Shown here: positions 1 to 64,000 of the stretch, piece by piece | How the letters are laid out: each line of letters begins with the position of its first letter | How positions within the stretch are numbered: position 1 is the first letter of the stretch | Source of the DNA: Verrucomicrobiota bacterium | GTDB lineage: Bacteria > Verrucomicrobiota > Verrucomicrobiia > Limisphaerales > UBA11358 | DNA length: 64,000 nucleotides | Assembly (NCBI GenBank): GCA_028873125.1 | Contig: JAGWMQ010000002.1 | Location: 15,124 to 79,123 of the forward strand | Direction: 5' to 3' | The notes under the pieces: generated by a model | Databases searched by the model: none | Seen by the model: the letters and a program-made list of their open reading frames with translations, nothing else | What the model was told of the DNA's origin: nothing | Position numbers and translations under genes: made by a program

Positions 1-207
1 TTGAAACGTCAGTTTCATGGGCGTCTGTTTTATCAGGCCCAGGGAATCCAACAAGTTTTTGCGCGAAGCGCCGGAACCGCACAGCGCGACGCGCCCGGTT
101 TTGGCCGCCAGGGGCGCGGCTGCGCCTTGCCCCAACCCTCCGGCTGGAATCAGCTTCGTGGCCAAGGCTTGCCGGGTTCCAGTCCCTCCTCCAGAATCAC
201 CGCCGAC

Positions 208-954
208 ATGAACTTGGACGCCCCGCTGGCATGGCTCGATAAATTTGAGTTGGTTTCCTTCAACAGCGCCGAGGATCTGGCCGCGCGCGTCGCCGGCGAT
301 TGGCTGGAGGAGATTGAAGCCGCCGGGCGCGCCGGGCGGACCCATTGCGTCGCGCTCTCCGGCGGACGGATTGCGTTGAAGTTTTTTGCCGCCGCCGCCG
401 AACAGGCTCGCGCCCGGGCCGTTTCCTTCAACCATGTCCACATTTTCTGGGCGGACGAGCGTTGCGTGCCGCCGGACCATGGGGACAGCAACTTCGCGGT
501 CGCCCGCCAATCCCTCCTGGCGCCGCTGAAAATTCCCGAAAGCCAGGTTCACCGCCTTCGAGGCGAAACCCCGCCGCAGGTCGCGGCGGACGAAGCGGCG
601 GCAGAGATCTGCCGCGTGGCGCCGCTCAACGAAAACGCCCGGCCGGTGCTTGATCTGGTCCTGTTGGGGATGGGGGAGGACGGCCACGTGGCGTCGCTGT
701 TTCCCAATGCGCCGGCTGCCGTTCTGAATGGCACATCCCCGTTTTTGGTCGTGGAAAACTCGCCCAAACCGCCCCCGCGGCGTATTTCCTTGAGCTACGG
801 AGCCCTCGCGGCGGCCAGGCGCGTCTGGATCTTGGTGGCCGGTGGAGGAAAGGAGGCGTCCTTGCGCGAGTCGCTTTCGCCTTCCGGCAAAACGCCGCTG
901 GGCCGGGTGATCCAATCGCGCGTCCGCACGAAAATTTTTTATTTTTTTTCTTGA
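208..954 (+). CDS. pgl: 6-phosphogluconolactonase
   Basis: Carries SGGR, FWADERCVP and GMGEDGHVASLFP motifs typical of the Pgl/NagB family. The frame is open from position 1, and the first ATG (208) gives a normal-length protein. Confidence 0.85.
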   Translation: MNLDAPLAWLDKFELVSFNSAEDLAARVAGDWLEEIEAAGRAGRTHCVALSGGRIALKFFAAAAEQARARAVSFNHVHIFWADERCVPPDHGDSNFAVARQSLLAPLKIPESQVHRLRGETPPQVAADEAAAEICRVAPLNENARPVLDLVLLGMGEDGHVASLFPNAPAAVLNGTSPFLVVENSPKPPPRRISLSYGALAAARRVWILVAGGGKEASLRESLSPSGKTPLGRVIQSRVRTKIFYFFS

Positions 955-1073
955 TTCGGCGCGCATCAGGTGGTTTATTGTTTTGGTTCCTTGAGAGGGG
1001 CGTGAAAACGCCGGATATGGCATGGATGAAACAGATGGCTTGCCAGATTTTGTTTGAACGAAATCGAAACATC

Positions 1074-1265
1074 GGGGTCGAAGTATTTGCAGCGTTTGAG
1101 GATTTCGCTGTCCGTTTAGGGTTGGCATAGAGGCTTTGCTCGCGGCGCGGCTCGGACAGCGACCCCCAAGTTGGTCGCGTCGCCCTTCTGAGCGCCTTGG
1201 GTGAAGGCGTATAAGCCTCGTCACCAAGAGTGGCCGGATGCGAATCCGGCCATTCGTCTTTTTTG
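1074..1265 (+). ncRNA. Candidate structured small RNA of unknown family
   Basis: GGGGT (1074-1078) plus CGCTGTCC (1106-1113) pair with GGACAGCG-ACCCC (1154-1166). A second hairpin spans 1196-1228 (CTTGGGTGA/TCACCAAG with inner AGGC/GCCT). The region ends in an intrinsic terminator. No convincing ORF is present. Confidence 0.25.
1232..1265 (+). terminator. Rho-independent terminator
   Basis: GGCCGGAT-GCGA-ATCCGGCC forms a perfect 8-bp stem, followed by ATTCGTCTTTTTT (T-run 1258-1265). Confidence 0.7.
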
Positions 1266-1589
1266 GAGCAGTTTTCCGCAAAAGTCCCCTTGCCAATTGA
1301 ACTTACAGGTTATAGCCTGAGGCCGGATGGTCGCCTTTGTGGCTCCCCTCTCCGGGTGATGACCGCCAGGTCGCCCGGGGCGGGCAAACCCGTTGAACTT
1401 TATCGCAAGCGGTTGAAGACCAGTCAGAAATAACTCGTTCGTGGATCCGGATTTCGTCGGGTCTCAACGAGAGCGATCAAATGGGGGAGCCTGAGACGAA
1501 CTTCTTGGAAGGCAGCTTGCGAATCCCCGAGCCTTGGGTTCACGTCTCGAGGATTTGGCGGAGGAGCGCCGGCGGAAACCTTGAACAAC

Positions 1590-4016
1590 ATGAAACGGCC
1601 GCTCGTGGCTGTGGTTGCATTTTATACGGCCGGTCTGCTGATCGCGCAGACCTTCCGACCCCCGCCTCTCGTCCTGTTGGCCGCTTTATCCGCCCTCCTC
1701 GTCCTGGCCCTGGTGCTGGAGACACTCCGTGTGTTGCTGATCGGGCCGATGCTGGTGCTGGCCGGAGCGAGCAACCTGCTCCTGCACACCGCAATCCTCT
1801 CCCCGAATGACCTGCGCAATTTAATTGGCAACGGGCCTGAAATCGTCGTCGTCCGCGGAACCCTGGTCCGGACGCCGCAAATCAAAATCTCCGAGCGCGA
1901 AGGCGAAGAGATCCAACACTCGCTCACCCTGGTCCGCGTCCGTGAAATTCGCCGCGGCGAAAAGTGGCGGCCGGCCGTGGGGAAAATCATGGTCTCCACG
2001 CCCGCGCCCCTCGCCGCCGATTTTTTCGCCGGCCAGGCCGCGGAAGTCTCCGGCGTTATCGCGCGGCCTTCCCCGCCGCTGGCCGAGGGACTTTTTGACT
2101 ACCGCGACTACCTCGCCACCCGGGGCATTTATTACCAGCTTAGAGCGGCCTCAACCAACGACTGGCGTCTGAGCCAACCGGTCTTGCCGAAGCCGCCGCT
2201 GACCGACCGCTTTTTGAACTGGTCCAGGCGCACGCTGGCCATCGGTCTGCCGGTGAAGGACGATCCCCTGCGCCTGCTGTGGGCCATGACGTTGGGCTGG
2301 CGCACGGCGTTCACCGGCGACATCGGCGACCCGTTTCTGCGCGCGGGCACGATGCATCTCTTCGCGATTGACGGGCTGCGTATCGCGCTGATTTCCGGGA
2401 TGCTGGTCGCGTTGTTGCGCGTGCTGCGTGTCGCGCGCGGGTGGTGCGGAGCCGTCGCCATTCCGGTGATCTGGTTTTACACCGCCGCGACGGGATGGGA
2501 ATCCTCGGCAATCCGGGCGGCGGTGATGATGACGCTTGTGCTGGGCGGCTGGGCGCTGAAACGGCCGGGCGACTTGATCAATTCCCTCGCCGCCGCCGCC
2601 TTCCTCATTTTGCTCTGGGAGCCACGCCAGCTTTTTGAGGCGAGCTTTCAATTGTCTTTCTTCGTCGTGCTGGTGATCGCCCTGTTGCTGCCGCCTTTGA
2701 ACCGGATTTGCGATCGCGCACTGCGGCACGACCCGCTGCTGCCGGACGAACTGGTTCCCCGATGGCGGCGCACCCTGACCGGCGCGCTGCGAATGCTGTC
2801 GCGCTACTTCGCTTTGTCACTGGCGGCGTGGGCCGGCTCGATTCCACTCTCGGCGCTCTATTTTCACCTGTTCAGCCCGATTTCGCCGCTGGCCAACGTC
2901 ATCGCCGTGCCGCTGGGCACCCTGGCGCTGATGAGCAACCTGGGCGCGCTGGTCTGCGGCGCCTGGCTTCCGGGGGCGACCGCACTGTTCAACCACGCCG
3001 CTTGGTTCTTCATGGTGGCGATGACGTGGGTCAGCCAGGTCTCCACGAGAATCCCCGGCTCGTTCTTTTACGTGCCCGCGCCTTCATGGATTTCCATCGC
3101 CCTTTACTACGGCGTCCTGATCGTCGCGTTGAGCGGCTGGCTGAACACGGCGCGGAGGAAAATCCTGGGCGCGGCGGTCTTGATTTGCATCGCCGCCGTT
3201 TATCTCTGCCGATGGGAAGGTTCGCGCGATGAAATCCAATTGACCGTCCTGCCGTTGAACGGCGGTCATTCGGTTATCGTGGACGCCACCGGGCGAAAAA
3301 ACGACTGGCTGGTGGACTGCGGCGACGAGAACGCGGTCAATTTCACGCTCAAAAATTTTCTGCGGGCGCAGGGCGTGAACCGGATTCTGCGCCTGGTCTT
3401 GACCGAAGGAAACCTGCGAAACTGCGGCGGCGCCAAATCCCTGGACGACCTCTTCGGCGTCGGAGAATTGTGGACCAGCGGGGCGAAATTCCGATCCCCC
3501 GCCTATCGCGCCGCCGTTTCCGCATTTGAAACCCCGCCCTCGCGCCGAAAAATTTTCGACTGCGGCGGCCAATCCGGCTGCTGGCGGGCGCTGTGGCCGG
3601 AAGCTACCATTCACGTGCCTCGCGCGGAGGACGCCGCGCTGGTGCTGATGGGAAATTTCCATGGCACCCGGGTTCTGCTGCTGTCGGATTTGGGACGCGC
3701 CGGACAGAGCGGGCTGATTTCGGCCGCGGAAGACTTGCGCGCGGATATCGTGATCGCCGGCCTGCCCACCGGGGGCGAACCGCTCTGCGACGCCCTGCTG
3801 GACGCGGTCCGGCCCCGGGCTGTGGTGATCGTGGATTCCGAATTTCCCGCCACGCGCCGGGCGAGCCGCGAGTTGAAGGAGCGTCTGGCGCAGCGGAAAA
3901 TTCCGGTCATTTACACTCGCGATTCCGGCGCGGCGACCCTTCTCGTGGACGACCACGGCCGGCAATTGCGGACAATGGATGGACAACAATTCACTTCCTC
4001 GGACCGATACCAGTGA
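1590..4016 (+). CDS. comEC: ComEC/Rec2 DNA internalization channel with C-terminal metallo-beta-lactamase-like domain
   Basis: Polytopic membrane protein of about 810 aa. It has the DYRDYLATRGIYYQL motif, a competence domain (HLFAIDGLRIALISG) and a C-terminal soluble domain. The ATG at 1590 lies just inside the TTG 1581 ORF start. Confidence 0.85.
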   Translation: MKRPLVAVVAFYTAGLLIAQTFRPPPLVLLAALSALLVLALVLETLRVLLIGPMLVLAGASNLLLHTAILSPNDLRNLIGNGPEIVVVRGTLVRTPQIKISEREGEEIQHSLTLVRVREIRRGEKWRPAVGKIMVSTPAPLAADFFAGQAAEVSGVIARPSPPLAEGLFDYRDYLATRGIYYQLRAASTNDWRLSQPVLPKPPLTDRFLNWSRRTLAIGLPVKDDPLRLLWAMTLGWRTAFTGDIGDPFLRAGTMHLFAIDGLRIALISGMLVALLRVLRVARGWCGAVAIPVIWFYTAATGWESSAIRAAVMMTLVLGGWALKRPGDLINSLAAAAFLILLWEPRQLFEASFQLSFFVVLVIALLLPPLNRICDRALRHDPLLPDELVPRWRRTLTGALRMLSRYFALSLAAWAGSIPLSALYFHLFSPISPLANVIAVPLGTLALMSNLGALVCGAWLPGATALFNHAAWFFMVAMTWVSQVSTRIPGSFFYVPAPSWISIALYYGVLIVALSGWLNTARRKILGAAVLICIAAVYLCRWEGSRDEIQLTVLPLNGGHSVIVDATGRKNDWLVDCGDENAVNFTLKNFLRAQGVNRILRLVLTEGNLRNCGGAKSLDDLFGVGELWTSGAKFRSPAYRAAVSAFETPPSRRKIFDCGGQSGCWRALWPEATIHVPRAEDAALVLMGNFHGTRVLLLSDLGRAGQSGLISAAEDLRADIVIAGLPTGGEPLCDALLDAVRPRAVVIVDSEFPATRRASRELKERLAQRKIPVIYTRDSGAATLLVDDHGRQLRTMDGQQFTSSDRYQ

Positions 4017-4126
4017 ATACCTCTCCGTTCAGGGGGTGTGGGCAAATGCCCCTACTGCGGATCAACCAGAGAGTGTCGAGAAGGTGCACAGGAACCGGCC
4101 GGAGCTGGAACGATTCTTTTGGTTTT

Positions 4127-4273
4127 GGGGAGCACGCGCGTCTCGCGTGTGGGATTCGGCGTCGCGCCAAATCCATCGAGGGTTCGCAGGCCATAACGGT
4201 TTGGTGTGTGTCCCGCGCGGGCGATCCAGTCGGCGCGACGCCGACTGGTGCAGCCGAGACGGCCGCGCTCCTC
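4127..4273. repeat. REP-like inverted doublet (two about 44-nt units in opposite orientation)
   Basis: The unit at 4127-4170 is GGGGAGCACGCGCGTCTCGCGTG-N7-TCGGCGTCGCGCCAA. The reverse complement of 4230-4273 aligns to it (GAGGAGCGCGGCCGTCTCGGC...TCGGCGTCGCGCC). The same unit flanks the thrS insertion. Confidence 0.7.
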
Positions 4274-4497
4274 ATTTTGAAGTGGATCGTTCCGGCTCAA
4301 AGCAGGCGAGCTACCTTGGCGCGGCAAGCGGGCGCGGCTTGGTTGGCGGCAACCGTTGGTTGGCTGGCAGGTTGGCAAAAGGCGACGAAAGATTTCTGTT
4401 GCCATTAGTGATTACCAATGCAAGCTTTTAATGTTCTGCCATCGGTGGTGATGATGATGAATCGGGCCGCCGGATTGGTGAACGAAAACTTTGACCG

Positions 4498-5472
4498 GTG
4501 AAAGCGGTGCGCAGGCCCAAACGTCGCTCAACCAGCGGCGATTACGGGGAGGATTTTGTGTCTTGTTCCGCATGTCCCGGCGCACAACTTCGCCCTCCGC
4601 CGCGTCTTGCCAGCCCTCGCATCGCGGCCTTCACGCTCGTCGAGCTTTTGGTGGTCATCGCGATCATCGCCATCTTGGCGGCGCTTCTGTTGCCAGCCCT
4701 GAATATGGCCAAGCAAAGAGCCTTGGGGGTTTTTTGCATGAACAATCTGAATCAGATCACATTGGGCTTCAAAATGTATCCCGACGACAATAGCGGTTGG
4801 TTCCCGATGAATCTGCCAATGCGGGGTGGCATCAGCCCAGCCGTCAGTTGGGTTGCCGGAAACATGGATTACGATTTTCCCAAGCAAAACACCAACTGGG
4901 CATTCCTCGCGGATCGGCGGTATGCCCAACTGGCGCCTTATGTCCAAAATCCGAAGGTCTATCGCTGCCCATCCGATCAAAGCACGCAATATCCGCATCA
5001 GCAAGGGCCGCCGCGCGTGCGCAGTTATGCAATGAACGAGGCCATCGGAGGCAGCTACTTTGGCCCTAACTACACAGAGTCTGTTACTGGGCTTGATGTC
5101 TTTCGACCTCTGCCGCCAGCTACACATTGGCAGATTCACACCAAAGAAGACCAGATGATCGGAGGGCTGGGGCCGGCGCAAATTTGGGTGCTGGTGGACG
5201 CGCATCCCGACACCATCTCTGTCGGGGTGTTCGACAGCGTGATGACCTCCGGCCCCTACACCTGGATTTGGGATGACCTGCCGGCCAAATGGCACGATAA
5301 TTCCTGTCCATTTTCCTTTGCCGACGGCCACGTGCAAATGCACCGCTGGCTGCGTCCCAATTTAATCCCCAATGTCACCTACACCGATCAGACGCACCGG
5401 TCGAATGGGGCCACGATACCGGACCCGGACGTGCCTTGGGTGTCTTCACACACCACGGTGGCCATGCCGTGA
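4498..5472 (+). CDS. Prepilin-type N-terminal cleavage/methylation domain protein, H-X9-DG family (DUF1559-like)
   Basis: Has the [24 protein letters not shown] pilin-like helix and the C-terminal [15 protein letters not shown] motif, which is H-X9-DG. The only canonical in-frame start is GTG 4498, giving a 44-aa leader. Confidence 0.85.
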   Translation: MKAVRRPKRRSTSGDYGEDFVSCSACPGAQLRPPPRLASPRIAAFTLVELLVVIAIIAILAALLLPALNMAKQRALGVFCMNNLNQITLGFKMYPDDNSGWFPMNLPMRGGISPAVSWVAGNMDYDFPKQNTNWAFLADRRYAQLAPYVQNPKVYRCPSDQSTQYPHQQGPPRVRSYAMNEAIGGSYFGPNYTESVTGLDVFRPLPPATHWQIHTKEDQMIGGLGPAQIWVLVDAHPDTISVGVFDSVMTSGPYTWIWDDLPAKWHDNSCPFSFADGHVQMHRWLRPNLIPNVTYTDQTHRSNGATIPDPDVPWVSSHTTVAMP

Positions 5473-5566
5473 CCGAATGTTATTAAAGATAAAGGGTAGA
5501 GAGGTAGGTCAAGAATGGCGCTGAGATAAGCTCACAATTTTTGCGGTATTTGGAAAACGTTGATCG

Positions 5567-6547
5567 GTGAAAGCGATCTGCAAGGTTAAAGGTTGCGCGT
5601 CCAGCGACGAAGCCGAGGCGGATTTTGCGTCTTGTTCCACGCGGCCCGGCGCACAGATTCGCTCTCCGCCGCGCCTTGCCGGCCCCCGCTTACCAGGGTT
5701 CACGCTCGTCGAGCTTTTGGTGGTCATCGCCATCATCGCCATCTTGGCGGCGCTTCTGCTGCCAGCCCTGAATACGGCCAAGCAAAGAGCCTTGGGCGTT
5801 TACTGCATGAACAATCTGAACCAGATCACATTGGGCGTGACAATCTATACCGATGACAATAACGGCTTTTTCCCGCTGAATCGGATAATGCAATTTCATA
5901 GCGATCCCGCCAAAGACTGGGTCGCCGGGAGCATGGGCTATGATTGGCCGGAGCAGAACACGAACAGCGCCTTGCTGCTGGACCCGCAGTATTCCCAAGT
6001 GGCGCCTTATGTTCAAAACCCAAAGCTCTATCGCTGTCCGTCCGATCACAGCACCCAATATCAGCATCAGCAAGGCCCGCCGCGCGTGCGCAGTTATACA
6101 ATGAGCGGCGCCATTGGAGACACATACTTCGAAAGCTCTTTCACGCTTCAGCACTTTCGGCCCCCGCCGCCAGCCAAACAGTGGCGGGTTTATACCAGAG
6201 AAGACCAAATGATCGGAGGGCTGGGGCCGGCGCAAATTTGGGTGCTGGTGGATGAGCATCCCGACACCATCAGTGACGGGCTCTTCGCCAGCGCCATGAC
6301 TTCCGGTCCTCGGACTTGGATTTGGTTTGACCTGCCGGCCAAATGGCACGACAACTCCTGCCCATTTTCCTTTGCCGACGGCCACGTGCAAATGCACCGC
6401 TGGTTGCGTCCCGATTTGATCCCCAATGTCACCTACACCTATTTGGCGGATCACCAAGACGAGGGTAGCTCATGGTTCGACTATGACAAAGTGCCGGACC
6501 CAGACGTGCCTTGGGTGTCTTCACACACAACCGTGCCTGGCCCATAA
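5567..6547 (+). CDS. Prepilin-type N-terminal cleavage/methylation domain protein, H-X9-DG family (tandem paralog)
   Basis: Has the same architecture as 4498-5472 and is roughly three quarters identical by eye. The cleavage context is PG|FTLVELL and the motif is [15 protein letters not shown]. The start is GTG 5567. Confidence 0.85.
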
Positions 6548-6573
6548 CTCTGGATTCCTCATTGGCTGACGAT

Positions 6574-6972
6574 TTAATGCTTTTTCTGCCTGATCACGGT
6601 GACGGCAACGCATTTCGCTTGCGGGACGGGAAATTTCTTGACCTCCACCGAGACCCCGCGCGGTTTGAACTCGGCCAGGACCATTTCACCAATGTCAGCG
6701 GCGAGTTTTTCGACCAGCTTCCAGCTTTTGCCTTCGCCAAATTTCAGAAGCCGTTGCGAGACGGCGAAGTAATCAATCGTGTCGGCGAGGGAATCGCTGG
6801 CTGAAGCGACGGAGCAGTCGCAGCTCATTTCCACCGTCAAGAGCAGGCGTTGCGGCCGGGCGCGCTCCTCGTCGGCAACGCCGACGCGATAGAAGACCTC
6901 GAGGTCAACGATGGAGATTTTGGAGTTCAATTTCGGGTGGGCGAACTCAACGCCCGGTGGAGCGGGCGACAT
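6574..6972 (-). CDS. folB: Dihydroneopterin aldolase
   Basis: Has the FolB-like sequence IVDLEVFYRVGVADEERARPQRLLLTVEM...DTIDY. An alternative TTG start at 6930 would remove the 26-nt overlap with the upstream gene. Confidence 0.8.
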   Translation of the reverse strand: MSPAPPGVEFAHPKLNSKISIVDLEVFYRVGVADEERARPQRLLLTVEMSCDCSVASASDSLADTIDYFAVSQRLLKFGEGKSWKLVEKLAADIGEMVLAEFKPRGVSVEVKKFPVPQAKCVAVTVIRQKKH

Positions 6973-8089
6973 GAGTCTTCCGGCGATTGGAACCTCGCCT
7001 GGCTCGTCCTGCAGGGGTTCTCAGCGTCTCCAGCACCGCGTCCACCAGAATCCGCGTCGGCGTGTTCAGGGCCAGCTTCCCGGCTGCCGCGGGGGCGAGC
7101 CAGCGGAATTCGTGCGCCTCGTCGTTCAACTTCACGCGCGGGGCACGCCCGGCGCACCGGCAGGTGTAATTCAACAACACGAAATGCGCGTCCCTGTAAA
7201 ATTCCTTCGAGTGGATGCAATCCTGCACCAGGACGAATCGAACATCCGTCACCTCCAATCCGGTTTCCTCGAGAATCTCGCGGCGCAACGCGGCCTCGGA
7301 GGCTTCGCCCCATTTGATCTTGCCGCCGGCAATGCCCCAAAGGCCGGACCATTTGTGCGTGCGGAGCATCAGCACTTCCCCTTGAGCGTTGAAAATCAGC
7401 GCCCCGACCGTCGCCTGCGGCCTGGGCGGCTCTTCGAATCTGTCCGCTTCGGGTTTCAGATTCAGCCCGTTTTGCTCCAGAATCCGCTGCAGTTCGCCGA
7501 GGTGCTCCACGATCAAATCCGGCCGGGCCGCGCGCAGTTGCTCCAGTGTATTGTAGCCGGTGAGCACGGCGCAGGAATGAACGCCGCCCTGGCGCGCGGC
7601 TTCCATGTCGTGCTCCATGTCGCCGATGAAGAGCGTTTCGTCCGGCTGCAGGCCGTTTTCCGCGAGCACTTCGCCGATTTTTTCGCGCTTGTCTCCAATG
7701 CCCGTGTAGCACCGGTCGAGAAAGGCGTCAAAGTCGGTGACGCGGCATTGCGCGCCAAAATGCCCGGCATGGATGGTGCTCAACAGGAAGGTGTGAAGTT
7801 TGTTTGCGCGGCAGAATTCGAGGAACCGGCGCGCGTGGGGCAGTTCGCTGACGGCGTCCTGGATCTCCCGGTAGTGCGCGTGAAACCAGGCCTCGAGCTG
7901 CGGCAGCGGCACGTGCGGCGTGTGGCGGTTGTAAAAGTTGACGAACGGCAGGGAAAACTCCGCGCGAAATTCCGCCAGCGACATTTCCGGGCGCCGGGCC
8001 TGGGCGAGCACGAAATTGGTCGCCCGCCAGACGGCGGGCAGGTCGTCCACCAGCGTGCCCGACCAGTCGAAGATGATGTTGCGAATCAC
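6947..8089 (-). CDS. HAD-superfamily hydrolase / Nudix hydrolase fusion protein
   Basis: The N-terminal HAD motifs are FDWSGTLVDD (motif I), LLST, and K...FIGDMEHDMEAA (motif IV). The C-terminal Nudix box is GGKIKWGEASEAALRREILEETGLEV. Confidence 0.8.
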   Translation of the reverse strand: MIRNIIFDWSGTLVDDLPAVWRATNFVLAQARRPEMSLAEFRAEFSLPFVNFYNRHTPHVPLPQLEAWFHAHYREIQDAVSELPHARRFLEFCRANKLHTFLLSTIHAGHFGAQCRVTDFDAFLDRCYTGIGDKREKIGEVLAENGLQPDETLFIGDMEHDMEAARQGGVHSCAVLTGYNTLEQLRAARPDLIVEHLGELQRILEQNGLNLKPEADRFEEPPRPQATVGALIFNAQGEVLMLRTHKWSGLWGIAGGKIKWGEASEAALRREILEETGLEVTDVRFVLVQDCIHSKEFYRDAHFVLLNYTCRCAGRAPRVKLNDEAHEFRWLAPAAAGKLALNTPTRILVDAVLETLRTPAGRARRGSNRRKTHVARSTGR

Positions 8090-8230
8090 CCCCGGAGTCT
8101 AACCGCGAAATCCGCGAATCACACGAACCATTTTGCCGAGGCCCCGGCCCTCACCCCAACGGAGTTCGATGGCAGGATTCGGAACGTTTGAAACTTGAAA
8201 CCGCGGACCCGCGACTGGAAACTCCCTTGA

Positions 8231-8872
8231 ATGCTCATCGCCTTCCACAAGCCCTATGGCGTGTTGTCGCAGTTCACCGGCGGCGGGTCGAACCATCGCA
8301 CGCTGGCCGATTTTGGCTTTCCCAAAAACGTTTATCCAATCGGCCGGCTGGATGCGGATTCCGAAGGGCTGCTGCTCCTGAGCGACGAGGCCCGGTGGAA
8401 CGAAAAGCTGCTGCATCCGCGCCACGCTCACCCGCGCGAGTATTGGGCGCAGGTGGAAAAAATTCCGTCGCCGGAAGCCTTGAAGCATTTGGAACGCGGC
8501 GTGCTTATCCGGGGACGCAAAACGCGGCCGTGCCGGGCGTGGATTTTGGACCCGCAGCCGGAGGTTTCAATTGCGGTGGCGGGCGCCCGCGGATCCGGTG
8601 ATCCAGATCGTCAGGACCGGCGGGCGCCCCCCTCCGCGGTTTTCCAAATTCCGCCGCGCGATCCGCCCATCCGCTTCCGCAAAAGCGTTCCCGATTGCTG
8701 GATTGGGCTGGAGCTGGTCGAGGGCAAGAACCGCCAGGTGCGCCACATGACGGCGGCCGTCGGGCATCCCACGCTGCGCTTGATCCGGGTTCGCATCGGC
8801 GGCGTTTGGCTGGGCGATTTGCCGTCCGGCCAATGGCGCATTCTGGCGGCGGACGAACTGGCCCGGCTTTGA
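8231..8872 (+). CDS. Pseudouridine synthase, RsuA/RluE family (no S4 domain)
   Basis: Has the catalytic motif GRLDADSEGLLLLS and the C-terminal sequence GKNRQVRHMTAAVGHPTLRLIRVRIG. Confidence 0.85.
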   Translation: MLIAFHKPYGVLSQFTGGGSNHRTLADFGFPKNVYPIGRLDADSEGLLLLSDEARWNEKLLHPRHAHPREYWAQVEKIPSPEALKHLERGVLIRGRKTRPCRAWILDPQPEVSIAVAGARGSGDPDRQDRRAPPSAVFQIPPRDPPIRFRKSVPDCWIGLELVEGKNRQVRHMTAAVGHPTLRLIRVRIGGVWLGDLPSGQWRILAADELARL

Positions 8873-8936
8873 ACGCTCCGGACATCCGCCGCAACCTTCG
8901 TTCGACTTCCGGCGCCGGGGCTGATAAGCTGGCGGC

Positions 8937-9530
8937 ATGTCGGAGAATCCTTTGAATGTCCTGGCGGTCGCCGGCAGCCTGCACGAAAAATCCTTGACGC
9001 GCGCCGTCATCCATCACGTCGCCGCGCGGCTCCAGGGCGAGGGTTGCCGGGTGGACATTCTGGATCTGGGCCGGGAATCGCCGGCGCTCTACAATCCGGA
9101 CACGGCCTGCGACGCGCCGGGATTTGACGCCCTGCAAAGGCGGGTGGAGGCGGCCGACGCGCTGGTCCTGGGCACGCCCGATTATCACGGCGGCGTCAGC
9201 GGCGCGCTCAAGAACTTCCTGGACCATTTCTGGCGCGAGTTCGCCGGCAAACTCCTCGTGCCCGTCGTCGCCTCGCACGAAAAGGGGCTTACCGTGATGG
9301 ACCAGATCCGCACCCTGGCGCGCCAATGTTACGCGTGGACGCTGCCGTATGGCGTTTCATTCGAACCGAACGCCGACGTGAAGGACGGCCGGATTGTCAG
9401 CGACACGCTCGACCGGCGCCTGGAGATGATGGTCCGGGACGTTCGGGTCTATGGCGCGCTGCTGGCACGGCAACGCCGCGCCGACCTCGCCGGGAACGAC
9501 CCGGGTTTTCTGGCACGCTTGCGCAAATAG
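8937..9530 (+). CDS. NAD(P)H-dependent FMN reductase family oxidoreductase
   Basis: Flavodoxin-like fold with VLAVAGSLHEKSLTR and LVLGTPDYHGGVSGALKNFLDH. Confidence 0.75.
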   Translation: MSENPLNVLAVAGSLHEKSLTRAVIHHVAARLQGEGCRVDILDLGRESPALYNPDTACDAPGFDALQRRVEAADALVLGTPDYHGGVSGALKNFLDHFWREFAGKLLVPVVASHEKGLTVMDQIRTLARQCYAWTLPYGVSFEPNADVKDGRIVSDTLDRRLEMMVRDVRVYGALLARQRRADLAGNDPGFLARLRK

Positions 9531-9552
9531 CCGCTGCCGCTTAAACTTCGAT

Positions 9553-10608
9553 ATGGCTGAAATCATGGAATTGCCGGTGCGCCAGGCGGACGACTTGCAA
9601 GTCCGCCCGCCGATCACGCGGCTCCAGTTCGAGGCGCTGGCGAAGGAAGTTTTCGCGCTCAAGAAGCAGCTCAACGCGGTCATCCTGGCGCACAATTACC
9701 AGGTGCCCGAAATCCAGGACGTGGCCGATTATGTCGGCGACTCGCTCGGGCTGTCGCGGCAGGCGGCCCGCACGGACGCGGACGTGATCGTCTTTTGCGG
9801 CGTGCATTTCATGGCCGAGACGGCCAAGATCCTGAATCCGAACAAGATTGTCGTGCTGCCGGACAAGGAGGCGGGCTGTTCGCTCGAAGAAAGCTGCCCG
9901 GCGGACCGGCTGGCGGCGCTCCAGAAGACCAACCCGAACTTCTGGACGGTGGCCTACATCAATTGCAGCGCCGCGGTCAAGGCGCTGTGCGACGTGATTT
10001 GCACCAGCGGCAACGCCGAGAAGATCGTCAACGCCGCGCCGCCGGACCGGGACATTCTCTTCATCCCCGACGAAAATCTCGGCCAGTGGGTGATGGAGCA
10101 GACGGGGCGGCCGATGACGTTGTGGCGCGGCCATTGTTACGCGCACGTCGAGTTCCGGCGCGAGGCGCTGCTGCAACTTAAAGAAAAATTCCCGGACGCG
10201 AAGGTCGTGGTCCATCCCGAAAGCCTGCGCGAGGTGCGCGACCTGGCGGACGCGGTTCGCTCGACGGAGGGGATGATTTCGTTCTGCAGGAACGATCCGG
10301 CGGAAAAATTCATCGTGGTGACCGAGTCGGGCATCATCCACCGGATGCGCAAGGAATGTCCGGGGAAGACGTTTTTATGCGCGCCGACGTTCGACGTGAT
10401 GCAGATGCCCGGCGACCATTGCCGCTGCAGCGAATGCAAATACATGAAGTTGAACACGCTGGAAAAGGTGCGCGATTGCATGAAGCGTCTTGCGCCGCGC
10501 ATCGAGTTGCCGCCGGAGATTCTGAGGCGCGGGCGGCTGCCGATCGAGAGGATGCTGGAAATTTCGGCGCGGACAACTTCCGTTGGGCAGACGGCGGTTT
10601 CCAATTGA
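9553..10608 (+). CDS. nadA: Quinolinate synthase
   Basis: Has ILAHNYQVPEIQDVADYVGDSL and FCGVHFMAETAKILNP, plus a Cys-rich C-terminal region. The ATG at 9553 (MAEIMEL) is preferred over the upstream ORF start. Confidence 0.9.
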   Translation: MAEIMELPVRQADDLQVRPPITRLQFEALAKEVFALKKQLNAVILAHNYQVPEIQDVADYVGDSLGLSRQAARTDADVIVFCGVHFMAETAKILNPNKIVVLPDKEAGCSLEESCPADRLAALQKTNPNFWTVAYINCSAAVKALCDVICTSGNAEKIVNAAPPDRDILFIPDENLGQWVMEQTGRPMTLWRGHCYAHVEFRREALLQLKEKFPDAKVVVHPESLREVRDLADAVRSTEGMISFCRNDPAEKFIVVTESGIIHRMRKECPGKTFLCAPTFDVMQMPGDHCRCSECKYMKLNTLEKVRDCMKRLAPRIELPPEILRRGRLPIERMLEISARTTSVGQTAVSN

Positions 10609-10617
10609 ATCCGGGCC

Positions 10618-10827
10618 ATGATCATTGACCAAATCAGACAACGGTTGGAAAATGGCTTTCAGCCGTTCACCACTCACTTGACGAACGGCAAAAAATTCAG
10701 CGTCCCGCATCGTGATTTGATTGCTTAGACCCGGAAAGTGGTCGTGGTCATTGACGAACGCGACGTTTCCCACACCCTCAATCCGCCGCACATCGTCTCC
10801 ATCGAAGACGCCCTCCGCCAAGAGTAG
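10618..10827 (+). pseudogene. Small conserved hypothetical ORF (69 codons) interrupted by an in-frame TAG at 10726-10728
   Basis: Reads MIIDQIRQRLENGFQPFTTHLTNGKKFSVPHRDLIA-TAG-TRKVVVVIDERDVSHTLNPPHIVSIEDALRQE. Both halves are in the same frame. It resembles a small protein family common in PVC and cyanobacterial genomes, recalled from memory. Confidence 0.4.
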
Positions 10828-10889
10828 CGCCTCCGGCGAAAGAAAAAGGAGTCGCTGAATTTGCTTTTCCCCTGTAAATTCCGCGCGCT

Positions 10890-11597
10890 ATGGCGATGGC
10901 GGACATGCGGCGGGAATACTCGGCCGGCAGCCTGCGCCGCGCGCAGTTGAACCCTGATCCGCTGGCGCAGTTCCGGCATTGGTTCGCGCAGGCGGCGGGC
11001 GCGGAATCCGGTTCGCGCCTGCGCCGGGTGGGCATCGCGCTTTTCAAGCTCTGGCACGCCCTGCTCGGTCATCCGCCGGTGGACGCCACCGCGATGACGC
11101 TGGCGACGGCGGACGCGGCGGGCCGGCCTTCCACACGCGCGGTGCTGCTCAAGGGCGTGGACGAGCGGGGCTTTGTGTTCTTCACGAATTTCGGGAGCCG
11201 CAAGGGCCGCGAGCTGGCGGCAAATCCCCGCGCCGCGCTGACCCTTTACTGGCCGGACCTGGAGCGGCAGGTCTGCGTGGCCGGCGCCGTCACCCGATTG
11301 CCCCGCGCGGAATCCGAGGCGTACTTTCGGAGCCGTCCGCGAGGCAGCCGCATCTCGGCGTGGGCGTCCAATCAGAGCGACGCGGTCGCCGACCGCGTCG
11401 CGCTGGAAAAAAAATGGGCGGAATTCGCCGCAAAATTCCCGGGCGACGACATTCCGACGCCGCCGGACTGGGGCGGCTATGTTTTGAAGCCGGAGCGGAT
11501 CGAGTTCTGGCAGGGGCGGCCGAGCCGGTTGCACGACCGTTTTTCTTACACGCGCCAGCCGGACGGCGCATGGAAACTGGAGCGGCTGGCGCCCTGA
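10890..11597 (+). CDS. pdxH: Pyridoxamine 5'-phosphate oxidase
   Basis: Has MRREY...GL, RAVLLKGVDERGFVFFTNFGSRKGRELAANP and IEFWQGRPSRLHDRF, and ends in WKLERLAP. Confidence 0.9.
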   Translation: MAMADMRREYSAGSLRRAQLNPDPLAQFRHWFAQAAGAESGSRLRRVGIALFKLWHALLGHPPVDATAMTLATADAAGRPSTRAVLLKGVDERGFVFFTNFGSRKGRELAANPRAALTLYWPDLERQVCVAGAVTRLPRAESEAYFRSRPRGSRISAWASNQSDAVADRVALEKKWAEFAAKFPGDDIPTPPDWGGYVLKPERIEFWQGRPSRLHDRFSYTRQPDGAWKLERLAP

Positions 11598-11616
11598 TGT
11601 GTCGCCCCGGCCCGGG

Positions 11617-12651
11617 TCAGAAGGTAAAACCCAGGGAGGAGCGGACCTCAAATTGATTTGGGTCAACCCCCGGCGCCAACTCGGTGTTGTAGTGGTCCAC
11701 CACGGTCAGATTCAGGGAAAGGTGTTCCCAAAAGCCGTAGCTCAAGGTGGAGGAAAAATCGTTGTGATATTCCCCGACGCGTTCCATGTCCGGATAAAAC
11801 GCCACGTTTTCGGTCAGTTTCAGGTTCTTTTGAATCTCCCAGGTGACATCCTCCGCCAGCCGGAAATAAAACGTTTCCAGATTGGAAATGTCCCGGCGGT
11901 ATTGCGCCTCATAATCCAGGCCCCCCTCGGTGTCCAGGGCGAAATTCGGATGCTGAACCAAATGGGCGCCGGCTCCCGGTCCAACCTGGTATTTGAAATC
12001 TACTTTTTGAATGTCATCATAACCGGCTCCCGCCAGGGCGTAGGCGTAGGAGCGGTCCCACAGGTCAAAATCGCTTTTATTGCTGCCGTAAGCGTGATTG
12101 GCGGATTCCTGGCCGTCCGTCCGCTGATACTCGGCGTCCAGTTGCGAGGTGTTCCTGAAAAATTTCTTCGGCTGGTTCAGGTAAGGCCGCAGGTAAGTCA
12201 ACTGGGCATGGCCGGTGTAATCCTGCTGGTCCCGGGTGCCAAAGAGGGCGCTGGTGCCGAGGTTGATCTGGCCGTGCCAGGTTCCCTTGACTTTGAGTTT
12301 GGGGGCGGATTTGGCGGCAGCCACAATCTTTTTGGCCGGCGGAGTTGGTTGCGGCGAAGCCGCTGCTTGGCCGGCAGTCGCTGGAGCGGGTGGCGAGGCC
12401 ATCGCGATTTTATTGGTCTCGCGTTTTGAAATCTCGGAGAGCGGAATGGAAATCGCCCTGGCCCAGGCGTTGGAGATCACCACCTGCCGGGCGTTTCCCG
12501 ACACAATCAGGCCGCTGATCTGATCGCCGTTTTTGAGTTGCAGCACGACGTTTTGCGCCGACGCCCTGCCGCCCGCCGAGCACAGCACGAACAGAGCCAG
12601 GCATGTCACGCCAACGTTCATGTGAAGATTGGCGATCATGGTCAATGGCAT
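11617..12651 (-). CDS. DUF481 (YdiY-like) outer-membrane beta-barrel protein
   Basis: The signal peptide is MPLTMIANLHMNVGVTCLALFVLCSAGGRASA. It has the VLQLKNGDQISG repeat motif and an alternating beta-strand C-terminus ending in GFTF. Confidence 0.7.
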   Translation of the reverse strand: MPLTMIANLHMNVGVTCLALFVLCSAGGRASAQNVVLQLKNGDQISGLIVSGNARQVVISNAWARAISIPLSEISKRETNKIAMASPPAPATAGQAAASPQPTPPAKKIVAAAKSAPKLKVKGTWHGQINLGTSALFGTRDQQDYTGHAQLTYLRPYLNQPKKFFRNTSQLDAEYQRTDGQESANHAYGSNKSDFDLWDRSYAYALAGAGYDDIQKVDFKYQVGPGAGAHLVQHPNFALDTEGGLDYEAQYRRDISNLETFYFRLAEDVTWEIQKNLKLTENVAFYPDMERVGEYHNDFSSTLSYGFWEHLSLNLTVVDHYNTELAPGVDPNQFEVRSSLGFTF

Positions 12652-12673
12652 TTCATTTTGGGCATCGGGCCGT

Positions 12674-13126
12674 TCAATACGCCGGTTGCGGCAAGGTGCG
12701 CCACGCCTGGACCTTGCCGTTGGCGAAAATAATTTCAGCGCGGACATAATTGCGCGGCTCGTAATCGTGCGCCAGATACGGGAAACGCCGCCCGACCCAA
12801 TACCGGGTTTCTTCCAGAAAGGCGCCGCGATAAACCCAGGTCGTAAAAACGCCGTTCTGGTTTCCGCTTTGGAGCGCTTCATCCGGTTGGCCCCAGGCGA
12901 TATAGACCGCGTCCGGGGTCATGCCGACGGCGATCCGACCCTGATCCACCATCGCCTTGACTTCCGGCGAAAAGGAGGCATAGGCCGCGGCGCGCTCCTG
13001 TTCCCGGGATTGAATGTTGCTCGGGGTCGCGCAACCGGCGAGCAATCCGATCGAAAGCAAGATGGAGAGAGCCGGTTTCATCCGTCTCGCGACTGCAACT
13101 CGACTCTTGTGATGCGGCAATTTCAT
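12674..13126 (-). CDS. Lipoprotein with SmpA/OmlA (BamE-like) motif
   Basis: Has the lipobox LLAGC after MKPALSILLSIG and the sequence GMTPDAVYIAWGQP. The start is either M at 13126 or M at 13081. Confidence 0.55.
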   Translation of the reverse strand: MKLPHHKSRVAVARRMKPALSILLSIGLLAGCATPSNIQSREQERAAAYASFSPEVKAMVDQGRIAVGMTPDAVYIAWGQPDEALQSGNQNGVFTTWVYRGAFLEETRYWVGRRFPYLAHDYEPRNYVRAEIIFANGKVQAWRTLPQPAY

Positions 13127-13531
13127 GCTTCCTTTCTTAAACCGAGTCCGGCCCGGCCGCAAAAACGGCCTTGTCATTCGGCCGGACACACTCACGCGGA
13201 TGACCAGCGAGGCATTCCAAGCCCCGTCTCCACTGTCGGCTTGCCGCGCATTTCCGGCGAACCGTTCGCACCCCAAAAACAGACACCGGCCGCGGTTGCC
13301 CGTCGCGCTGGAAGCTCAGTTGGAAGCAGTCTATTTCAGGAATCACTCAAGTCAACAGCCGGCGCGCATTTTTTCCAAAAAATACTTGGGGTTCTCGCGG
13401 GGGCAAACCGTCGGCGCCGCGCCAGAAATCCGGACGGTCACATTTCCGGCGGCCAAGGCGCCAGCCCGGGTCTTGGCGCCGGGGACCCGGCCGCGACAAT
13501 AACGGGTTGGACCCGTTCCGCGCCGCGCAGG

Positions 13532-14971
13532 TTACCGTGTCGAAATTTTCACCACGACGGCGGAGGCGGCCGGGACGGTGACCGCGCAGGCGCCGTTCCT
13601 GACCGGATGGAGCATCGTCCAGCGGCCGCGCCAGGGGACGTGGTTGGCGATGGGGACGCCACCGAGCGTGATGCCGCTCGTGGCCCCGACGTTGCCATCC
13701 GGAGCAGACAGGAACATGACCGCAACGTTTCCCGATGAAATGTCCTTGGGCACGATCGCTACCGCCGCGGCGCGGGCGCCCGCACCGTGTTCCTTGTTGA
13801 TGATGGTCACATACAGGTTGGCCGCGTCTCCCGCGGCGTAGGCCGTCAGGTTCAGCCCGTTGGCATTGATGATCGAGACCGGTGCCACGCGGCCGTGAGC
13901 GCCCAGGTCGAACGCCTTGATGGCGTAAGCCTTCGGGTTGATCCGATAGTTCCCAGACGCATCCAGATAAACGGTGTCGGTGGTGAGCCACTCCGTGTTG
14001 TGAAAATTAACGCCGGCCACCCCATGCGCAGCCCACCACCACAGATAATCCAGCGCCCACAACGCCGAGGCAAAGGCATCGCTCGCGTCCGGGACGCCCT
14101 TGAGATAATCATTGGATTCCGTCAGCCGGCACGGCAACCCGTCTGCAAGCGCCGGCCGCAATACCTGCCCGTAGAAGGAGGGGTATTTCCTGGCAACCCA
14201 GTCTGGCGACAGCATTTTGTCAATCGCTTCCTGCGCCGGAATCTTCTCGCGGCTTCCTTCAATAAAAGGGCTTCCGCCGACGTAGTAGTGCTGGGTGACC
14301 ACGGCGACGAGAGCGGAGTTCTTTTTATCCCGGGCAAACCGCGCCGCCCAAGTCCGGCCGGCGGCGTCCGGCGCGGCAAATTTCGCGTCGGGCGCGGCCT
14401 TCCCGACTGCGGCGGCGAATTTCCTCCAGGCGGCCAGCCAGGACGAATAATTGGTGATGGAGGCATCGCTTCCCGTGCCAAACGGCGGGTAATGGTACCG
14501 GCGGATGTCGGGTTCGTTGCCGATGGCGAAACCATCCAGCCACGGTCGGTAATGGTTCCAAATGTAACCGGCGGTGGCGGCGTCCTCCGCGGCACTGCCA
14601 TTGAGCAATCGCAGCGAGTAGAGGACCTTGATGTCCGCGGCCTTGGCGAAGGCGAACACGCTGTCTATGTCCGCGCGGCCCGGAAGAGCGGCCTTCAAAC
14701 CGTCCACCGTGCTGCCGCCCAAACGCAGATGATGAATGCCGCTGTTTTTGAACAGGGTGACGAGCTGCGTGTTCGTCGGGGAAAAGAGACACCCTGCCGC
14801 GCCGCCGTGGTTGGGCAGTTCGGCCACGGCCCCGAAGCTCAAGCCGGTGAAATCAGCCGGGATCGCCCGGCCCGGAGAACGGGTATCTATTGTCAGAGTC
14901 ACCGGCGACTGTGCGGAGGCCATGCCGGCCAGAAGACAGCCCGCGCAAATCAGGTTGGGAACCAGCTTCAT
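13532..14971 (-). CDS. Secreted glycoside hydrolase, GH79-like TIM barrel (family call tentative)
   Basis: The signal peptide is MKLVPNLICAGCLLAGMASA. It has ADFTGLSF, HHLRLGGSTVD and the candidate acid/base motif FAIGNEPD. Confidence 0.55.
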   Translation of the reverse strand: MKLVPNLICAGCLLAGMASAQSPVTLTIDTRSPGRAIPADFTGLSFGAVAELPNHGGAAGCLFSPTNTQLVTLFKNSGIHHLRLGGSTVDGLKAALPGRADIDSVFAFAKAADIKVLYSLRLLNGSAAEDAATAGYIWNHYRPWLDGFAIGNEPDIRRYHYPPFGTGSDASITNYSSWLAAWRKFAAAVGKAAPDAKFAAPDAAGRTWAARFARDKKNSALVAVVTQHYYVGGSPFIEGSREKIPAQEAIDKMLSPDWVARKYPSFYGQVLRPALADGLPCRLTESNDYLKGVPDASDAFASALWALDYLWWWAAHGVAGVNFHNTEWLTTDTVYLDASGNYRINPKAYAIKAFDLGAHGRVAPVSIINANGLNLTAYAAGDAANLYVTIINKEHGAGARAAAVAIVPKDISSGNVAVMFLSAPDGNVGATSGITLGGVPIANHVPWRGRWTMLHPVRNGACAVTVPAASAVVVKISTR

Positions 14972-15190
14972 GGGGTCATCCGCATTGTGGCCGGGCGCAT
15001 GGCGATGCCGGGCAGGGGCAGAGATTTGCAGGAATCATGTTTTAGACCCTTTGGGCGGATACGAACTTGTCTGGAAATCTCCAGGATTGAGCCGTTGCGG
15101 CACCAACGGGTTGAAACGACTTTTCCAGTCCTTTCACGGCAGTTGCCGCCGGCGCGCGAAGCCCCACACCATTCGACCAAATGGCGCCGC

Positions 15191-16684
15191 TCAGGTGGTC
15201 TCATCAGTCGTGTGGTCGCCGGTTTCTTTGCGCAATTCGCGGATCCGATCCAAGAGGTGCCGGGTCAGCGACGCGTAAGCGGGCTGGCCATACAGGTTGT
15301 GGAGTTCTCCCGGGTCGTTCCGCAGATCGTAAAGCTCGAATTCCTCCGGCAATTCCGGATACTGGGGCAGCGTGTGGTAGTGAATGAGCTTGTAACGCTC
15401 GGTGCGGACACCGCGATGCGGGCGGACATGTTCAACCTCGGGATATTCGAAGTATTCGTAGAGCCAGTCCTTGCGCCAGGTTTCCGGAGATTCTCCCCTC
15501 AAAAGCGGCGCCAGGCTCCGTCCTTGCATCGCCGCAGGCGCCGGGAGGCCCGCCAATTCCAGCATCGTCGGCGCAATGTCCACGTTCAAGGCCATCCGGT
15601 CGCAGGTGGAGCCGGCCTTCACCACCTTGGGATACCGGACCATGAGCGGCACGCGGATGGACGGCTCGTGCATGAAGCGTTTGTCATAAAAACGCCACTC
15701 GCCCAGGAAAAAGCCGTGGTCGGAGCTGAACAGGATGGCCGTGTCGTCCAGTTGACCGGACCGCTCCAGCGCCTCCAGGACGCGCCCCACGTTCTCATCG
15801 TTGTCCACCACCCCGGCGTAATGATCCTTGACCATCTCCTCGAGCGACCGTGGATCGTCGTTGCCCAAGGTGGTGGTTCCGATCTTGTTGTTGGCCTGGA
15901 CGAAGGCGCTGGGCTTGCCGGGATAGGGTGGATGTTTCAGGTCATCATCAAATGTGGCCGGCTTGGGCACCTTCACGCCGTTGTATAAATCCAGATGCCG
16001 CCGGGCCCGGTAAAACGGGGCGTGCGGGGCCCAAAACCACAGAAACAAGCAGAATGGTTTGTCGCGCTTTTGTTCCAGCCAGTTCAGCGCCCGGTCGGTC
16101 ACCACATCGTCCACGTAACCGTGGTAGGTCGTGGGCTCGGAAAATTTGCCGGCCACGCCTTCGGTCAAAACCGGATGATAATAATCTTTCGCCTGGCCAT
16201 TGAACCCGAAAAAATAGTCCCAATCCCGGTCATGGAGCGCCCCTTTGACGTGGGACTTGCCCAGGAACGCCACCTCGTAGCCCGCCTGGCGCAGATAATC
16301 GGAAACGATCGGGACGTCGTGCGGGATGGGACGGTTGCGATTGTCAATGGCGCCGAGGGTGTGGGAATAAAGCCCGGTCAGAATGCTGGCCCGGGACGGC
16401 AGGCTCAGGGCGTTGGTGACGAAGGCGTTCCGAAACACCATGCCTTCCCGCGCCAGACGGTCCAGGTTCGGCGTCTGAATGATCGGGTTGCCCATGAAAC
16501 TGAATTCGTCGTAACGCACGCCTTCCCCCAGGAACACCACGAAGTTGGGCTTGCGCCCGGGGGCAACCTCCGCTGCGGCCAGGGTCTCCAACGCCTCCTG
16601 GCTCAAGGCCAGTCCGCCCAGCGCCCCGGCGCTCAATTTGAGAAAGGACCTCCGCGACTGTTTTGTATCCTCATTGTTGTTCAT
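15191..16684 (-). CDS. Tat-exported sulfatase (Ser-type FGly motif SLPSR)
   Basis: The twin-arginine leader is SRRSFLKLSAGALGGLALS. It has NPIIQTPNLDRLAREGMVFRNAF, SLPSRASILTGLYSHT, GKSHV and SSDHGFFLGEW. Confidence 0.8.
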   Translation of the reverse strand: MNNNEDTKQSRRSFLKLSAGALGGLALSQEALETLAAAEVAPGRKPNFVVFLGEGVRYDEFSFMGNPIIQTPNLDRLAREGMVFRNAFVTNALSLPSRASILTGLYSHTLGAIDNRNRPIPHDVPIVSDYLRQAGYEVAFLGKSHVKGALHDRDWDYFFGFNGQAKDYYHPVLTEGVAGKFSEPTTYHGYVDDVVTDRALNWLEQKRDKPFCLFLWFWAPHAPFYRARRHLDLYNGVKVPKPATFDDDLKHPPYPGKPSAFVQANNKIGTTTLGNDDPRSLEEMVKDHYAGVVDNDENVGRVLEALERSGQLDDTAILFSSDHGFFLGEWRFYDKRFMHEPSIRVPLMVRYPKVVKAGSTCDRMALNVDIAPTMLELAGLPAPAAMQGRSLAPLLRGESPETWRKDWLYEYFEYPEVEHVRPHRGVRTERYKLIHYHTLPQYPELPEEFELYDLRNDPGELHNLYGQPAYASLTRHLLDRIRELRKETGDHTTDETT

Positions 16685-16955
16685 TTGCGCTTTGCTGGTT
16701 GAATGTGAATCACGCCGCCGCCGCACAGACCCCGACGCCACCATCGTCCGCCTTCGGCCGACGGCCCCTGCCGGCAGGCCGGTTCCGGCTTTGAAACCTC
16801 CGGTTTCCATCGGTGTTCCGACCCGGCGGTCCGGAGGCGGCAGAGGGTTTCAAGATACGGCCCAAAGCGGCGGTGTCCAGTCCATCCTTGCCCCCTATTC
16901 GCCCCGGGCGCACTTCGCGGCTGACAACAGCAGGCGGGTTCGCTAGCCTTGGGTT

Positions 16956-18044
16956 ATGGAACTCTTTCATCGCATATTAAAAACCGCCGTCGAAGGCGGC
17001 GCTTCGGACGTGCACTTGAAAATCGGCACGCCCGTCGTTTATCGCATCAACCGTGAACTCATTGCCGTGGACGCCCCGTTTCCCACGCCCGAATGGATGG
17101 ACCAAATCGTCGGGGCCGTGGCGCCCGCCCATCTGCGCAAGCGGCTGGAGGAGGAACGTGAGGCTGATTTTTCCTATTTCGTCCCCGGCATCGGGCGCTT
17201 CCGGACCAATTTGTATCAGCAGCGCGGTCAGTGGTGCTTGGCCATGCGCTACGTCAAGACCCATGTTCCCGGCTTCGAGGAGCTGGGCCTGCTGGAACAA
17301 ATCAAGACCGTCGCCGAATCACCGCGCGGCATCGTGTTGGTGGCCGGCACCACCGGCTGCGGCAAGTCCACCACCCTGGCGGCGATGATTGAACATATCA
17401 ACAGCAACTTCAAGAAGCACATCATCGCCCTCGAAGACCCGATTGAATACGTCTTTGAGGACAACCAATCGGTGATCGAGCAGCGCGAGATCGGCCTAGA
17501 CACGCTGTCCTATCACCACGCCCTCATCCACGTCCTGCGCCAGGACCCGGACGTGATCATGATTGGCGAAATGCGCGACGACATCAGCTTCACGGCGGCG
17601 ATGAGCGCGGCGGACACGGGCCACCTCGTCCTGTCCACTCTGCACACGACCAACGCCGCCCAGTCCGTCAACCGCATCCTCGACTTCTTCAAGGCCGAGG
17701 AACGCGAGCAGATCCGCCGCCAACTGGCCGGCACCCTGCGCGCGGTGATCTGCCAGCGCATGGTCGGCACCGTGGACGGCAAGCTGACACCGGCGCTGGA
17801 AATCCTGCTGAACACGCCCCTGGTGCGGAAGCTCATGGAGGAGAACCGGCTCGACAAATTGTCCGCCGCCATCGAAACGGGCGGCGACGACGGCATGATC
17901 AGTTTCAACCAATCGCTCTTCAACCTCGTCAAGTCGGGCCGCGTCACGGAAAAAGAGGCGCTTTCCAAGGCCAGCAACCCGCAGGCCCTGGAGATGAACT
18001 TCAAGGGCATCTTCCTCGACGAAGGGCGGCGGATCATCAGTTGA
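16956..18044 (+). CDS. pilT: Type IV pilus retraction ATPase PilT family
   Basis: The Walker A motif is [10 protein letters not shown]. It also has [17 protein letters not shown] and LSTLHT. Confidence 0.85.
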
Positions 18045-18102
18045 ATGGAGGGGCGCGTTGCCGCACACCCTTCCCTTCCACACTGCAACATTCGGCTTGG
18101 AC

Positions 18103-19095
18103 ATGAAAACCGTCCTGAAAATTCTGCCGGCGCTCGTTCTCGCCCTCGCCGCACATGCCAGGGCAATCAATCTGCTGAACGTCTCCTACGACCCGACGCG
18201 CGAGTTTTATGAACAATACAACGCCGTCTTCGCCCGATACTGGAAGGCCAGGACCGGCGACACCGTGGCGGTCCAGATGTCGCACGGCGGCTCGGGCAAA
18301 CAGGCCCAGGCGGTCATAAACGGATTGGACGCCGACGTGGTGACGCTGGCGTTGGCCTACGACATTGACCAGATCGCGCGGCAGGCAAAACTTCTCCCCC
18401 CCGACTGGCAAAAGCGTCTCCCCGACAACAGCGCGCCTTACACCTCGACCATCGTGTTTCTGGTGCGCCAGGGAAATCCGAAACACATCAAAGATTGGAA
18501 CGACCTGGTGAAACCGGGCGTCGCGGTCGTGACGCCCAACCCAAAAACCTCCGGCGGCGCGCGCTGGGCTTTTTTGGCGGCGTGGGCTTACGCGCTGGAC
18601 CAATACGGTCACGACGAAGCCAAAGCGCGGGATTTCGTGGCGCGGCTTTACAAAAACGTGCCGGTGCTGGACACCGGCGCTCGCGGCGCGACGATCACCT
18701 TTGTGCAACACGGCATCGGCGACGTGTTGCTGGTCTGGGAAAACGAGGCGCATCTGGCCATCCAGGAAGCCGGCGCGGGCAAATTCGAGATCGTCACGCC
18801 CTCGCTGAGCATTCTGGCCGAGCCGCCCGTGGCGGTGGTGGACAAGAACGCGGGACGCCACGGCGTCCTGACCGTGGCGCAAGCGTATCTCAAATATCTC
18901 TATTCAGACGAAGGGCAGGAAATCGCCGCAAAAAACTTCTACCGTCCGCGCAACTCAAAGCTCGCCGCCCGATACGCCAACCGGTTCGCCCGTCTGAAAC
19001 TCGTCACGGTGGAGGGCCAATTCGGAGGATGGCGGAAAGCGCAAGCGAACTTCTTCAGCGACGGCGGGATTTTCGATCAAATCTATCAACCGTAA
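18103..19095 (+). CDS. sbp: Sulfate/thiosulfate ABC transporter substrate-binding protein
   Basis: Has a signal peptide, then [17 protein letters not shown] and [30 protein letters not shown]. Confidence 0.85.
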
Positions 19096-19169
19096 CCGCC
19101 GCCTTTCCCGTGGCGGCGGGAGGCGCCCGAGTGTAGAATCGCCAGGCACTGCCGCCGCAAATTAAACGC

Positions 19170-20003
19170 ATGTTGCTGTCGCGCCAACGCAGGGTGTTGC
19201 CGGGCTTTCGTCTGACGCTCGGTTTCTCGCTCTTTTACCTGGGGCTCATCGTGCTCATCCCGCTGGTGGCGGTGTTCGCCAAGACGGGCGCGCTGACCTG
19301 GGAGCGCTTCTGGCACGCCGCCGCGTCGCCCGTCGCCCTGGGCGCCTATCGCCTGAGCTTTGGGGTGTCGTTTCTGGCCGCGCTGGTCAACGCCGTCTTT
19401 GGCCTGCTCGTGGCGTGGGTCCTGGTGCGCTACCGGTTTTGGGGCCGGCGGCTCATGGACGCGCTGGTGGATTTGCCATTTGCGCTGCCCACGGCGGTGG
19501 CGGGCGTCACCCTGGCGGCCCTCTACGCGCCTAACGGATGGATCGGCGAATGGCTCGCGCCCTACGGCCTTAAAATTTCCTACACCCGGCTGGGCGTGTT
19601 CGTGGCCCTCACCTTCATCGGGCTGCCGTTCGTCGTCCGCACCGTGCAACCGGTGATCGAGGCCCTGGACCTGGAAGTCGAGGAAGCGGCCGCCACCTTG
19701 GGCGCGAACCGTTTCCAAACCTTCCGCCGCGTCATCCTGCCGGCGCTGTTTCCGGCGCTGCTGACCGGCTTCGCGCTGGCGTTCGCGCGCGCGCTGGGTG
19801 AATATGGTTCGGTGGTTTTCATTTCCAGCAACCTCCCGCTCCGGACGCAAATCGTGCCGGTGCTCATCATGTCCAAGCTCGAACAATTTGATTACGCCGG
19901 CGCGGCCGCGCTGGCGGCGGTCATGCTCGTCGTTTCCTTCCTGCTGCTGCTGGCCATTAACGGGCTGCAATGGCGGACGGCGCGTCATCACCAGCAAACC
20001 TGA
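19170..20003 (+). CDS. cysT: Sulfate ABC transporter permease CysT
   Basis: Six-TM permease with an EAA-like loop ([24 protein letters not shown]), located in the sulfate operon. Confidence 0.85.
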
Positions 20004-20055
20004 TCCCCGCCATGCTAACCTTTTTCGTTCCATCAAAGCGTTGCCGCGTTGGAGC

Positions 20056-20997
20056 ATGGAGACGGCAAACGCCAGCGGACTTCAGCGTTGCCCCACTTCA
20101 ACGCTTCAACCCTTCCGTGAATCCTTGAACGTGCCCGCCCTTGCTCCATTCGACGCCGTCAAAAACCTCGGTCGCCATCGGCCGACGACCGAACCGGCGT
20201 TGGTGCGCTGGCTGTTGATCGTCCTGGCCCTGTTGTTTTTGGCCTTGTTTCTGGTCCTCCCGCTCCTGTCGGTTTTTGTCCAGGCCCTTTCCAAAGGCCT
20301 CGGCTTTTACGTGCGCACCCTGGACGATCCGCTCACCTGGAGCGCCATCAAATTGACGCTCATCGCCGCCGGCATTTCGGTGCCCATGAATTGCCTGTTC
20401 GGTGTGGCGGCCGCCTGGGCGATTGCCAAGTTCGATTTTGCCGGCAAACAGGTTTTGACCGCGCTGATAGACCTGCCGTTTTCCATTTCCCCGGTGATCT
20501 CGGGTTTTGCCTACGTCCTGGTGTTCGGCGCGCAAGGCTGGCTCGGTCCGTGGCTGGCGGCGCGCGGCATCCAGATTATCTTCGCCGTGCCCGGCATTGT
20601 GCTGGTGACCGTCTTCGTCACCTTCCCGTTCGTCGCCCGCGAATTGATCCCCCTCATGCAGTCGCAGGGCCGCGCCGAGGAGGAGGCGGCGCGCACGCTG
20701 GGGGCGCGGGGCGGGCAGATGTTCTGGCGCATCACGCTGCCCAACATCAAGTGGGGCCTGCTCTACGGCGTCATTTTGTGCAACGCGCGCGCCATGGGCG
20801 AGTTCGGCGCCGTCTCGGTCGTCAGCGGCCATATCGCCGGACGGACCGACACCCTGCCGCTGCACGTCGAGTTCCTCTACAACGGCTACGACCTGACCGG
20901 GGCGTTTGCGGTGGCCTCCATGCTGACGTTGCTGGCCCTGGTCACCCTGGCGTTGAAGGCCTGGATCGAGCGCAAGGAATCCTCGCTGAAACTGTGA
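20056..20997 (+). CDS. cysW: Sulfate ABC transporter permease CysW
   Basis: Permease with [26 protein letters not shown]. The start is set at the first ATG after the cysT stop, so the exact start is uncertain. Confidence 0.8.
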
Positions 20998-21004
20998 ACA
21001 AGGC

Positions 21005-22081
21005 ATGAGCGTCGAAGTCCGCAACCTGACCAAGCAATTCGGCCGGTTTCCCGCGCTGCACGGCGTGAGCCTCAAGGTCGAGTCCGGCGAACTGGTCGCG
21101 CTGCTGGGCCCGTCGGGTTCGGGCAAGACCACCCTGTTGCGCATCATCGGCGGGCTAGAATTCCCCGACTCGCCCGATTCGCGCGTGTTCTTTTACGGCG
21201 AGGAGGTGACCCATGTGCCGGCGCACAAGCGCCGCGCCGGCTTCGCGTTCCAGCATTACGCCCTGTTCCGCCACCTGAACGTCTTTGAGAACATCGCCTT
21301 CGGCCTGCGCGTCCTCCCGTTCTGGTCGCGCCCGAAGGAATCGGTAATCCGGGCGCGCGTGGAAAAGCTGCTCAAGCTCATCCAACTGGAAACCTTCGGC
21401 AACCGTTTCCCCTCCCAGCTCTCGGGCGGGCAGCGCCAGCGCGTCGCCCTGGCCCGCGCCCTGGCCGTCGAACCCCGGGTCCTGCTGCTGGACGAACCGT
21501 TCGGCGCGCTCGACGCCAAGGTGCGCAAGGAACTGCGCCAGTGGCTGCGCCGGCTGCACCAGGAGATCCACGTCACCACGCTGTTCGTGACCCACGACCA
21601 GGAGGAGGCGCTGGAAGTGTCCGACCGCGTGGCCATTCTGCGCGAGGGGCGCATCGAGCAGGTGGGCACGCCGCAGGAGATCTACGATCATCCGGCGACG
21701 CCGTTCGTTTATGATTTTCTGGGCCACGTAAACGTTTTCGCCGGACGTGTGCGGGACGGCGCGGTGGAAATCGGCGAGGGCAGATTTGCCGCTCCGGCCA
21801 CCGCGGGCCAGACGGCGGCGGCGGCGTCGGCGTTTGTGCGGCCGCACGACATCCGGGTGACGCGCCAACCGGGCGGCCCGGCGGCCTTCGCCGCCCGGCT
21901 CAAGCATTGCCACGCCGTCGGCCCGTTCGCGCGTCTTGAACTGGAGCGGCTCGACACCCGCGAATCGTTCACGGTGCAGTTGAGCCAGGAACAGTTTCAG
22001 ACGCTGCAGCCCCGGCCGGACGAGACGGTGTTCGTGGAATTAAAAAACGTGAAGGTTTTCCCGGAAGACTATTCAATTTGA
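21005..22081 (+). CDS. cysA: Sulfate ABC transporter ATP-binding protein CysA
   Basis: Has Walker [10 protein letters not shown], the signature [15 protein letters not shown], Walker B LLLDEPF, and a C-terminal regulatory (TOBE-like) domain. Confidence 0.9.
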
Positions 22082-22139
22082 ACCGCTGCAAGAATCGCAA
22101 CAAGGACATCGCAAACGGGAGCGCTTTGTCCCATCCCGG

Positions 22140-22985
22140 TCAAAGCACGATGCCCCGTTTGGGCAGAACCTTCACCGTGTAGCGTCCGGCCCTGGATTTC
22201 AATTCCGTTCTCGCGGAAAAGGCCAGCGACAAATTCCGGGCGGTCAGCGCGGCGGCTTTTTCGCCGGCGGCCAGGACCGTTCCGCGTTTCAGAATCAGCA
22301 CGTGCGAAAAGACCGGCATGATTTCTTCCACGTGATGGGTCACCAGCACCAGCGTCGGCGCCCGCCGGTTCTTGCCGAGCCGCTGCACGAACTGCAGGAA
22401 GTGCTCGCGCGCGGCGGGGTCCAGTCCCGCGCACGGTTCGTCCAGGATCAGCACCCGGGGCCGGGCCATCAGAGCCCGCCCAATCAACACCCGCTGGCGT
22501 TCGCCTTGGGAGAGCACACGCCACGGACGTTCCGCCAGCGGCGCGCACTCGATCTGCCGGAGAATGCGCAGCGCGCGGTTCTTGTCCGTCGGCGACAGGC
22601 GCCCCCAAAAATCAATCATCGCCCACCGCCCGCTGGCGACGGTTTCAAGCGCCGGCTCGTCATCGGCCATCATCTGCCGCACCGCCGAGCTGACCAGGCC
22701 GATCTGCTTGCGCAGTTCGCGCCAATCGGCGTGGCCGTAAATTTTTCCAAGCAGCAAGATGTCCCCCGCCGTCGGCGTCAGGTAACCGGTGAGCGCGCTC
22801 AACAGGGACGTTTTGCCCGAACCGTTGGCGCCCAGGATCACCCAATGCTGTCCGCGCCCGACCCGCCAGTTCACACCGTCGAGAATGATCGTGCCGCCGC
22901 GCTCGATCCGCAGGTCTGAAACTTGGAGAATGGAGGCCGTGTTCAATGCGCGATGACCGTAGCCCACGGGACGGACAATTGCCAT
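22140..22985 (-). CDS. ABC transporter ATP-binding protein (orphan, ModF/YlmA-like)
   Basis: Has Walker A GANGSGKTSLL, the signature LSQGERQRVLIGRAL and Walker B LILDEPCAGLD. No adjacent permease is present. Confidence 0.75.
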   Translation of the reverse strand: MAIVRPVGYGHRALNTASILQVSDLRIERGGTIILDGVNWRVGRGQHWVILGANGSGKTSLLSALTGYLTPTAGDILLLGKIYGHADWRELRKQIGLVSSAVRQMMADDEPALETVASGRWAMIDFWGRLSPTDKNRALRILRQIECAPLAERPWRVLSQGERQRVLIGRALMARPRVLILDEPCAGLDPAAREHFLQFVQRLGKNRRAPTLVLVTHHVEEIMPVFSHVLILKRGTVLAAGEKAAALTARNLSLAFSARTELKSRAGRYTVKVLPKRGIVL

Positions 22986-23075
22986 CCGGGAATCGGTTCC
23001 CGGTGGAATCTCCGCCGCCTTGGCAGGACATCAGCCGCATACCCGATGACACAGAGCGGCTGGCTCACCGCCAGG

Positions 23076-24482
23076 TCAAGCCTCGCCGGCCCCTTTCCCG
23101 GCCACCGCCCGGCGGTGGCGTCGTCGGGCCATTCGCGGATGCGGCCGGGCTTTGCGGCCGGGGATGTTTCGCAGCACCCTGCCGAGCCGCCGGATGCCTT
23201 CGCGGATGTTTTCCTCGCTGGCGCTGCCGAAGCTCAGGCGCATTTCGTGGTCCGGTTTCGCCCGCGCCGGCTCGTCGGCGTAACACAGTTGACCGGGCAC
23301 GTAGAGCACGCCGTTGGTCAGCGCGGTTTGGAACACCTTCGATTTGACGCCGGTCGGATTGTCTTCCGGCAGCCGCGCCCAGAAGTAAAGGCCGCCGCCG
23401 GATTCCCAGATTTCCACGTCCGACGGGAAGCACTCGGCGAGCGCCTGCTTCATCACGCGCGCCTTTTGCGCGTAGCGTCTCTGGATTTTGGCGACATGCC
23501 GGTCGTAAAGTCCGGTCTCCAAGGCGCGGGCCAGAAGCTGTTGCAGCAAGTTCGCCGTGCCGAAATCGTGATTGCCCTTGATGCGCTGGACCGTCGCGAA
23601 AAGCGGCTCGGGCAAAATGCCGAATCCGACGCGCGCGCCGGGCGCGAACGGTTTGCTGTAGGTGCCGGTGTAAACCACCCGGTCCGCCGCGCCGCGGACC
23701 AGGAGTGAGGACGGAACGTCCGCGCCCGCGAATCGAAGCTCGCGATAGGCGGCGTCTTCCAGCAGAAAAATCGGATGGCCGGCGGCGCGCCCGAATTTCC
23801 TTAACAACTCCAGGATGCCCGCCTTTTTGGCGAAGGAGGTCGTAACCCCCGTGGGATTTTGAAAGTAGCTCACCAGGTACAAGGCCTTGACGCGGTCCAG
23901 TTCGCCGGATTTGCACAGCCGTTCCAGGACGGATTCGAGATGGAGCAAATCCAATCCGTCGCGTTCGAGTTTCACGCCGCGGGCGCGAACGCCGTGGCTT
24001 TGGAGGAGCCCCAGGAAAACAAAATAGGTCGGGTCCTCCACCAGCACGATGTCGCCCGGGTCGCACAACGCCTCCACGGTCATGTACAGCAACTGTTGCG
24101 AGCCGCCGGTGATCATCAGGCGTTCGGGCGAATGAATCTCGTCCCATCGGGCCATCGTCCCGGTCTTCACATTTTTCCCGCCCGACGGGGGCAGGGCCGC
24201 TTGCCCGTCCAGCTTCGTAAGGTGCCCGCCCGTCAGCCGGCGCAGATTGAGTTCACCGGGCGTCAGGCCGTATTGGAGGGCGGGCTGGGCGGATTTGGGC
24301 GAACGCAACAGGTCGTTCAGCAGCCGGCGCGACAAGGCGGCGGGCAGCGACGGATTGTCGGTGAACCCGGCGGCGAGCGAAATGAAGCCGGGCCGGGCGA
24401 GCGCGGCGCGCATGAGCCAGGAGATCGGCGGTTCGGCGATGCGCCGGCCCAACGCCGACAGAGCGTGCGGTTTCATTGCCAC
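23076..24482 (-). CDS. PLP-dependent aminotransferase, class I/II (2-aminoadipate/aromatic aminotransferase-like)
   Basis: Has ISLAAGFTDNP at the N-terminus and the PLP-lysine context YSKPFAPGARVGF. Confidence 0.7.
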   Translation of the reverse strand: MAMKPHALSALGRRIAEPPISWLMRAALARPGFISLAAGFTDNPSLPAALSRRLLNDLLRSPKSAQPALQYGLTPGELNLRRLTGGHLTKLDGQAALPPSGGKNVKTGTMARWDEIHSPERLMITGGSQQLLYMTVEALCDPGDIVLVEDPTYFVFLGLLQSHGVRARGVKLERDGLDLLHLESVLERLCKSGELDRVKALYLVSYFQNPTGVTTSFAKKAGILELLRKFGRAAGHPIFLLEDAAYRELRFAGADVPSSLLVRGAADRVVYTGTYSKPFAPGARVGFGILPEPLFATVQRIKGNHDFGTANLLQQLLARALETGLYDRHVAKIQRRYAQKARVMKQALAECFPSDVEIWESGGGLYFWARLPEDNPTGVKSKVFQTALTNGVLYVPGQLCYADEPARAKPDHEMRLSFGSASEENIREGIRRLGRVLRNIPGRKARPHPRMARRRHRRAVAGKGAGEA

Positions 24483-24551
24483 AACTCATCCTAATCAAAG
24501 TCGCGGCATCAATCCACGGCAATTTTCTGCGGGCAACGGGTTTGCCAAAGC

Positions 24552-25697
<1,146 letters not shown>

Positions 25698-25821
25698 CAG
25701 GCGGAGGCTAAATCAAAGCGGCCGGTGTGGAGACCAAAAAATGGCCGCCCAGGCGCAGGACTGCGATGAAAAAACTCAGCGGCCGGAATCCCGGCCTCTC
25801 CGGCGCTCGACGGCCCACCCA

Positions 25822-26373
25822 TCACGGGTCGAACACCTCCGCCAGGGAGAGGTCCACCAGCAGATCGGTGGCGATTTTTTCCAGTTCGTCCTTCAACCCG
25901 GCGAGGTCGCAGCGTTCGGGCAATTGCAGGCTGGCGACGGCCTTGAACAACGTCTCGCCGGACATCGGGGCGCTGGTGACTTCGCTGGAAAATTCCTCGA
26001 CGTTCACGCCGGCGCGGGCCAGGGCCGCGGAGAGTTCGCGCACGATGCCCGGACGGTCGTGGCCCATCACTTCCAATTTCGCCTGCCGCGGCCGGGCCGC
26101 GGCCGTCGGCGGCTCGTCGGAGCGGACAACGACCTGGAGACCGGAGATTTTCTGGAGGGCGTCCAGCAGCGCCGCCTTTTCCGCCGCCGGAACTTCAATC
26201 CGCAAAATGCCGGCGAACTCGCCGCCCAGCCGGCACATCCGGCTCTCGAGCCAGTTGCCGCCACGGCCGGCCACCGCGCGCGCCACCCGTTCCACCAGGC
26301 CGGTCTGGTCCGGGCCGAGGAGGGTCATCACCAGCGGCACGGGCTTGTTGGAGTCTGTCGGACGCGTGTCCAT
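25822..26373 (-). CDS. GcvR-like tandem ACT-domain protein
   Basis: Has two ACT repeats: LLGPDQTGLVERVARAV and VMGHDRPGIVRELSAAL. It is about 184 aa counted from the ATG at 26373. Confidence 0.65.
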   Translation of the reverse strand: MDTRPTDSNKPVPLVMTLLGPDQTGLVERVARAVAGRGGNWLESRMCRLGGEFAGILRIEVPAAEKAALLDALQKISGLQVVVRSDEPPTAAARPRQAKLEVMGHDRPGIVRELSAALARAGVNVEEFSSEVTSAPMSGETLFKAVASLQLPERCDLAGLKDELEKIATDLLVDLSLAEVFDP

Positions 26374-26402
26374 CCGGGGCAACAGTTTCGCCGCTTTGAA
26401 GT

Positions 26403-26918
26403 TTATTTCAATCCCCGATTGCGCGCCGGCATCAGGCCGAAATGCAGCGCCAGCCAGACGGGCGCGGCAAAAATCACGATGGCCGCCAGCCGTTCCCAGG
26501 TCCACGGCAAATAATGGGCCTGGATGGGAAAGATGGTGATCATGAAATAATTGGCGAAGCGGGTGTGGCCGATGAAGCTCAGGCGGCGGGGGAATTTTCT
26601 GCGGAAGCCGCTCCAGAGCGCCACCGTGCCCAGCGCCATCACCAGCAGGGTCACCAACAGGTTGACCGGCAGCATGGCGTTCCACTCCAGGGCCGGCCGG
26701 TGGCCGTCTTGCCGCACGCAATAGGGCGCCAGCCATTGCGCGGCCGCCCATAGAAAACTGAAGCCGGTCTGGATGGCCGTCCGGAAATTGGCCTTGCTGG
26801 ACGTCATTTCATTCAGCAACAGGCCGAAATAGAGCGGCACGATGCCCCAAACCAGCGCGACGTGCTCGAACGGAGTCGCAATCAATCCGACGAAAACGGC
26901 CCAGTAGTGTTGCACCAT
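26403..26918 (-). CDS. Hypothetical integral membrane protein
   Basis: Has four to five hydrophobic helices (for example WAVFVGLIATPF and LLVTLLVMALGTVALW). No family was recognised. Confidence 0.45.
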   Translation of the reverse strand: MVQHYWAVFVGLIATPFEHVALVWGIVPLYFGLLLNEMTSSKANFRTAIQTGFSFLWAAAQWLAPYCVRQDGHRPALEWNAMLPVNLLVTLLVMALGTVALWSGFRRKFPRRLSFIGHTRFANYFMITIFPIQAHYLPWTWERLAAIVIFAAPVWLALHFGLMPARNRGLK

Positions 26919-27012
26919 GTTGCGGACGAACGTTGTAGTTCCAGGTTGCCGGACGGGCGGCGGACTGCGCGGGGGTTTTGGTGGTCGGTAATCTCCGGCG
27001 CGCAATACCGGA

Positions 27013-27744
27013 TTACTTCACCGCCGCCCACACGCGGTGGACGTCGTCGTGGTCGTCGAGCGCCTGAAGAAATTCCCCCACCTCGGCGCGCTGGGTGTCG
27101 GTGAGTTCCGGGAAGTTTTTCGGGACGTAGCCCGGTTCGCTGGTCACCACCGTCCAGCCGTGCTGCGACAACCACCTGGAAACGGCGTGGACGGCGGCGG
27201 AGGCGCAGATGAACCGCGCGCCGGCCGCGCCCTCGGGAATGTCGTCGTTCTGCTCGCGGGTCAGCGCCTCCACTTCGGTCGCGCCCGCTTCAATCGCCGC
27301 CGCCTCGCGGTCAATGTTCCCGTCGGGATGATGGGCCTCGACGAGGCCGACGCGGTCGAACAAAAACTTGTTGCTGCCCGCGGTGCCGAGCTGGCCCCGC
27401 TTGAACAGCACCCGGATTTCCGGGGCGGTGCGGTTCACGTTGTCGGTATAGACTTCCACAACGACCGGCACCTTGTGCGGCGCGTAGCCCTCGAAGATGG
27501 CGTGCTCCATGACCAGCTTTTCGCCGCCGGTCCCCGCGCCTTTCTTGATGGCCCTTTCGATGACGTCCTTGGAGACACTTTCCTTTTTGGCCTTCTCCAC
27601 GGCGGTTGCCAGCCGCGGATTCATGTCCGCGTCCGGCCCGCCCGTCTTGGCGGCCACGGAAATTTCCCGGACGATTTTGCTGGTGGCGCGGCCTTTTTTC
27701 AGCCCGGCGACCAGACGCTTGGCATGCAACCATTGTCGGCCCAT
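27013..27744 (-). CDS. YebC/PmpR family DNA-binding regulator
   Basis: Has AKTGGPDADMNPRLATAVEKAKKESVSKDVIERAIKKGAG. The start is ATG 27744. Confidence 0.88.
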   Translation of the reverse strand: MGRQWLHAKRLVAGLKKGRATSKIVREISVAAKTGGPDADMNPRLATAVEKAKKESVSKDVIERAIKKGAGTGGEKLVMEHAIFEGYAPHKVPVVVEVYTDNVNRTAPEIRVLFKRGQLGTAGSNKFLFDRVGLVEAHHPDGNIDREAAAIEAGATEVEALTREQNDDIPEGAAGARFICASAAVHAVSRWLSQHGWTVVTSEPGYVPKNFPELTDTQRAEVGEFLQALDDHDDVHRVWAAVK

Positions 27745-27978
27745 GCGGGCAACATAGCAAAATCGCGCCACACAGTTCAACCGCGACCCTGCCGTGATTC
27801 GCCGGGGAGCGCGGATTGCCCTCCGTCCGCAGCGATGGGATGGATCGCTCGTGCCGCGCGTTGAGACAATGCGCGCTCCCGTCCGGCGGCTTTGTGTTCA
27901 GTTGACCTCGACGAACCCGCCCCGCCGGTCGTCAACTGTCTTTGGCCTGGCGCCAGGCGGCTCCGGCGGCGCAACCGA

Positions 27979-28638
27979 TCAGTCCGGCGGCGGTGAACCA
28001 AAATGCGCCGCAAAGGCGGCGTAAGCCGACGCATCATCCAGCATCGCGTCAATCGCGGCCGCGACGGGGCCGGACTTGACCAGACCGGAAAACACCGCGC
28101 GGTCATCAATGTTGCTTTTCAACACGAAAGCCGGACGCTGGGTTACCTGCAAGGCGTGAAATTCCGCCGTCGTCGTCCGCACGCGCCGTTCGATTTCCGA
28201 TGATCGGGCGGTCTTGATCAAAGCGGCGGAATCCAGGTCGGCCGTCTTGGCGGCCACGGACACCGCCACGTCCCAGTCGCCCACGTTTTGTCCCTCGCGC
28301 AAGGCGGCTTCCGTGAGCGCCAGGCGCACGCGGTCATCGGTCACGCCGAAATCCCTTGCCGCCTCCGCCACGCAGTTTGGCGCCAGATATTCCTTCAACC
28401 CTGTCAGCCAGCCGGAATTCAACATGAACGGCGAGCGCATGATGGTGCCGCTGCGCCGGTAGAACCAGTCCGCCTGCGCCCGCGACTTGACCATGCCCGA
28501 CTCGTCGAGCAGGGCGATTTTCCAGCCGAAGGTCACCGGCGAGTGGGCGTAGCGTTGTTTCAATTCCCGCCACGCCGGCTCCGCCCAATAGCACCAGGAG
28601 GAGGTGACGTCGAGGTAGCAGGTAACTTGGACGTTCAT
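27979..28638 (-). CDS. DsbA/FrnE-like thioredoxin-fold protein with degenerate active site
   Basis: Has YLDVTSSWCYWAEPAW, with a single Cys where DsbA-family proteins carry CxxC. Confidence 0.55.
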   Translation of the reverse strand: MNVQVTCYLDVTSSWCYWAEPAWRELKQRYAHSPVTFGWKIALLDESGMVKSRAQADWFYRRSGTIMRSPFMLNSGWLTGLKEYLAPNCVAEAARDFGVTDDRVRLALTEAALREGQNVGDWDVAVSVAAKTADLDSAALIKTARSSEIERRVRTTTAEFHALQVTQRPAFVLKSNIDDRAVFSGLVKSGPVAAAIDAMLDDASAYAAFAAHFGSPPPD

Positions 28639-28829
28639 GGAGGCAAGGTATTCGAGGCACCCGCAAATGACATTCAAAATGTCGTCCACGCCGGGCCGCG
28701 AAAACCTCATTCCACGATACCTTTGCGCGCCAAAGCGTGGGCCTCGTGATGGCGGTCAGAACGTCCGCCATGAATTCCGCCTCCGACTAAACGCGAGTTC
28801 GCCGTGGGGCAGGCTACAGCATGCCGTAT

Positions 28830-28848
28830 CGCAGACAGGCTGTCTGCG
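28830..28848 (-). terminator. Perfect 8-bp stem hairpin 8 nt downstream of the thrS stop (no U-tract)
   Basis: CGCAGACA-GGC-TGTCTGCG. Terminator function is uncertain because no T-run follows on the minus strand. Confidence 0.25.
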
Positions 28849-28855
28849 AACGTCG

Positions 28856-31411
28856 CTACGCCCGCCGTTCTTTGATGGCGGCCAAAATCTCCGCCACCGC
28901 CTCGCCCTTCGGCTTCGCGCCGAGATCGCCCTTGCCGTGGACGCGCACCGAAACGTTCCCGGCTTCCATGTCGCGCGCGCCGATGACGAGCATGGTGTGG
29001 ACTTTTGCCGTCTCGGCATCCTGGATCTTGCCGTTGATTTTGTTGGACGAAAAATCCGCCTCGACGCGGACGAAATTGGCGCGCAGATCGTTCACGACGG
29101 TTCTTGCGTAAGCGACCAGCTTCTCGTCGTCGCCGACGGTCAGCACGCGCACCTGTTCCGGTGCGAGCCAGAGCGGGAAATTGCCGGCGTAATGCTCGAT
29201 GAGGAAGCCGATGAACCGCTCGTGCGTGCCCAGCGGCGCGCGGTGGATGCACAACGGCGTCTTGTCCGTGTTGTCCTTGTCGCGATAGACCAGGCCGAAA
29301 CGCTTGGGCACGGCGAAGTCCACCTGGTTGGTCGCCAGCGTGAATTCGCGGCCGATGACGCTCCAGACCTGCACGTCAATCTTCGGCCCGTAAAACGCCG
29401 CCTCGTTCGGCACCTCCACGTAGGGAATCTTCGAATCAATCAACACCTTGCGGACCAGGTCTTCCGTCTGCTTCCACAACTCCGGCTCGTTGACGAACTT
29501 GGCGTTGTCGCCGGTCAGGCGCGACGGGTCGTGCGTGCTGAAGCGCATGACGTATTTCTCGATGCCGAAAATCTTGAAATACTTGAGATACATCTCGTTC
29601 ACCGCGTTGAACTCGGCGGCAAATTGCTCCGGCGTGCAATAAATGTGCGCATCATTCATATTTAAGGAGCGGACGCGCATAAGGCCGAACAATTCGCCCG
29701 ACTGCTCGTAGCGGTAGCAGGTGCCGTATTCCGCGAGGCGCAGCGGCAAATCGCGGTAACTGCGCGGCTCGGCCGCAAAAATGCGGTGGTGATGCGGGCA
29801 GTTCATGGCTTTGAGGTAATAGCGCTCGACGTTCGCGCTCCCGGCACTGTTCTGCGATGATTGGGGAGCGCGCGCGTCCCGCGTGCCCTCCTCGGCGTCG
29901 CGCCAAGGAGCGTCAGGCGTCCAAAGCCACGGATAACTCTCATCCTGTTTGGCAACACCCGCGTCCCACGGATTTCGGCAAATGTAATGGAACTTTTCTT
30001 CCAAGTCCGCCCCGCCTCGCATAATTCGATCAAACGATTCTTTCTCCCAAACGGGATTGCCTTTCGTCAATTGCGCCTTGTTGATTTCGTGAGCCGTAAA
30101 GGATTTGATGGAATGCAGGAGTTCGGACAACGGCCAGAAAACAGGCTTGCCTTCCTTATCCTGTTCCTTGATTTGCGGTTCGAAAAGCAAGTGAACGTGG
30201 TCCGGCATCACGCAGGCGGCGTAAAGTTCGTAGCGGCGCTGCTCGCGCATGAACAACAAGCTTTTTAACACAATGTCACGGGCTTCCGGTGATAATTGCT
30301 TCCGTTCCTGGGTGCCGAACGTCACCATGTATTTGGCCCACGGACGCTCGAAGTGCGGCAAGCGGCGTTTGGAGTATTTCGCATCTGATTGGGTTTCTGG
30401 GAGCACACGCGTCTCGCCTGTTGCGGCGGGCGCCGCGCCCGGCGCTTCGGTGGCTGTCGCGGCGTGCGAAGAGGTTTCCGGCGCGACGCCGGAAACGGCA
30501 GGCGGGACGCCCGCGCTCCCCTTTTCACCGCGTTCGCGCAATTTCATCGGCGGGAACATACTCTCCGCGTACAGAATCGGCAGATGGCCGCTCGTTAAAT
30601 ACATTTTCTCCCGCGCGATGTGCGGCGTCTTGACGCGCACGTAGCCGGCGGCGAATTCCGTTTCCTTCGCCAGCTTTTCCAGCTCTTCCAGAATCGCCGT
30701 GCCCTTGGGCAGCCACAACGGCAGGCCCGGCCCGACAAATTCCGTGTCAATCGCGAACAGCCCCATCTCCGCGCCGATCTTGCGGTGGTCGCGGCGCTTC
30801 GCTTCTTCGAGCATCTTGAAATACTCATCCAACTGCGTCTTGTTCTTGAACGCCGTGCCGTAGATGCGCTGGAGCTGCGGGTTGCGCTCGTCGCCCTTGT
30901 AGTAGGCGCTGGCCACGCTGGTGAGCTTGAACGCGCCGATGTTGCCGGTGCGCATCACGTGCGGCCCGGCGCACAGGTCCAAGAAATCGCCGTTCTTAAA
31001 ATAGGTGATTGGCTCGCCTTCGGGAATGGCTTCGAGGTTGCCGAGCTTGAACTTGCTGGGATTGCCCGGACGCTCGCCCAAGCCGCCGAGCCGGCCGCTC
31101 TCGGAATCCTTGATGGCCTGCTCACGCGTGACGACGATTTTCTCGAAGGGATGGTTCGCCTTGATTTCCTTTTTCATCTCCGCCTCGATGGCGGGGAAAT
31201 CCTCCGGCGAGATGCGGTGCTTGAGGTCCACGTCGTAATAAAATCCGGTTTCGACCGGCGGCCCGGCGGCGAATTGGGCGTCCGGCCACAGGCGCAGGAT
31301 GGCCGTGGCCATGACGTGGGCGCACGAGTGCCGGATGCGGTCCAACTCGGTCATCTTCGCGCGGTCGTCGAGCGTCTTGCGGTCCTTCAAATTCTCTTGT
31401 TCGGCGGACAC
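28856..31411 (-). CDS. thrS: Threonyl-tRNA synthetase carrying a 226-codon in-frame insertion in the catalytic domain; lacks the N-terminal TGS domain
   Basis: Has the editing-domain motif HSCAHVMA. The catalytic core runs GHLPILYAESMFPPMKL...[insert]...YYLKAMNCPHHHRIF, which includes the zinc-site Cys, and an anticodon-binding C-terminus follows. The ORF is continuous over 851 aa. Confidence 0.9.
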   Translation of the reverse strand: MSAEQENLKDRKTLDDRAKMTELDRIRHSCAHVMATAILRLWPDAQFAAGPPVETGFYYDVDLKHRISPEDFPAIEAEMKKEIKANHPFEKIVVTREQAIKDSESGRLGGLGERPGNPSKFKLGNLEAIPEGEPITYFKNGDFLDLCAGPHVMRTGNIGAFKLTSVASAYYKGDERNPQLQRIYGTAFKNKTQLDEYFKMLEEAKRRDHRKIGAEMGLFAIDTEFVGPGLPLWLPKGTAILEELEKLAKETEFAAGYVRVKTPHIAREKMYLTSGHLPILYAESMFPPMKLRERGEKGSAGVPPAVSGVAPETSSHAATATEAPGAAPAATGETRVLPETQSDAKYSKRRLPHFERPWAKYMVTFGTQERKQLSPEARDIVLKSLLFMREQRRYELYAACVMPDHVHLLFEPQIKEQDKEGKPVFWPLSELLHSIKSFTAHEINKAQLTKGNPVWEKESFDRIMRGGADLEEKFHYICRNPWDAGVAKQDESYPWLWTPDAPWRDAEEGTRDARAPQSSQNSAGSANVERYYLKAMNCPHHHRIFAAEPRSYRDLPLRLAEYGTCYRYEQSGELFGLMRVRSLNMNDAHIYCTPEQFAAEFNAVNEMYLKYFKIFGIEKYVMRFSTHDPSRLTGDNAKFVNEPELWKQTEDLVRKVLIDSKIPYVEVPNEAAFYGPKIDVQVWSVIGREFTLATNQVDFAVPKRFGLVYRDKDNTDKTPLCIHRAPLGTHERFIGFLIEHYAGNFPLWLAPEQVRVLTVGDDEKLVAYARTVVNDLRANFVRVEADFSSNKINGKIQDAETAKVHTMLVIGARDMEAGNVSVRVHGKGDLGAKPKGEAVAEILAAIKERRA
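29825..29906. repeat. REP-like doublet at the 3' (gene-sense) edge of the thrS insert
   Basis: The full unit at 29863-29906 is 36/44 identical to 4127-4170: the first 23 nt have 2 mismatches and the block TCGGCGTCGCGCCAA is identical. A degenerate inverted half-unit lies at 29826-29842. Confidence 0.7.
29826..30520 (-). mobile_element. RAYT-like (IS200/COG1943 HUH-Y1 transposase) domain with REP-like flanks, embedded in frame in thrS
   Basis: The insert translates as KRRLPHFERPWAKYMVTF...ELYAACVMPDHVHLLFEP (HUH motif)...SIKSFTAHEINK...VWEKESFDRIMR...FHYICRNPWDAGVA...YPWLW (Tyr motif). Two hand-counted 60-nt lines inside it are 45-50% GC, against about 67% in a neighbouring thrS line. Confidence 0.75.
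30399..30521. repeat. REP-like inverted doublet at the 5' (gene-sense) edge of the thrS insert
   Basis: 30399-30418 reads GGGAGCACACGCGTCTCGCC. The reverse complement of 30478-30521 reads GGGGAGCGCGGGCGTCCCGCC...CGGCGTCGCGCCGG, and its core is 19/20 identical to 29863-29882. Confidence 0.7.
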
Positions 31412-31572
31412 GACAAAAGCTTAACCACAAACCGGCAGGGAAACCAAGCGGAACAGAAGCCGCCGACATCGCCGTGTGGTTTTCCGAAATCCGGCGTGTC
31501 GGCTATGGGACACCCTGTTACGGCGAAAACGGCGCCCACTTCAAACGGCAAGGCGAAAGCGCTTTTAGAGAT

Positions 31573-32880
31573 TCAAGGCGCCGCCGGCGTGGCCTGGACG
31601 CGCATCTGTTGGGGGCCGTTGCTCAGCGGATAATTCACCCATGAGCCGGCGGAAGTGTCTGCGTAACCCCCCAGCGATCCGAATCCGATCCAGGGCGTGG
31701 AAAGGGTGTAGGCCCAGTTGACCAAGCCGTTGTCGGCGACAGTCGTGGGTGCGGCCACCACATAATAACCCCCGGAGGGGAGCGGAATGGGCGCGGTGGG
31801 GACAAAATCCACATACCCCGTGTTGTTGACCATTTGCGACGCCACCACGGCGATTTTGTTGGTCGGGTTGTTGTCCGCGCCGGCATGCCAGATGCTGACC
31901 GTCACGCTTCCGCTGCCGGAAGTCGGTTCCAACATTAAAGTGACCCGATCCAGCGTATAATTTCCGGTGGGCAGCGCAAACTCCTGGGCGACGAGAAAAT
32001 CGTTGGAAGTGGAATCGTTGCCGATGGGACCATAATAACCGGCGGTCGGCTGCTCCAAGTTGTCCACGGCAAAACGTTGGCGCAGCCGGAAGAACCGCGC
32101 CCGGTCCGGCCAGAAGTTGGTGAGGGTGTAGTTGCCGGCAACCAGGGCCGGGGGGTTGGTCACCGACAGCCAAGCCGGCGTGGCGGGATTGGTCGCGCTG
32201 ACGAGGGCGAAGGTGTTCAACAGCGCCGGCCAGGAAAGCACCGTGGCGCCGTTCCGGGAATGGATGCCCACAGTCGCCACCGGCGTGGCCTGCACGCTCA
32301 TCTGTTGCGGGGTCCCGAAGGCATAACTGGTCCACGAACCGCCGCGGGTGTCGGCATAACCGTCGAGCGCCCCCGAGCCGGTCCAATTCGTGGAGGCAGT
32401 GTAGGCCCAGCTCACCAACCCGCTGTCCGCGGCGGTCTTCGGCGCGGCCACCACATAATAAAGGCCCGGCAACAGCGTGATGTTGGTGGCCGGAATAAAA
32501 TCCGCGTTGCCCGCGTTGGCCACCAGCCGCGTCGCCACCACGGCGATTTCATTGGTCGGATTGATGTCCGGCCCGACGTTCCAGATGCTGACGGTAATGT
32601 TCCCCCCGCCGCTGGTCGGGCTGAGCGACAGGGTGACTTTGTCAAGACGGTAAGGCGTCAGGCCCGAGGGCACCGTAAATTCCTGGGCGACGAGAAAGTC
32701 ATTCGTGTTGGCATCACTGCCGATGGGGCCATAATACCCTTCGGTGGGCTGGGTCAAGTTGTCCACCAGCACATCGGCGCGCACTGCCGCGGCGCCCATT
32801 ATCCCCAGGCAAAAAAGGGTGGTCCTGATGCAAGTGTCCTTCACAGCGGCATCTTTAGCCAGGTTCCGGTGCGGTTTCAA
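31573..32880 (-). CDS. Secreted protein with two tandem copies of an about 180-aa domain (unknown function)
   Basis: The repeats are VDNLTQPTEGYYGPIGSDANTNDFLVAQEF...QQMSVQATP and VDNLEQPTAGYYGPIGNDSTSNDFLVAQEF...QQMRVQATP. A signal-like segment TTLFCLGIMGAAAVRA precedes them. The start (TTG 32880 or GTG 32844) is uncertain. Confidence 0.6.
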   Translation of the reverse strand: MKPHRNLAKDAAVKDTCIRTTLFCLGIMGAAAVRADVLVDNLTQPTEGYYGPIGSDANTNDFLVAQEFTVPSGLTPYRLDKVTLSLSPTSGGGNITVSIWNVGPDINPTNEIAVVATRLVANAGNADFIPATNITLLPGLYYVVAAPKTAADSGLVSWAYTASTNWTGSGALDGYADTRGGSWTSYAFGTPQQMSVQATPVATVGIHSRNGATVLSWPALLNTFALVSATNPATPAWLSVTNPPALVAGNYTLTNFWPDRARFFRLRQRFAVDNLEQPTAGYYGPIGNDSTSNDFLVAQEFALPTGNYTLDRVTLMLEPTSGSGSVTVSIWHAGADNNPTNKIAVVASQMVNNTGYVDFVPTAPIPLPSGGYYVVAAPTTVADNGLVNWAYTLSTPWIGFGSLGGYADTSAGSWVNYPLSNGPQQMRVQATPAAP

Positions 32881-33086
32881 TCCAATTCCCGCCGCGCAGC
32901 CACTCCGGCAACGGGGTGGATGGTGTGGCAAAACGGTCTCCGAAGCGCGCCGCCGCGCATTCAGAGTTTTGGCCGGCGCCGTCGTGGGTGCGGTTTCTTG
33001 GGCTTCGGCGGTTCCAGTTTGCGGCGGGCCGCCGAAAAATTTTCTTCGCTTGTTGACCGCATCGGGTGTAAAAGCGCGGACGACAA

Positions 33087-35917
<2,831 letters not shown>

Positions 35918-35921
<4 letters not shown>

Positions 35922-37069
35922 AATCCGCTAGCCTCGGCCCCATGACCCGCACCGAAAAACTGCTGGCCGAACTCATCGCGCTGCCCAGCGTCAATCCGGC
36001 CTTTCTGCCGCCAAGACACCCCGGTGCGGGGGAACAGTGCGTGGCCGACTTTCTCGCCGCCATCGCCGCGCGAGCCGGGCTGGAAGTCGAATTTCAAAAG
36101 GTTTTGCCCGACCGCGCCAATGTCATCGCGCGCCTGTTGCCGCGAAACCCAATCCGCCAAAGCATTCTGCTCGCGCCGCACCTCGACACCGTCGGCGCCG
36201 AGGATTCGCAATTCATCCCGCGCCGCAAGAACGGGCGGCTGCACGGCCGCGGGGCGTGCGACACCAAAGGCTCCATCGCCGCCATGTTCACCGCGCTTTG
36301 CGAACTGCCGGAATCCAAATCCCGTCCGCAGGAAACGGAGGTTGTGTTCGCCGGATTGGTTGACGAGGAGAACGCGCAGGCCGGTTCGCGCGCGCTGACT
36401 GCGAGCGGATTCAAGGCGGCTCTGGCCTTGGTCGGCGAGCCGACGCGGTTGCAGGTCGTCACCGCGCACAAGGGCAGCTTGTGGCTGGAACTGGAGACGC
36501 GCGGCAAGGCGGCACACGGCGCGGCGCCGCAGCTCGGAAAAAACGCCGTTCTGGAAATGGCGCGCATCGTGGAGGCGCTGGAAATCGGCTACACCGCGCG
36601 GTTGCGGAAGCGCCGCCATCCGCTGCTCGGGGCGGCGACGGTCAACGTGGGGACCATTTCCGGCGGCGCCCAACCCAACATCGTGCCGGACCGCTGCGTC
36701 ATCTCGATTGATCGGCGCACACTGCCGGGCGAAACGGAGGCGGGCGTGAAGCGCGAAATCAAAACGTTTCTCCAATCGAAAAGGCTTTCCGTCCGGGTCG
36801 CCGACAGAAAACTCGCGCCGGCCCTGCCGCTGGAGACCGATCCGGAACTTCCACTGGTCCAAAAATTTCTGCGCGGCGCCGGCCAAAGGCGGCCCGTCGG
36901 CGTGGATTTTTTTTGCGACGCGGCGGTGCTCTCGGCGGGCGGTATCCCCAGCGTGGTGTTCGGCCCCGGCGACATCGCCCAGGCGCACACGGCGGACGAA
37001 TGGATTTCGCTGGCGCAACTGGAGCGCGGGAAAAATTTACTTTTGCATTTTCTGCAGTCGTTGCCGTAA
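35918..37069 (+). CDS. M20-family metallohydrolase (ArgE/DapE-like)
   Basis: Has LIALPSVNP, HLDTVG, GRGACDTKG and VDEE. The start is GTG 35918, which overlaps the topB stop, or ATG 35942. Confidence 0.75.
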
Positions 37070-37182
37070 GGCATCAGCCGTGAATCGTAAATGCCCGCCT
37101 TGCGCGTCGTTTTTCACGCCTTTTGCGGCTGAAATGCCTTTTCTCCGCGGGGCTTCTTTGGCAATCTTCTGCGAAAAGGCTC

Positions 37183-38466
37183 ATGTCCGAGGCGCAAACC
37201 GAATCCATCCCGACGGTTGAACCCAGGTCCCACGCGCTTTTTTTCCGGCAAAGCGGCTGGCTGATGATTGCGAACGTGGGCGGCGGCCTGATGATGCTGG
37301 CGGTGCACCTGTTGAATAAGAAAATTCCACCCGCGCAATACGGCATCTTCGGCGTCCTGCTGGCGGTGGCGATGTTCGTGCCCAACATGCCGTTGCAAAT
37401 GGTCTTCGCGCAGCAGACGGCGCAGGCACTGGCCACCGGCCGGCGGCGGGAGCTGGCGGGCATGATCCGACTGGCGTGGCTGGGGACGTTCGGCCTGTTC
37501 CTGTTGCTGGGGCTGGCCGTGTTCCTCTGGCAAACGGACATTCTGACGGGGTGGCGAATCTCCAATCCGGCCGATCTGTGGATCACCGTGTTCGTGGTGC
37601 TGTTCTCGTTCTGGCTGCCGATGTTTTGGGGAGTGCTGCAAGGGCAGCAAAATTTTTTCTGGCTGGGCTGGTCGAACATTCTCAGCGGCGCCGGGCGCCT
37701 GGGCGGCGCGTGCGTCCTGGTGCTGGCGCTCGGCGCCTATGCCGGGGGGATGATGCTGGGCGTGTGCCTGGGGCTGGCCGTGGGCGCCGGGGTCGCCATC
37801 TGGCAAACCCGGTCGCTGTGGGGACTGCGCGCCGCGCCGTTCGACTGGCGCGGCCTGCTGGGTCAAATCCTTCCGCTGATGCTCGGTTTCGGCGCGGTCC
37901 AGTTTTTTTTCACGGCGGACACCATGTTCGTCAAGGCGTATTTTTCGGGCGATACGGCGGCCTTTTACGTGAGCGCCGGGACCTTGTCGCGCGGGCTGAT
38001 GTGGCTGGTGGTGCCGCTGGCCACGGTGATGTTTCCCAAAATCATCCACAGCGTGGCGCGCTCGGAGCCAAGCCGCCTGCTGGGCGTGGTGCTGCTCGGG
38101 ACGGCGGCGCTGGCGGCGGGCGGCGCGGCGGGACTGACGATTCTGGGACCATGGGTGGTCCGGTTGATCTACTCCAAGGAATACGTCTCCATCGCGGCGG
38201 CGGTGCTGCCATGGTATGCATGGGCGATGGTGCCGCTGTCGCTGGCCTATGCGCTGGTCAACAATCTGCTCGCGCGCTCGCAATTCCGCATCGTGCCGGT
38301 GCTGCTTCTGCTCGCCGCGGCATACGGGGTCGCGCTCACGCAATTTCACGACCGCCTGGTCACGGTGCTCAAGACGCTCGGGGTTTTCAATCTCCTGCTG
38401 CTCGGCGTGTGCGCCTGGTTCACGTGGGCGATGAAACCCGGGGCAAAGACGACGGCGGGAGCATGA
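37183..38466 (+). CDS. Oligosaccharide/polysaccharide flippase family membrane protein (MOP superfamily)
   Basis: Has about 12 predicted TM helices and lies next to a GT2 gene. The start is set at ATG 37183. Confidence 0.6.
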   Translation: MSEAQTESIPTVEPRSHALFFRQSGWLMIANVGGGLMMLAVHLLNKKIPPAQYGIFGVLLAVAMFVPNMPLQMVFAQQTAQALATGRRRELAGMIRLAWLGTFGLFLLLGLAVFLWQTDILTGWRISNPADLWITVFVVLFSFWLPMFWGVLQGQQNFFWLGWSNILSGAGRLGGACVLVLALGAYAGGMMLGVCLGLAVGAGVAIWQTRSLWGLRAAPFDWRGLLGQILPLMLGFGAVQFFFTADTMFVKAYFSGDTAAFYVSAGTLSRGLMWLVVPLATVMFPKIIHSVARSEPSRLLGVVLLGTAALAAGGAAGLTILGPWVVRLIYSKEYVSIAAAVLPWYAWAMVPLSLAYALVNNLLARSQFRIVPVLLLLAAAYGVALTQFHDRLVTVLKTLGVFNLLLLGVCAWFTWAMKPGAKTTAGA

Positions 38467-38495
38467 TCACCGCGTCCCATGCCGGGCGCCGTCTT

Positions 38496-39329
38496 TCATT
38501 TCGCGTTCGCGCCTTTGGGCCCCGGCAGCGGCTGCGGCGCGCGGAGTTTCTTGTAAATCCAACCCTCCAGCGGGCGCAGCGGGCGCAGCCATTTGTAAAA
38601 CGGCGAATACACCAGCCGCAGGCGCACCACCGACAGGAACATGGCCAGCGACGACCGGAACAGCGACGCGGTGACCTTGGAGCCGATCTTGTCGGTCCAT
38701 TCAATCGGCACCTCGACTACCTTGAAGCCGGCGCGTTTCAAGGCCACCAACAGGTTCACGTCGAATGAAAGGTCGGTCAGGCGCAGGGCCGGATGAATGC
38801 GTTCCACGGCCTGGCGGCGCATCAGTTTGCACGGGCATTGCGTGTCCTTGATGTGCATCCAGAACAAGACCTCGACGATGAAATGGAACACGCGGCTGAG
38901 GAATTGCCGCAATCGGGTCTGCTCCTGATGCAACACCGCGCCGGGCAGCCAGCGTGAGCCGATGACGCAATCGGCGTCGCTCATGTTCCGGATCAATTCC
39001 AGGAAAGCGCGCGGCGGCGTGGCGCCGTCGGCGTCCGCGTAGCCGACCAGATCGCCCAACGCCGCCAGCTTCAATCCCTCGATGATGGCGCCGCCCTTGC
39101 CGATGGGCGCCTTGAACTCCAGCGCGCGCACGGCGGGGAACTCCGCCGCGACCTTCTGGACGACGCCGAGCGTGTCGTCGGTGCAGCCGTTGAGCACCAC
39201 GAGGATCTGGAATTTGCCCGAATAATTTTCCCGGAAAAAGGCCGCGTAATCGCGCAGCACCGGTTCGATGCGGCGCTCCTCGTTGTAGGCCGGGATCAGG
39301 AGCAGCAGACTGGGATCGGGCACGCGCAT
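38496..39329 (-). CDS. Family 2 glycosyltransferase (dolichyl-phosphate glucosyltransferase-like)
   Basis: Has LIPAYNEERRI, VVLNGCTDDT and YADADGATPP (DxD-type). Confidence 0.8.
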   Translation of the reverse strand: MRVPDPSLLLLIPAYNEERRIEPVLRDYAAFFRENYSGKFQILVVLNGCTDDTLGVVQKVAAEFPAVRALEFKAPIGKGGAIIEGLKLAALGDLVGYADADGATPPRAFLELIRNMSDADCVIGSRWLPGAVLHQEQTRLRQFLSRVFHFIVEVLFWMHIKDTQCPCKLMRRQAVERIHPALRLTDLSFDVNLLVALKRAGFKVVEVPIEWTDKIGSKVTASLFRSSLAMFLSVVRLRLVYSPFYKWLRPLRPLEGWIYKKLRAPQPLPGPKGANAK

Positions 39330-39350
39330 TAAGTAGCGCGCGACGTTCCC

Positions 39351-39409
39351 GGTTTCAAGTTTGAAGTGCCCGGAAAGGACCGGCAGAAAATTTGAAACTT
39401 GAAATCCGC
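39351..39409. promoter_or_regulatory. Imperfect inverted repeat in the divergent GT2/dprA intergenic region
   Basis: GGTTTCAAGTTTGAAG (39351-39366) faces TTTGAAACTTGAAATCC (39391-39407). The right arm recurs upstream of the pseudouridine synthase gene at 8187-8204. Confidence 0.3.
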
Positions 39410-39433
39410 AGCTTGAAAGTTTTTAATCCGCGC

Positions 39434-40540
39434 ATGGATTCCCGCGAAGCCCTGATCGCGTTGAACCTCATCGAACACGTCGGGCCGGTGCGCGCCCGGC
39501 TCCTGTTGGAGCATTTCGGCGAGGCGCCCAAAATCCTGGCCGCGTCCAAGTCCGAACTGCTGCGCGTCCGCAACATCGGCGAAGAAACCGCCGAAGCCAT
39601 CGCCGCCTGGGAGAAGACGATTGACCTCGCCGGCGAATTGAAGCGCATCGCCGACTTCGATTGCCGCGTCTTGATTCTGAGCGACGAAACTTATCCGGCG
39701 CTTCTCCGTGAAATTTACGATCCGCCGCTGGTGCTTTACGTCAAAGGCGAATTGACCGCCCGGGACAAGAACGCCGTGGCGATGGTCGGGTCGCGGCTGA
39801 CGACGCATTACGGCCTCGAATCGGCGCGCAAGCTGGCCTACCAACTGGCCTACGTCGGCGTGACCGTGGTCAGCGGCGGCGCGCGGGGCATTGACACGGC
39901 GGCGCACCAAGGCGCGCTCGCGGGCCGGGGCCGGACGGTGTGCGTGCTGGGCACCGGCATCAATGTCATCTTTCCGCCGGAGAACCGGGACCTGTTCGAG
40001 CGCGTCGCCGCCGGCGGCGCCCTGGTCACGCAGTTTCCGTTCAACCGCAACGGCGACCGGCAGACCTTCGCCATCCGCAACCGCATCATCGCGGGCATGA
40101 CCCTGGGCACGGTCGTCGTGGAAGCCAACCTCACCAGCGGCGCGCTCATCACGGCGAATTTCGCGACCGAATACGGCCGGCAGGTCTTCGCCGTGCCCGG
40201 ACGGATTGACTCGCCGCGCAGCAAGGGCTGCCACGATCTGATCAAGAAGGGCGCCAAACTCTGCGAAGGCGCCGAGGATGTGTTGAGCGAGTTCGAATAC
40301 TTGTTTCCGCCGTCCAACAAACCCCCGTCAGCGGCGGACACCGGCGTGCTGCCGGCGCTGGAACTGAGCGCGAACGAGCAGAAGGTGTTCGACGCGCTGG
40401 ACCGCGAGGAGCGCAGCATTGACGAAATCATCCGCAAGAGCGGTCTGCCCAGTTCGGCGGTGAGCGTGGCGCTGTTGAGCCTGGAAATGAAGCGCGCGGT
40501 CAAGCAATTGCCAGGCAAATTGTTTGTAAGAAACGCATAG
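39434..40540 (+). CDS. dprA: DNA-processing protein DprA (Smf)
   Basis: The Rossmann core is GSRLTTHYG...VVSGGARGIDTAAHQGAL...GTGINVIFPPEN and NRIIAGM. The C-terminal winged-helix tail is SSAVSVALLSLEMKRAV. Confidence 0.9.
   Translation: MDSREALIALNLIEHVGPVRARLLLEHFGEAPKILAASKSELLRVRNIGEETAEAIAAWEKTIDLAGELKRIADFDCRVLILSDETYPALLREIYDPPLVLYVKGELTARDKNAVAMVGSRLTTHYGLESARKLAYQLAYVGVTVVSGGARGIDTAAHQGALAGRGRTVCVLGTGINVIFPPENRDLFERVAAGGALVTQFPFNRNGDRQTFAIRNRIIAGMTLGTVVVEANLTSGALITANFATEYGRQVFAVPGRIDSPRSKGCHDLIKKGAKLCEGAEDVLSEFEYLFPPSNKPPSAADTGVLPALELSANEQKVFDALDREERSIDEIIRKSGLPSSAVSVALLSLEMKRAVKQLPGKLFVRNA
40448..40535 (+). repeat. Direct repeat copy A (native dprA 3' end)
   Basis: These 88 nt match 46950-47037. 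The first 59 nt have 1 mismatch, and about 80/88 match overall by eye. Confidence 0.8.
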
Positions 40541-40558
40541 TCGCGAGGGAACCGGCAC

Positions 40559-43500
40559 TTACACTTCCAACCGGTCCTTCGGCCGGGCCACGAGGGCGTA
40601 GAGCGCCGGCATCAGGAAGATGCTGATCAACAACCGCGAGAACAGGCCGCTGACAATGACCAGCGCGAAGGGCCGTTGCGTATCAGTGCCGACGCCCGTG
40701 GCGAGCGCCGCCGGCAAAAGTCCCAACGCCGCCACCAGCGCGGTCATCATGATCGGCCGCAGTTGCACGATGGCGCCTTCGCGGATGGCTGCCGCGGTCC
40801 CGGCGCCGCCACGACGCAGTTCGTTGACATAGGAGATATAAACGACCGCCGTCTGGACCGAAACGCCAAACAGGGCCAGGAAACCGATGCCGGAGGAGAC
40901 CGAGAACGGCGTGCCCGTAAGCCAGAGCGCCACAATGCCACCCGCCGGCGACGAGAGCAACACGCCGAGCACGGTGATGAACGGGAATTTCAAATTGCTG
41001 TAAAGCGCGAACAGCAGGAGAAAAATCAGGAACAGGGTCAGCGGCAAAATGACATTCAGTTGCCGGCGCGATGCCGTGTATTCCTTGTATGCTCCGCCCC
41101 AATCCAAACGATAACCTTCCGGCAGGGAAACCTTCTGCTGAACCTGCTTCATCGCATCATTCACAGCGCCGGCGAGGTCGCGTCCCTCCACCGAGAATTG
41201 GACGCCGATGTAACGCGAATCGTTCTGGCGGTAAATGAATGACGCGCCGTTCGTCACCCGGATTTCCGCGAATTCCTTGAGCGGAATCTGCTGGCCGCCG
41301 GGCGTGGCCACCAGGATGTTGCGAATGGACCCGGCGCTGTCCCGGTATTGACGGGCGAGGCGGACGACGAGATCAAACTGCTTTTCTCCCTGCACCACCT
41401 CGGTGGCCACATCTCCGCCGACGGCGGCCTGGATCAGGCTGTTGAGGTCGGCGACATTCACACCGTAACGGGCGATCTTGGCGCGGTTGATGTTGATCGT
41501 CAGGCTCGGCTGCCCAAGCTCCTGCACCACGGTCACATCCCGGATGCCGTGCACGTGCTCCAGGACTTGTTTGATGGCCGTGCCCTTTTGTTGCAGTGTT
41601 TCCAAATCAGGGCCGAAAACTTTCACGGCCAGGGCGCTTTTCAGACCGGTTTCCGCCTCGTCCACGGCGTCCTCGGCGGGCTGGGTGTAGTTGAAGATGA
41701 TTCCGGGAAGCTCCTCGAGCTTGCGGTTGATGGCGGCAATCAGTTCGGGCTTCGTGCGACAAGGACCGGTCCATTGCGAGTAAGGTATGAGGCCGACGTA
41801 AAATTCGCAGTTAAAAAATCCGGTCGAATCGGTGCCGTCGTCGGGCCGGCCCAGTTCCGAGGCGACCGTGGTGACTTGCGGAAAGGAACGTAAAATCTGC
41901 CGGATGCGCGGAGCGATCTTGGCCGCTTCGTCGAACGAAATGGTGTATGGCATCGTCGCGCGAACCCAGAGCGCGCCCTCGTCCAGTTGCGGCATGAACT
42001 CGGCGCCGATGCGCGGAATGAGCAGCAACGAACCGGCCAGCAGGATCGCCGAGGCGGAGGTCGTGCCCCAAGGATGCGCCAGGCAAAAATCAAGTCCCTT
42101 GGCGTAGGCGAATTTGACGGCTTCGAACACGGCGTTGCGCCGTTCCCGCACGCCTTTGCGCATGAACCAGGCGCACAACACCGGCAGCAACGTCAGCGTG
42201 ACCATCAAGGAGCCGACCAGCGCGTAAACCATCGTGTCGGCCATCGGTTTGAAGAGCCTGCCCGACGGTCCGGACAAGACATAAATCGGCAGAAAACCGG
42301 CGACCGTCACCGCGACCGCATAGAACAGCGGCCGGTCCACTTCCGCCGCGGCGTCCACCACGATCTCCCGGATGTTGAGCGGCGTGCCCTGCCGTTTGGC
42401 GACCTGGCGGAAAATGTTTTCCACCATCACCACCGCGCTGTTCACCAGGATGCCGAAATCCACGGCGCCGATGGACAGCAGGTTGGCCGAGGCGTTCTGA
42501 AGGTGGAGACAGACGAAGGCGAACAGCAGCGACAGCGGAATGGCCGTGGCGACGATCAAGCCGGACCGCACGTCGTAGAGGAAAAAGATGAGCGCCACCA
42601 CCACCAGCAACATGCCGCGCAACAGGTTTCGCTCCACCACCTGCGTCGTCAGCGTCACCAGATCGCTGCGGTCGTAGAACGGCAGGATTTTGACGTCCTT
42701 GGGCAGGATCTGGTCGTTCAGTTCCTTCGTCTTGGCTTCGACCCGCTTGAGAACGTTTTGCGTCTTCTCGCCGGTGCGCATCAAGATGACGCCTTCCACG
42801 GCGTCGTTCTGGTTCATGTAGCCGAACTCGCCCAGGCGCGGCGCGATGCCGATGACCACGCGACCGACATCCTTGACCAGCACCGGCGTGCCGTTGTGCA
42901 CGGCCAGCACGACGTTGCCCATGTCCTCCAACGTCTTGAGCCGGCCCAGGCCGCGCACGTAATAGAATTGGCCGCCTTGCGAATAAAACCCGCCGCCGGC
43001 GTCGCCGTTGTTGGCCGCCAGCGCCGCCTCCACCTGCGGCACCGACAAGCCGACCGCGGCGATTTTGTCCGGGTCCAGCAACACCTGGTATTGCATGTCG
43101 CCGCCGCCAAACCCGGAATCGTCCGCCACGCCGCGAACGGATTTGTATTGAGGCGCGACGATCCAGTCTTCGATGGTCTTGAGTTCCATCGGCGAGCGGT
43201 CGGGGCTTTGCAGCACGTAGCGATAAATCAGGCCCGAAGGCGAATACAGCGGCGACACCGACGGCGTCACGCCACTGGGCAGGCTCAAACCGGGAAGGCG
43301 GTTGAAAACCCGTTGGCGGGCGAAGTAGTTGTCCGTGCCGTTGCGGAAAGTGAGGATTACGTCGGACAGGCCGTAAAGCGAGATGGAACGGATGGTGGCC
43401 ATTTTCGGAATGCCGTTCATCCCGAGTTCGACGGGCACGGTAATCAGCCGCTCCATTTCCTCGGCGGCGTGGCCGGGCCATTGGGCGATGATCTCGACCA

Positions 43501-43684
43501 TCGGCGGTGACAAATCGGGGTAGGCATCCACCGGAAGCTGGTCGAGCGACCAGGAGCCGGCGGCCATCAACACCAGCGTCATGAGGACGACGAGAAATCG
43601 CTGCCGCAACGACGACGCCACGATCCGGTTCAGGATCGAAGCCGCGCGCGGCGGAGGCACGGGGGATGACAGCGGGTCGCTCAT
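40559..43684 (-). CDS. CusA/CzcA-family heavy-metal efflux RND permease
   Basis: It is 1041 aa, with GAVDFGILVNSAVVMVENIF (HME-RND-like) and 12-TM topology. Its start overlaps the adaptor gene stop (ATGA). Confidence 0.88.
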   Translation of the reverse strand: MSDPLSSPVPPPRAASILNRIVASSLRQRFLVVLMTLVLMAAGSWSLDQLPVDAYPDLSPPMVEIIAQWPGHAAEEMERLITVPVELGMNGIPKMATIRSISLYGLSDVILTFRNGTDNYFARQRVFNRLPGLSLPSGVTPSVSPLYSPSGLIYRYVLQSPDRSPMELKTIEDWIVAPQYKSVRGVADDSGFGGGDMQYQVLLDPDKIAAVGLSVPQVEAALAANNGDAGGGFYSQGGQFYYVRGLGRLKTLEDMGNVVLAVHNGTPVLVKDVGRVVIGIAPRLGEFGYMNQNDAVEGVILMRTGEKTQNVLKRVEAKTKELNDQILPKDVKILPFYDRSDLVTLTTQVVERNLLRGMLLVVVALIFFLYDVRSGLIVATAIPLSLLFAFVCLHLQNASANLLSIGAVDFGILVNSAVVMVENIFRQVAKRQGTPLNIREIVVDAAAEVDRPLFYAVAVTVAGFLPIYVLSGPSGRLFKPMADTMVYALVGSLMVTLTLLPVLCAWFMRKGVRERRNAVFEAVKFAYAKGLDFCLAHPWGTTSASAILLAGSLLLIPRIGAEFMPQLDEGALWVRATMPYTISFDEAAKIAPRIRQILRSFPQVTTVASELGRPDDGTDSTGFFNCEFYVGLIPYSQWTGPCRTKPELIAAINRKLEELPGIIFNYTQPAEDAVDEAETGLKSALAVKVFGPDLETLQQKGTAIKQVLEHVHGIRDVTVVQELGQPSLTININRAKIARYGVNVADLNSLIQAAVGGDVATEVVQGEKQFDLVVRLARQYRDSAGSIRNILVATPGGQQIPLKEFAEIRVTNGASFIYRQNDSRYIGVQFSVEGRDLAGAVNDAMKQVQQKVSLPEGYRLDWGGAYKEYTASRRQLNVILPLTLFLIFLLLFALYSNLKFPFITVLGVLLSSPAGGIVALWLTGTPFSVSSGIGFLALFGVSVQTAVVYISYVNELRRGGAGTAAAIREGAIVQLRPIMMTALVAALGLLPAALATGVGTDTQRPFALVIVSGLFSRLLISIFLMPALYALVARPKDRLEV

Positions 43685-44820
43685 TGGTTTTGGAGAAATT
43701 GAACAAAGATGCCGCCTTCCACCACAATCCGGTCCCCGGCCTTGAGACCTTCGGTGATGTCATATCTGTTTCCCGCGCGATAACCCAGGGTTACATGTTG
43801 CCGCGCGAAGCTGCCGTCGGGCTGGGCGACATAGACAAACGGCAGGTTTTCCGAGTCGCGCAAAATCGCCGAAACCGGGACCGGCAGGCCGGCGCTTTGC
43901 TGCTGGGCGTGAATCAACACGCGGACATACATCTGCTTCTTGAGGACGTCGCCTGGATTTTGGGCGGCCACACGCACCGCCACCGACCGGGTGTCGGGAT
44001 CCACTTCCGCCGAGATGTTGTCCACCGTCCCCGGGAAATTTGTCGCCGCGATGCCGGTGATCACTTCAGCCGGGTCGCCGACGCCGACCGAGGCGACATC
44101 CGAACCGAACACGTGCGCCATGACCCAGACGCGGGAAAGATTGGCAACGGTGAAGCACGGCGTGCTGCCGGCTTGCAGCAGTTCGCCGGGCGTGATCAAT
44201 TTTTCCACGACGGTTCCCGCGATGGGCGAGCGAATCATGCCCTCGACGCGTGGAATTGGCCTGTTTTCCTGAATGTCTTTGATGGTCCGGGAACTCACCT
44301 TCAGCGAGCGCAGTTCCTGAAGGGCGGCATCGCGGTCGGCCTCGGCGTTGACGGCATCCGTTTCCACCTGCTGCGCCTCGCGCTGGGCGATGCCGTGATG
44401 CTGCAAAAGTTCCTGGTCCAAATCGGCGAGCTTCCGCGCGACCCTGGCGGTGGCGAGCGCCTTGCGATAGGCGCTGATGGCGGCGGCGAAGTCGGGCGAA
44501 TCCACCTCCGCCAGGGGTTGTCCGGCCTTGACCTGCGCGCCAAGGGCCACGAGCAATTTCGACACCGGGCCGCCAAACGGCGCCAGCACGGCGGTGGCCT
44601 GGTCCTGGTCAAAGTCCACCGTCCCGGTGGCTTCGACGGTTTTGCGGAACCTGGCCGGCTCGACCGTGTAAAGGTGAATGCTCTGCCGCTGGGCTGCCGT
44701 GAGCGTCACGTTGCTGGCGGTCAGGAATGACGCCGGGGAGCTGCTGTCGGTTTTGGACGAACAGCCGGTGAACGTTGCGGCGACAACCGCCGCCATGACG
44801 GTGAAGAATTTATTTTTCAT
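43681..44820 (-). CDS. Efflux RND periplasmic adaptor (membrane fusion protein)
   Basis: Has a lipoprotein signal (FTGCSS), coiled-coil hairpin, barrel-sandwich and beta-barrel regions, and operon context. Confidence 0.85.
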   Translation of the reverse strand: MKNKFFTVMAAVVAATFTGCSSKTDSSSPASFLTASNVTLTAAQRQSIHLYTVEPARFRKTVEATGTVDFDQDQATAVLAPFGGPVSKLLVALGAQVKAGQPLAEVDSPDFAAAISAYRKALATARVARKLADLDQELLQHHGIAQREAQQVETDAVNAEADRDAALQELRSLKVSSRTIKDIQENRPIPRVEGMIRSPIAGTVVEKLITPGELLQAGSTPCFTVANLSRVWVMAHVFGSDVASVGVGDPAEVITGIAATNFPGTVDNISAEVDPDTRSVAVRVAAQNPGDVLKKQMYVRVLIHAQQQSAGLPVPVSAILRDSENLPFVYVAQPDGSFARQHVTLGYRAGNRYDITEGLKAGDRIVVEGGIFVQFLQNQ

Positions 44821-46318
44821 GCTTATCCTTGGTTAAATCCGTGCGCTGCCACCAGCCGCCCCCGAGCGCCTCAAACAACGCCGCGGTGTCGGCAAAACGA
44901 TTGGCCTGCGCTTGAATCAGATTGATGCGGGCCTGTTGATAAGTTTGTTCCGCGTTCAACAACGCCAGGTCGCTGGAGTAGCCGGCCTGTGTTTGTCGCC
45001 GTGTCAGATTCAAAGTGACCTTGGCGGCTGCGGCGGCGTTGGCGGCAGCTTTTAGCGCGTTGGCGTCCTGTTCGAGCGCGTTCAAGGTGTCCGCCACATT
45101 CTGAAAGGCGGCCAGGACCGTGCTGCGATATTGCTCTGCGGCCTGGACGTACGCCGCCTTGGCGGCCCGTTCCCGGTGCAGCAGGGCGCCGCCTTGGAAA
45201 ATCGGGGCCAGCGCCGCCGCGCCCAGTCCCCAAAAGCCGCTGCCCGACGCGAACACTTGATCAATGGCCAGCGCCGTGCTGCCGGCATCGGCGGTGAGCG
45301 TGATGTTCGGCAGCCGGTTCGCGATGGCCACGCCAATCTGGGCGCTGGCGGCATGGAGATTTTCCTCGGCCTGACGCACGTCCGGACGCTGCTCGACCAG
45401 TTGCGATGGAAGGCTGACGGGCAATTTTTCCGACAATCGCAGGGTGGAAAGCTCGAATTTTTCGGCCGGCGCCCGGCTCGGAAATTTGCCGGCCAGCGCC
45501 GCCAACAGATCGCGTTGCCGGGCCAGTTGTTTGAGCAACGGCGGCAACGTGGCCGTGACCTGCGCCAGTTGCGATTCCTGCGCGGCGACGTCGAGCCGGC
45601 TGGCGTAACCTTTGGCAAACTGGTAACGCAAAATGTGAACCATGTCGGAATTGATGGCGATGAGCCGGCGGGTTTCGTCAACCTGGGCCTGCAACGACGC
45701 CTCCTGAATCGCCGCCACCGCCACGTTGGCGCTTAGGGTGACATACGTCGCGATGAGTTGGAAACGCACCGCGTTCTCCTGCGCCTTCAACGACTCCATC
45801 GTCCGCCGGTTCAGGCCGAAGACATCGGGCGAATACGAAACGCTGACCTGCGGGGTGAACAGGTCATATTGATACTCGTTGGGCACCACGGGATAGTTTG
45901 GCGTCGGCGCGAGCGCCTCTGACTGCTTCTGACGGCTCGCCGAGAAACCAGCCGCGACGCTGGGAAAGTAAATGCCCCGTTGCGCCAAGACGCTTTCTCT
46001 CGCCACCCGCAACGCCGCCTGCGCCGCCTTGAGGTCGGGATTGTTGGTGAGCGAGCATTCAATCAACGCATTGAGCGGCGCCGAATGGAAGAGCGCCCAC
46101 CATTCCCCCGGAATGTTGAGTCCGGGCACAAAATGTTGCGCGGCGCCACCGGCAATATGTGGAGTGGCGGCGGTGGCCGGCAGCGGCGCGGGCGTGTAGC
46201 GGTTGACGCCGGGAGGCGGCGGCTTCTTGAAGTTCGGCCCCACCGCGCAGCCGGCGACGAGCAACAAGCTCAAGGCTGCGGTGACGCGCAGGCCGTGCCA
46301 TTTAAACATTGCGTTCAT
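44810..46318 (-). CDS. Efflux outer-membrane factor lipoprotein (NodT/TolC family)
   Basis: Has the lipobox LLVAGCAVGPNFKKP and tandem TolC-type repeats. It is the first large gene of the efflux operon. Confidence 0.85.
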   Translation of the reverse strand: MNAMFKWHGLRVTAALSLLLVAGCAVGPNFKKPPPPGVNRYTPAPLPATAATPHIAGGAAQHFVPGLNIPGEWWALFHSAPLNALIECSLTNNPDLKAAQAALRVARESVLAQRGIYFPSVAAGFSASRQKQSEALAPTPNYPVVPNEYQYDLFTPQVSVSYSPDVFGLNRRTMESLKAQENAVRFQLIATYVTLSANVAVAAIQEASLQAQVDETRRLIAINSDMVHILRYQFAKGYASRLDVAAQESQLAQVTATLPPLLKQLARQRDLLAALAGKFPSRAPAEKFELSTLRLSEKLPVSLPSQLVEQRPDVRQAEENLHAASAQIGVAIANRLPNITLTADAGSTALAIDQVFASGSGFWGLGAAALAPIFQGGALLHRERAAKAAYVQAAEQYRSTVLAAFQNVADTLNALEQDANALKAAANAAAAAKVTLNLTRRQTQAGYSSDLALLNAEQTYQQARINLIQAQANRFADTAALFEALGGGWWQRTDLTKDKHEK

Positions 46319-46483
46319 AGGCTCTGCGATCTCGTTTTGCTTTTAAGAACCTTTTGCAACGGTCTTAAAACCGTCCGGCGAACTGTTCAGGAACCCACAC
46401 TTTGCGAACGCCAAGGCGCCGGCAAAGATCAGGTTGTATGGGAACGCTTCAATCGGAGCGGGTGGCTCCGCGAAGCCGACGAA

Positions 46484-46861
46484 TCAGGAAACCGCGGAAG
46501 GAGCGGGCGGGGCGCGGCCTTGCGGAAGATTTTCAATGGCCGGACTGAAAGGGAAAATGACGAAAGGGCGGGTTGTTTCCGCGACAAACTGCGGCGGAGG
46601 AATGGTAATTTCGCAGACGGCCAGGCTGACTTTCCCTTGGGCGAGCAAGGTGACCGCGCAACGATGACCTGGATTCTCCGCGCCCTTGTGGATCAATTCA
46701 TGCAACGCAAGACACGCCGCCATCGCGTCGAGCATCAAAATCAAGGCAATCAGCAGGCTGCCAATGGCCGACTTGCTGAACTGATTAAAATGTCCGTTGC
46801 CACCTTGCAAGACATGGGCAGTGTAGCAGCCATTAACGGAATTGCAACTAATTTCAAGCAT
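46484..46861 (-). CDS. Small membrane-anchored Cys/His-rich hypothetical protein upstream of the efflux operon
   Basis: Has one TM segment (AIGSLLIALILMLDAMAACLAL) followed by HELIHKGAENPGHRCAVTLLAQGKV. It lies in a low-GC region (about 50% in a hand-counted line). The start is uncertain. Confidence 0.4.
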   Translation of the reverse strand: MLEISCNSVNGCYTAHVLQGGNGHFNQFSKSAIGSLLIALILMLDAMAACLALHELIHKGAENPGHRCAVTLLAQGKVSLAVCEITIPPPQFVAETTRPFVIFPFSPAIENLPQGRAPPAPSAVS

Positions 46862-46949
46862 CGGAAACTCGCATTTCCGCTGCTTCTCGTACAACAAACA
46901 AAACCGCGCAATCGTGAGAGACCCATGAACATAATGAGTCCAATCTTTC

Positions 46950-47037
46950 CCCAGTTCGGCGGTGAGCGTGGCGCTGTTGAGCCTGGAATTGAAGCGCGCG
47001 GTCAAGCAACCGCCGGGAAAACTGTTCGTGAAGAACA
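46950..47037 (+). repeat. Direct repeat copy B: orphan fragment of a dprA 3' end
   Basis: It translates in the dprA frame as SSAVSVALLSLELKRAVKQPPGKLFVKNS-stop, with stop codons immediately upstream. It is therefore a remnant, not a gene. Confidence 0.8.
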
Positions 47038-47193
47038 GTTGAATCACGGGCGAAGGACGCCAAGGTCGCGGACCAGGGAACCGAGGCTGATTCGCTGGAG
47101 AGGCCGCGGCCCCGGCGCGTCCATCTTAATTTGCATGCGGGCTTGCGTGTTGGCGCGCAATAAACTAGAACTCGGCCAACGAGGGAGAAACTT

Positions 47194-47859
47194 ATGGCGA
47201 GCTATTTCATCATCGGCGGCGACGGCAAACAATACGGCCCGGTCACGGCCGACGAATTGCGCAAGTGGGTCGCCGAGGGCCGGCTCAACGCGCAATCGCA
47301 GGCCAAGGGCGAAGGCGACGCCGAATGGCGCCCGTTGTCGGCGGTTCCCGAATTGGCCGACGTCTTTGCGCCGTCGCTTCCGTCGCCGGGTGCGCCGCCG
47401 CCTTTCGCGCCTGCAGGCGACGGCGCCCGCCAGGCGGCGCTGCAAAAAGTCAAGACCCCCGCTGTCGGCCTGAAAGTCACAGCGATCATCAACCTGCTCC
47501 TGTCGGCGTGGAGTCTGGTCCGGCTGATGTTCTTTCACCCGGACCTGAGGCAGTTCAACTCGGAGTTGCAGGCGCTCAACAATCCCCAACTCGAGCAATT
47601 CATGCAAAAAATCATGCACCTCGCCTACGGCCCGCTCGGCGTCGCCAACGCCCTGTTGGGAGCGGGAATGGCGGTGCTGATCTTCATCGGCGCGGCCAAG
47701 ATGCAGTCGCTGCGGAGCCATGAATTCGCCTTTACCGCGGCGGTGCTGTCCGTCATTCCGTGTCTGACCCCCTGTTGCGGCTACGTGATCGGCCTGATTT
47801 TCGGGATTTGGGCCTTGGTGGTGCTGGCCAAGCCGGAAGTCAAATCGCAGTTTACCTGA
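47194..47859 (+). CDS. GYF_2 (DUF4339) domain membrane protein
   Basis: The N-terminus is YFIIGGDGKQYGPVTADELRKWVAEGRLNAQSQAKGEGDAEWRPLSAVPEL. A Pro-rich linker follows, then TM helices ending in CCGYVIGLIFGIWALVVLAKPEVKSQF. Confidence 0.7.
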   Translation: MASYFIIGGDGKQYGPVTADELRKWVAEGRLNAQSQAKGEGDAEWRPLSAVPELADVFAPSLPSPGAPPPFAPAGDGARQAALQKVKTPAVGLKVTAIINLLLSAWSLVRLMFFHPDLRQFNSELQALNNPQLEQFMQKIMHLAYGPLGVANALLGAGMAVLIFIGAAKMQSLRSHEFAFTAAVLSVIPCLTPCCGYVIGLIFGIWALVVLAKPEVKSQFT

Positions 47860-48267
47860 GTGCCAATGCCCCGTTCTCCCGCCGACCCGTTGACACGCGA
47901 CCGCGCCTGGGCGTGTGTCACGCTGAATTTCTCGATCTCGGGATGGGGCTCGCTGAAGGCGGGACGGACCTTCGCGGGCAGTTGCCAATTGGCGGCGGTG
48001 TTTGCCGGCTTCTTTCTGCTCAGCGCGTGGATGATAGAATGGCTTAACCGCATCTTTCAGGCGGAATCGTGGGCAGCGCTCCCGCCTCGCCCTCCCGCCT
48101 GGCTGTGGGAATGGGGCGTCGTGTGTTTCGCCGTCAGCTATTCCTGGATGCTGATCACGTGCGTCAGTTTGATGCGGCAGGCGAAGAGGCAGGAGGACCA
48201 GAAGCGCCAAAACATGCCGCCGCGGCTGGCGGATTTGCCCGGCAAACCGCCGAAGCTTTCGTCCTGA
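47860..48267 (+). CDS. Hypothetical membrane protein
   Basis: Abuts the previous stop codon (TGA GTG). It has 3 hydrophobic segments and a basic, Pro-rich tail. No family was recognised. Confidence 0.45.
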   Translation: MPMPRSPADPLTRDRAWACVTLNFSISGWGSLKAGRTFAGSCQLAAVFAGFFLLSAWMIEWLNRIFQAESWAALPPRPPAWLWEWGVVCFAVSYSWMLITCVSLMRQAKRQEDQKRQNMPPRLADLPGKPPKLSS

Positions 48268-48298
48268 AGTCGTTAAAATCAAAAACAGAAGGCCGCTT

Positions 48299-48757
48299 AT
48301 GTATAAAATCATCGGAGCCGACGGCCGGCAATACGGCCCGGCCGGCGCGGACCAGATCCGCCGCTGGCTGGCCGAAAACCGCCTCAACGCCCACTCGCTC
48401 GCCCTGCCCGAAGGCGCGACCGAATGGAAACCGCTGCACACCCTGCCGGAATTCGCGTCGGACGTGAAGCCGGCGCCGCCGCCAATGGCGGCGCCCGCGC
48501 CCGCCGCGGCGGCCCGCGCGGCCAACAAGATCCCGGCGGGGGTCTGCGGCATCCTGCTGGGCGCGCTGGGCATTCACAAATTCATCCTGGGCTACACCGG
48601 CGCCGGGTTGATCCTGCTGCTGGTCACGGTGTTGACCTGCGGCCTGGCCTGGCCGCTGACGAACCTCATCGGACTGATCGAAGGCATCATCTATCTTTGC
48701 AAGACCGACGAGGAGTTCGTGCGCGTTTACGTGGATGGACGGCGCGAGTGGTTTTGA
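48299..48757 (+). CDS. GYF_2 domain / TM2 domain membrane protein
   Basis: The N-terminus is YKIIGADGRQYGPAGADQIRRWLAENRLNAHSLALPEGATEWKPL. The C-terminal TM2-like region is GILLGALGIHKFILGYTGAGLILLL...IGLIEGIIYL. Confidence 0.7.
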   Translation: MYKIIGADGRQYGPAGADQIRRWLAENRLNAHSLALPEGATEWKPLHTLPEFASDVKPAPPPMAAPAPAAAARAANKIPAGVCGILLGALGIHKFILGYTGAGLILLLVTVLTCGLAWPLTNLIGLIEGIIYLCKTDEEFVRVYVDGRREWF

Positions 48758-48865
48758 TCAACCGATGGTCTCCAGCCTTCGGCCTTCAGAGTCCGCTGGA
48801 CGAATTTTCTGATGGCTGACCGGTCAACACTGGAAATTCCGCCGCACCTGTGCGAAGAGTGACGC

Positions 48866-49156
48866 ATGGAAAAATTAAGCGGCGCCCAGATCGAAGCCGC
48901 GATGGCGTCCGTGCCGGATTGGCGGCGCAACGGCGCGGTCATCTCCCGGACGTTTCAATTCAAGGACTTTCCCGCCGCCATGAAATTCGTCAACGCGGTC
49001 GCCGACCTGGCCGAAAAGGCCTGGCACCACCCGGACATTGACATCCGTTGGAACCGGGTGACGCTGGCGCTCACGACGCACGACGCGGGCGGCCTGACCG
49101 AAAGGGACTTTGATCTGGCCCGGCAGTTCGATCGGTTGCAATCGCCGCCGGGGTGA
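48866..49156 (+). CDS. phhB: Pterin-4-alpha-carbinolamine dehydratase
   Basis: It is 96 aa, with FKDFPAAMKFVNAVADLAEKAWHHPDIDIRWNRVTLALTTHDAGGLTERD. Confidence 0.88.
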   Translation: MEKLSGAQIEAAMASVPDWRRNGAVISRTFQFKDFPAAMKFVNAVADLAEKAWHHPDIDIRWNRVTLALTTHDAGGLTERDFDLARQFDRLQSPPG

Positions 49157-49227
49157 TGGTTGGACCCCGGCGCACGAACCCCTCTTCCGAACCGCTCCCA
49201 TGGTTGCGCGGCGCAAGGCCTTCTTGA

Positions 49228-50580
<1,353 letters not shown>

Positions 50581-50759
50581 CGGTTCGTCCGGCCGGTCCC
50601 GATTGGGTTGAGGGGCCGGCTGGCAACCGCCGGCGCGGATTCCAGACCGGTCGCCCGGAAACGGGCTTCCGGTTCCTCGCTTTCGGAGGCCGCTCAAAAA
50701 GCGAAAATACAACCCTTCCCCCATCTGGTTCTTCGTGGGTTCTTCATCCTTCTCCTCTT

Positions 50760-50981
50760 TCAATACCCCTGTCTCGCCAGCCAGTAAGCCGCGGCCATCA
50801 CTGCCAGGCAGATCAGCGACATCATCAGCGCGCTGGTGACAAACCAGGACGCCGCGCCCATCAACACGCCGGCCACCAGTGGCACGGTGCTGCGCTGCCG
50901 CCAGCCATAAATGCAATATCCGCTGGACACCGCCCCCCAAAACATGGAGGCCACCAGAAAATTTTGATTCAACCAGTTCAC
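50760..50981 (-). CDS. Small hypothetical membrane protein (73 aa)
   Basis: Has three hydrophobic segments and lies in an otherwise unassigned gap. No family was recognised. Confidence 0.35.
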   Translation of the reverse strand: MNWLNQNFLVASMFWGAVSSGYCIYGWRQRSTVPLVAGVLMGAASWFVTSALMMSLICLAVMAAAYWLARQGY

Positions 50982-51181
50982 GGTCGTCAGCCCAACGATG
51001 CCACGGGTCGGACCTCGCAGACGGCCAACCTTGGGACATCGGCAGCCATGATGCCCCAGTCGCCAGCGGAAAGCAAATCGAAGTCCCGACGGCCCGGATC
51101 AGCGGATCGATCCCGATGCCACCGCGTGGGCATCTGACAAGCGGCCGTTGCATTTTGCGCAACCGTGGGCGACGTTGCGGC

Positions 51182-51856
51182 GTGACGAAACCCATCCTTT
51201 TGGTTCTGGCGCTCCTGGGTTGCGCGGGCCAGGCGCTGGCGCTGGACCGGACGCAACTGGACGATCGCATCCGCCTCCTGACCGCGAAATTCGAGGCGTT
51301 GCAGCGCTCGCCGGACCAACGCGTGCCGGCCGACCTGCTGCGCCAGGCGCGTGGCGTCGTTTTGCTGGACCGCTTCAAGGCCGGCTTCCTGTTCGCCTTT
51401 CAAGGCGGCGGCGGTGTGGCCCTGGTCCGGGACAAATCGGGACACTGGAGTCCGGCGGCGTTTTTGACCGCGAACGAGGCCAGCCTCGGCTTTCAGGTGG
51501 GCGGCGAGCGGAACTTTTGCGTGATCCTGTTGATGACGACCCGGGCGACGGAGGCCTTGACCGGGTCCACCAGCAATTTCGGCGGAGAGGCGCGCGGGAC
51601 GGCGGGCAATCAGAGCTCCGGGGTCGAAGGCAAGTTCACGGATTCCGGGCAAGCGGCGCTGATTTTCGAGGATCGTAACGGATTCTACGGCGGCGTCTCC
51701 ATCAAAGGTGGTACCCTCTCCCCGGACAACCGGGCGAATGAAATCTACTACGGCAGATATGTTTCGGTGAGGGACATCCTGTTCGGCAGGAAAGTGGCGT
51801 CCACGCCTGCGGAAATCGAACTGGCCCGGCAACTCTCCGCCTTTTCCAAAGAGTGA
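51182..51856 (+). CDS. SYLF (Ysc84/DUF500) lipid-binding domain lipoprotein
   Basis: The GTG start gives the signal VTKPILLVLALLGCAG. It has GFLFAFQGGGGVALVR, ASLGFQVGGE and GFYGGVSIKGG. Confidence 0.7.
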   Translation: MTKPILLVLALLGCAGQALALDRTQLDDRIRLLTAKFEALQRSPDQRVPADLLRQARGVVLLDRFKAGFLFAFQGGGGVALVRDKSGHWSPAAFLTANEASLGFQVGGERNFCVILLMTTRATEALTGSTSNFGGEARGTAGNQSSGVEGKFTDSGQAALIFEDRNGFYGGVSIKGGTLSPDNRANEIYYGRYVSVRDILFGRKVASTPAEIELARQLSAFSKE

Positions 51857-51862
51857 GGGGTC

Positions 51863-52984
51863 TCAGTCGGCGTTCGGATACGAGCCCAGGACCTTGACAA
51901 AATTGCAATGCGCGCCGAGCAGTTGGATGGCCCGGGCCACCTTGGCGTCCCGGGCGTGGCCCTGGCAGTCAATGAAAAAGAAATACTCCCAGGCCTTGCG
52001 CTTGCTCGGGCGCGACTCGATTTTGGTCATGTTGATCCGGTAACGGCGGAAGGCGGCAATCGCCTCGTGCAGCGCGCCGACCTTGTCGTGAACGCTGATC
52101 ATCAGGCTGGTCCGGTCGTCGCCGGTGGGCGGACTGCATTGGCGGCCCAGCACCAAAAAGCGCGTGGCGTTGGCGGCGTTGTCCTGGATGTCCTGCTCCA
52201 GAATTTCCAGACCATACTTCTCGGCGGCCAGCACGCCGGCGACGGCTGCGGCGTCCCTTTCCCGGGCGGCCAGTTCCGCCGAGCGCGCGTTGGAGGAGGT
52301 CTCGATGATTTCCGCGCGCGGCAGATGGTTTTGAATCCAGCCGCGGCACTGCGCCAGCGACTGCGGATGCGCGTAGAGCTTCAGGATCTTCGGGCGCGGG
52401 GTGTTGCTCAGAAGACATTGCTGCACGGGCAGGACGATTTGCGACACGATTTTCAAATCGCTGTCCACAAACATGTCCAGCGTGTGGGTGACCACGCCTT
52501 CGGTGGAATTCTCCACCGGCACGACGCCGTAATCGGCCCGGCCCTTGCTGACCTCGGTGAAAACGTCGGCAATGGTTTTCTGCGAGGCATAACGCAGGCT
52601 GGCGCCGAATTTCCGGATGGCCGCCTGATGGGTGAACGTCGCCTCCGGGCCGAGATAGGCGATGGTCATGGTCTTTTCGAGGGCCAGCGCGCTGGACATG
52701 ATTTCGCGGTAAACGGCGCGGAGCTGCTCGCTGGTCATGGGCCCGGCGTTGAGTTTGCAAATGCGCTCCAGTACGCTGCGTTCGCGGTGCGGCGCGTAAA
52801 TCTCCTCGCCCGCCGCCAGCTTGATGTTGCCGATGGCCAGCACGTGGCGCGTGCGCTCGTTGAGCAATCGGACGATCTGCCCGTCCAGCCGGTCAATGGC
52901 CTTCCGATGTTCGGCAATATTCACGCCCCGGCAGGATGCGGAATCAGGTCCGAAGAAGCAAATCCGTTTCGCCGCGCTTGTCAC
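51863..52984 (-). CDS. pheA: Bifunctional chorismate mutase / prephenate dehydratase (P-protein)
   Basis: The CM helix is HRKAIDRLDGQIVRLLNERT, the PDT domain has IAYLGPEATFTHQAA and TRFLVLG, and a C-terminal ACT domain has ESRPS. An alternative GTG start at 52924 would give a more plausible divergent intergenic spacer. Confidence 0.88.
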   Translation of the reverse strand: MTSAAKRICFFGPDSASCRGVNIAEHRKAIDRLDGQIVRLLNERTRHVLAIGNIKLAAGEEIYAPHRERSVLERICKLNAGPMTSEQLRAVYREIMSSALALEKTMTIAYLGPEATFTHQAAIRKFGASLRYASQKTIADVFTEVSKGRADYGVVPVENSTEGVVTHTLDMFVDSDLKIVSQIVLPVQQCLLSNTPRPKILKLYAHPQSLAQCRGWIQNHLPRAEIIETSSNARSAELAARERDAAAVAGVLAAEKYGLEILEQDIQDNAANATRFLVLGRQCSPPTGDDRTSLMISVHDKVGALHEAIAAFRRYRINMTKIESRPSKRKAWEYFFFIDCQGHARDAKVARAIQLLGAHCNFVKVLGSYPNAD

Positions 52985-53015
52985 AGCCCCCGAAATGTGC
53001 CTAGGCTTTCTCCAT

Positions 53016-55283
53016 ATGACGCCATCGTTGATTTCCCTGTTTCACTTTGCAACCAAACGGGTTTCTCCAAAGGTCCGGTCGTTCGTCACCGTGCTGGCTA
53101 TGTTGACTCTGGCCGCGTCCCGCAGCCAGTCCGCCGTCGCCATTTCCGCCCCCGGGAGCGGCCTGACGGCGCGTGTGGACGAAGCCAGCGGCGTTTACGA
53201 GGTCGCGCTGCATCATCCGGCTAGGAGGTTCGCGGGCCATTTGGCGGCGCCCATGACGGATGCCGTCGTCAGCCGCGGCAGCGACACGGTCGGCGCTTAT
53301 CGGGAAATCCGTTTTGCGTGGCGCGACGGTGCGACGCCGATGACGGGGCGAATCCGTCTTTACAATGGGAAACCGCTGGCGCTGTTCGCCGAAATGTGCG
53401 ACGCGGCGGTGGAAACGCCACCGGCGCCCTTCCCGGACTTCACGAAGCTGCCCGCCGACCTGCATGTCTTCAGCTACCGCCAGGAGACCTTTGCGCCGCC
53501 GCAATTCGAGGCCAACGACACCTCCACGCCCTGGCTGCTGTTTGACGGGCGGGCCAACGCGCTGGTCATCTCGCCGGCCTCTCATTTCATGGTGGCGAGT
53601 CTGTTTGGAGACGGCCGGAGCCGGATTGCCAGCGGCATGAACAACCGGTTGCGAAACCTTCCCGCCGGTTTCACCCAGCAAACGCTTCTGGCCTTCGGCC
53701 AAGGCATCAACCGCGCGTGGGCTTTGTGGGGCTGCACGTTGACCGCGTTGGAAGGCGCGACGCGGCCCGGCGACGACGCGGATGACGTGTTGAAATACCT
53801 GGGTTACTGGACCGACAACGGCGCCACTTATTATTACAATTACGACACCAACCTGGGCTACGCCGGCACGCTCGAGTCGCTGGTGGAGCGTTACCGCCGC
53901 GAGCAAATCCCCATCCACTATCTGCAACTGGACAGTTGGTGGTATTACAAAAGTTTCAACGGCCCCGACGGCCAGCCGGGCGGAACCAAGGCGCCGCAAT
54001 TGCCCGAAGGCGAATGGAACCGCTACGGTGGCCTGCTCGAATACAAGGCGCCGCCGTTTCTGTTCACCGACGGACTGGCCGCGTTCCAAAAAACCATTGG
54101 CCTGCCGCTGGTGACGCACAACCGTTGGATTGACCCGGCCAGCCCCTATCACCAGAAATACAAAATCTCCGGCCTCGCCGCCGTGGACCCACGATGGTGG
54201 GACCACATCACCGACTATTTGAAATCCTGCGGCGTGGCGACCTACGAGCAGGACTGGCTGGACCGGATTTACAAATACTCGCCGCCCTTCAGCAGCACCC
54301 CCGACACCGCGGAGATGTTTCTGGACGACATGGCGCGCGCCTGCCGCGAACGGAGCCTGACTATGCAGTATTGCATGCCGTATCCGTGCCATTTCCTGCA
54401 AGGCAGCCGTTATGAAAACCTCACCACCATCCGCGTCAGCGACGACCGGTTCCAGCCGGCGCACTGGAACAATTTCCTTTACACCTCGCGTCTGGCCGCC
54501 GCCTTGGGCATCTGGCCGTGGGTGGACGTGTTCATGAGCGGCGAGACCAACAACCTGCTTCTGGCGACGCTCTCGGCCGGACCGGTCGGCATCGGCGACG
54601 CCATCGGACGGGAAAACAAGGCGAACCTTTTGAAAGCCGTCCGCGCCGACGGCGTCATCGTCAAGCCCGACGCGCCCATCGTGCCGCTGGACCGCAGCTA
54701 CCTGGCGGACGCGCGGGGAATCCAGTCGCCGCTGATCGCCGGCACGTTCACCGACCACGACGGGTTGAAGACCGGATACGTTTTCGCGTTCAACCGCTCC
54801 AGGACCGACGACGAGGAAATGCGCTTTGCGCCGGCCGACCTGGGATTGAGCGGCCCGGTTTATGTGTATGACTGGTTTGCCGGCGCCGCCCGGCACCTGA
54901 CCTCAAGCCGCCTCTTTTCGGCCGCGCTGAAGCCGCAGGCGGCCGCCTTTTACCTCGTCGCGCCCGTCGGCAAGAGCGGAATTGCGTTTCTGGGCGACCG
55001 CGGCAAATTTGTTTCCACCGGCAGCCAACGGATTGCCTCGATGCGGGACACGCCGGGGCAATTGACCGTCGGCGTGCTTTTCGCGACCAACGAAAATTCT
55101 GTTGTCCTGCATGGCTACGCCGCCCGCGCGCCTAAAGTGACGGCCCAAAACGGCGGCGCGGGCGCGGTGAACTACGACGCCGCCACGCGGTACTTCACCG
55201 TGGAATTAAAGCCGGACCCGGCCTCGGCTCCGACCGATTCGGGCGGCGATCCGGTGCGCCGGGTGACGGCGATTTTTCGGTGA
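53016..55283 (+). CDS. Secreted hypothetical protein, possible TIM-barrel glycoside hydrolase
   Basis: Has a signal peptide, LKYLGYWTDNGATYYYNYD and IHYLQLDSWWY. The family was not recognised with confidence. Confidence 0.4.
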   Translation: MTPSLISLFHFATKRVSPKVRSFVTVLAMLTLAASRSQSAVAISAPGSGLTARVDEASGVYEVALHHPARRFAGHLAAPMTDAVVSRGSDTVGAYREIRFAWRDGATPMTGRIRLYNGKPLALFAEMCDAAVETPPAPFPDFTKLPADLHVFSYRQETFAPPQFEANDTSTPWLLFDGRANALVISPASHFMVASLFGDGRSRIASGMNNRLRNLPAGFTQQTLLAFGQGINRAWALWGCTLTALEGATRPGDDADDVLKYLGYWTDNGATYYYNYDTNLGYAGTLESLVERYRREQIPIHYLQLDSWWYYKSFNGPDGQPGGTKAPQLPEGEWNRYGGLLEYKAPPFLFTDGLAAFQKTIGLPLVTHNRWIDPASPYHQKYKISGLAAVDPRWWDHITDYLKSCGVATYEQDWLDRIYKYSPPFSSTPDTAEMFLDDMARACRERSLTMQYCMPYPCHFLQGSRYENLTTIRVSDDRFQPAHWNNFLYTSRLAAALGIWPWVDVFMSGETNNLLLATLSAGPVGIGDAIGRENKANLLKAVRADGVIVKPDAPIVPLDRSYLADARGIQSPLIAGTFTDHDGLKTGYVFAFNRSRTDDEEMRFAPADLGLSGPVYVYDWFAGAARHLTSSRLFSAALKPQAAAFYLVAPVGKSGIAFLGDRGKFVSTGSQRIASMRDTPGQLTVGVLFATNENSVVLHGYAARAPKVTAQNGGAGAVNYDAATRYFTVELKPDPASAPTDSGGDPVRRVTAIFR

Positions 55284-55520
55284 TTAAAACCCGCGACAGG
55301 CAGTTCCGCTTCTGAGAGGTCTTATCAGCCACCTCCGAAATGGTCCAGCACGTGGATTCCCTTTGCGCCCGGACGATCAATCCACGTCCGGTTACAGCGT
55401 TCAACTTCCGGCCTTTCCGATAACCGGAGGGCCGTCAGACGCAGCCGCCTTCTTCAACGGAGAAACCAGGCTCGAGGCGATTGATTTCCACAGTTGCCAA
55501 CCTTGCGGCAAACCCGCTAA

Positions 55521-56018
55521 ATGACCCGAATGCCAACGGTTGCCGAACAACTCCGCGCCGCGCGCGAGGCCCGCAAGCTGACCATCGCCGAAGTGGCGGA
55601 GGCGACGAAAATCCGCACCGACCACATCCGCGCGCTGGAGGAGGGAAACTACAACGCCTTTTCGGCGACCATCTACATCCGCGGCTCGGTGCGCAATTAC
55701 GCCACGCTGCTGAAACTGGACACCCCGCGGATCATGGCCGCGCTGGACGAGGAATTGCACGGCACGGAAAAATTCAGCGAGCCGCCGCCGCTGGTCGAGG
55801 AATCCAACACCACCCTCGACCAGGTGATGTTTCTGCTCTCCAAGTTCGACTGGCGCAAAAGCGTGATCGGTCTGGCCGCGCTGGGCGTCATCCTGATCGC
55901 GATGATGGTCACGCTGCTGTGGCGGCATCATCAGCGCGCCAATCCCCTGGCGGGCCTGCCGCCGGCGGTCTATCAGCCGGCCGGTTCCGGCGAAACCCTG
56001 CCCCTGCCGAAGCGGTGA
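55521..56018 (+). CDS. RodZ-like HTH (XRE-type) membrane protein
   Basis: The N-terminal HTH is VAEQLRAAREARKLTIAEVAEATKIRTDHIRALEEGNY, and a single TM follows (VIGLAALGVILIAMMVTLLW). Confidence 0.7.
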   Translation: MTRMPTVAEQLRAAREARKLTIAEVAEATKIRTDHIRALEEGNYNAFSATIYIRGSVRNYATLLKLDTPRIMAALDEELHGTEKFSEPPPLVEESNTTLDQVMFLLSKFDWRKSVIGLAALGVILIAMMVTLLWRHHQRANPLAGLPPAVYQPAGSGETLPLPKR

Positions 56019-56109
56019 AGTATTCTGCGATCTGCGTGATGCGCTGGACGCGCGACGCGCGCGAACGAAGGCAAATGTGGAGGCCGCCCGTCGCCTGTGG
56101 CAAATGCGG

Positions 56110-56712
56110 TCACATTTCGCTCAAATACAGCGCGCGGTTGCGCCACAAATACATCGTCCCGGACGCCGCCGTGAGCGCCACCGCCACCCACAGCATGAGG
56201 CGCGCGGCAATTGGGAGCCACGGCTGGAAAAGACCCTGCAGCCAGGGCGGCCATTCCGCGCAGGCCACCACGATCAGCACGGCGATGATCGCCGCGATTT
56301 GCGAGACGGTCTTGTGCTTGCCGCAGCCCTCCGCCGCCAGAATGACGTTTTTGGACGCCGCCAGCAGCCGCAGGCCGGTGATGGCCAGCTCCCGCGCGAC
56401 GATGAGCACAACCATCCAGGCGGCGACCTTGACGGGTGCGGCAGGACGCAGATGCGTGCTTTCGACGAAGGCGATGAACGCCGAACAGGTCATGATTTTG
56501 TCCGCCAACGGATCCATCAAAATGCCGAAATTCGTGATGAGACCACGGCGACGCGCGATCCGGCCGTCGAGAAAATCCGTGACCCCGGCGGCGCAGAACA
56601 GGAGCAGCGCCAGCGTGTTCCGCAGCGGGACCGGCCAGGGCCAGAACAGCGCCCAGAGAAAGACCACCGTCAGCCCAAAGCGCAGGACCGTCAGTTTGTT
56701 GGGCAGGTTCAT
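56110..56712 (-). CDS. pgsA: CDP-diacylglycerol--glycerol-3-phosphate 3-phosphatidyltransferase
   Basis: Has the CDP-alcohol phosphatidyltransferase motif DFLDGRIARRRGLITNFGILMDPLADK. Confidence 0.88.
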   Translation of the reverse strand: MNLPNKLTVLRFGLTVVFLWALFWPWPVPLRNTLALLLFCAAGVTDFLDGRIARRRGLITNFGILMDPLADKIMTCSAFIAFVESTHLRPAAPVKVAAWMVVLIVARELAITGLRLLAASKNVILAAEGCGKHKTVSQIAAIIAVLIVVACAEWPPWLQGLFQPWLPIAARLMLWVAVALTAASGTMYLWRNRALYLSEM

Positions 56713-56715
56713 TTA

Positions 56716-56736
56716 CGATTTGCGATTTGCGATTTG
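56716..56736. repeat. Heptamer tandem repeat (CGATTTG)x3 abutting the pgsA start codon
   Basis: The minus strand reads CAAATCG CAAATCG CAAATCG TAA ATG. Confidence 0.8.
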
Positions 56737-56788
56737 CGCGACGTTCCAACGACGGATTCGCCGGCCGTCAACCGCTTTTCGCAAATGG

Positions 56789-58015
56789 TTACGCGCCGAA
56801 TTTATCGAACATCCGCGCGTTGGCCTGCATGAGCCGGATCAAATACTTCGATTCAAAAATCCCCAACGAGCCGAGGTTGGCGCCGGTTTCGGTGAAGCGC
56901 TCCAGCTTGTCCGAGCCGCTCACGGCCGAATGCAGCAGCACCGGCTGCGGATGCCAGGAATGCCCCTGGACGGCTACGGGCGTCGAATGGTCGCCGGTCA
57001 GGACCAGCACATCGGGCTTCTTGCGCAGCAGGATCGGCAGCGCGGCGTCAAAATCCTCAAGCGCCTTCATCTTGGCCAGAAAGTTGCCGTCCTCGCCCGC
57101 CTTGTCAGTGTATTTGTAATGGATGAAAAAGAAATCGAAGTTGGGATATTCGACCAGGTAGCGCTCGAATTGCTCGGCAATCGTCGCCGGCCCCTCGACT
57201 TTTTTCATGCCGACCAGTTGCGCCAACCCCTTATACATCGGATAAACGGCCAGCGCCGCGGGCCGGAGCCGGTAGCGCTCCTCGAAGAGCGGGATGTGCG
57301 GCTGATGGGCGATGCCGCGCATGAGAAAGGCGTTGGCGGGTTTTTCCTTTGCCAGCACCGGCAGCGCGGCCTTGTAAAAGTCGGCCACGAGCGCGGCCAT
57401 CTTTTTCTGCCCGGCGTTGTTTTCGTCCCGAGGGCGGACGGTGGGAATGGGAAAGCCCTCGCGGTTGGGATCGGCGTCCGTGAGCGGACCTTCCAGCCCC
57501 GGTCCGCGGAAGACGACGACGAAACGGTGTTCCTTGCCGGCCTTGATGAGCACCTCCGTGTCGCCGATGCTTTTGATCTGGGCGGCCAGTTTGGCGCACA
57601 ATCGTTCGCAAATTTCGGTGGCGATTCTTCCGGCGCGGCGGTCGGTGACAACGCCCCTGGCGTCGAGCGTGGCGAAATTGGCGCGCGCGGCCACGTCGCC
57701 GGGTCTCAACTCCAGGCCCAGCCCAAGGGCCTCAATGACCCCGCGGCCGACCTGAAATTCCAAGGGATCGTATCCGAAGAGGCCCAGATGACCCGGCCCG
57801 CTGCCGGGGGTGATGCCCGGCGCCACGGGAATCATGCGGCCCTGCGCGCAGCCGCTGCGCACCAGGGCGTCGAGGTTGGGGGTCGTGGCCGCCTCCAGCG
57901 GGGTCATGTTGTTTTGCTCCGGAGTCGCCAAATCGCCGAGGCCGTCGAGGACGACCAGCGCGAGTTTGGCTTTCGTTTTCAGCGTCAGCTCGGAATACAG
58001 CGCGTCCAGTTTCAT
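56789..58015 (-). CDS. apgM: Cofactor-independent phosphoglycerate mutase, archaeal-type (ApgM family)
   Basis: Has LALVVLDGLGD, TGDHSTP and an alkaline-phosphatase-like core. The start is taken at the internal Met (MKLDALYSEL), which is in frame with the track ORF. Confidence 0.75.
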   Translation of the reverse strand: MKLDALYSELTLKTKAKLALVVLDGLGDLATPEQNNMTPLEAATTPNLDALVRSGCAQGRMIPVAPGITPGSGPGHLGLFGYDPLEFQVGRGVIEALGLGLELRPGDVAARANFATLDARGVVTDRRAGRIATEICERLCAKLAAQIKSIGDTEVLIKAGKEHRFVVVFRGPGLEGPLTDADPNREGFPIPTVRPRDENNAGQKKMAALVADFYKAALPVLAKEKPANAFLMRGIAHQPHIPLFEERYRLRPAALAVYPMYKGLAQLVGMKKVEGPATIAEQFERYLVEYPNFDFFFIHYKYTDKAGEDGNFLAKMKALEDFDAALPILLRKKPDVLVLTGDHSTPVAVQGHSWHPQPVLLHSAVSGSDKLERFTETGANLGSLGIFESKYLIRLMQANARMFDKFGA

Positions 58016-58100
58016 GCGCCCAATTTGCGGCCAAACGCGCGCCGGCGCAATGCGATTCCCGTTTGCGCCCCGCCGGAAGCCTGACATCATTTTGTCCGGC

Positions 58101-59249
58101 ATGAATTCACTGGCACTGCGCGACTTTCACCGCCGCCTCGGCGCCCGGTTCGGAGAAGTGAACGGGGCCGAGGTTGCGTGCGATTACGGCGACTGGCTGG
58201 CGGAACACGCCGCACTCGGCCAAAGCGCCGTGCTGGATCTCAGTTTTCGCGGCCGCCTGTGCCTGGTCGGCGCGGACCGGATCCGGTTCCTGCACGGCCA
58301 GGTGACCAACGACGTGAAAGCCCTCCGCGCCGGCGCCGGCTGCTATGCCGCGCTGGTCACCGCCAAAGGCAAAATGGAGGGCGACCTGAACATTTTCAAC
58401 CTGGCGGACGAATTGCTTCTGGATTTCGAGCCGGGCCTGACGGAAAAAATTTCGCGGCGGCTGGAAAGATTCATCGTGGCCGACGAGGTGCAAATCGTGG
58501 ACGCCGCGCCGCATTACGGCCTCCTCACCGCGCAGGGACCGGGCTCGGAACGTGTCATCGGCGGTTTGAACCTGTTTCCCGACATTCCGCATGTACCCCT
58601 GGATTCGGTGAAAATTTCTGATCCAACGCGGGGTGAAATTTATTTGATGAACCATCCCCGGCTCAGGCCGTGGCTGGAGACCGCCGCTTCCAAGGGCTTG
58701 GACTCGTCCGCGCACTCTGCAACCTCGTGCGGGTTTGATCTGTTCGTGCCGAAGGATTCCCTCGCCGTTATCGCCGACAAATTGATCGCCGCGGCCAAAG
58801 CACTTGGCGGCCGGGCCGCCGGCTGGACGGCGTTTGAAGCCGCGCGCATCGAGGCGGGCATTCCCCGGTTTGGCGCGGACATGGATGAAACGAACCTGCC
58901 GCTCGAATGCGGCATCGAAGCCGGCGCCGTCAGCTACCGCAAAGGTTGCTACATCGGGCAGGAGGTCATCAACCGCATCCACAGCTTCGGTCGCGTCACG
59001 AAGGAACTGTGCGGCCTGCGCCTTGCCGGGAATCTCAACGCCCTGCCGGGAAGGCACGACAAGCTTTTCTGTGGAGCGAGGGAAGTCGGCTACGTGACCA
59101 GCGCGCTGCGCTCTCCATCCCTCGGGGCCAACATCGCCCTGGGTTATGTCCGGCGCGAAGCCGGCCAGCTTGGAACGGAACTGACCTTGCGGACGGCGGA
59201 TGCCCAAACTCCCGCGCGCGTCGTAGAGATGCCGTTTGCGAAATTGTGA
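58101..59249 (+). CDS. ygfZ: YgfZ-type folate-binding protein (GcvT-like fold)
   Basis: Has FRGRLCLVGADRIRFLHGQVTNDV and the YgfZ signature KGCYIGQE. Confidence 0.75.
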   Translation: MNSLALRDFHRRLGARFGEVNGAEVACDYGDWLAEHAALGQSAVLDLSFRGRLCLVGADRIRFLHGQVTNDVKALRAGAGCYAALVTAKGKMEGDLNIFNLADELLLDFEPGLTEKISRRLERFIVADEVQIVDAAPHYGLLTAQGPGSERVIGGLNLFPDIPHVPLDSVKISDPTRGEIYLMNHPRLRPWLETAASKGLDSSAHSATSCGFDLFVPKDSLAVIADKLIAAAKALGGRAAGWTAFEAARIEAGIPRFGADMDETNLPLECGIEAGAVSYRKGCYIGQEVINRIHSFGRVTKELCGLRLAGNLNALPGRHDKLFCGAREVGYVTSALRSPSLGANIALGYVRREAGQLGTELTLRTADAQTPARVVEMPFAKL

Positions 59250-59330
59250 ACGGCCGGCCCATCGAAACCTCATGTCCTCTGACCGGTTCAATGGTCCTAC
59301 CCAACGGTCTGACGATGCCACCTGTCGGCG

Positions 59331-60440
59331 TCAACTCAACCGCATCGGCATGACCACATAGAGGAAGGGTCCATTGACCTTGAGCACGCCGGGACTCAGT
59401 TCGTCAATCAACTCCAAAAAGACCTCGTCCTCGGTCAGCGCACCGAGCGGATCAATGAGGTATTTGGGGTTGAAGGCGATGGAAAGCTCCTTGCCCTTGT
59501 AATTGACCGCCAGTGATTCCCGGGCCTCGCCAACCTCCGGTGAATTGGCGGTAATGGCCAGGTTGTTCTTGCTGAATGTGAGTTTGACGGAGTTGGCCTT
59601 TTCGCTGGTCATGATCTCGGCCCGGCGGAGGGCGTGCAGGAGTTCCTCGCGGATCAGCGGCACCCGCTCCGAGGCCTGCGACGGAATGACCTGCCGGTAG
59701 TTGGGATAATTTCCCTCGATAAGCTTGGTTACCAGGAGCACGGAGAGGGCCTTGTCGTCCTTGAGGGCGAACGACGCCTGGTTGTCTGCAAACTTGATGG
59801 CCACCTCGCCGCTTTCCTGGAGGAGACGGTTTAATTCATTCACCGCTTTGGCGGGGACGATGAACTCTCCCTGGCTTTTTTCCGCCACATCCACCTCCTC
59901 CTCTGCCAGCGACAAGCGCCTGCCGTCGGTCGCCACGACAGTCATCTTGTTGTCCTTGAGACTGATGAAGATGCCGTTCAGCACGTAGCGCGATTCATCA
60001 GTCGAGATGGCGAACGACGTTTTTTTCAACATGTCGCGCACCGTTTTTTGCGCCAGCGTGGCCTTCTTCTCATCCTTGAACTTGGGCATCGGCGGAAACT
60101 CCTCCGCAGCCAGGCCGTGGATTTTGAAGAAAGAAGGTCCGCAGCGCACGCTGAACACGTTCTTGTCGTCCACCTCGATTTCGATCTCGCTGCCGTTCAA
60201 TTCGCGGACGATCCCGAACAGCTTCTTGACCGGCACCGTCGCGGCGCCCGGCTTGCCCACCTTCGCTTCCACGCTGCTGGCCACGGTCACGTCCAGATCC
60301 GTCGCCGTGAATTCCACCTTTCCCGACTCGGCGTGGATCAGGACATTCGAGAGAATGGGCAGGGTCGTCCGGGTGCTGACGACATTCTGAACCGCTTGCA
60401 GCCCGGTGAGGATTTGATCCTTGGCGATGGTCAGGTTCAT
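59331..60440 (-). CDS. dnaN: DNA polymerase III beta sliding clamp
   Basis: It is 369 aa, with LQAVQNVVSTRTTLPILSNVLI, ATDGRRL and the C-terminus PMRL. Confidence 0.92.
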   Translation of the reverse strand: MNLTIAKDQILTGLQAVQNVVSTRTTLPILSNVLIHAESGKVEFTATDLDVTVASSVEAKVGKPGAATVPVKKLFGIVRELNGSEIEIEVDDKNVFSVRCGPSFFKIHGLAAEEFPPMPKFKDEKKATLAQKTVRDMLKKTSFAISTDESRYVLNGIFISLKDNKMTVVATDGRRLSLAEEEVDVAEKSQGEFIVPAKAVNELNRLLQESGEVAIKFADNQASFALKDDKALSVLLVTKLIEGNYPNYRQVIPSQASERVPLIREELLHALRRAEIMTSEKANSVKLTFSKNNLAITANSPEVGEARESLAVNYKGKELSIAFNPKYLIDPLGALTEDEVFLELIDELSPGVLKVNGPFLYVVMPMRLS

Positions 60441-60491
60441 GAGCGGATAATAGTATTTTTGTTATTCCAAAAAATCGTTATTATTAAGGTC

Positions 60492-60500
60492 TGTGGATAA
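60492..60500 (-). promoter_or_regulatory. Perfect DnaA box (TTATCCACA) in the AT-rich dnaN upstream region
   Basis: The plus strand reads TGTGGATAA, 52-60 nt upstream of the dnaN ATG. The AT-rich run 60447-60490 is adjacent. A 2-mismatch box (AGCGGATAA) lies at 60442-60450. Confidence 0.5.
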
Positions 60501-60643
60501 GGCAAATAAAACCCTGTGTCAAGGAGAACACAAGCAAAAATGACGCCTTGCAACCAGAACAAGCGGTGCTCGGGAAGGGGGCCAATCCGCAAAAGTCGGC
60601 TTTTTTCACAGGTCTCACAATCCATTCACATCGGCTTCCAGAC

Positions 60644-61792
60644 TTATTTGGCCTGTTGTGCACGGGACACAACCTTCGGCAGCGCTTTGCAGGCAACGGC
60701 CGCCTCTTCCATGGTTGACTCGCGTCCCAAGGAGAATCGGACGAGGGAATTCGCCAACTCCTTTTTCCCGATTGCCGCGATCACATGGGAAGGCTCCAGC
60801 GAACCGGCCGAACACGCCGAGCCGCTGGACGCACAGACGCCCTCCATGTCCAGACCGGCGAGCAGGGCGATGCTGTCGGTGCCCTGGACGACAAACGAAA
60901 CGGTGTTGGACAGGCCGTTCCAGCGTGAACCGACCAACTCGGCGCCTTCAATCTCTTCGATGGCCGAACGAAGTTGCAGCCTAAGCTTTGTGAGTTTGTC
61001 CTTTTCAAAAACAGGCGGCTTCAGGAACCGTTCCAGTGCTTCGACTAAGCCGGTGATGCCCGCTAGGTTCTCCGTTCCCGCCCGCCGCTCGTTTTCGTGT
61101 CCGCCCCCGAACAAAACCGGGTCGGGATGAAGCGGCGACCTTATGAACAGCAGGCCCGCGCCCTTTGGTCCGTGAAATTTATGGGCGCAGAGGGAAACCA
61201 GATCAGCGCTGAACCGGCCAATCTCCTCAAACGGCTCCTTGCCGAACCACTGGACCGCGTCAGTGTGGAAGACAATCCCGCGTTCGCGACAAATCGCGCC
61301 CAACTCGGCCACCGGCTGGAGGGTGCCAATCTCATTATTGGCGGCCATGATGGAGACCAGCCCCGTGTCCGCGCGGATGGCCCGGTCCAAGTCCTCCGGC
61401 GAAACGCGGCCCTCCGCGTCCACGGGCAGCCGCGTCACCTCGAAGCCTTCCTTTTTTTCGAGATAATCGAAGCAATGCAACACCGCGTGGTGCTCGATGG
61501 ACGAGGTGATCAGGTGCCTTCCCTTGGACTTGAGGAGCCGGGCCGTTCCGAAAATCGCCAGGTTGTTGCTTTCAGTTCCGCCGCTGGTGAACACAATCTC
61601 GCCCGGCTTGGCGCCCAGGACTTTCGCCGCCCGGTCGCGGGCCTCATCGAGCAGCGCCCGGGCTTTTCTCCCGACATGGTGGACGGAGGACGGATTGCCC
61701 CAGACCTTGTCGAGGAACGGCAGCATCGCCTCGCGCACCCCCGGATCCAGCGGCGTCGTGGCGTTGTAATCAAAATAGATCGTGCGCGGCAT
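60644..61792 (-). CDS. Cysteine desulfurase (NifS/IscS family)
   Basis: Has YFDYNATTPLDP, the PLP-lysine context SLCAHKFHGPKG and the catalytic loop SSGSACSAGS. Confidence 0.88.
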   Translation of the reverse strand: MPRTIYFDYNATTPLDPGVREAMLPFLDKVWGNPSSVHHVGRKARALLDEARDRAAKVLGAKPGEIVFTSGGTESNNLAIFGTARLLKSKGRHLITSSIEHHAVLHCFDYLEKKEGFEVTRLPVDAEGRVSPEDLDRAIRADTGLVSIMAANNEIGTLQPVAELGAICRERGIVFHTDAVQWFGKEPFEEIGRFSADLVSLCAHKFHGPKGAGLLFIRSPLHPDPVLFGGGHENERRAGTENLAGITGLVEALERFLKPPVFEKDKLTKLRLQLRSAIEEIEGAELVGSRWNGLSNTVSFVVQGTDSIALLAGLDMEGVCASSGSACSAGSLEPSHVIAAIGKKELANSLVRFSLGRESTMEEAAVACKALPKVVSRAQQAK

Positions 61793-61963
61793 GGAGCAAT
61801 TATCGAAAATGGGCGGGGCGCCGACGAGCCAAAACGGGGCTGTGCAAAACTTGTCCAAAAGACGGCAAGGAATGGTGAGCCGCCCGCCGTTGGTCTGTTA
61901 GGGTGTCGAAGAGGCTGATGGATTTGGGGCCGGCCCCTGACCGGTGGGCGGGTCGTCGCGACG

Positions 61964-62254
61964 ATGGCAATGAAGCAAATGGCAAAAACAACCGAGCAAC
62001 GGCTGGACGAGCTCCCGCCCGGGACCTGCGCCGTCGTTCGGCGCATTGACACCGAAAGCGAGGGGGTGCAGCGGCTCAAGGCGCTGGGCATCTGTCTTGG
62101 ACGGCGGGTGGAAGTGCTCAAGACCGGCGATCCGCTCATCGTCAAGGTGTTCGGCTCGCGCATCGGCCTGTCGGCGTCTCTGGCCGCGCAGGTGTGGCTG
62201 GAGCGGTGCCGGCCGGGGGATTGCCAGGATCCAGCCACGTCAAAAACGGGCTAA
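61964..62254 (+). CDS. feoA: FeoA-family protein
   Basis: The SH3-like sequence is LDELPPGTCAVVRRI...QRLKALGICLGRRVEVLKTGDPLIV. It lies directly upstream of feoB. Confidence 0.8.
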   Translation: MAMKQMAKTTEQRLDELPPGTCAVVRRIDTESEGVQRLKALGICLGRRVEVLKTGDPLIVKVFGSRIGLSASLAAQVWLERCRPGDCQDPATSKTG

Positions 62255-62308
62255 CTTTCCGCAACCCGCCGCAAGCCGGCATCAGCCAAAAATGCTAAAA
62301 TTGCGAAG

Positions 62309-64000
62309 ATGAGCGCGGCCCTTGACCTAATGCCCAACGCCCCAAGCGCCGGCGTCCGCGACGCCCCGGCCAACGGGCTGGCGCCGTCGTGCCGTTGCGA
62401 GGAGAAACCCGCGCCGCCACGCCCCGGGCCGCGCGCCTTCACGCTCGCCCTGGTGGGCAATCCCAACGCGGGCAAGACGACGCTGTTCAACGCGCTGACC
62501 GGTCTGCGCGCCAGGACCGCCAATTTTTCCGGCACCACCGTGGAGCGCAAGGTCGGGCGGCTGCAAACCGGCGGGCGGTCGGTCGAGCTGATGGATTTGC
62601 CGGGGCTTTACACCTTGGACAGCACCGCGCCGGAGGAAAAACTGGCCAGCGACGCGCTTCAGGGGCGTCTGAACGGCCTGGCTGCGCCGGACGCGGCGCT
62701 GGTGGTTGCCGACGCGACCAATCTTGAACGGAGCCTCTTCCTGGTCAGCCAGACGCTGGAACTCAAACGTCCGGTCATCGTCGCGCTGAACATGATGGAC
62801 ATGGCCGCGCGCGAAGGCATCCACATTGACGTCGCCAAGCTCCGCGCGGAACTGGGTTGCGCCGTGGTCCCGATCGCGGCCCGCACCGGCAGGGGCATGG
62901 ACGAACTGCGGCGCGAGATCGCCCGGCTCGCCGGGGGCGCCCCGGCCAAGGTCGCCGCCCTCTTCAAGTCGCACTGCGCCCTCGGCTGTGACGGCTGTCC
63001 CTACCAGGCGCGTTATGCCTGGACGGAGGCCCTTTCCGGCCGGGTCATGAACGCCGGCGCGGCGCGCCGTTCGGCGCGGACGGAAAAAATTGACCGCGTG
63101 TTGACGCATCCGCTGGCGGGCGTGGTGGTTTTCCAGGTCGTCATGGTTCTGGTCTTCGCCCTGATTTTCTGGGCGGCGCAAATTCCCATGGACCTGATCA
63201 GCGGGCTGTTTGCCACCGTCGGGGGCTGGATGGCCGCGCATACGCCGGCGGGCGATCTGCAGAGCCTGCTGGTCAACGGCGTCATCGGCGGCGTCGGCGG
63301 CGTGCTCGTGTTTCTGCCCCAGATTTGCATCCTGTTCTTCGCCCTGTCGCTGCTCGAAGACACCGGCTACCTGTCGCGCGCCGCCTTTGTGATGGACAAA
63401 ATCATGCGGCGGCTGGGATTGCCGGGCAAGGCCTTCCTGCCGTTACTCTCGGCCCACGCTTGCGCCATCCCGGCCATCATGTCCACGCGCGTGATCGAAA
63501 ATCCGCGGGACCGGCTGGTCACCATTCTGATCACGCCGCTGCTGACCTGTTCGGCGCGGATTCCGGTGTATGCCATGGTCACGGCGCTGCTGTTCCCGCA
63601 CTCGCCGGTCAAGGCGGCGCTGGTCTTCACCGGGGCTTACGTCACCGGCGCCGTGGCGGCGCTGCTGGCGGCGGTGGTCTTCAACCGCACCATTTTGCCG
63701 GGCGGCAGCAAGCCGTTGTTGATTGAACTGCCGCCGTATCGCCTGCCCAGCCTGCGCACCGCCCTGCTCCAGACGCTCGACCGCGCGAAAATCTTCGTCA
63801 AACAGGCCGGCACGATCATCCTGGCGGTCTCCATCGTCCTCTGGGCGCTGGCCCATTACCCAAAATCCGCGCCGCCGGCCGCCGCCGTGGCTTTGGCGAT
63901 CCAGGCGGCGCAACTGGAAAAATCCGGCGACGATGGAAAGGCCTCCGAGTTGCGCGCCGCCGCCGCCCGCCTGACCGATCAATTTTCCCTGCAACATTCC
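62309..64000 (+). CDS. feoB: Ferrous iron transporter FeoB (partial; continues past the window end)
   Basis: I translated this by hand because it is absent from the supplied ORF track. The G-domain has LVGNPNAGKTTLFNALTG and DLPG, and the membrane domain has FLPQICILFFALSLLEDTGYLSRAAFVMDKIMRRLGLPGKAFLPLLSAHACAIPAIM. The frame is open from ATG 62309 to 64000. Confidence 0.88.
   Translation, partial: MSAALDLMPNAPSAGVRDAPANGLAPSCRCEEKPAPPRPGPRAFTLALVGNPNAGKTTLFNALTGLRARTANFSGTTVERKVGRLQTGGRSVELMDLPGLYTLDSTAPEEKLASDALQGRLNGLAAPDAALVVADATNLERSLFLVSQTLELKRPVIVALNMMDMAAREGIHIDVAKLRAELGCAVVPIAARTGRGMDELRREIARLAGGAPAKVAALFKSHCALGCDGCPYQARYAWTEALSGRVMNAGAARRSARTEKIDRVLTHPLAGVVVFQVVMVLVFALIFWAAQIPMDLISGLFATVGGWMAAHTPAGDLQSLLVNGVIGGVGGVLVFLPQICILFFALSLLEDTGYLSRAAFVMDKIMRRLGLPGKAFLPLLSAHACAIPAIMSTRVIENPRDRLVTILITPLLTCSARIPVYAMVTALLFPHSPVKAALVFTGAYVTGAVAALLAAVVFNRTILPGGSKPLLIELPPYRLPSLRTALLQTLDRAKIFVKQAGTIILAVSIVLWALAHYPKSAPPAAAVALAIQAAQLEKSGDDGKASELRAAAARLTDQFSLQHS

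Follow-up and report, generated by a model that had tools for sequence, protein, structure and literature searches.

An In-Frame RAYT Transposase Element within a Threonyl-tRNA Synthetase Gene of Verrucomicrobiota

We find that the thrS gene in the 64,000-nucleotide stretch of Verrucomicrobiota DNA that we analyzed (hereafter, the window) carries, in frame within the region encoding its catalytic core, a Y1-HUH transposase of the RAYT type bracketed by inverted hairpin repeats. The insert is probably a complete, still-functional RAYT element that lives inside thrS and belongs to a lineage extending across the Verrucomicrobiota. We base this reading on the anatomy and fold of the element, selection acting on both its protein and its arms, covariation within the arms, maintenance of the reading frame, presence/absence polymorphism, and distribution. 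An earlier note on this DNA had proposed that a foreign transposase domain of mobile origin is translated in frame within the catalytic core of threonyl-tRNA synthetase (ThrRS), and this central claim is supported. Among the three readings offered there, we favor that of a mobile element that hides in an essential gene, keeping the frame of this gene intact, because the element has its own inverted hairpin ends, is polymorphic among near-identical hosts, and occurs in several unrelated housekeeping hosts. The reading as a tolerated surface-loop passenger describes the host side only and does not suit the element itself, which is under strong purifying selection.

Anatomy of the Element and Its Arms

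The thrS open reading frame (28856..31411, minus strand; 851 amino acids) continues uninterrupted through the insert, as the earlier note had stated. In a profile search it matches TIGR00418 (thrS) in two stretches with 559 bits (cut-off 383.65), and Pfam recognizes tRNA_SAD, tRNA-synt_2b, and HGTP_anticodon as host domains. Once the insert is removed, the window ThrRS aligns to S. aureus ThrRS (1NYQ), and the alignment to 1NYQ/1QF6 takes in the NCPHH zinc-site Cys segment. The equivalog score, the conserved synteny around thrS, and a host dN/dS that we report as the same with RAYT (0.07-0.15) and without it (0.097) suggest that the ThrRS host is still functional.

The boundaries of the element follow from an alignment that included L007, which is an empty allele, L006, which has a solo arm, and alleles that bear RAYT. 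The entire inserted element occupies 29828..30520 on the minus strand (693 nt, or 231 codons; amino acids 298-528), confirming an insert first placed at 29826-30520 and estimated at about 226 codons, and correcting both figures. It lies between ...PPMKLRERGEK and ERYYLKAMNCPHHH, about nine residues ahead of the zinc-binding Cys. The RAYT or Y1-HUH core within it (KRRLPHF...YPWLW; 29921..30370, minus strand) is delineated by Pfam, NCBIfam, fold, and dN/dS. Y1_Tnp (PF01797) is the only family that Pfam matches in the insert, at 32.5 bits (gathering cut-off 23), bearing out the full-length HUH/Y1 domain (IS200-like or RAYT-like) originally proposed; with NCBIfam REP_Tyr_transpos (NF047646) the insert alone reaches 79.9 bits, 0.1 bit short of the cut-off of 80, and covers profile positions 4-145 of 146. 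The HUH motif PDHVHLL (amino acids 403-409; 30185-30205, minus strand) and the catalytic-Tyr helix FHYICRNPW (amino acids 474-482; 29966-29992, minus strand) had also been claimed, and both are present in the sequence in the expected order. The RAYT open reading frame has neither a start nor a stop codon of its own, and tblastn finds no second RAYT in the 64-kb window.

Relative to the host, the RAYT core has higher synonymous divergence and lower GC3 (65% in the core, 84% in the host part of thrS). The lower GC content ascribed to the core holds (52%, with a lowest 150-nt window of 46.7%, against 60.6% in the host part), but the figure of 67% given for adjacent thrS sequence does not, and in reality reflects the GC-rich arms, at 71-72%.

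Structure prediction with AlphaFold supports an autonomous domain, in that the RAYT core is modeled at a pLDDT of 88-98 and both linkers fall below 50; the arm-encoded tail past YPWLW is predicted to be disordered. The top Foldseek match of the core is 4ER8_A (E = 1.1e-5, TM(target) 0.64), which is E. coli TnpA-REP with a bound REP hairpin. In the full-length AlphaFold model the ThrRS core is poor (mean pLDDT 57.8) because the ThrRS alignment used only sequences 75-93% identical, a confidence too low to place RAYT relative to the active site and the dimer interface.

The segments on both sides of the core had been described as low-complexity linkers; linkers they are, and we now identify them as translated terminal inverted repeats, the arms of the element. 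The terminal inverted repeat pairs 29863-29904 with 30480-30521 (42 nt, 86% complementary). The left arm (LE; 30472..30520, minus strand, 49 nt) comprises GGGAGC plus hairpin 1 (7 bp) and hairpin 2 (10 bp), folds as ssDNA at -20.2 kcal/mol (z = -3.75), and is translated in frame 0 as GSAGVPPAVSGVAPETS. The right arm (RE; 29864..29912, plus strand, 49 nt) is inverted with respect to LE, is supported by the inverted repeat and by covariation, has one stem mismatch in the window copy, and is translated as ...APWRDAEEGTRDARAPQ. An inner degenerate arm in inverted orientation (30399..30445, plus strand), which the window shares with the allele L001 alone, forms with LE a REPIN-like doublet upstream of RAYT, and the region 30395-30525 folds at -45.8 kcal/mol (z = -3.19). 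At the 3' junction the LE box is repeated in direct orientation (29828..29842, minus strand); this second copy is truncated in the window (gggagcgcgaacgtc) and full-length in the alleles L001 and L002. Elsewhere in the window, the same family is represented by an arm doublet that lies between genes (4128..4272, no strand assigned), has no open reading frame, and is MITE- or REPIN-like, with its two arms at 4128-4176 (plus strand) and 4224-4272 (minus strand) and arm folds at z = -2.6 and -4.8.

We show that the arms are under purifying selection as DNA and that their hairpin structure covaries. Among 65 distinct arms, 98% of the alignment cells pair, versus 79% in shuffled and 31-54% in slid controls, and 225 cells are compensatory where 67 are expected, a number reached in 0/500 shuffles. 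Synonymous divergence is 0.11-0.17 in the arm-encoded linker windows versus 0.44-0.50 in the core. Forward arms are without exception in frame 0 (63/63); the rule of a single frame fails for reverse arms.

Alleles of the ThrRS Loop and Distribution across the Phylum

The segments that flank the insert had been said to lie about 10 residues apart in other ThrRS sequences, which is true of S. aureus 1NYQ but not of the close orthologs: the closest insert-free ones have a loop of 16-18 amino acids, and most close orthologs contain unrelated segments of 57-134 amino acids in the same loop. Empty, solo-arm, and RAYT alleles all occur. Hosts that are 97-98% identical outside the loop differ inside it, some having RAYT, some a solo arm, and some unrelated helical segments, so the insert is not a fixed domain of the lineage. 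Within this lineage, the ThrRS loop acts as a natural hot spot for insertions. Degraded RAYTs were considered as the source of the helical loop inserts and rejected, as none of these inserts resembles the element, whichever frame is compared. The residues at the junction also differ between alleles (NVER, GIER, EVER, GSER, and GVER).

RAYT copies are site-fixed and cluster largely by locus, and the codivergence of RAYT and host is weak (Mantel r = 0.39). Strict codivergence is not upheld, and neither pure vertical descent nor pure homing is established; the element may have spread by vertical descent together with allele exchange or homing.

The window thrS is one instance of a phylum-wide pattern and not a unique case. 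We examined the best 80 of 429 RAYT loci and found all of these 80 embedded, in alaS, thrS, or metH, with the reading frame open for hundreds of codons on either side; additional embedded copies are found in valS, recG, priA, and other genes. The hosts are enriched for nucleic-acid enzymes (aminoacyl-tRNA synthetases, RecG, PriA, and DNA methylases) and include unrelated proteins such as MetH and a glycyl-radical enzyme. Even in seemingly free-standing relatives the start and stop lie beyond the arms, and these copies adjoin neighboring genes. The usual partner of a RAYT is a dispersed REP/REPIN population. The flanking DNA of the best 80 of 429 loci contains no arms, and 18 extra arms are located inside the same host open reading frames; these loci thus give no sign of such a population on a large scale, and any present-day mobility of the element is putative.

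Selection and Competing Explanations

An artefact, whether a chimeric assembly, a pseudogene with a frameshift, or a redundant nonfunctional copy of thrS, is barely credible as the origin of the insert. The data are metagenome-derived, and some related database proteins (P0001 and P0008) seem frameshifted, but P0008 comes from an error-rich long-read contig on which adjacent genes are split too. The ortholog P0173 was assembled on 15 independent contigs, the element is present in 11 species-representative genomes, and these 11 and five further orthologs have the same junctions, which speaks strongly against the chimera or frameshift that the earlier note had named as fatal to its claim; the host part, moreover, is under normal purifying selection, with synteny conserved. 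It is also highly improbable that the insert is a neutral relic, meaning a dead transposon fragment that by chance entered a tolerant loop without shifting the frame and is gradually decaying. Such a fragment would suit a loop that accepts unrelated inserts in most orthologs, as well as the stem mismatch in the window RE and the truncation of the second LE copy. Against it, dN/dS in the RAYT core is 0.03-0.07 versus 0.07-0.15 in ThrRS, so that the core is at least as constrained as its host even with synonymous sites near saturation in this comparison. The catalytic residues are retained among embedded copies that differ by up to ~35% (HUH in 84/85 and Tyr in 85/85), and the nucleotide sequence of the arms is conserved, with covariation. 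Because the element is under such strong purifying selection, we do not regard it as a relic.

Purifying selection of this strength on the core, in a copy that seems mostly vertical and site-fixed, would also fit domestication, in which the host has co-opted RAYT for a new function of ThrRS and of the other carriers, and selection operates at the level of the host. Candidate functions are binding of ssDNA or other nucleic acids, or the linking of translation or of replication restart to DNA processing. The enrichment of nucleic-acid enzymes among the hosts points in this direction, and RAYTs are generally regarded as domesticated (PMC8266576; PMC6006769). We nevertheless consider domestication unlikely, given that presence is polymorphic among near-identical hosts, with empty, solo-arm, and unrelated-loop alleles persisting alongside, that the same element occupies hosts as unrelated as MetH and a glycyl-radical enzyme, and that the arms are conserved as DNA hairpins, which benefits the element rather than the host enzyme. 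Removal of the insert before the enzyme matures, whether by RNA splicing, protein splicing, proteolysis of the linkers, or DNA excision in a subpopulation, is distinctly improbable. Both linkers are predicted to be disordered and could be accessible to proteases, and Y1 enzymes are capable of precise DNA excision, but 29600-30750 contains no Rfam intron or other RNA family at E <= 1, Pfam detects no intein or Hint domain in the insert, and the junction residues vary by allele, unlike intein splice sites. Furthermore, every indel among the six alleles compared consists of whole codons, and so strict a frame through variable linkers would not be needed if RNA or DNA were removed. This conservation of frame suggests that the fusion is made as one polypeptide.

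The reading that we prefer, a functional element resident in thrS, would operate as follows. Two inverted 49-nt double-hairpin arms bracket a Y1-HUH tyrosine transposase gene whose product would cleave or join ssDNA at these arms, and the element would have integrated, with the frame kept, where the catalytic domain of ThrRS has a permissive surface loop. The ribosome would translate through the whole element, turning the arms into disordered Gly/Ser/Ala/Pro-rich linkers, and RAYT would fold as its own domain, hanging off ThrRS. By virtue of this read-through, the element would be expressed from the promoter and ribosome-binding site of an essential gene and at the level of that gene; its loss would also be difficult, since thrS would stay functional only after a deletion that is both exact and in frame. 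Related elements in alaS, thrS, valS, metH, recG, priA, and other genes would share this lifestyle.

Comparison with Known Systems

The element resembles RAYT/TnpA-REP (4ER8) in its Y1-HUH core with HUH and Tyr, and this protein is both the best fold match and the best sequence match among solved structures. As in RAYT/TnpA-REP systems with their REPs or REPINs (REPtrons), the gene is flanked by inverted hairpin repeats and is site-fixed, clustering largely by locus. Known RAYTs, however, are free-standing, with REPs outside the open reading frame, whereas here the arms are within the reading frame, and the whole unit, lacking its own start and stop, is in frame inside an essential host gene. 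The arms here are 49-nt double hairpins and not simple GTAG-tagged REPs, and no large dispersed repeat population is seen in the window or in the flanks of the best 80 of 429 loci.

TIRYTs, or TIRtrons (Di Nocera et al. 2013, PMC3733652; subclass 2.1 of Quentin et al. 2018, PMC6006769), likewise consist of a RAYT-like tyrosine transposase between long terminal inverted repeats that open with a G-rich box; their consensus is GGGGWSAS, and the box here, (G)GGGAGCG, is one position off. Some published terminal inverted repeats overlap the ends of the open reading frame ("5'ov/3'ov"). TIRYTs are described as stand-alone genes, a description from which embedded copies would have been filtered out, and most members of subclass 2.1 have an extra C-terminal HTH domain (PMC6006769), which is absent here according to Pfam and the model. 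Intragenic REPs and Rickettsia palindromic elements (RPE), reported as most abundant in the verrucomicrobium Opitutus terrae and in Rickettsia conorii, share with our element the presence of palindromic repeat DNA in frame in coding genes and its translation as an extra peptide, and the solo-arm and arm-doublet inserts found here are of this kind. Those elements are short and non-autonomous (20-80 amino acids), whereas here the transposase itself is embedded and is read via the host open reading frame.

Inteins with homing endonucleases are also selfish nuclease elements located in frame in essential genes, with imprecise loss being lethal and presence being patchy among close relatives. Our insert differs from them in having no Hint domain and none of the splice-junction residues needed (Cys/Ser/Thr at the N-terminal junction; His-Asn and Cys/Ser/Thr at the C-terminal junction), its junctions being ...EK|GSAG... 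and ...ANV|ER...; it sits in a variable surface loop and not at a conserved active-site motif, its nuclease is Y1-HUH, and nothing points to protein splicing. With IS200/IS605 elements (IS608 and ISDra2) it shares the HUH/Y1 fold, hairpin ends of the type recognized as ssDNA, and no evident target duplication. It differs in scoring only 17-20 bits with the NCBIfam IS200 model (NF033573; cut-off 55), in having inverted arms rather than arms on one strand, and in lacking tnpB; there is one copy in the window, unlike a multicopy IS.

Transposases are expected to disrupt the genes in which they land, and selfish elements are known to us to reside in essential genes only by way of RNA splicing (introns) or protein splicing (inteins). 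The autonomous, transposase-bearing element described here appears to need neither: its DNA ends serve as linkers as well, and selection maintains it inside aminoacyl-tRNA synthetases, MetH, RecG, and PriA across the phylum. If the fusions are made and active, they would represent a third route to phenotypic neutrality and a possible explanation for the long persistence of RAYT-type elements. They would also reveal natural permissive sites in ThrRS, AlaRS, and ValRS, useful for protein engineering, and would mean that surveys dropping transposase hits as "too long" overlook a whole lifestyle. We tentatively put forward a bolder reading, which taken as a whole we think unlikely: that these elements form a distinct class that has given up its own expression signals and whose ends have evolved into benign linkers in one preferred frame. 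Members of this class would colonize permissive loops of essential genes, act in cis via coupled transcription-translation, and spread between alleles in a homing-like manner. One by-product would be rapid cassette-like turnover in loops such as that of ThrRS, and the class would amount to an analog of inteins at the level of DNA, without splicing. The earlier note knew of no described aminoacyl-tRNA synthetase hosting a transposase, and the literature that we searched, in which we found intragenic REPs and TIRYTs, yielded no description of an embedded RAYT. Annotation labels do exist, however, as the JGI annotation already reads [quoted passage not shown]

RAYT element in frame within thrS

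The thrS ORF (28856-31411, minus strand) runs for 851 codons with no interruption, as the earlier note had claimed, and scores 559 bits against the equivalog TIGR00418 (cut-off 383.65), a profile search recovering tRNA_SAD, class II core, and anticodon-binding domains in its product. The extra stretch, flanked by ...SMFPPMKLRERGEK and ERYYLKAMNCPHHH, is 231 codons long (aa 298-528; 29828-30520), rather than the approximately 226 of the note. Searched by itself, the insert scores 32.5 bits on Pfam Y1_Tnp (cut-off 23) and 79.9 bits on NCBIfam REP_Tyr_transpos, covering positions 4-145 of the 146 in the profile and missing the curated cut-off by 0.1 bit; it contains the HUH motif (PDHVHLL) and Tyr helix (FHYICRNPW), bearing out the HUH/Y1 (RAYT-like) domain that had been recognized there. 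The RAYT core (29921-30370) is lower in GC than the thrS host part, as had been noticed (52% vs. 60.6%; GC3 65% vs. 84%), and both linkers flanking it have 71-72% GC. Once the insert is deleted, the window ThrRS is colinear in alignment with its S. aureus counterpart (1NYQ), on which the insertion point falls in a short loop, PPMQLDE^TESMVLRPMNCPHH, immediately N-terminal to the zinc-site Cys.

In an AlphaFold model built from a RAYT-rich alignment the core is predicted to fold autonomously, with pLDDT of 92-98, and both linkers fall below 50. The full-length model again gives a confident RAYT domain (88-96) and disordered linkers, with a poorly predicted ThrRS core because the alignment lacked enough diversity. 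The top structural match of the RAYT core is 4ER8 (E = 1.1e-5, TM 0.64), the structure of E. coli TnpA-REP in complex with a REP hairpin, followed by IS200/IS605 transposases.

The linkers, previously described as low-complexity and here predicted to be disordered, are encoded by the element's own arms. A 42-nt inverted repeat (complementarity 86%) brackets the insert, and allele comparison shows each end to be a 49-nt arm comprising GGGAGC, a 7-bp hairpin (TCY loop), one base, and a 10-bp hairpin (3-nt loop). The left arm (LE) lies at 30472-30520 and the right arm (RE) at 29864-29912; an extra degenerate inverted arm (30399-30445) forms a REPIN-like doublet together with LE, and a truncated second direct copy of LE occupies 29828-29842. 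The covariation test covers 65 distinct arms, taken from the window and from related loci with an extraction pattern that fixed the four innermost base pairs of hairpin 2 and left the other 13 pairs free. Standard pairing is found in 98% of arm cells, vs. 79% in column shuffles and 31-54% with slid partners; two-sided changes occur in 225 cells vs. 67 expected, matched by 0/500 shuffles, and double changes are present at 11/17 base pairs of the stems. In the thrS insert we see a whole element whose ends look functional.

A second, MITE/REPIN-like pair of such 49-nt double-hairpin arms lies inverted and without an ORF in intergenic DNA at 4128-4272, ~110 nt downstream of an 811-aa ORF ending at 4016. 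Upstream of thrS, a 508-aa ORF (31573-33099, minus strand) has two long internal repeats (...DNLxQPTxGYYGPIGxDxxxNDFLVAQEF...GYADTxxGSW...QMxVQATP...) and looks like a duplicated-domain protein.

Variation and selection at the ThrRS loop

In the 120 ThrRS proteins nearest to the insert-less query (75-93% identity), four loop states are seen: empty (16-23 aa; e.g., P0124, P0133, and P0182), a solo arm (GSAGVPPAVSGVAPETS only, 33 aa; e.g., P0221 and P0226), an unrelated helical segment (by far the commonest state; 57-134 aa), and, at exactly the same position, a complete RAYT (219-255 aa; the window and five other proteins). Some of the RAYT-loop proteins are already annotated by JGI as [quoted passage not shown] RAYT-bearing alleles are dispersed over the host tree, the loop content (RAYT, solo arm, or unrelated helical segment) differs between hosts 97-98% identical elsewhere, and host and RAYT distances are weakly correlated (Mantel r = 0.39, p = 0.01). 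A solo-arm allele (L006) lies very near a RAYT-bearing one (L002; host dS 0.20), and its sequence is consistent with a crossover, in an allele like L002, between the two direct copies of LE, making such recombination, which would leave a solo arm and keep the frame, a plausible route of element loss.

The helical segments (charged, 57-134 aa) fill the loop from SMFPPM to YYLKAMNCPHHH in 97/121 close orthologs (P0121-P0240); 73 of the 97 belong to one loose family, and segments can be wholly different between hosts 97-98% identical elsewhere. Comparison with the element rules them out as its derivatives. On these alignments the loop is hypervariable within the lineage, with very fast turnover.

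The comparison used DNA of six orthologous thrS alleles: four with a RAYT, one with a solo arm, and one empty. Pairwise Nei-Gojobori dN/dS is 0.03-0.07 in the RAYT core, where dS is almost saturated, and 0.07-0.15 in the host part of RAYT carriers; one RAYT-free pair gives a host value of 0.097, and carrying the element therefore does not relax host constraint. Counted per codon with an unchanged amino acid, synonymous differences amount to about 0.45-0.50 in the core, against 0.11-0.40 in the host, core synonymous divergence being about 1.5-2x the host value despite one shared reading frame. Windows covering the arm-encoded linkers beside the core drop to 0.11-0.17, and this scarcity of synonymous differences points to constraint on the arms at the nucleotide level. 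Core GC3 is below host GC3 in 75/79 loci (L008-L087 and window 29921-30370; e.g., 0.63 vs. 0.81 in thrS). Both HUH histidines are kept in 84/85 embedded RAYT copies from three host genes and the Tyr in 85/85, and linker length differences among alleles are whole codons in every case.

Alternative readings of the insert

An intron or other RNA finds no Rfam match in the insert region, and an intein is rejected, the Hint domain being absent and the junction residues variable. An assembly chimera, which the earlier note had raised against itself, or a pseudogene is ruled out by independent assemblies (the RAYT-bearing ThrRS P0173 was assembled on 15 contigs), conserved synteny, and normal selection on the host. 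The single frameshifted relative examined (P0008) lies on a contig (L090) whose neighboring genes are split as well: the contig comes from long-read metagenome data, and its alaS, mgsA, and PEPCK genes have each been called as several genes. Such splitting is a sign of frequent indel errors, and short “fusion” proteins in assemblies of this type are not to be taken as truncations.

A neutral relic is contradicted by the core dN/dS of 0.03-0.07, retention of catalytic residues, arm constraint, and whole-codon indels. Purifying selection of this kind could also follow from domestication of the RAYT by its host, a less likely reading, which fits poorly with the presence/absence polymorphism of the element and with hosts that are diverse and unrelated.

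Embedded RAYTs in other genes

Hundreds of RayT proteins of ~205 aa are related to the insert, as are proteins whose RAYT has AlaRS or MetH sequence on both sides. Scanning one genome per species gave 429 loci, the best 80 of which we analyzed; in all 80, nearly all from Verrucomicrobiota MAGs, the RAYT frame is open for hundreds of codons both ways. The host is AlaRS at 60 of these best 80 loci (copies: 33 at site A, 27 at B, 2 at C, and 2 unassigned), ThrRS at 11 (the same loop as the window's), and MetH at 9 (the linker joining the homocysteine and pterin domains). RAYT cores group by host gene and site; four alaS genes (L017, L051, L064, and L081) hold two RAYTs, and two MAGs have RAYTs in thrS and alaS together. 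With a strict arm pattern, 80 arms adjoin RAYTs, 18 lie elsewhere within the same host ORFs, and none was found in the DNA flanking the 80 best loci (557 kb scanned in total, host genes counted in). Forward arms are in frame 0 in 63/63 cases, though six of six frames are without stops.

Some alaS genes combine two distinct in-frame RAYTs with in-frame arm-only inserts, giving AlaRS ORFs of ~1,500 codons (double-RAYT or arm-only loci: L040 5000-5109, L044 3875-4012, L070 4214-4330, and L086 6335-6451), and arm-only doublets are found in metH too.

Among 50%-identity cluster representatives we identified additional hosts of the same RAYT lineage: RecG (P0248, P0254, P0271, and P0283), PriA (P0312), ValRS (P0310 and P0345), a glycyl-radical enzyme (P0249), DNA methyltransferases (P0324 and P0325), and a DUF1156 protein (P0337); complete proteins show host domains on both sides.

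In-frame intragenic REPs have been described, most commonly in Opitutus terrae and Rickettsia, as have RAYT-like “TIRYT” genes bounded by long TIRs, some overlapping ORF ends (Di Nocera et al. 2013, PMC3733652), and Quentin et al. 2018 (PMC6006769), in classifying the Y1 superfamily, set aside proteins longer than expected as “gene fusions or annotation errors.” The window element appears to work as a RAYT with hairpins, as in RAYT/TIRYT systems, but unlike them is not a free-standing gene. In a full-text literature search of incomplete coverage we found no published account of a RAYT in frame within a housekeeping gene, whether for an aminoacyl-tRNA synthetase or another protein, and the insert is one case of a lifestyle that is phylum-wide and apparently undescribed. 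The earlier reading was essentially right and the finding real, but it understated the case, which concerns a whole element rather than a lone domain and a phylum-wide pattern rather than a single instance.

In two “free-standing” members (L088 2501-3154 and L089 2501-3109) the reading frame crosses both arms. Their ATG lies 2 nt past the stop of the upstream gene, in an operon setting almost without spacer; the L088 RAYT stops 4 nt ahead of the next gene, and L089 overlaps the next gene by 4 nt. This near-zero spacing on both sides suggests that they rely on host transcription, without a promoter of their own, and they are probably translationally coupled to their neighbors.

What the first reader, a model, noticed from the sequence alone, without database searches (positions are those of the whole stretch)
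29825..30521. The thrS insert has REPtron architecture: inverted doublets of a 44-nt REP-like unit on both sides, read through as protein linkers
Both flanks of the RAYT-like core (about 29957-30379) carry REP-like units. In gene orientation the upstream flank has a unit at 30521-30478 and an oppositely oriented unit at 30399-30443. The downstream flank has a full unit at 29863-29906 and a degenerate inverted half-unit at 29842-29826. The unit cores (GGGGAGCGCGGGCGTCCCGC) are 19/20 identical between 30502-30521 (reverse complement) and 29863-29882. RAYT genes flanked by their cognate REP/BIME repeats are the defining REPtron layout. Here the repeats are inside an ORF and are translated, for example as GSAGVPPAVSG, GETRVLPE and GTRDARAPQ. 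This suggests the whole element landed, or was captured, without breaking the frame.
Basis: seen in the sequence. Interest (0 to 1): 0.7.

Follow-up and report, generated by a model that had tools for sequence, protein, structure and literature searches.

The report
REP-flanked RAYT transposase nested inside thrS
An essential gene (threonyl-tRNA synthetase) carries, in frame, a REP-associated transposase domain bounded by its own palindromic repeats, and related uncultured bacteria show the same cassette in ThrRS and AlaRS, which suggests a previously undescribed way for such an element to persist.

Summary
All four units lie at the stated coordinates. The 20-mer core matches three times in the window against 0.08 expected. 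A fifth and sixth unit form an intergenic doublet at 4127-4273.

Each unit is a 5' GGGGAGC tag followed by two hairpins. The second hairpin shows covariation across 100 units.

The core between the repeats is a RAYT-type Y1 HUH domain with both catalytic motifs intact. It is under strong purifying selection (dN/dS about 0.05). The repeat-encoded linkers evolve neutrally as protein but are conserved as DNA.

The element is neither unique nor recent:
- 57 ThrRS sequences examined and about 70 AlaRS sequences examined from Verrucomicrobiota metagenomes carry the same REP-RAYT-REP cassette in frame. At least two AlaRS frames carry two RAYT cores.
- Fragments show it in MetH-, CarB- and RecG-like proteins. 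A distant RAYT relative sits in a Planctomycetota open frame that I read as FabZ-like.
- A close relative (94% DNA identity) keeps a single REP unit at the site.
- Embedded RAYTs are polyphyletic.

My reading is a promoter-less, start-less and stop-less REPtron, expressed as an internal domain of an essential protein. Nuclease activity and mobility are inferred, not shown. I found no published description.

The parts
28856..31411 (-). thrS ORF, 851 aa, continuous through the insert
   Evidence: ORF list. Pfam domains tRNA_SAD, Y1_Tnp, tRNA-synt_2b and HGTP_anticodon. It aligns to S. aureus ThrRS 1NYQ on both sides of the insert.
30522..31411 (-). ThrRS N-terminal part (aa 1-297), ending ...SMFPPMKLRERGEK
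   Evidence: Alignment to 1NYQ residues 70-325. Conserved in relatives with and without the insert.
30478..30521 (-). REP unit U1, forward in gene orientation and outermost on the left. It is read as GSAGVPPAVSGVAPETS.
   Evidence: Folds as two hairpins, -20.2 kcal/mol, z -3.75. One mismatch in about 51 nt to the P0005 orthologue although the genes are only 86% identical.
30399..30443 (+). REP unit U2, inverted relative to the gene. It forms a tail-to-tail doublet with U1 and is read as ...APAATGETRVLPE.
   Evidence: Weaker fold, z -1.0. Present in P0001 and absent in P0005.
29909..30382 (-). RAYT (TnpA-REP-like Y1 HUH) core, aa 344-501. HUH motif PDHVH at 30191-30205. Tyr motif YICRNP at 29969-29986.
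   Evidence: Pfam PF01797. HUH and Y..NP align to E. coli TnpA-REP 4ER8. dN/dS 0.03-0.07. AF2 pLDDT 80-92 for residues 355-500. GC3 is 0.65 against 0.84-0.86 in the host parts.
29863..29906 (+). REP unit U3, inverted relative to the gene and the partner of U1 as a terminal inverted repeat. It is read as RDAEEGTRDARAPQ.
   Evidence: Two-hairpin fold. One mismatch in about 53 nt to P0005.
29826..29842 (-). U4, the remnant of a second forward REP unit, read as GSAN
   Evidence: The full unit is present at this place in P0001 and P0005. The window has an in-frame loss of about 45 nt. No hairpin remains.
28856..29825 (-). ThrRS C-terminal part, from VERYYLKAMNCPHHH to the stop (catalytic core and anticodon-binding domain)
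   Evidence: Pfam. Alignment to 1NYQ residues 327-638.
4127..4273 (.). Intergenic REP doublet of the same family: U5 at 4127-4170 (+) and U6 at 4273-4230 (-), tail to tail
   Evidence: Both fold as two hairpins, z -2.86 and -4.04. It lies between the stop of ORF 1581-4016 and the next gene, which starts near 4498.

Best explanation
The thrS insert is a nested REPtron: a REP-RAYT-REP cassette with no promoter, start codon or stop codon of its own. It lies in frame in a surface loop of the ThrRS catalytic domain, just upstream of the zinc-binding NCP motif.

Shown:
- The cassette is delimited by inverted, structured REP units. Each unit is a GGGGAGC tag plus two hairpins.
- The RAYT core keeps its HUH and Tyr motifs and is under strong purifying selection.
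- The REP-encoded segments behave as DNA elements, with low synonymous divergence and dN/dS near 1.
- The same cassette occupies the same loop in many ThrRS genes and two sites in AlaRS genes.
- An allele with only one REP unit exists in a close relative.

Inferred:
- The whole ORF is translated into one polypeptide. In it the RAYT is an autonomous domain tethered by flexible, low-complexity REP-encoded linkers, so ThrRS still works.
- The tethered RAYT is an active single-strand DNA nuclease/ligase. It recognises the tag-plus-hairpin units and maintains or moves the dispersed REP doublets and its own cassette.
- Nesting in an essential, constitutively expressed gene supplies expression. It also protects the cassette, because any deletion that is not precise and in frame is lethal. 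This is the evolutionary logic of an intein, but without splicing.
- A loop that already holds a REP unit is a preferred landing site, which would explain repeated colonisation of the same loop.
For: Architecture.

Repeat family outside the gene: the intergenic doublet, and more than 120 stretches in Verrucomicrobiota, Acidobacteriota and Planctomycetota MAGs, many as +/- pairs 30-170 nt apart. Seven of those 120 stretches also hold a RAYT homologue.

Structure of the unit: hairpin-2 positions 5-10 are paired in 80-94% of 100 units against 47-60% with shuffled partners. Hairpin-1 stems covary between dialects.

Generality:
- 57 ThrRS-embedded cores were extracted from the proteins and the loci.
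- All 80 best metagenome loci for this RAYT clade are embedded in long frames: 13 carry ThrRS motifs. Of the other 67, 44 carry the AlaRS motif and 7 motif-negative frames sampled all scored as AlaRS in Pfam.
- In 72 of 78 loci the core is flanked by inverted REP units at z > 5.
- At least two AlaRS frames hold two RAYT cores (L173 read in full). A motif count flags seven, but two of those (L155, L156) look spurious.
- Fragments show the cassette in MetH-, CarB- and RecG-like proteins. A distant RAYT homologue (38% identity) lies in a Planctomycetota frame that I read as FabZ-like. That host was not checked against Pfam, and no REP head lies within about 2 kb of it.

Selection: dN/dS is 0.12 for the host, 0.03-0.07 for RAYT and 0.5-1.0 for the linkers. 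Linker dS is 0.2-0.5, below the host's 0.44-1.0. HUH and Tyr motifs are both kept in 56/57 ThrRS-embedded, 64/70 AlaRS-embedded and 86/98 separately called cores.

Dispensability and turnover:
- The P0046 allele has exactly one REP unit at 94.4% DNA identity to the RAYT-bearing P0005 allele, in a syntenic locus.
- The number of REP units differs between orthologues, always in multiples of 3 nt.
- Embedded RAYTs fall into at least 4 groups mixed with AlaRS-embedded and separately called ones. By my reading, these groups carry different REP dialects.

No signals of its own: in 85/105 separately called homologues the ORF reads through the REP peptide. In L204 the Met lies outside the inverted repeat.

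Linkers and fold: AF2 gives pLDDT 80-92 for the RAYT domain and below 30 for the linkers.

Read-through capacity: REP units are stop-free in 91-96% of cases per frame against 78-82% for shuffles.
Against: - No biochemical or expression evidence exists. Translation of the full-length fusion, nuclease activity and REP mobility are all inferred.
- Openness of the frame is forced by the essential C-terminal half of ThrRS, so it does not by itself show that the RAYT is used.
- The dispersed repeat population looks small. There is one intergenic doublet in 64 kb here and very few heads in 362 kb flanking the embedded loci. A large REPIN population serviced by this RAYT is therefore unproven.
- Whether these genomes have a second, insert-free thrS was not tested.
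- The RAYT core has a different codon composition and a higher dS than the host. This fits turnover, but weaker codon selection could also explain it.
- The neighbour-joining trees carry no support values.
Confidence: 0.6

Rival explanations
1. Exaptation. The HUH domain has been recruited for a host function tied to aminoacyl-tRNA synthetases, for example binding single-stranded nucleic acid or coupling translation to DNA metabolism. On this view the REP units are leftover linkers with no present DNA-level role.
For: All 80 best loci are ThrRS or AlaRS, two synthetases that share the tRNA_SAD editing module. Purifying selection on the domain is very strong. The domain is retained over deep divergence.
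Against: - The REP segments are conserved as DNA (low dS) while their protein sequence drifts.
- The same cassette occurs in MetH-, CarB- and RecG-like proteins and as separate ORFs. A distant relative lies in a FabZ-like frame.
- Close relatives do without it. They carry a solo REP, an empty loop or unrelated inserts at 83-90% backbone identity.
- Embedded RAYTs are polyphyletic and carry different flanking dialects.
Confidence: 0.15
2. Inert passenger. The cassette is a dead transposon remnant. It is kept only because it sits in an essential gene, where most deletions are lethal.
For: Frame preservation is forced by the host gene. In-frame decay is visible in the truncated U4 of the window and in indels of REP units. 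One ThrRS copy (P0028) has lost the second His of the HUH motif.
Against: - dN/dS of the RAYT core is 0.03-0.07, lower than that of ThrRS itself.
- The catalytic motifs are kept in 56/57 ThrRS and 64/70 AlaRS copies.
- Precise in-frame loss is possible and does occur (P0046), so retention is not merely mechanical.
Confidence: 0.07
3. Removal before function. The insert is taken out to give a normal ThrRS, either at the RNA level (the 42-nt inverted repeats pair and the loop is processed), at the protein level (intein-like), or at the DNA level in a fraction of cells (RAYT-catalysed excision between the direct REP copies).
For: U1 and U3 are 86% complementary over 42 nt and would bring the junctions together in RNA or single-stranded DNA. 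Solo-REP alleles look like products of excision between the direct copies U1 and U4.
Against: - There is no Rfam family (intron or other) in 28700-31700.
- There is no Hint/intein domain and there are no Cys/Ser...His-Asn junction residues.
- If the insert were spliced, its frame and the frame of every linker indel would not need to match the host. Yet all of about 130 embedded copies examined are in frame.
- Excision at the DNA level would be irreversible for that cell line.
Confidence: 0.08
4. Artefact. The fusion results from chimeric assembly or a sequencing error that joined a transposase to thrS, or the gene is a pseudogene.
For: Only that the relatives retrieved are metagenome-derived, and that the window's exact protein is not in the collection.
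Against: The same architecture appears in independent JGI, ENA and NCBI assemblies. P0005 alone was seen on 15 contigs, with conserved synteny. Both ThrRS halves are under purifying selection.
Confidence: 0.01

Closest known systems
REPtron / TnpA-REP (RAYT) of E. coli and relatives (structure 4ER8). This rests on my own knowledge of Nunvar 2010, Ton-Hoang 2012 and Messing 2012, and on the classification in PMC6006769.
   Same: A Y1 HUH domain with a Y..NP tyrosine motif. The gene is flanked by inverted copies of a structured repeat that is also dispersed in the genome. Transposase lineages and repeat dialects covary.
   Different: The known ones are free-standing genes with extragenic GTAG-tagged single-hairpin REPs. 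Here the cassette has no start or stop of its own, lies in frame inside an essential gene, and its repeats carry a GGGGAGC tag and two hairpins. Sequence similarity to 4ER8 is marginal (E = 0.048).
REPIN-RAYT systems of Pseudomonas and Enterobacteria (Bertels and Rainey; PMC3116915, PMC5581495)
   Same: Inverted REP doublets. Vertically persistent RAYTs under purifying selection, each with its own repeat family.
   Different: Those RAYTs are separate genes. Those papers mention no fusion or in-frame nesting. The copy number of the repeat per genome is unknown here and appears modest.
In-frame intragenic palindromic repeats: Rickettsia RPEs, intragenic GTAG/CGTC REPs (PMC3733652), and REPs inserted in frame inside subclass 2.4 tnpA-REP genes (PMC6006769)
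   Same: Palindromic repeats are translated as short peptide inserts in functional proteins, presumably in loops. The solo-REP ThrRS allele (P0046) is exactly this.
   Different: Those cases involve the short repeat only. Here the transposase itself is carried into the host protein between the repeats.
Inteins with homing endonucleases
   Same: A selfish nuclease is nested in frame in conserved, essential genes and is protected from loss by the host gene's essentiality. Particular sites are occupied repeatedly.
   Different: There is no Hint domain, no splicing residues and no evidence of protein splicing. The insert is expected to stay in the mature protein.
IS200/IS605 elements and IStrons
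   Same: Y1 HUH transposase, recognition of subterminal hairpins, single-strand DNA chemistry, seamless excision. IStrons also avoid harming the host gene.
   Different: IS200 TnpA has a Y...Q motif and carries its own expression signals. IStrons escape by RNA splicing through a group I intron, and none is detected here.

Membership tests
RAYT / TnpA-REP (Y1 HUH transposase, Pfam PF01797) | Profile match above the curated threshold | tested here: met
   PF01797 scores 28.9 bits against a cutoff of 23, aa 360-460. Embedded AlaRS copies score 29-41 bits.
RAYT / TnpA-REP (Y1 HUH transposase, Pfam PF01797) | HUH motif and a single catalytic Tyr in a Y..NP motif (as opposed to the Y...Q of IS200) | tested here: met
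   PDHVH (aa 403-407) and YICRNP (aa 476-481) align to PEHMH and YIYINP of 4ER8. Both are kept in 56/57 ThrRS-embedded copies.
RAYT / TnpA-REP (Y1 HUH transposase, Pfam PF01797) | HUH fold | tested here: inconclusive
   AF2 gives a confident beta-alpha-beta domain for residues 355-500 (pLDDT 80-92). The structure search of the whole model returned only ThrRS entries.
RAYT / TnpA-REP (Y1 HUH transposase, Pfam PF01797) | Sequence- and structure-specific cleavage of single-stranded REP DNA | not testable with these tools
   Needs biochemistry.
REP / REPIN repeats | Short palindromic unit forming a hairpin, with a conserved unpaired 5' tag | tested here: met
   The units fold into two hairpins. 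Stems covary. GGGGAGC is the conserved 5' tag across dialects.
REP / REPIN repeats | Canonical GTAG (or CGTC) tag | tested here: not met
   The tag is GGGGAGC. CGTC occurs in the hairpin apex, not as an unpaired foot (definition from PMC3733652).
REP / REPIN repeats | Many dispersed, mostly extragenic copies per genome, often as inverted doublets | tested here: inconclusive
   Doublets are seen in the window and in many MAG stretches.
REPtron | RAYT coding sequence flanked on both sides by its cognate REP units in inverted orientation | tested here: met
   U1/U3 in the window. 72/78 related loci. The flanking dialect changes with the RAYT lineage.
REPtron | Stand-alone gene in extragenic surroundings | tested here: not met
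   The coding sequence is continuous with ThrRS on both sides.
Intein | Hint domain, N-terminal Cys/Ser/Thr, and C-terminal His-Asn followed by Cys/Ser/Thr | tested here: not met
   No Hint or intein family appears in the Pfam scan. The junctions read ...GEK|GSAG... and ...SAN|VERYY....
Self-splicing intron / IStron | Group I or group II intron RNA | tested here: not met
   No Rfam match at E <= 1 in 28700-31700.

The most novel reading that the evidence does not exclude
RAYT-REP systems of Verrucomicrobiota, and possibly other PVC bacteria, have evolved a distinct lifestyle. The cassette has no signals of its own. Its terminal REP hairpins double as stop-free, flexible peptide linkers. It therefore lives in frame inside permissive loops of essential enzymes (ThrRS, AlaRS, and others) and is expressed as an internal domain of the host protein. 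That would make it a non-splicing functional analogue of inteins. It would also be the first case known to me of a bacterial transposase that persists by being part of a housekeeping polypeptide. A single AlaRS can carry two such systems with different repeat dialects.
Probability: 0.5. Interest if true: 0.88.

Novelty: new variant of a known kind. Interest (0 to 1): 0.8.

Why it matters
- RAYTs are the commonest domesticated transposases of bacteria, yet what they do for REPs or for the host, and why they persist vertically, is still debated. Nesting in essential genes would give a concrete persistence mechanism and a natural experiment, because alleles with the cassette, with a solo REP and with an empty loop exist among close relatives.
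- It shows that a full 160-aa nuclease domain with two repeat-encoded tethers can be carried in a loop about ten residues from the ThrRS zinc site. This bears on protein-insertion tolerance and on the evolution of synthetase insertion domains.
- It explains many "transposase" or "aaRS-related, partial" names given to these genes. It also suggests that surveys which discarded unusually long RAYT proteins as fusions or errors (PMC6006769) removed a real class.
- The tag-plus-two-hairpin repeat adds a REP type outside the GTAG/CGTC scheme.

Tried and rejected
- Exact look-up of the window's ThrRS found nothing, so the source genome and its total REP and RAYT content could not be examined.
It shows distribution but gives no per-genome counts.
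- Counting repeat dialects outside the host ORFs of the related loci gave too few hits for a real association test: 0 in 114 kb for dialect a, 3 of 5 on the diagonal for b, and 7 of 11 for c.
- The AF2 model of the full fusion from a 20-sequence alignment was poor overall (mean pLDDT 53.5). The domain geometry relative to the ThrRS dimer cannot be read from it. The PDB structure search returned only ThrRS.
- A generic scan of the window for "GGAGC plus any 7-bp hairpin" was not above chance (17 hits against 11.3 expected). Only the five full units stand out.
- The protein search with the RAYT core did not list the ThrRS fusions, so it under-represents long proteins. The DNA-level scan corrected this.
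- Intein, intron and pseudogene readings were considered and rejected (see the rival explanations).
- Six literature searches and three papers read found no report of a RAYT embedded in a synthetase.
Full report
**Observation.** Window 28856-31411 (-) is one uninterrupted 851-aa ORF. Pfam finds the ThrRS domains tRNA_SAD, tRNA-synt_2b and HGTP_anticodon. Between them lies a Y1_Tnp domain (PF01797) at aa 360-460, scoring above its gathering score.

- U1 at 30521-30478 (-)
- U2 at 30399-30443 (+)
- U3 at 29863-29906 (+)
- U4, a remnant, at 29842-29826 (-)

The supporting numbers are as follows.
- The two best cores are 19/20 identical.
- With up to 3 mismatches the 20-mer occurs 3 times in the window against 0.08 expected, and 0 of 100 shuffles reach that number.
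- U1 and U3 form a 42-nt, 86% complementary inverted repeat around the core, with z = 17.7 against shuffles.
- The quoted peptides are in the ORF.

The third 20-mer match led to an intergenic doublet, U5 at 4127-4170 (+) and U6 at 4273-4230 (-). It has the same tail-to-tail geometry as U2/U1. The unit is therefore not peculiar to thrS. No other RAYT is encoded in the window.

**Anatomy of the unit.** Read together with related copies, each unit is a 5' tag GGGGAGC followed by two hairpins.
- Hairpin 1 has 7-8 bp and a TCY loop.
- Hairpin 2 has 10 bp, with apex GGCG-TCN-CGCC and a variable outer stem.

As single-stranded DNA, U1, U2, U3, U5 and U6 all give this two-hairpin fold. Their z-scores are -3.75, -1.0, -0.56, -2.86 and -4.04. 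The U4 remnant does not fold.

In 100 units from many genomes, hairpin-2 positions 5-10 use several pair types. They are paired in 80-94% of units against 47-60% when partners are shuffled. Pairing falls to the null level at positions 11-12. Between repeat dialects the hairpin-1 stems also change on both sides: GCACGCG/CGCGTGC, GCGCCCG/CGGGCGC and GCGACCG/CGGTCGC.

The tag is not the GTAG or CGTC of published REP super-families.

**Distribution of the repeat.** Most come from Verrucomicrobiota, Acidobacteriota and Planctomycetota MAGs. Many are +/- pairs 30-170 nt apart. Seven of these 120 stretches also encode a RAYT homologue. In L016, L043, L064 and L118 it is bracketed by heads, whereas in L012 and L054 the heads lie kilobases away. 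Per-genome counts could not be obtained.

**The core.** The 164-aa core matches E. coli TnpA-REP (4ER8) only weakly (E = 0.048). The match nevertheless aligns PDHVH to the HUH motif and YICRNP to the catalytic Tyr motif. The signature DHVH / WE / Y..NP is of the class 2 (TnpA-REP) kind in the classification of PMC6006769. AF2 predicts residues 355-500 as a confident beta-alpha domain (pLDDT 80-92). The flanking linkers score below 30. The rest of the model is poor because the alignment was shallow.

**Where it sits.** The insert lies between residues 325 and 327 of S. aureus ThrRS. That is between ...MFPPM.L.E and E.YYLKxMNCPHH, a few residues before the zinc-binding Cys.

In close relatives, at 83-90% backbone identity, this loop varies widely:
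- it is short (15-20 aa); or
- it holds one translated REP unit; or
- it holds any of many mutually unrelated 55-106-aa helical inserts.

The loop is evidently permissive.

**Not unique.** The full-length search found dozens of 800-860-aa ThrRS proteins from Verrucomicrobiota metagenomes with the same insert. Their identity to the query runs from 87% down to 66%. JGI's pipeline auto-named them [quoted passage not shown].

A DNA-level scan of JGI metagenomes with a RAYT-core alignment found 540 relatives. In all 80 best loci the RAYT is embedded in a long open frame.
- 13 frames carry ThrRS motifs.
- The other 67 lack them. Of these, 44 carry the AlaRS motif YDTYGFP, and all 7 motif-negative frames that I sampled scored as AlaRS in Pfam.
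- The insert occupies two AlaRS sites, one after ...EKLSGKKYGSTLP and one after ...FNEE..A.LLG.
- At least two AlaRS frames hold two RAYT cores. L173, which I read in full, holds two RAYT modules with different linker peptides plus a REP-only insert, and L166 is also flagged. The motif count flags seven frames, but two of them (L155, L156) look spurious.

Fragments show the same linker-RAYT-linker module in MetH-like, CarB and RecG-like proteins. A distant RAYT homologue (38% identity) sits in a Planctomycetota open frame that I read as FabZ-like from its sequence. That host was not checked against Pfam, and no REP head lies within about 2 kb of that copy.

In 72 of 78 embedded loci the core is flanked by inverted REP units beginning with GGGGAGC (z > 5).

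**Selection.** Nei-Gojobori estimates among ThrRS orthologues give these values.

| Region | dN/dS | dS |
|---|---|---|
| ThrRS parts | about 0.12 | 0.44-1.0 |
| RAYT core | 0.03-0.07 | higher, 1.3-2.5, partly saturated |
| REP-encoded linkers | 0.5-1.0 | unusually low, 0.2-0.5 |

U1 and U3 differ from their P0005 counterparts at 1 position in about 50, although the genes are only 86% identical. The linkers are therefore constrained as DNA and not as protein. The RAYT is constrained as protein.

HUH and Tyr motifs are both kept in 56/57 ThrRS-embedded cores, 64/70 AlaRS-embedded cores and 86/98 separately called cores. The RAYT core also has a distinct composition, with GC3 of 0.65 against 0.84-0.86 in the host parts.

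**Turnover.** P0005 carries REP-forward, RAYT, REP-reverse, a 28-nt spacer and REP-forward. P0046 has exactly one REP-forward unit. The two lie in syntenic loci and their thrS genes are 94.4% identical. The single unit of P0046 resembles the left copy at its 5' end and the right copy at its 3' end. This could be recombination or RAYT-catalysed excision between the direct copies. It could also be a pre-existing REP that served as a landing site. The data do not distinguish these.

P0001 has the window's full layout with U4 intact. The window has lost about 45 nt of U4 in frame. P0005 lacks U2.

In a neighbour-joining tree of 225 RAYT cores, the ThrRS-embedded ones fall into at least four groups interleaved with AlaRS-embedded and separately called ones. 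By my reading of the inserts and inverted repeats, these groups use different flanking peptides and dialects, for example GSARVSRAVSG, RGAHAPSRAVSG and GRVGVPPAV. These peptides also show that different reading frames of the same kind of unit are used. I take this as repeated colonisation of the same loop or exchange between hosts. The trees carry no support values.

**No signals of its own.** Among about 200-aa homologues called as separate genes, 85/105 read through a REP-like peptide between the start codon and the core, and 62/105 read through one after it. In L204 the inverted repeats (GGGGAGC...GCTCCCC) span 10060-10637. The ATG lies 59 nt outside the left end and the stop 17 nt outside the right end. 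The ORF is wedged between two operon genes with gaps of 2-3 nt. REP units are stop-free in 91-96% of cases in each of the six frames against 78-82% for shuffles. That sample includes intragenic copies, so it is biased.

**Explanation.** I conclude that the insert is a nested REPtron. The architecture, its generality and the selection pattern are shown above. Three points are inferred:
- The polypeptide is made and is functional as ThrRS.
- The tethered domain cleaves and joins REP DNA.
- Residence in an essential gene is what gives the cassette expression and protection from loss.

**Rivals.**
- *Exaptation for a synthetase-linked role.* Suggested by the ThrRS and AlaRS bias. Weakened by the other hosts, the DNA-level conservation of the repeats and dispensability in close relatives.
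- *Inert passenger.* Contradicted by a dN/dS of about 0.05.
- *Removal by splicing.* There is no Rfam family in the region and no intein features. Frame is kept in every copy and at every linker indel.
- *Artefact.* Excluded by recurrence in independent assemblies.

**Prior knowledge.** REPtrons, REPIN-RAYT systems and in-frame intragenic REPs (including Rickettsia RPEs) are known, as are REPs inserted in frame inside tnpA-REP genes. Six full-text searches found no paper describing a RAYT embedded in an aminoacyl-tRNA synthetase or other housekeeping gene. The main RAYT survey does not mention fusions. The TnpA-Y1 classification paper states that unexpectedly long proteins were discarded as gene fusions or annotation errors. 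Within the limits of that library, this appears to be undescribed. I class it as a new variant of a known kind.

Noticed in passing
ThrRS loop corresponding to window 29826-30544; proteins P0031-P0120: ThrRS proteins that are 83-93% identical elsewhere carry mutually unrelated 55-106-aa, mostly helical inserts at exactly the loop that holds the RAYT cassette. At least a dozen insert families appear. Such hypervariability in an essential enzyme is unexplained. It may reflect repeated insertion and replacement at a REP-marked site.
   Followed up: partly
L173:484-4629 (AlaRS, 1382 aa); also L064 (Limisphaerales MAG JANOBC010000309.1): One AlaRS gene can hold two RAYT cassettes with different repeat dialects plus a REP-only insert. 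The AlaRS frames in this set reach 1398 aa.
   Followed up: partly
L012:5622-6935 (Planctomycetota MAG JAHBYA010000004.1): A more distant RAYT-like domain (38% identity to the thrS core) lies in an open frame that I read as FabZ-like from its sequence. The host identity was not checked against Pfam, and the nearest REP heads lie about 2 kb away. If confirmed, nesting extends beyond Verrucomicrobiota and beyond synthetases.
   Followed up: no
Hairpin 2 of REP units: window 4150-4175, 4225-4250, 29884-29910, 30474-30496; loci L001-L120: The outer 6 bp of hairpin 2 differ from copy to copy yet stay complementary. The copies that flank ThrRS-embedded RAYTs share one stem, GTTTCC/GGAAAC. Whether the variable stems arise by selection on structure or by a templated process at insertion, such as an inverted duplication of target sequence, is unexplained.
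   Followed up: partly
window 29909-30382 compared with the rest of thrS: The RAYT core has GC 0.525 and GC3 0.65. The surrounding thrS codons have GC about 0.61 and GC3 0.84-0.86. Its synonymous divergence between orthologues is 2-3 times that of the host, even though both lie on one mRNA.
   Followed up: partly
window 4498-5472 (+) and 5567-6547 (+): Two adjacent paralogous ORFs share a near-identical 5' segment that I read as [20 protein letters not shown]. By my own knowledge this resembles a prepilin-type N-terminal signal. The shared segment turned up as twin hits in the hairpin scan.
   Followed up: no
P0101 (892 aa ThrRS-RAYT): One ThrRS-RAYT fusion also has a C-terminal extension with a PF07927 hit, which is HicA toxin by my recollection. 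It may be a read-through into a downstream toxin gene or an assembly or gene-calling effect.
   Followed up: no
L204:9030-11620 (contig_6455 of ERZ25039539): A RAYT called as a free-standing gene is wedged, with 2-3-nt gaps, between an Amuc_1100-like gene and the next gene of a type IV pilus-like cluster. It may have split a former single gene or may be translationally coupled within the operon.
   Followed up: partly
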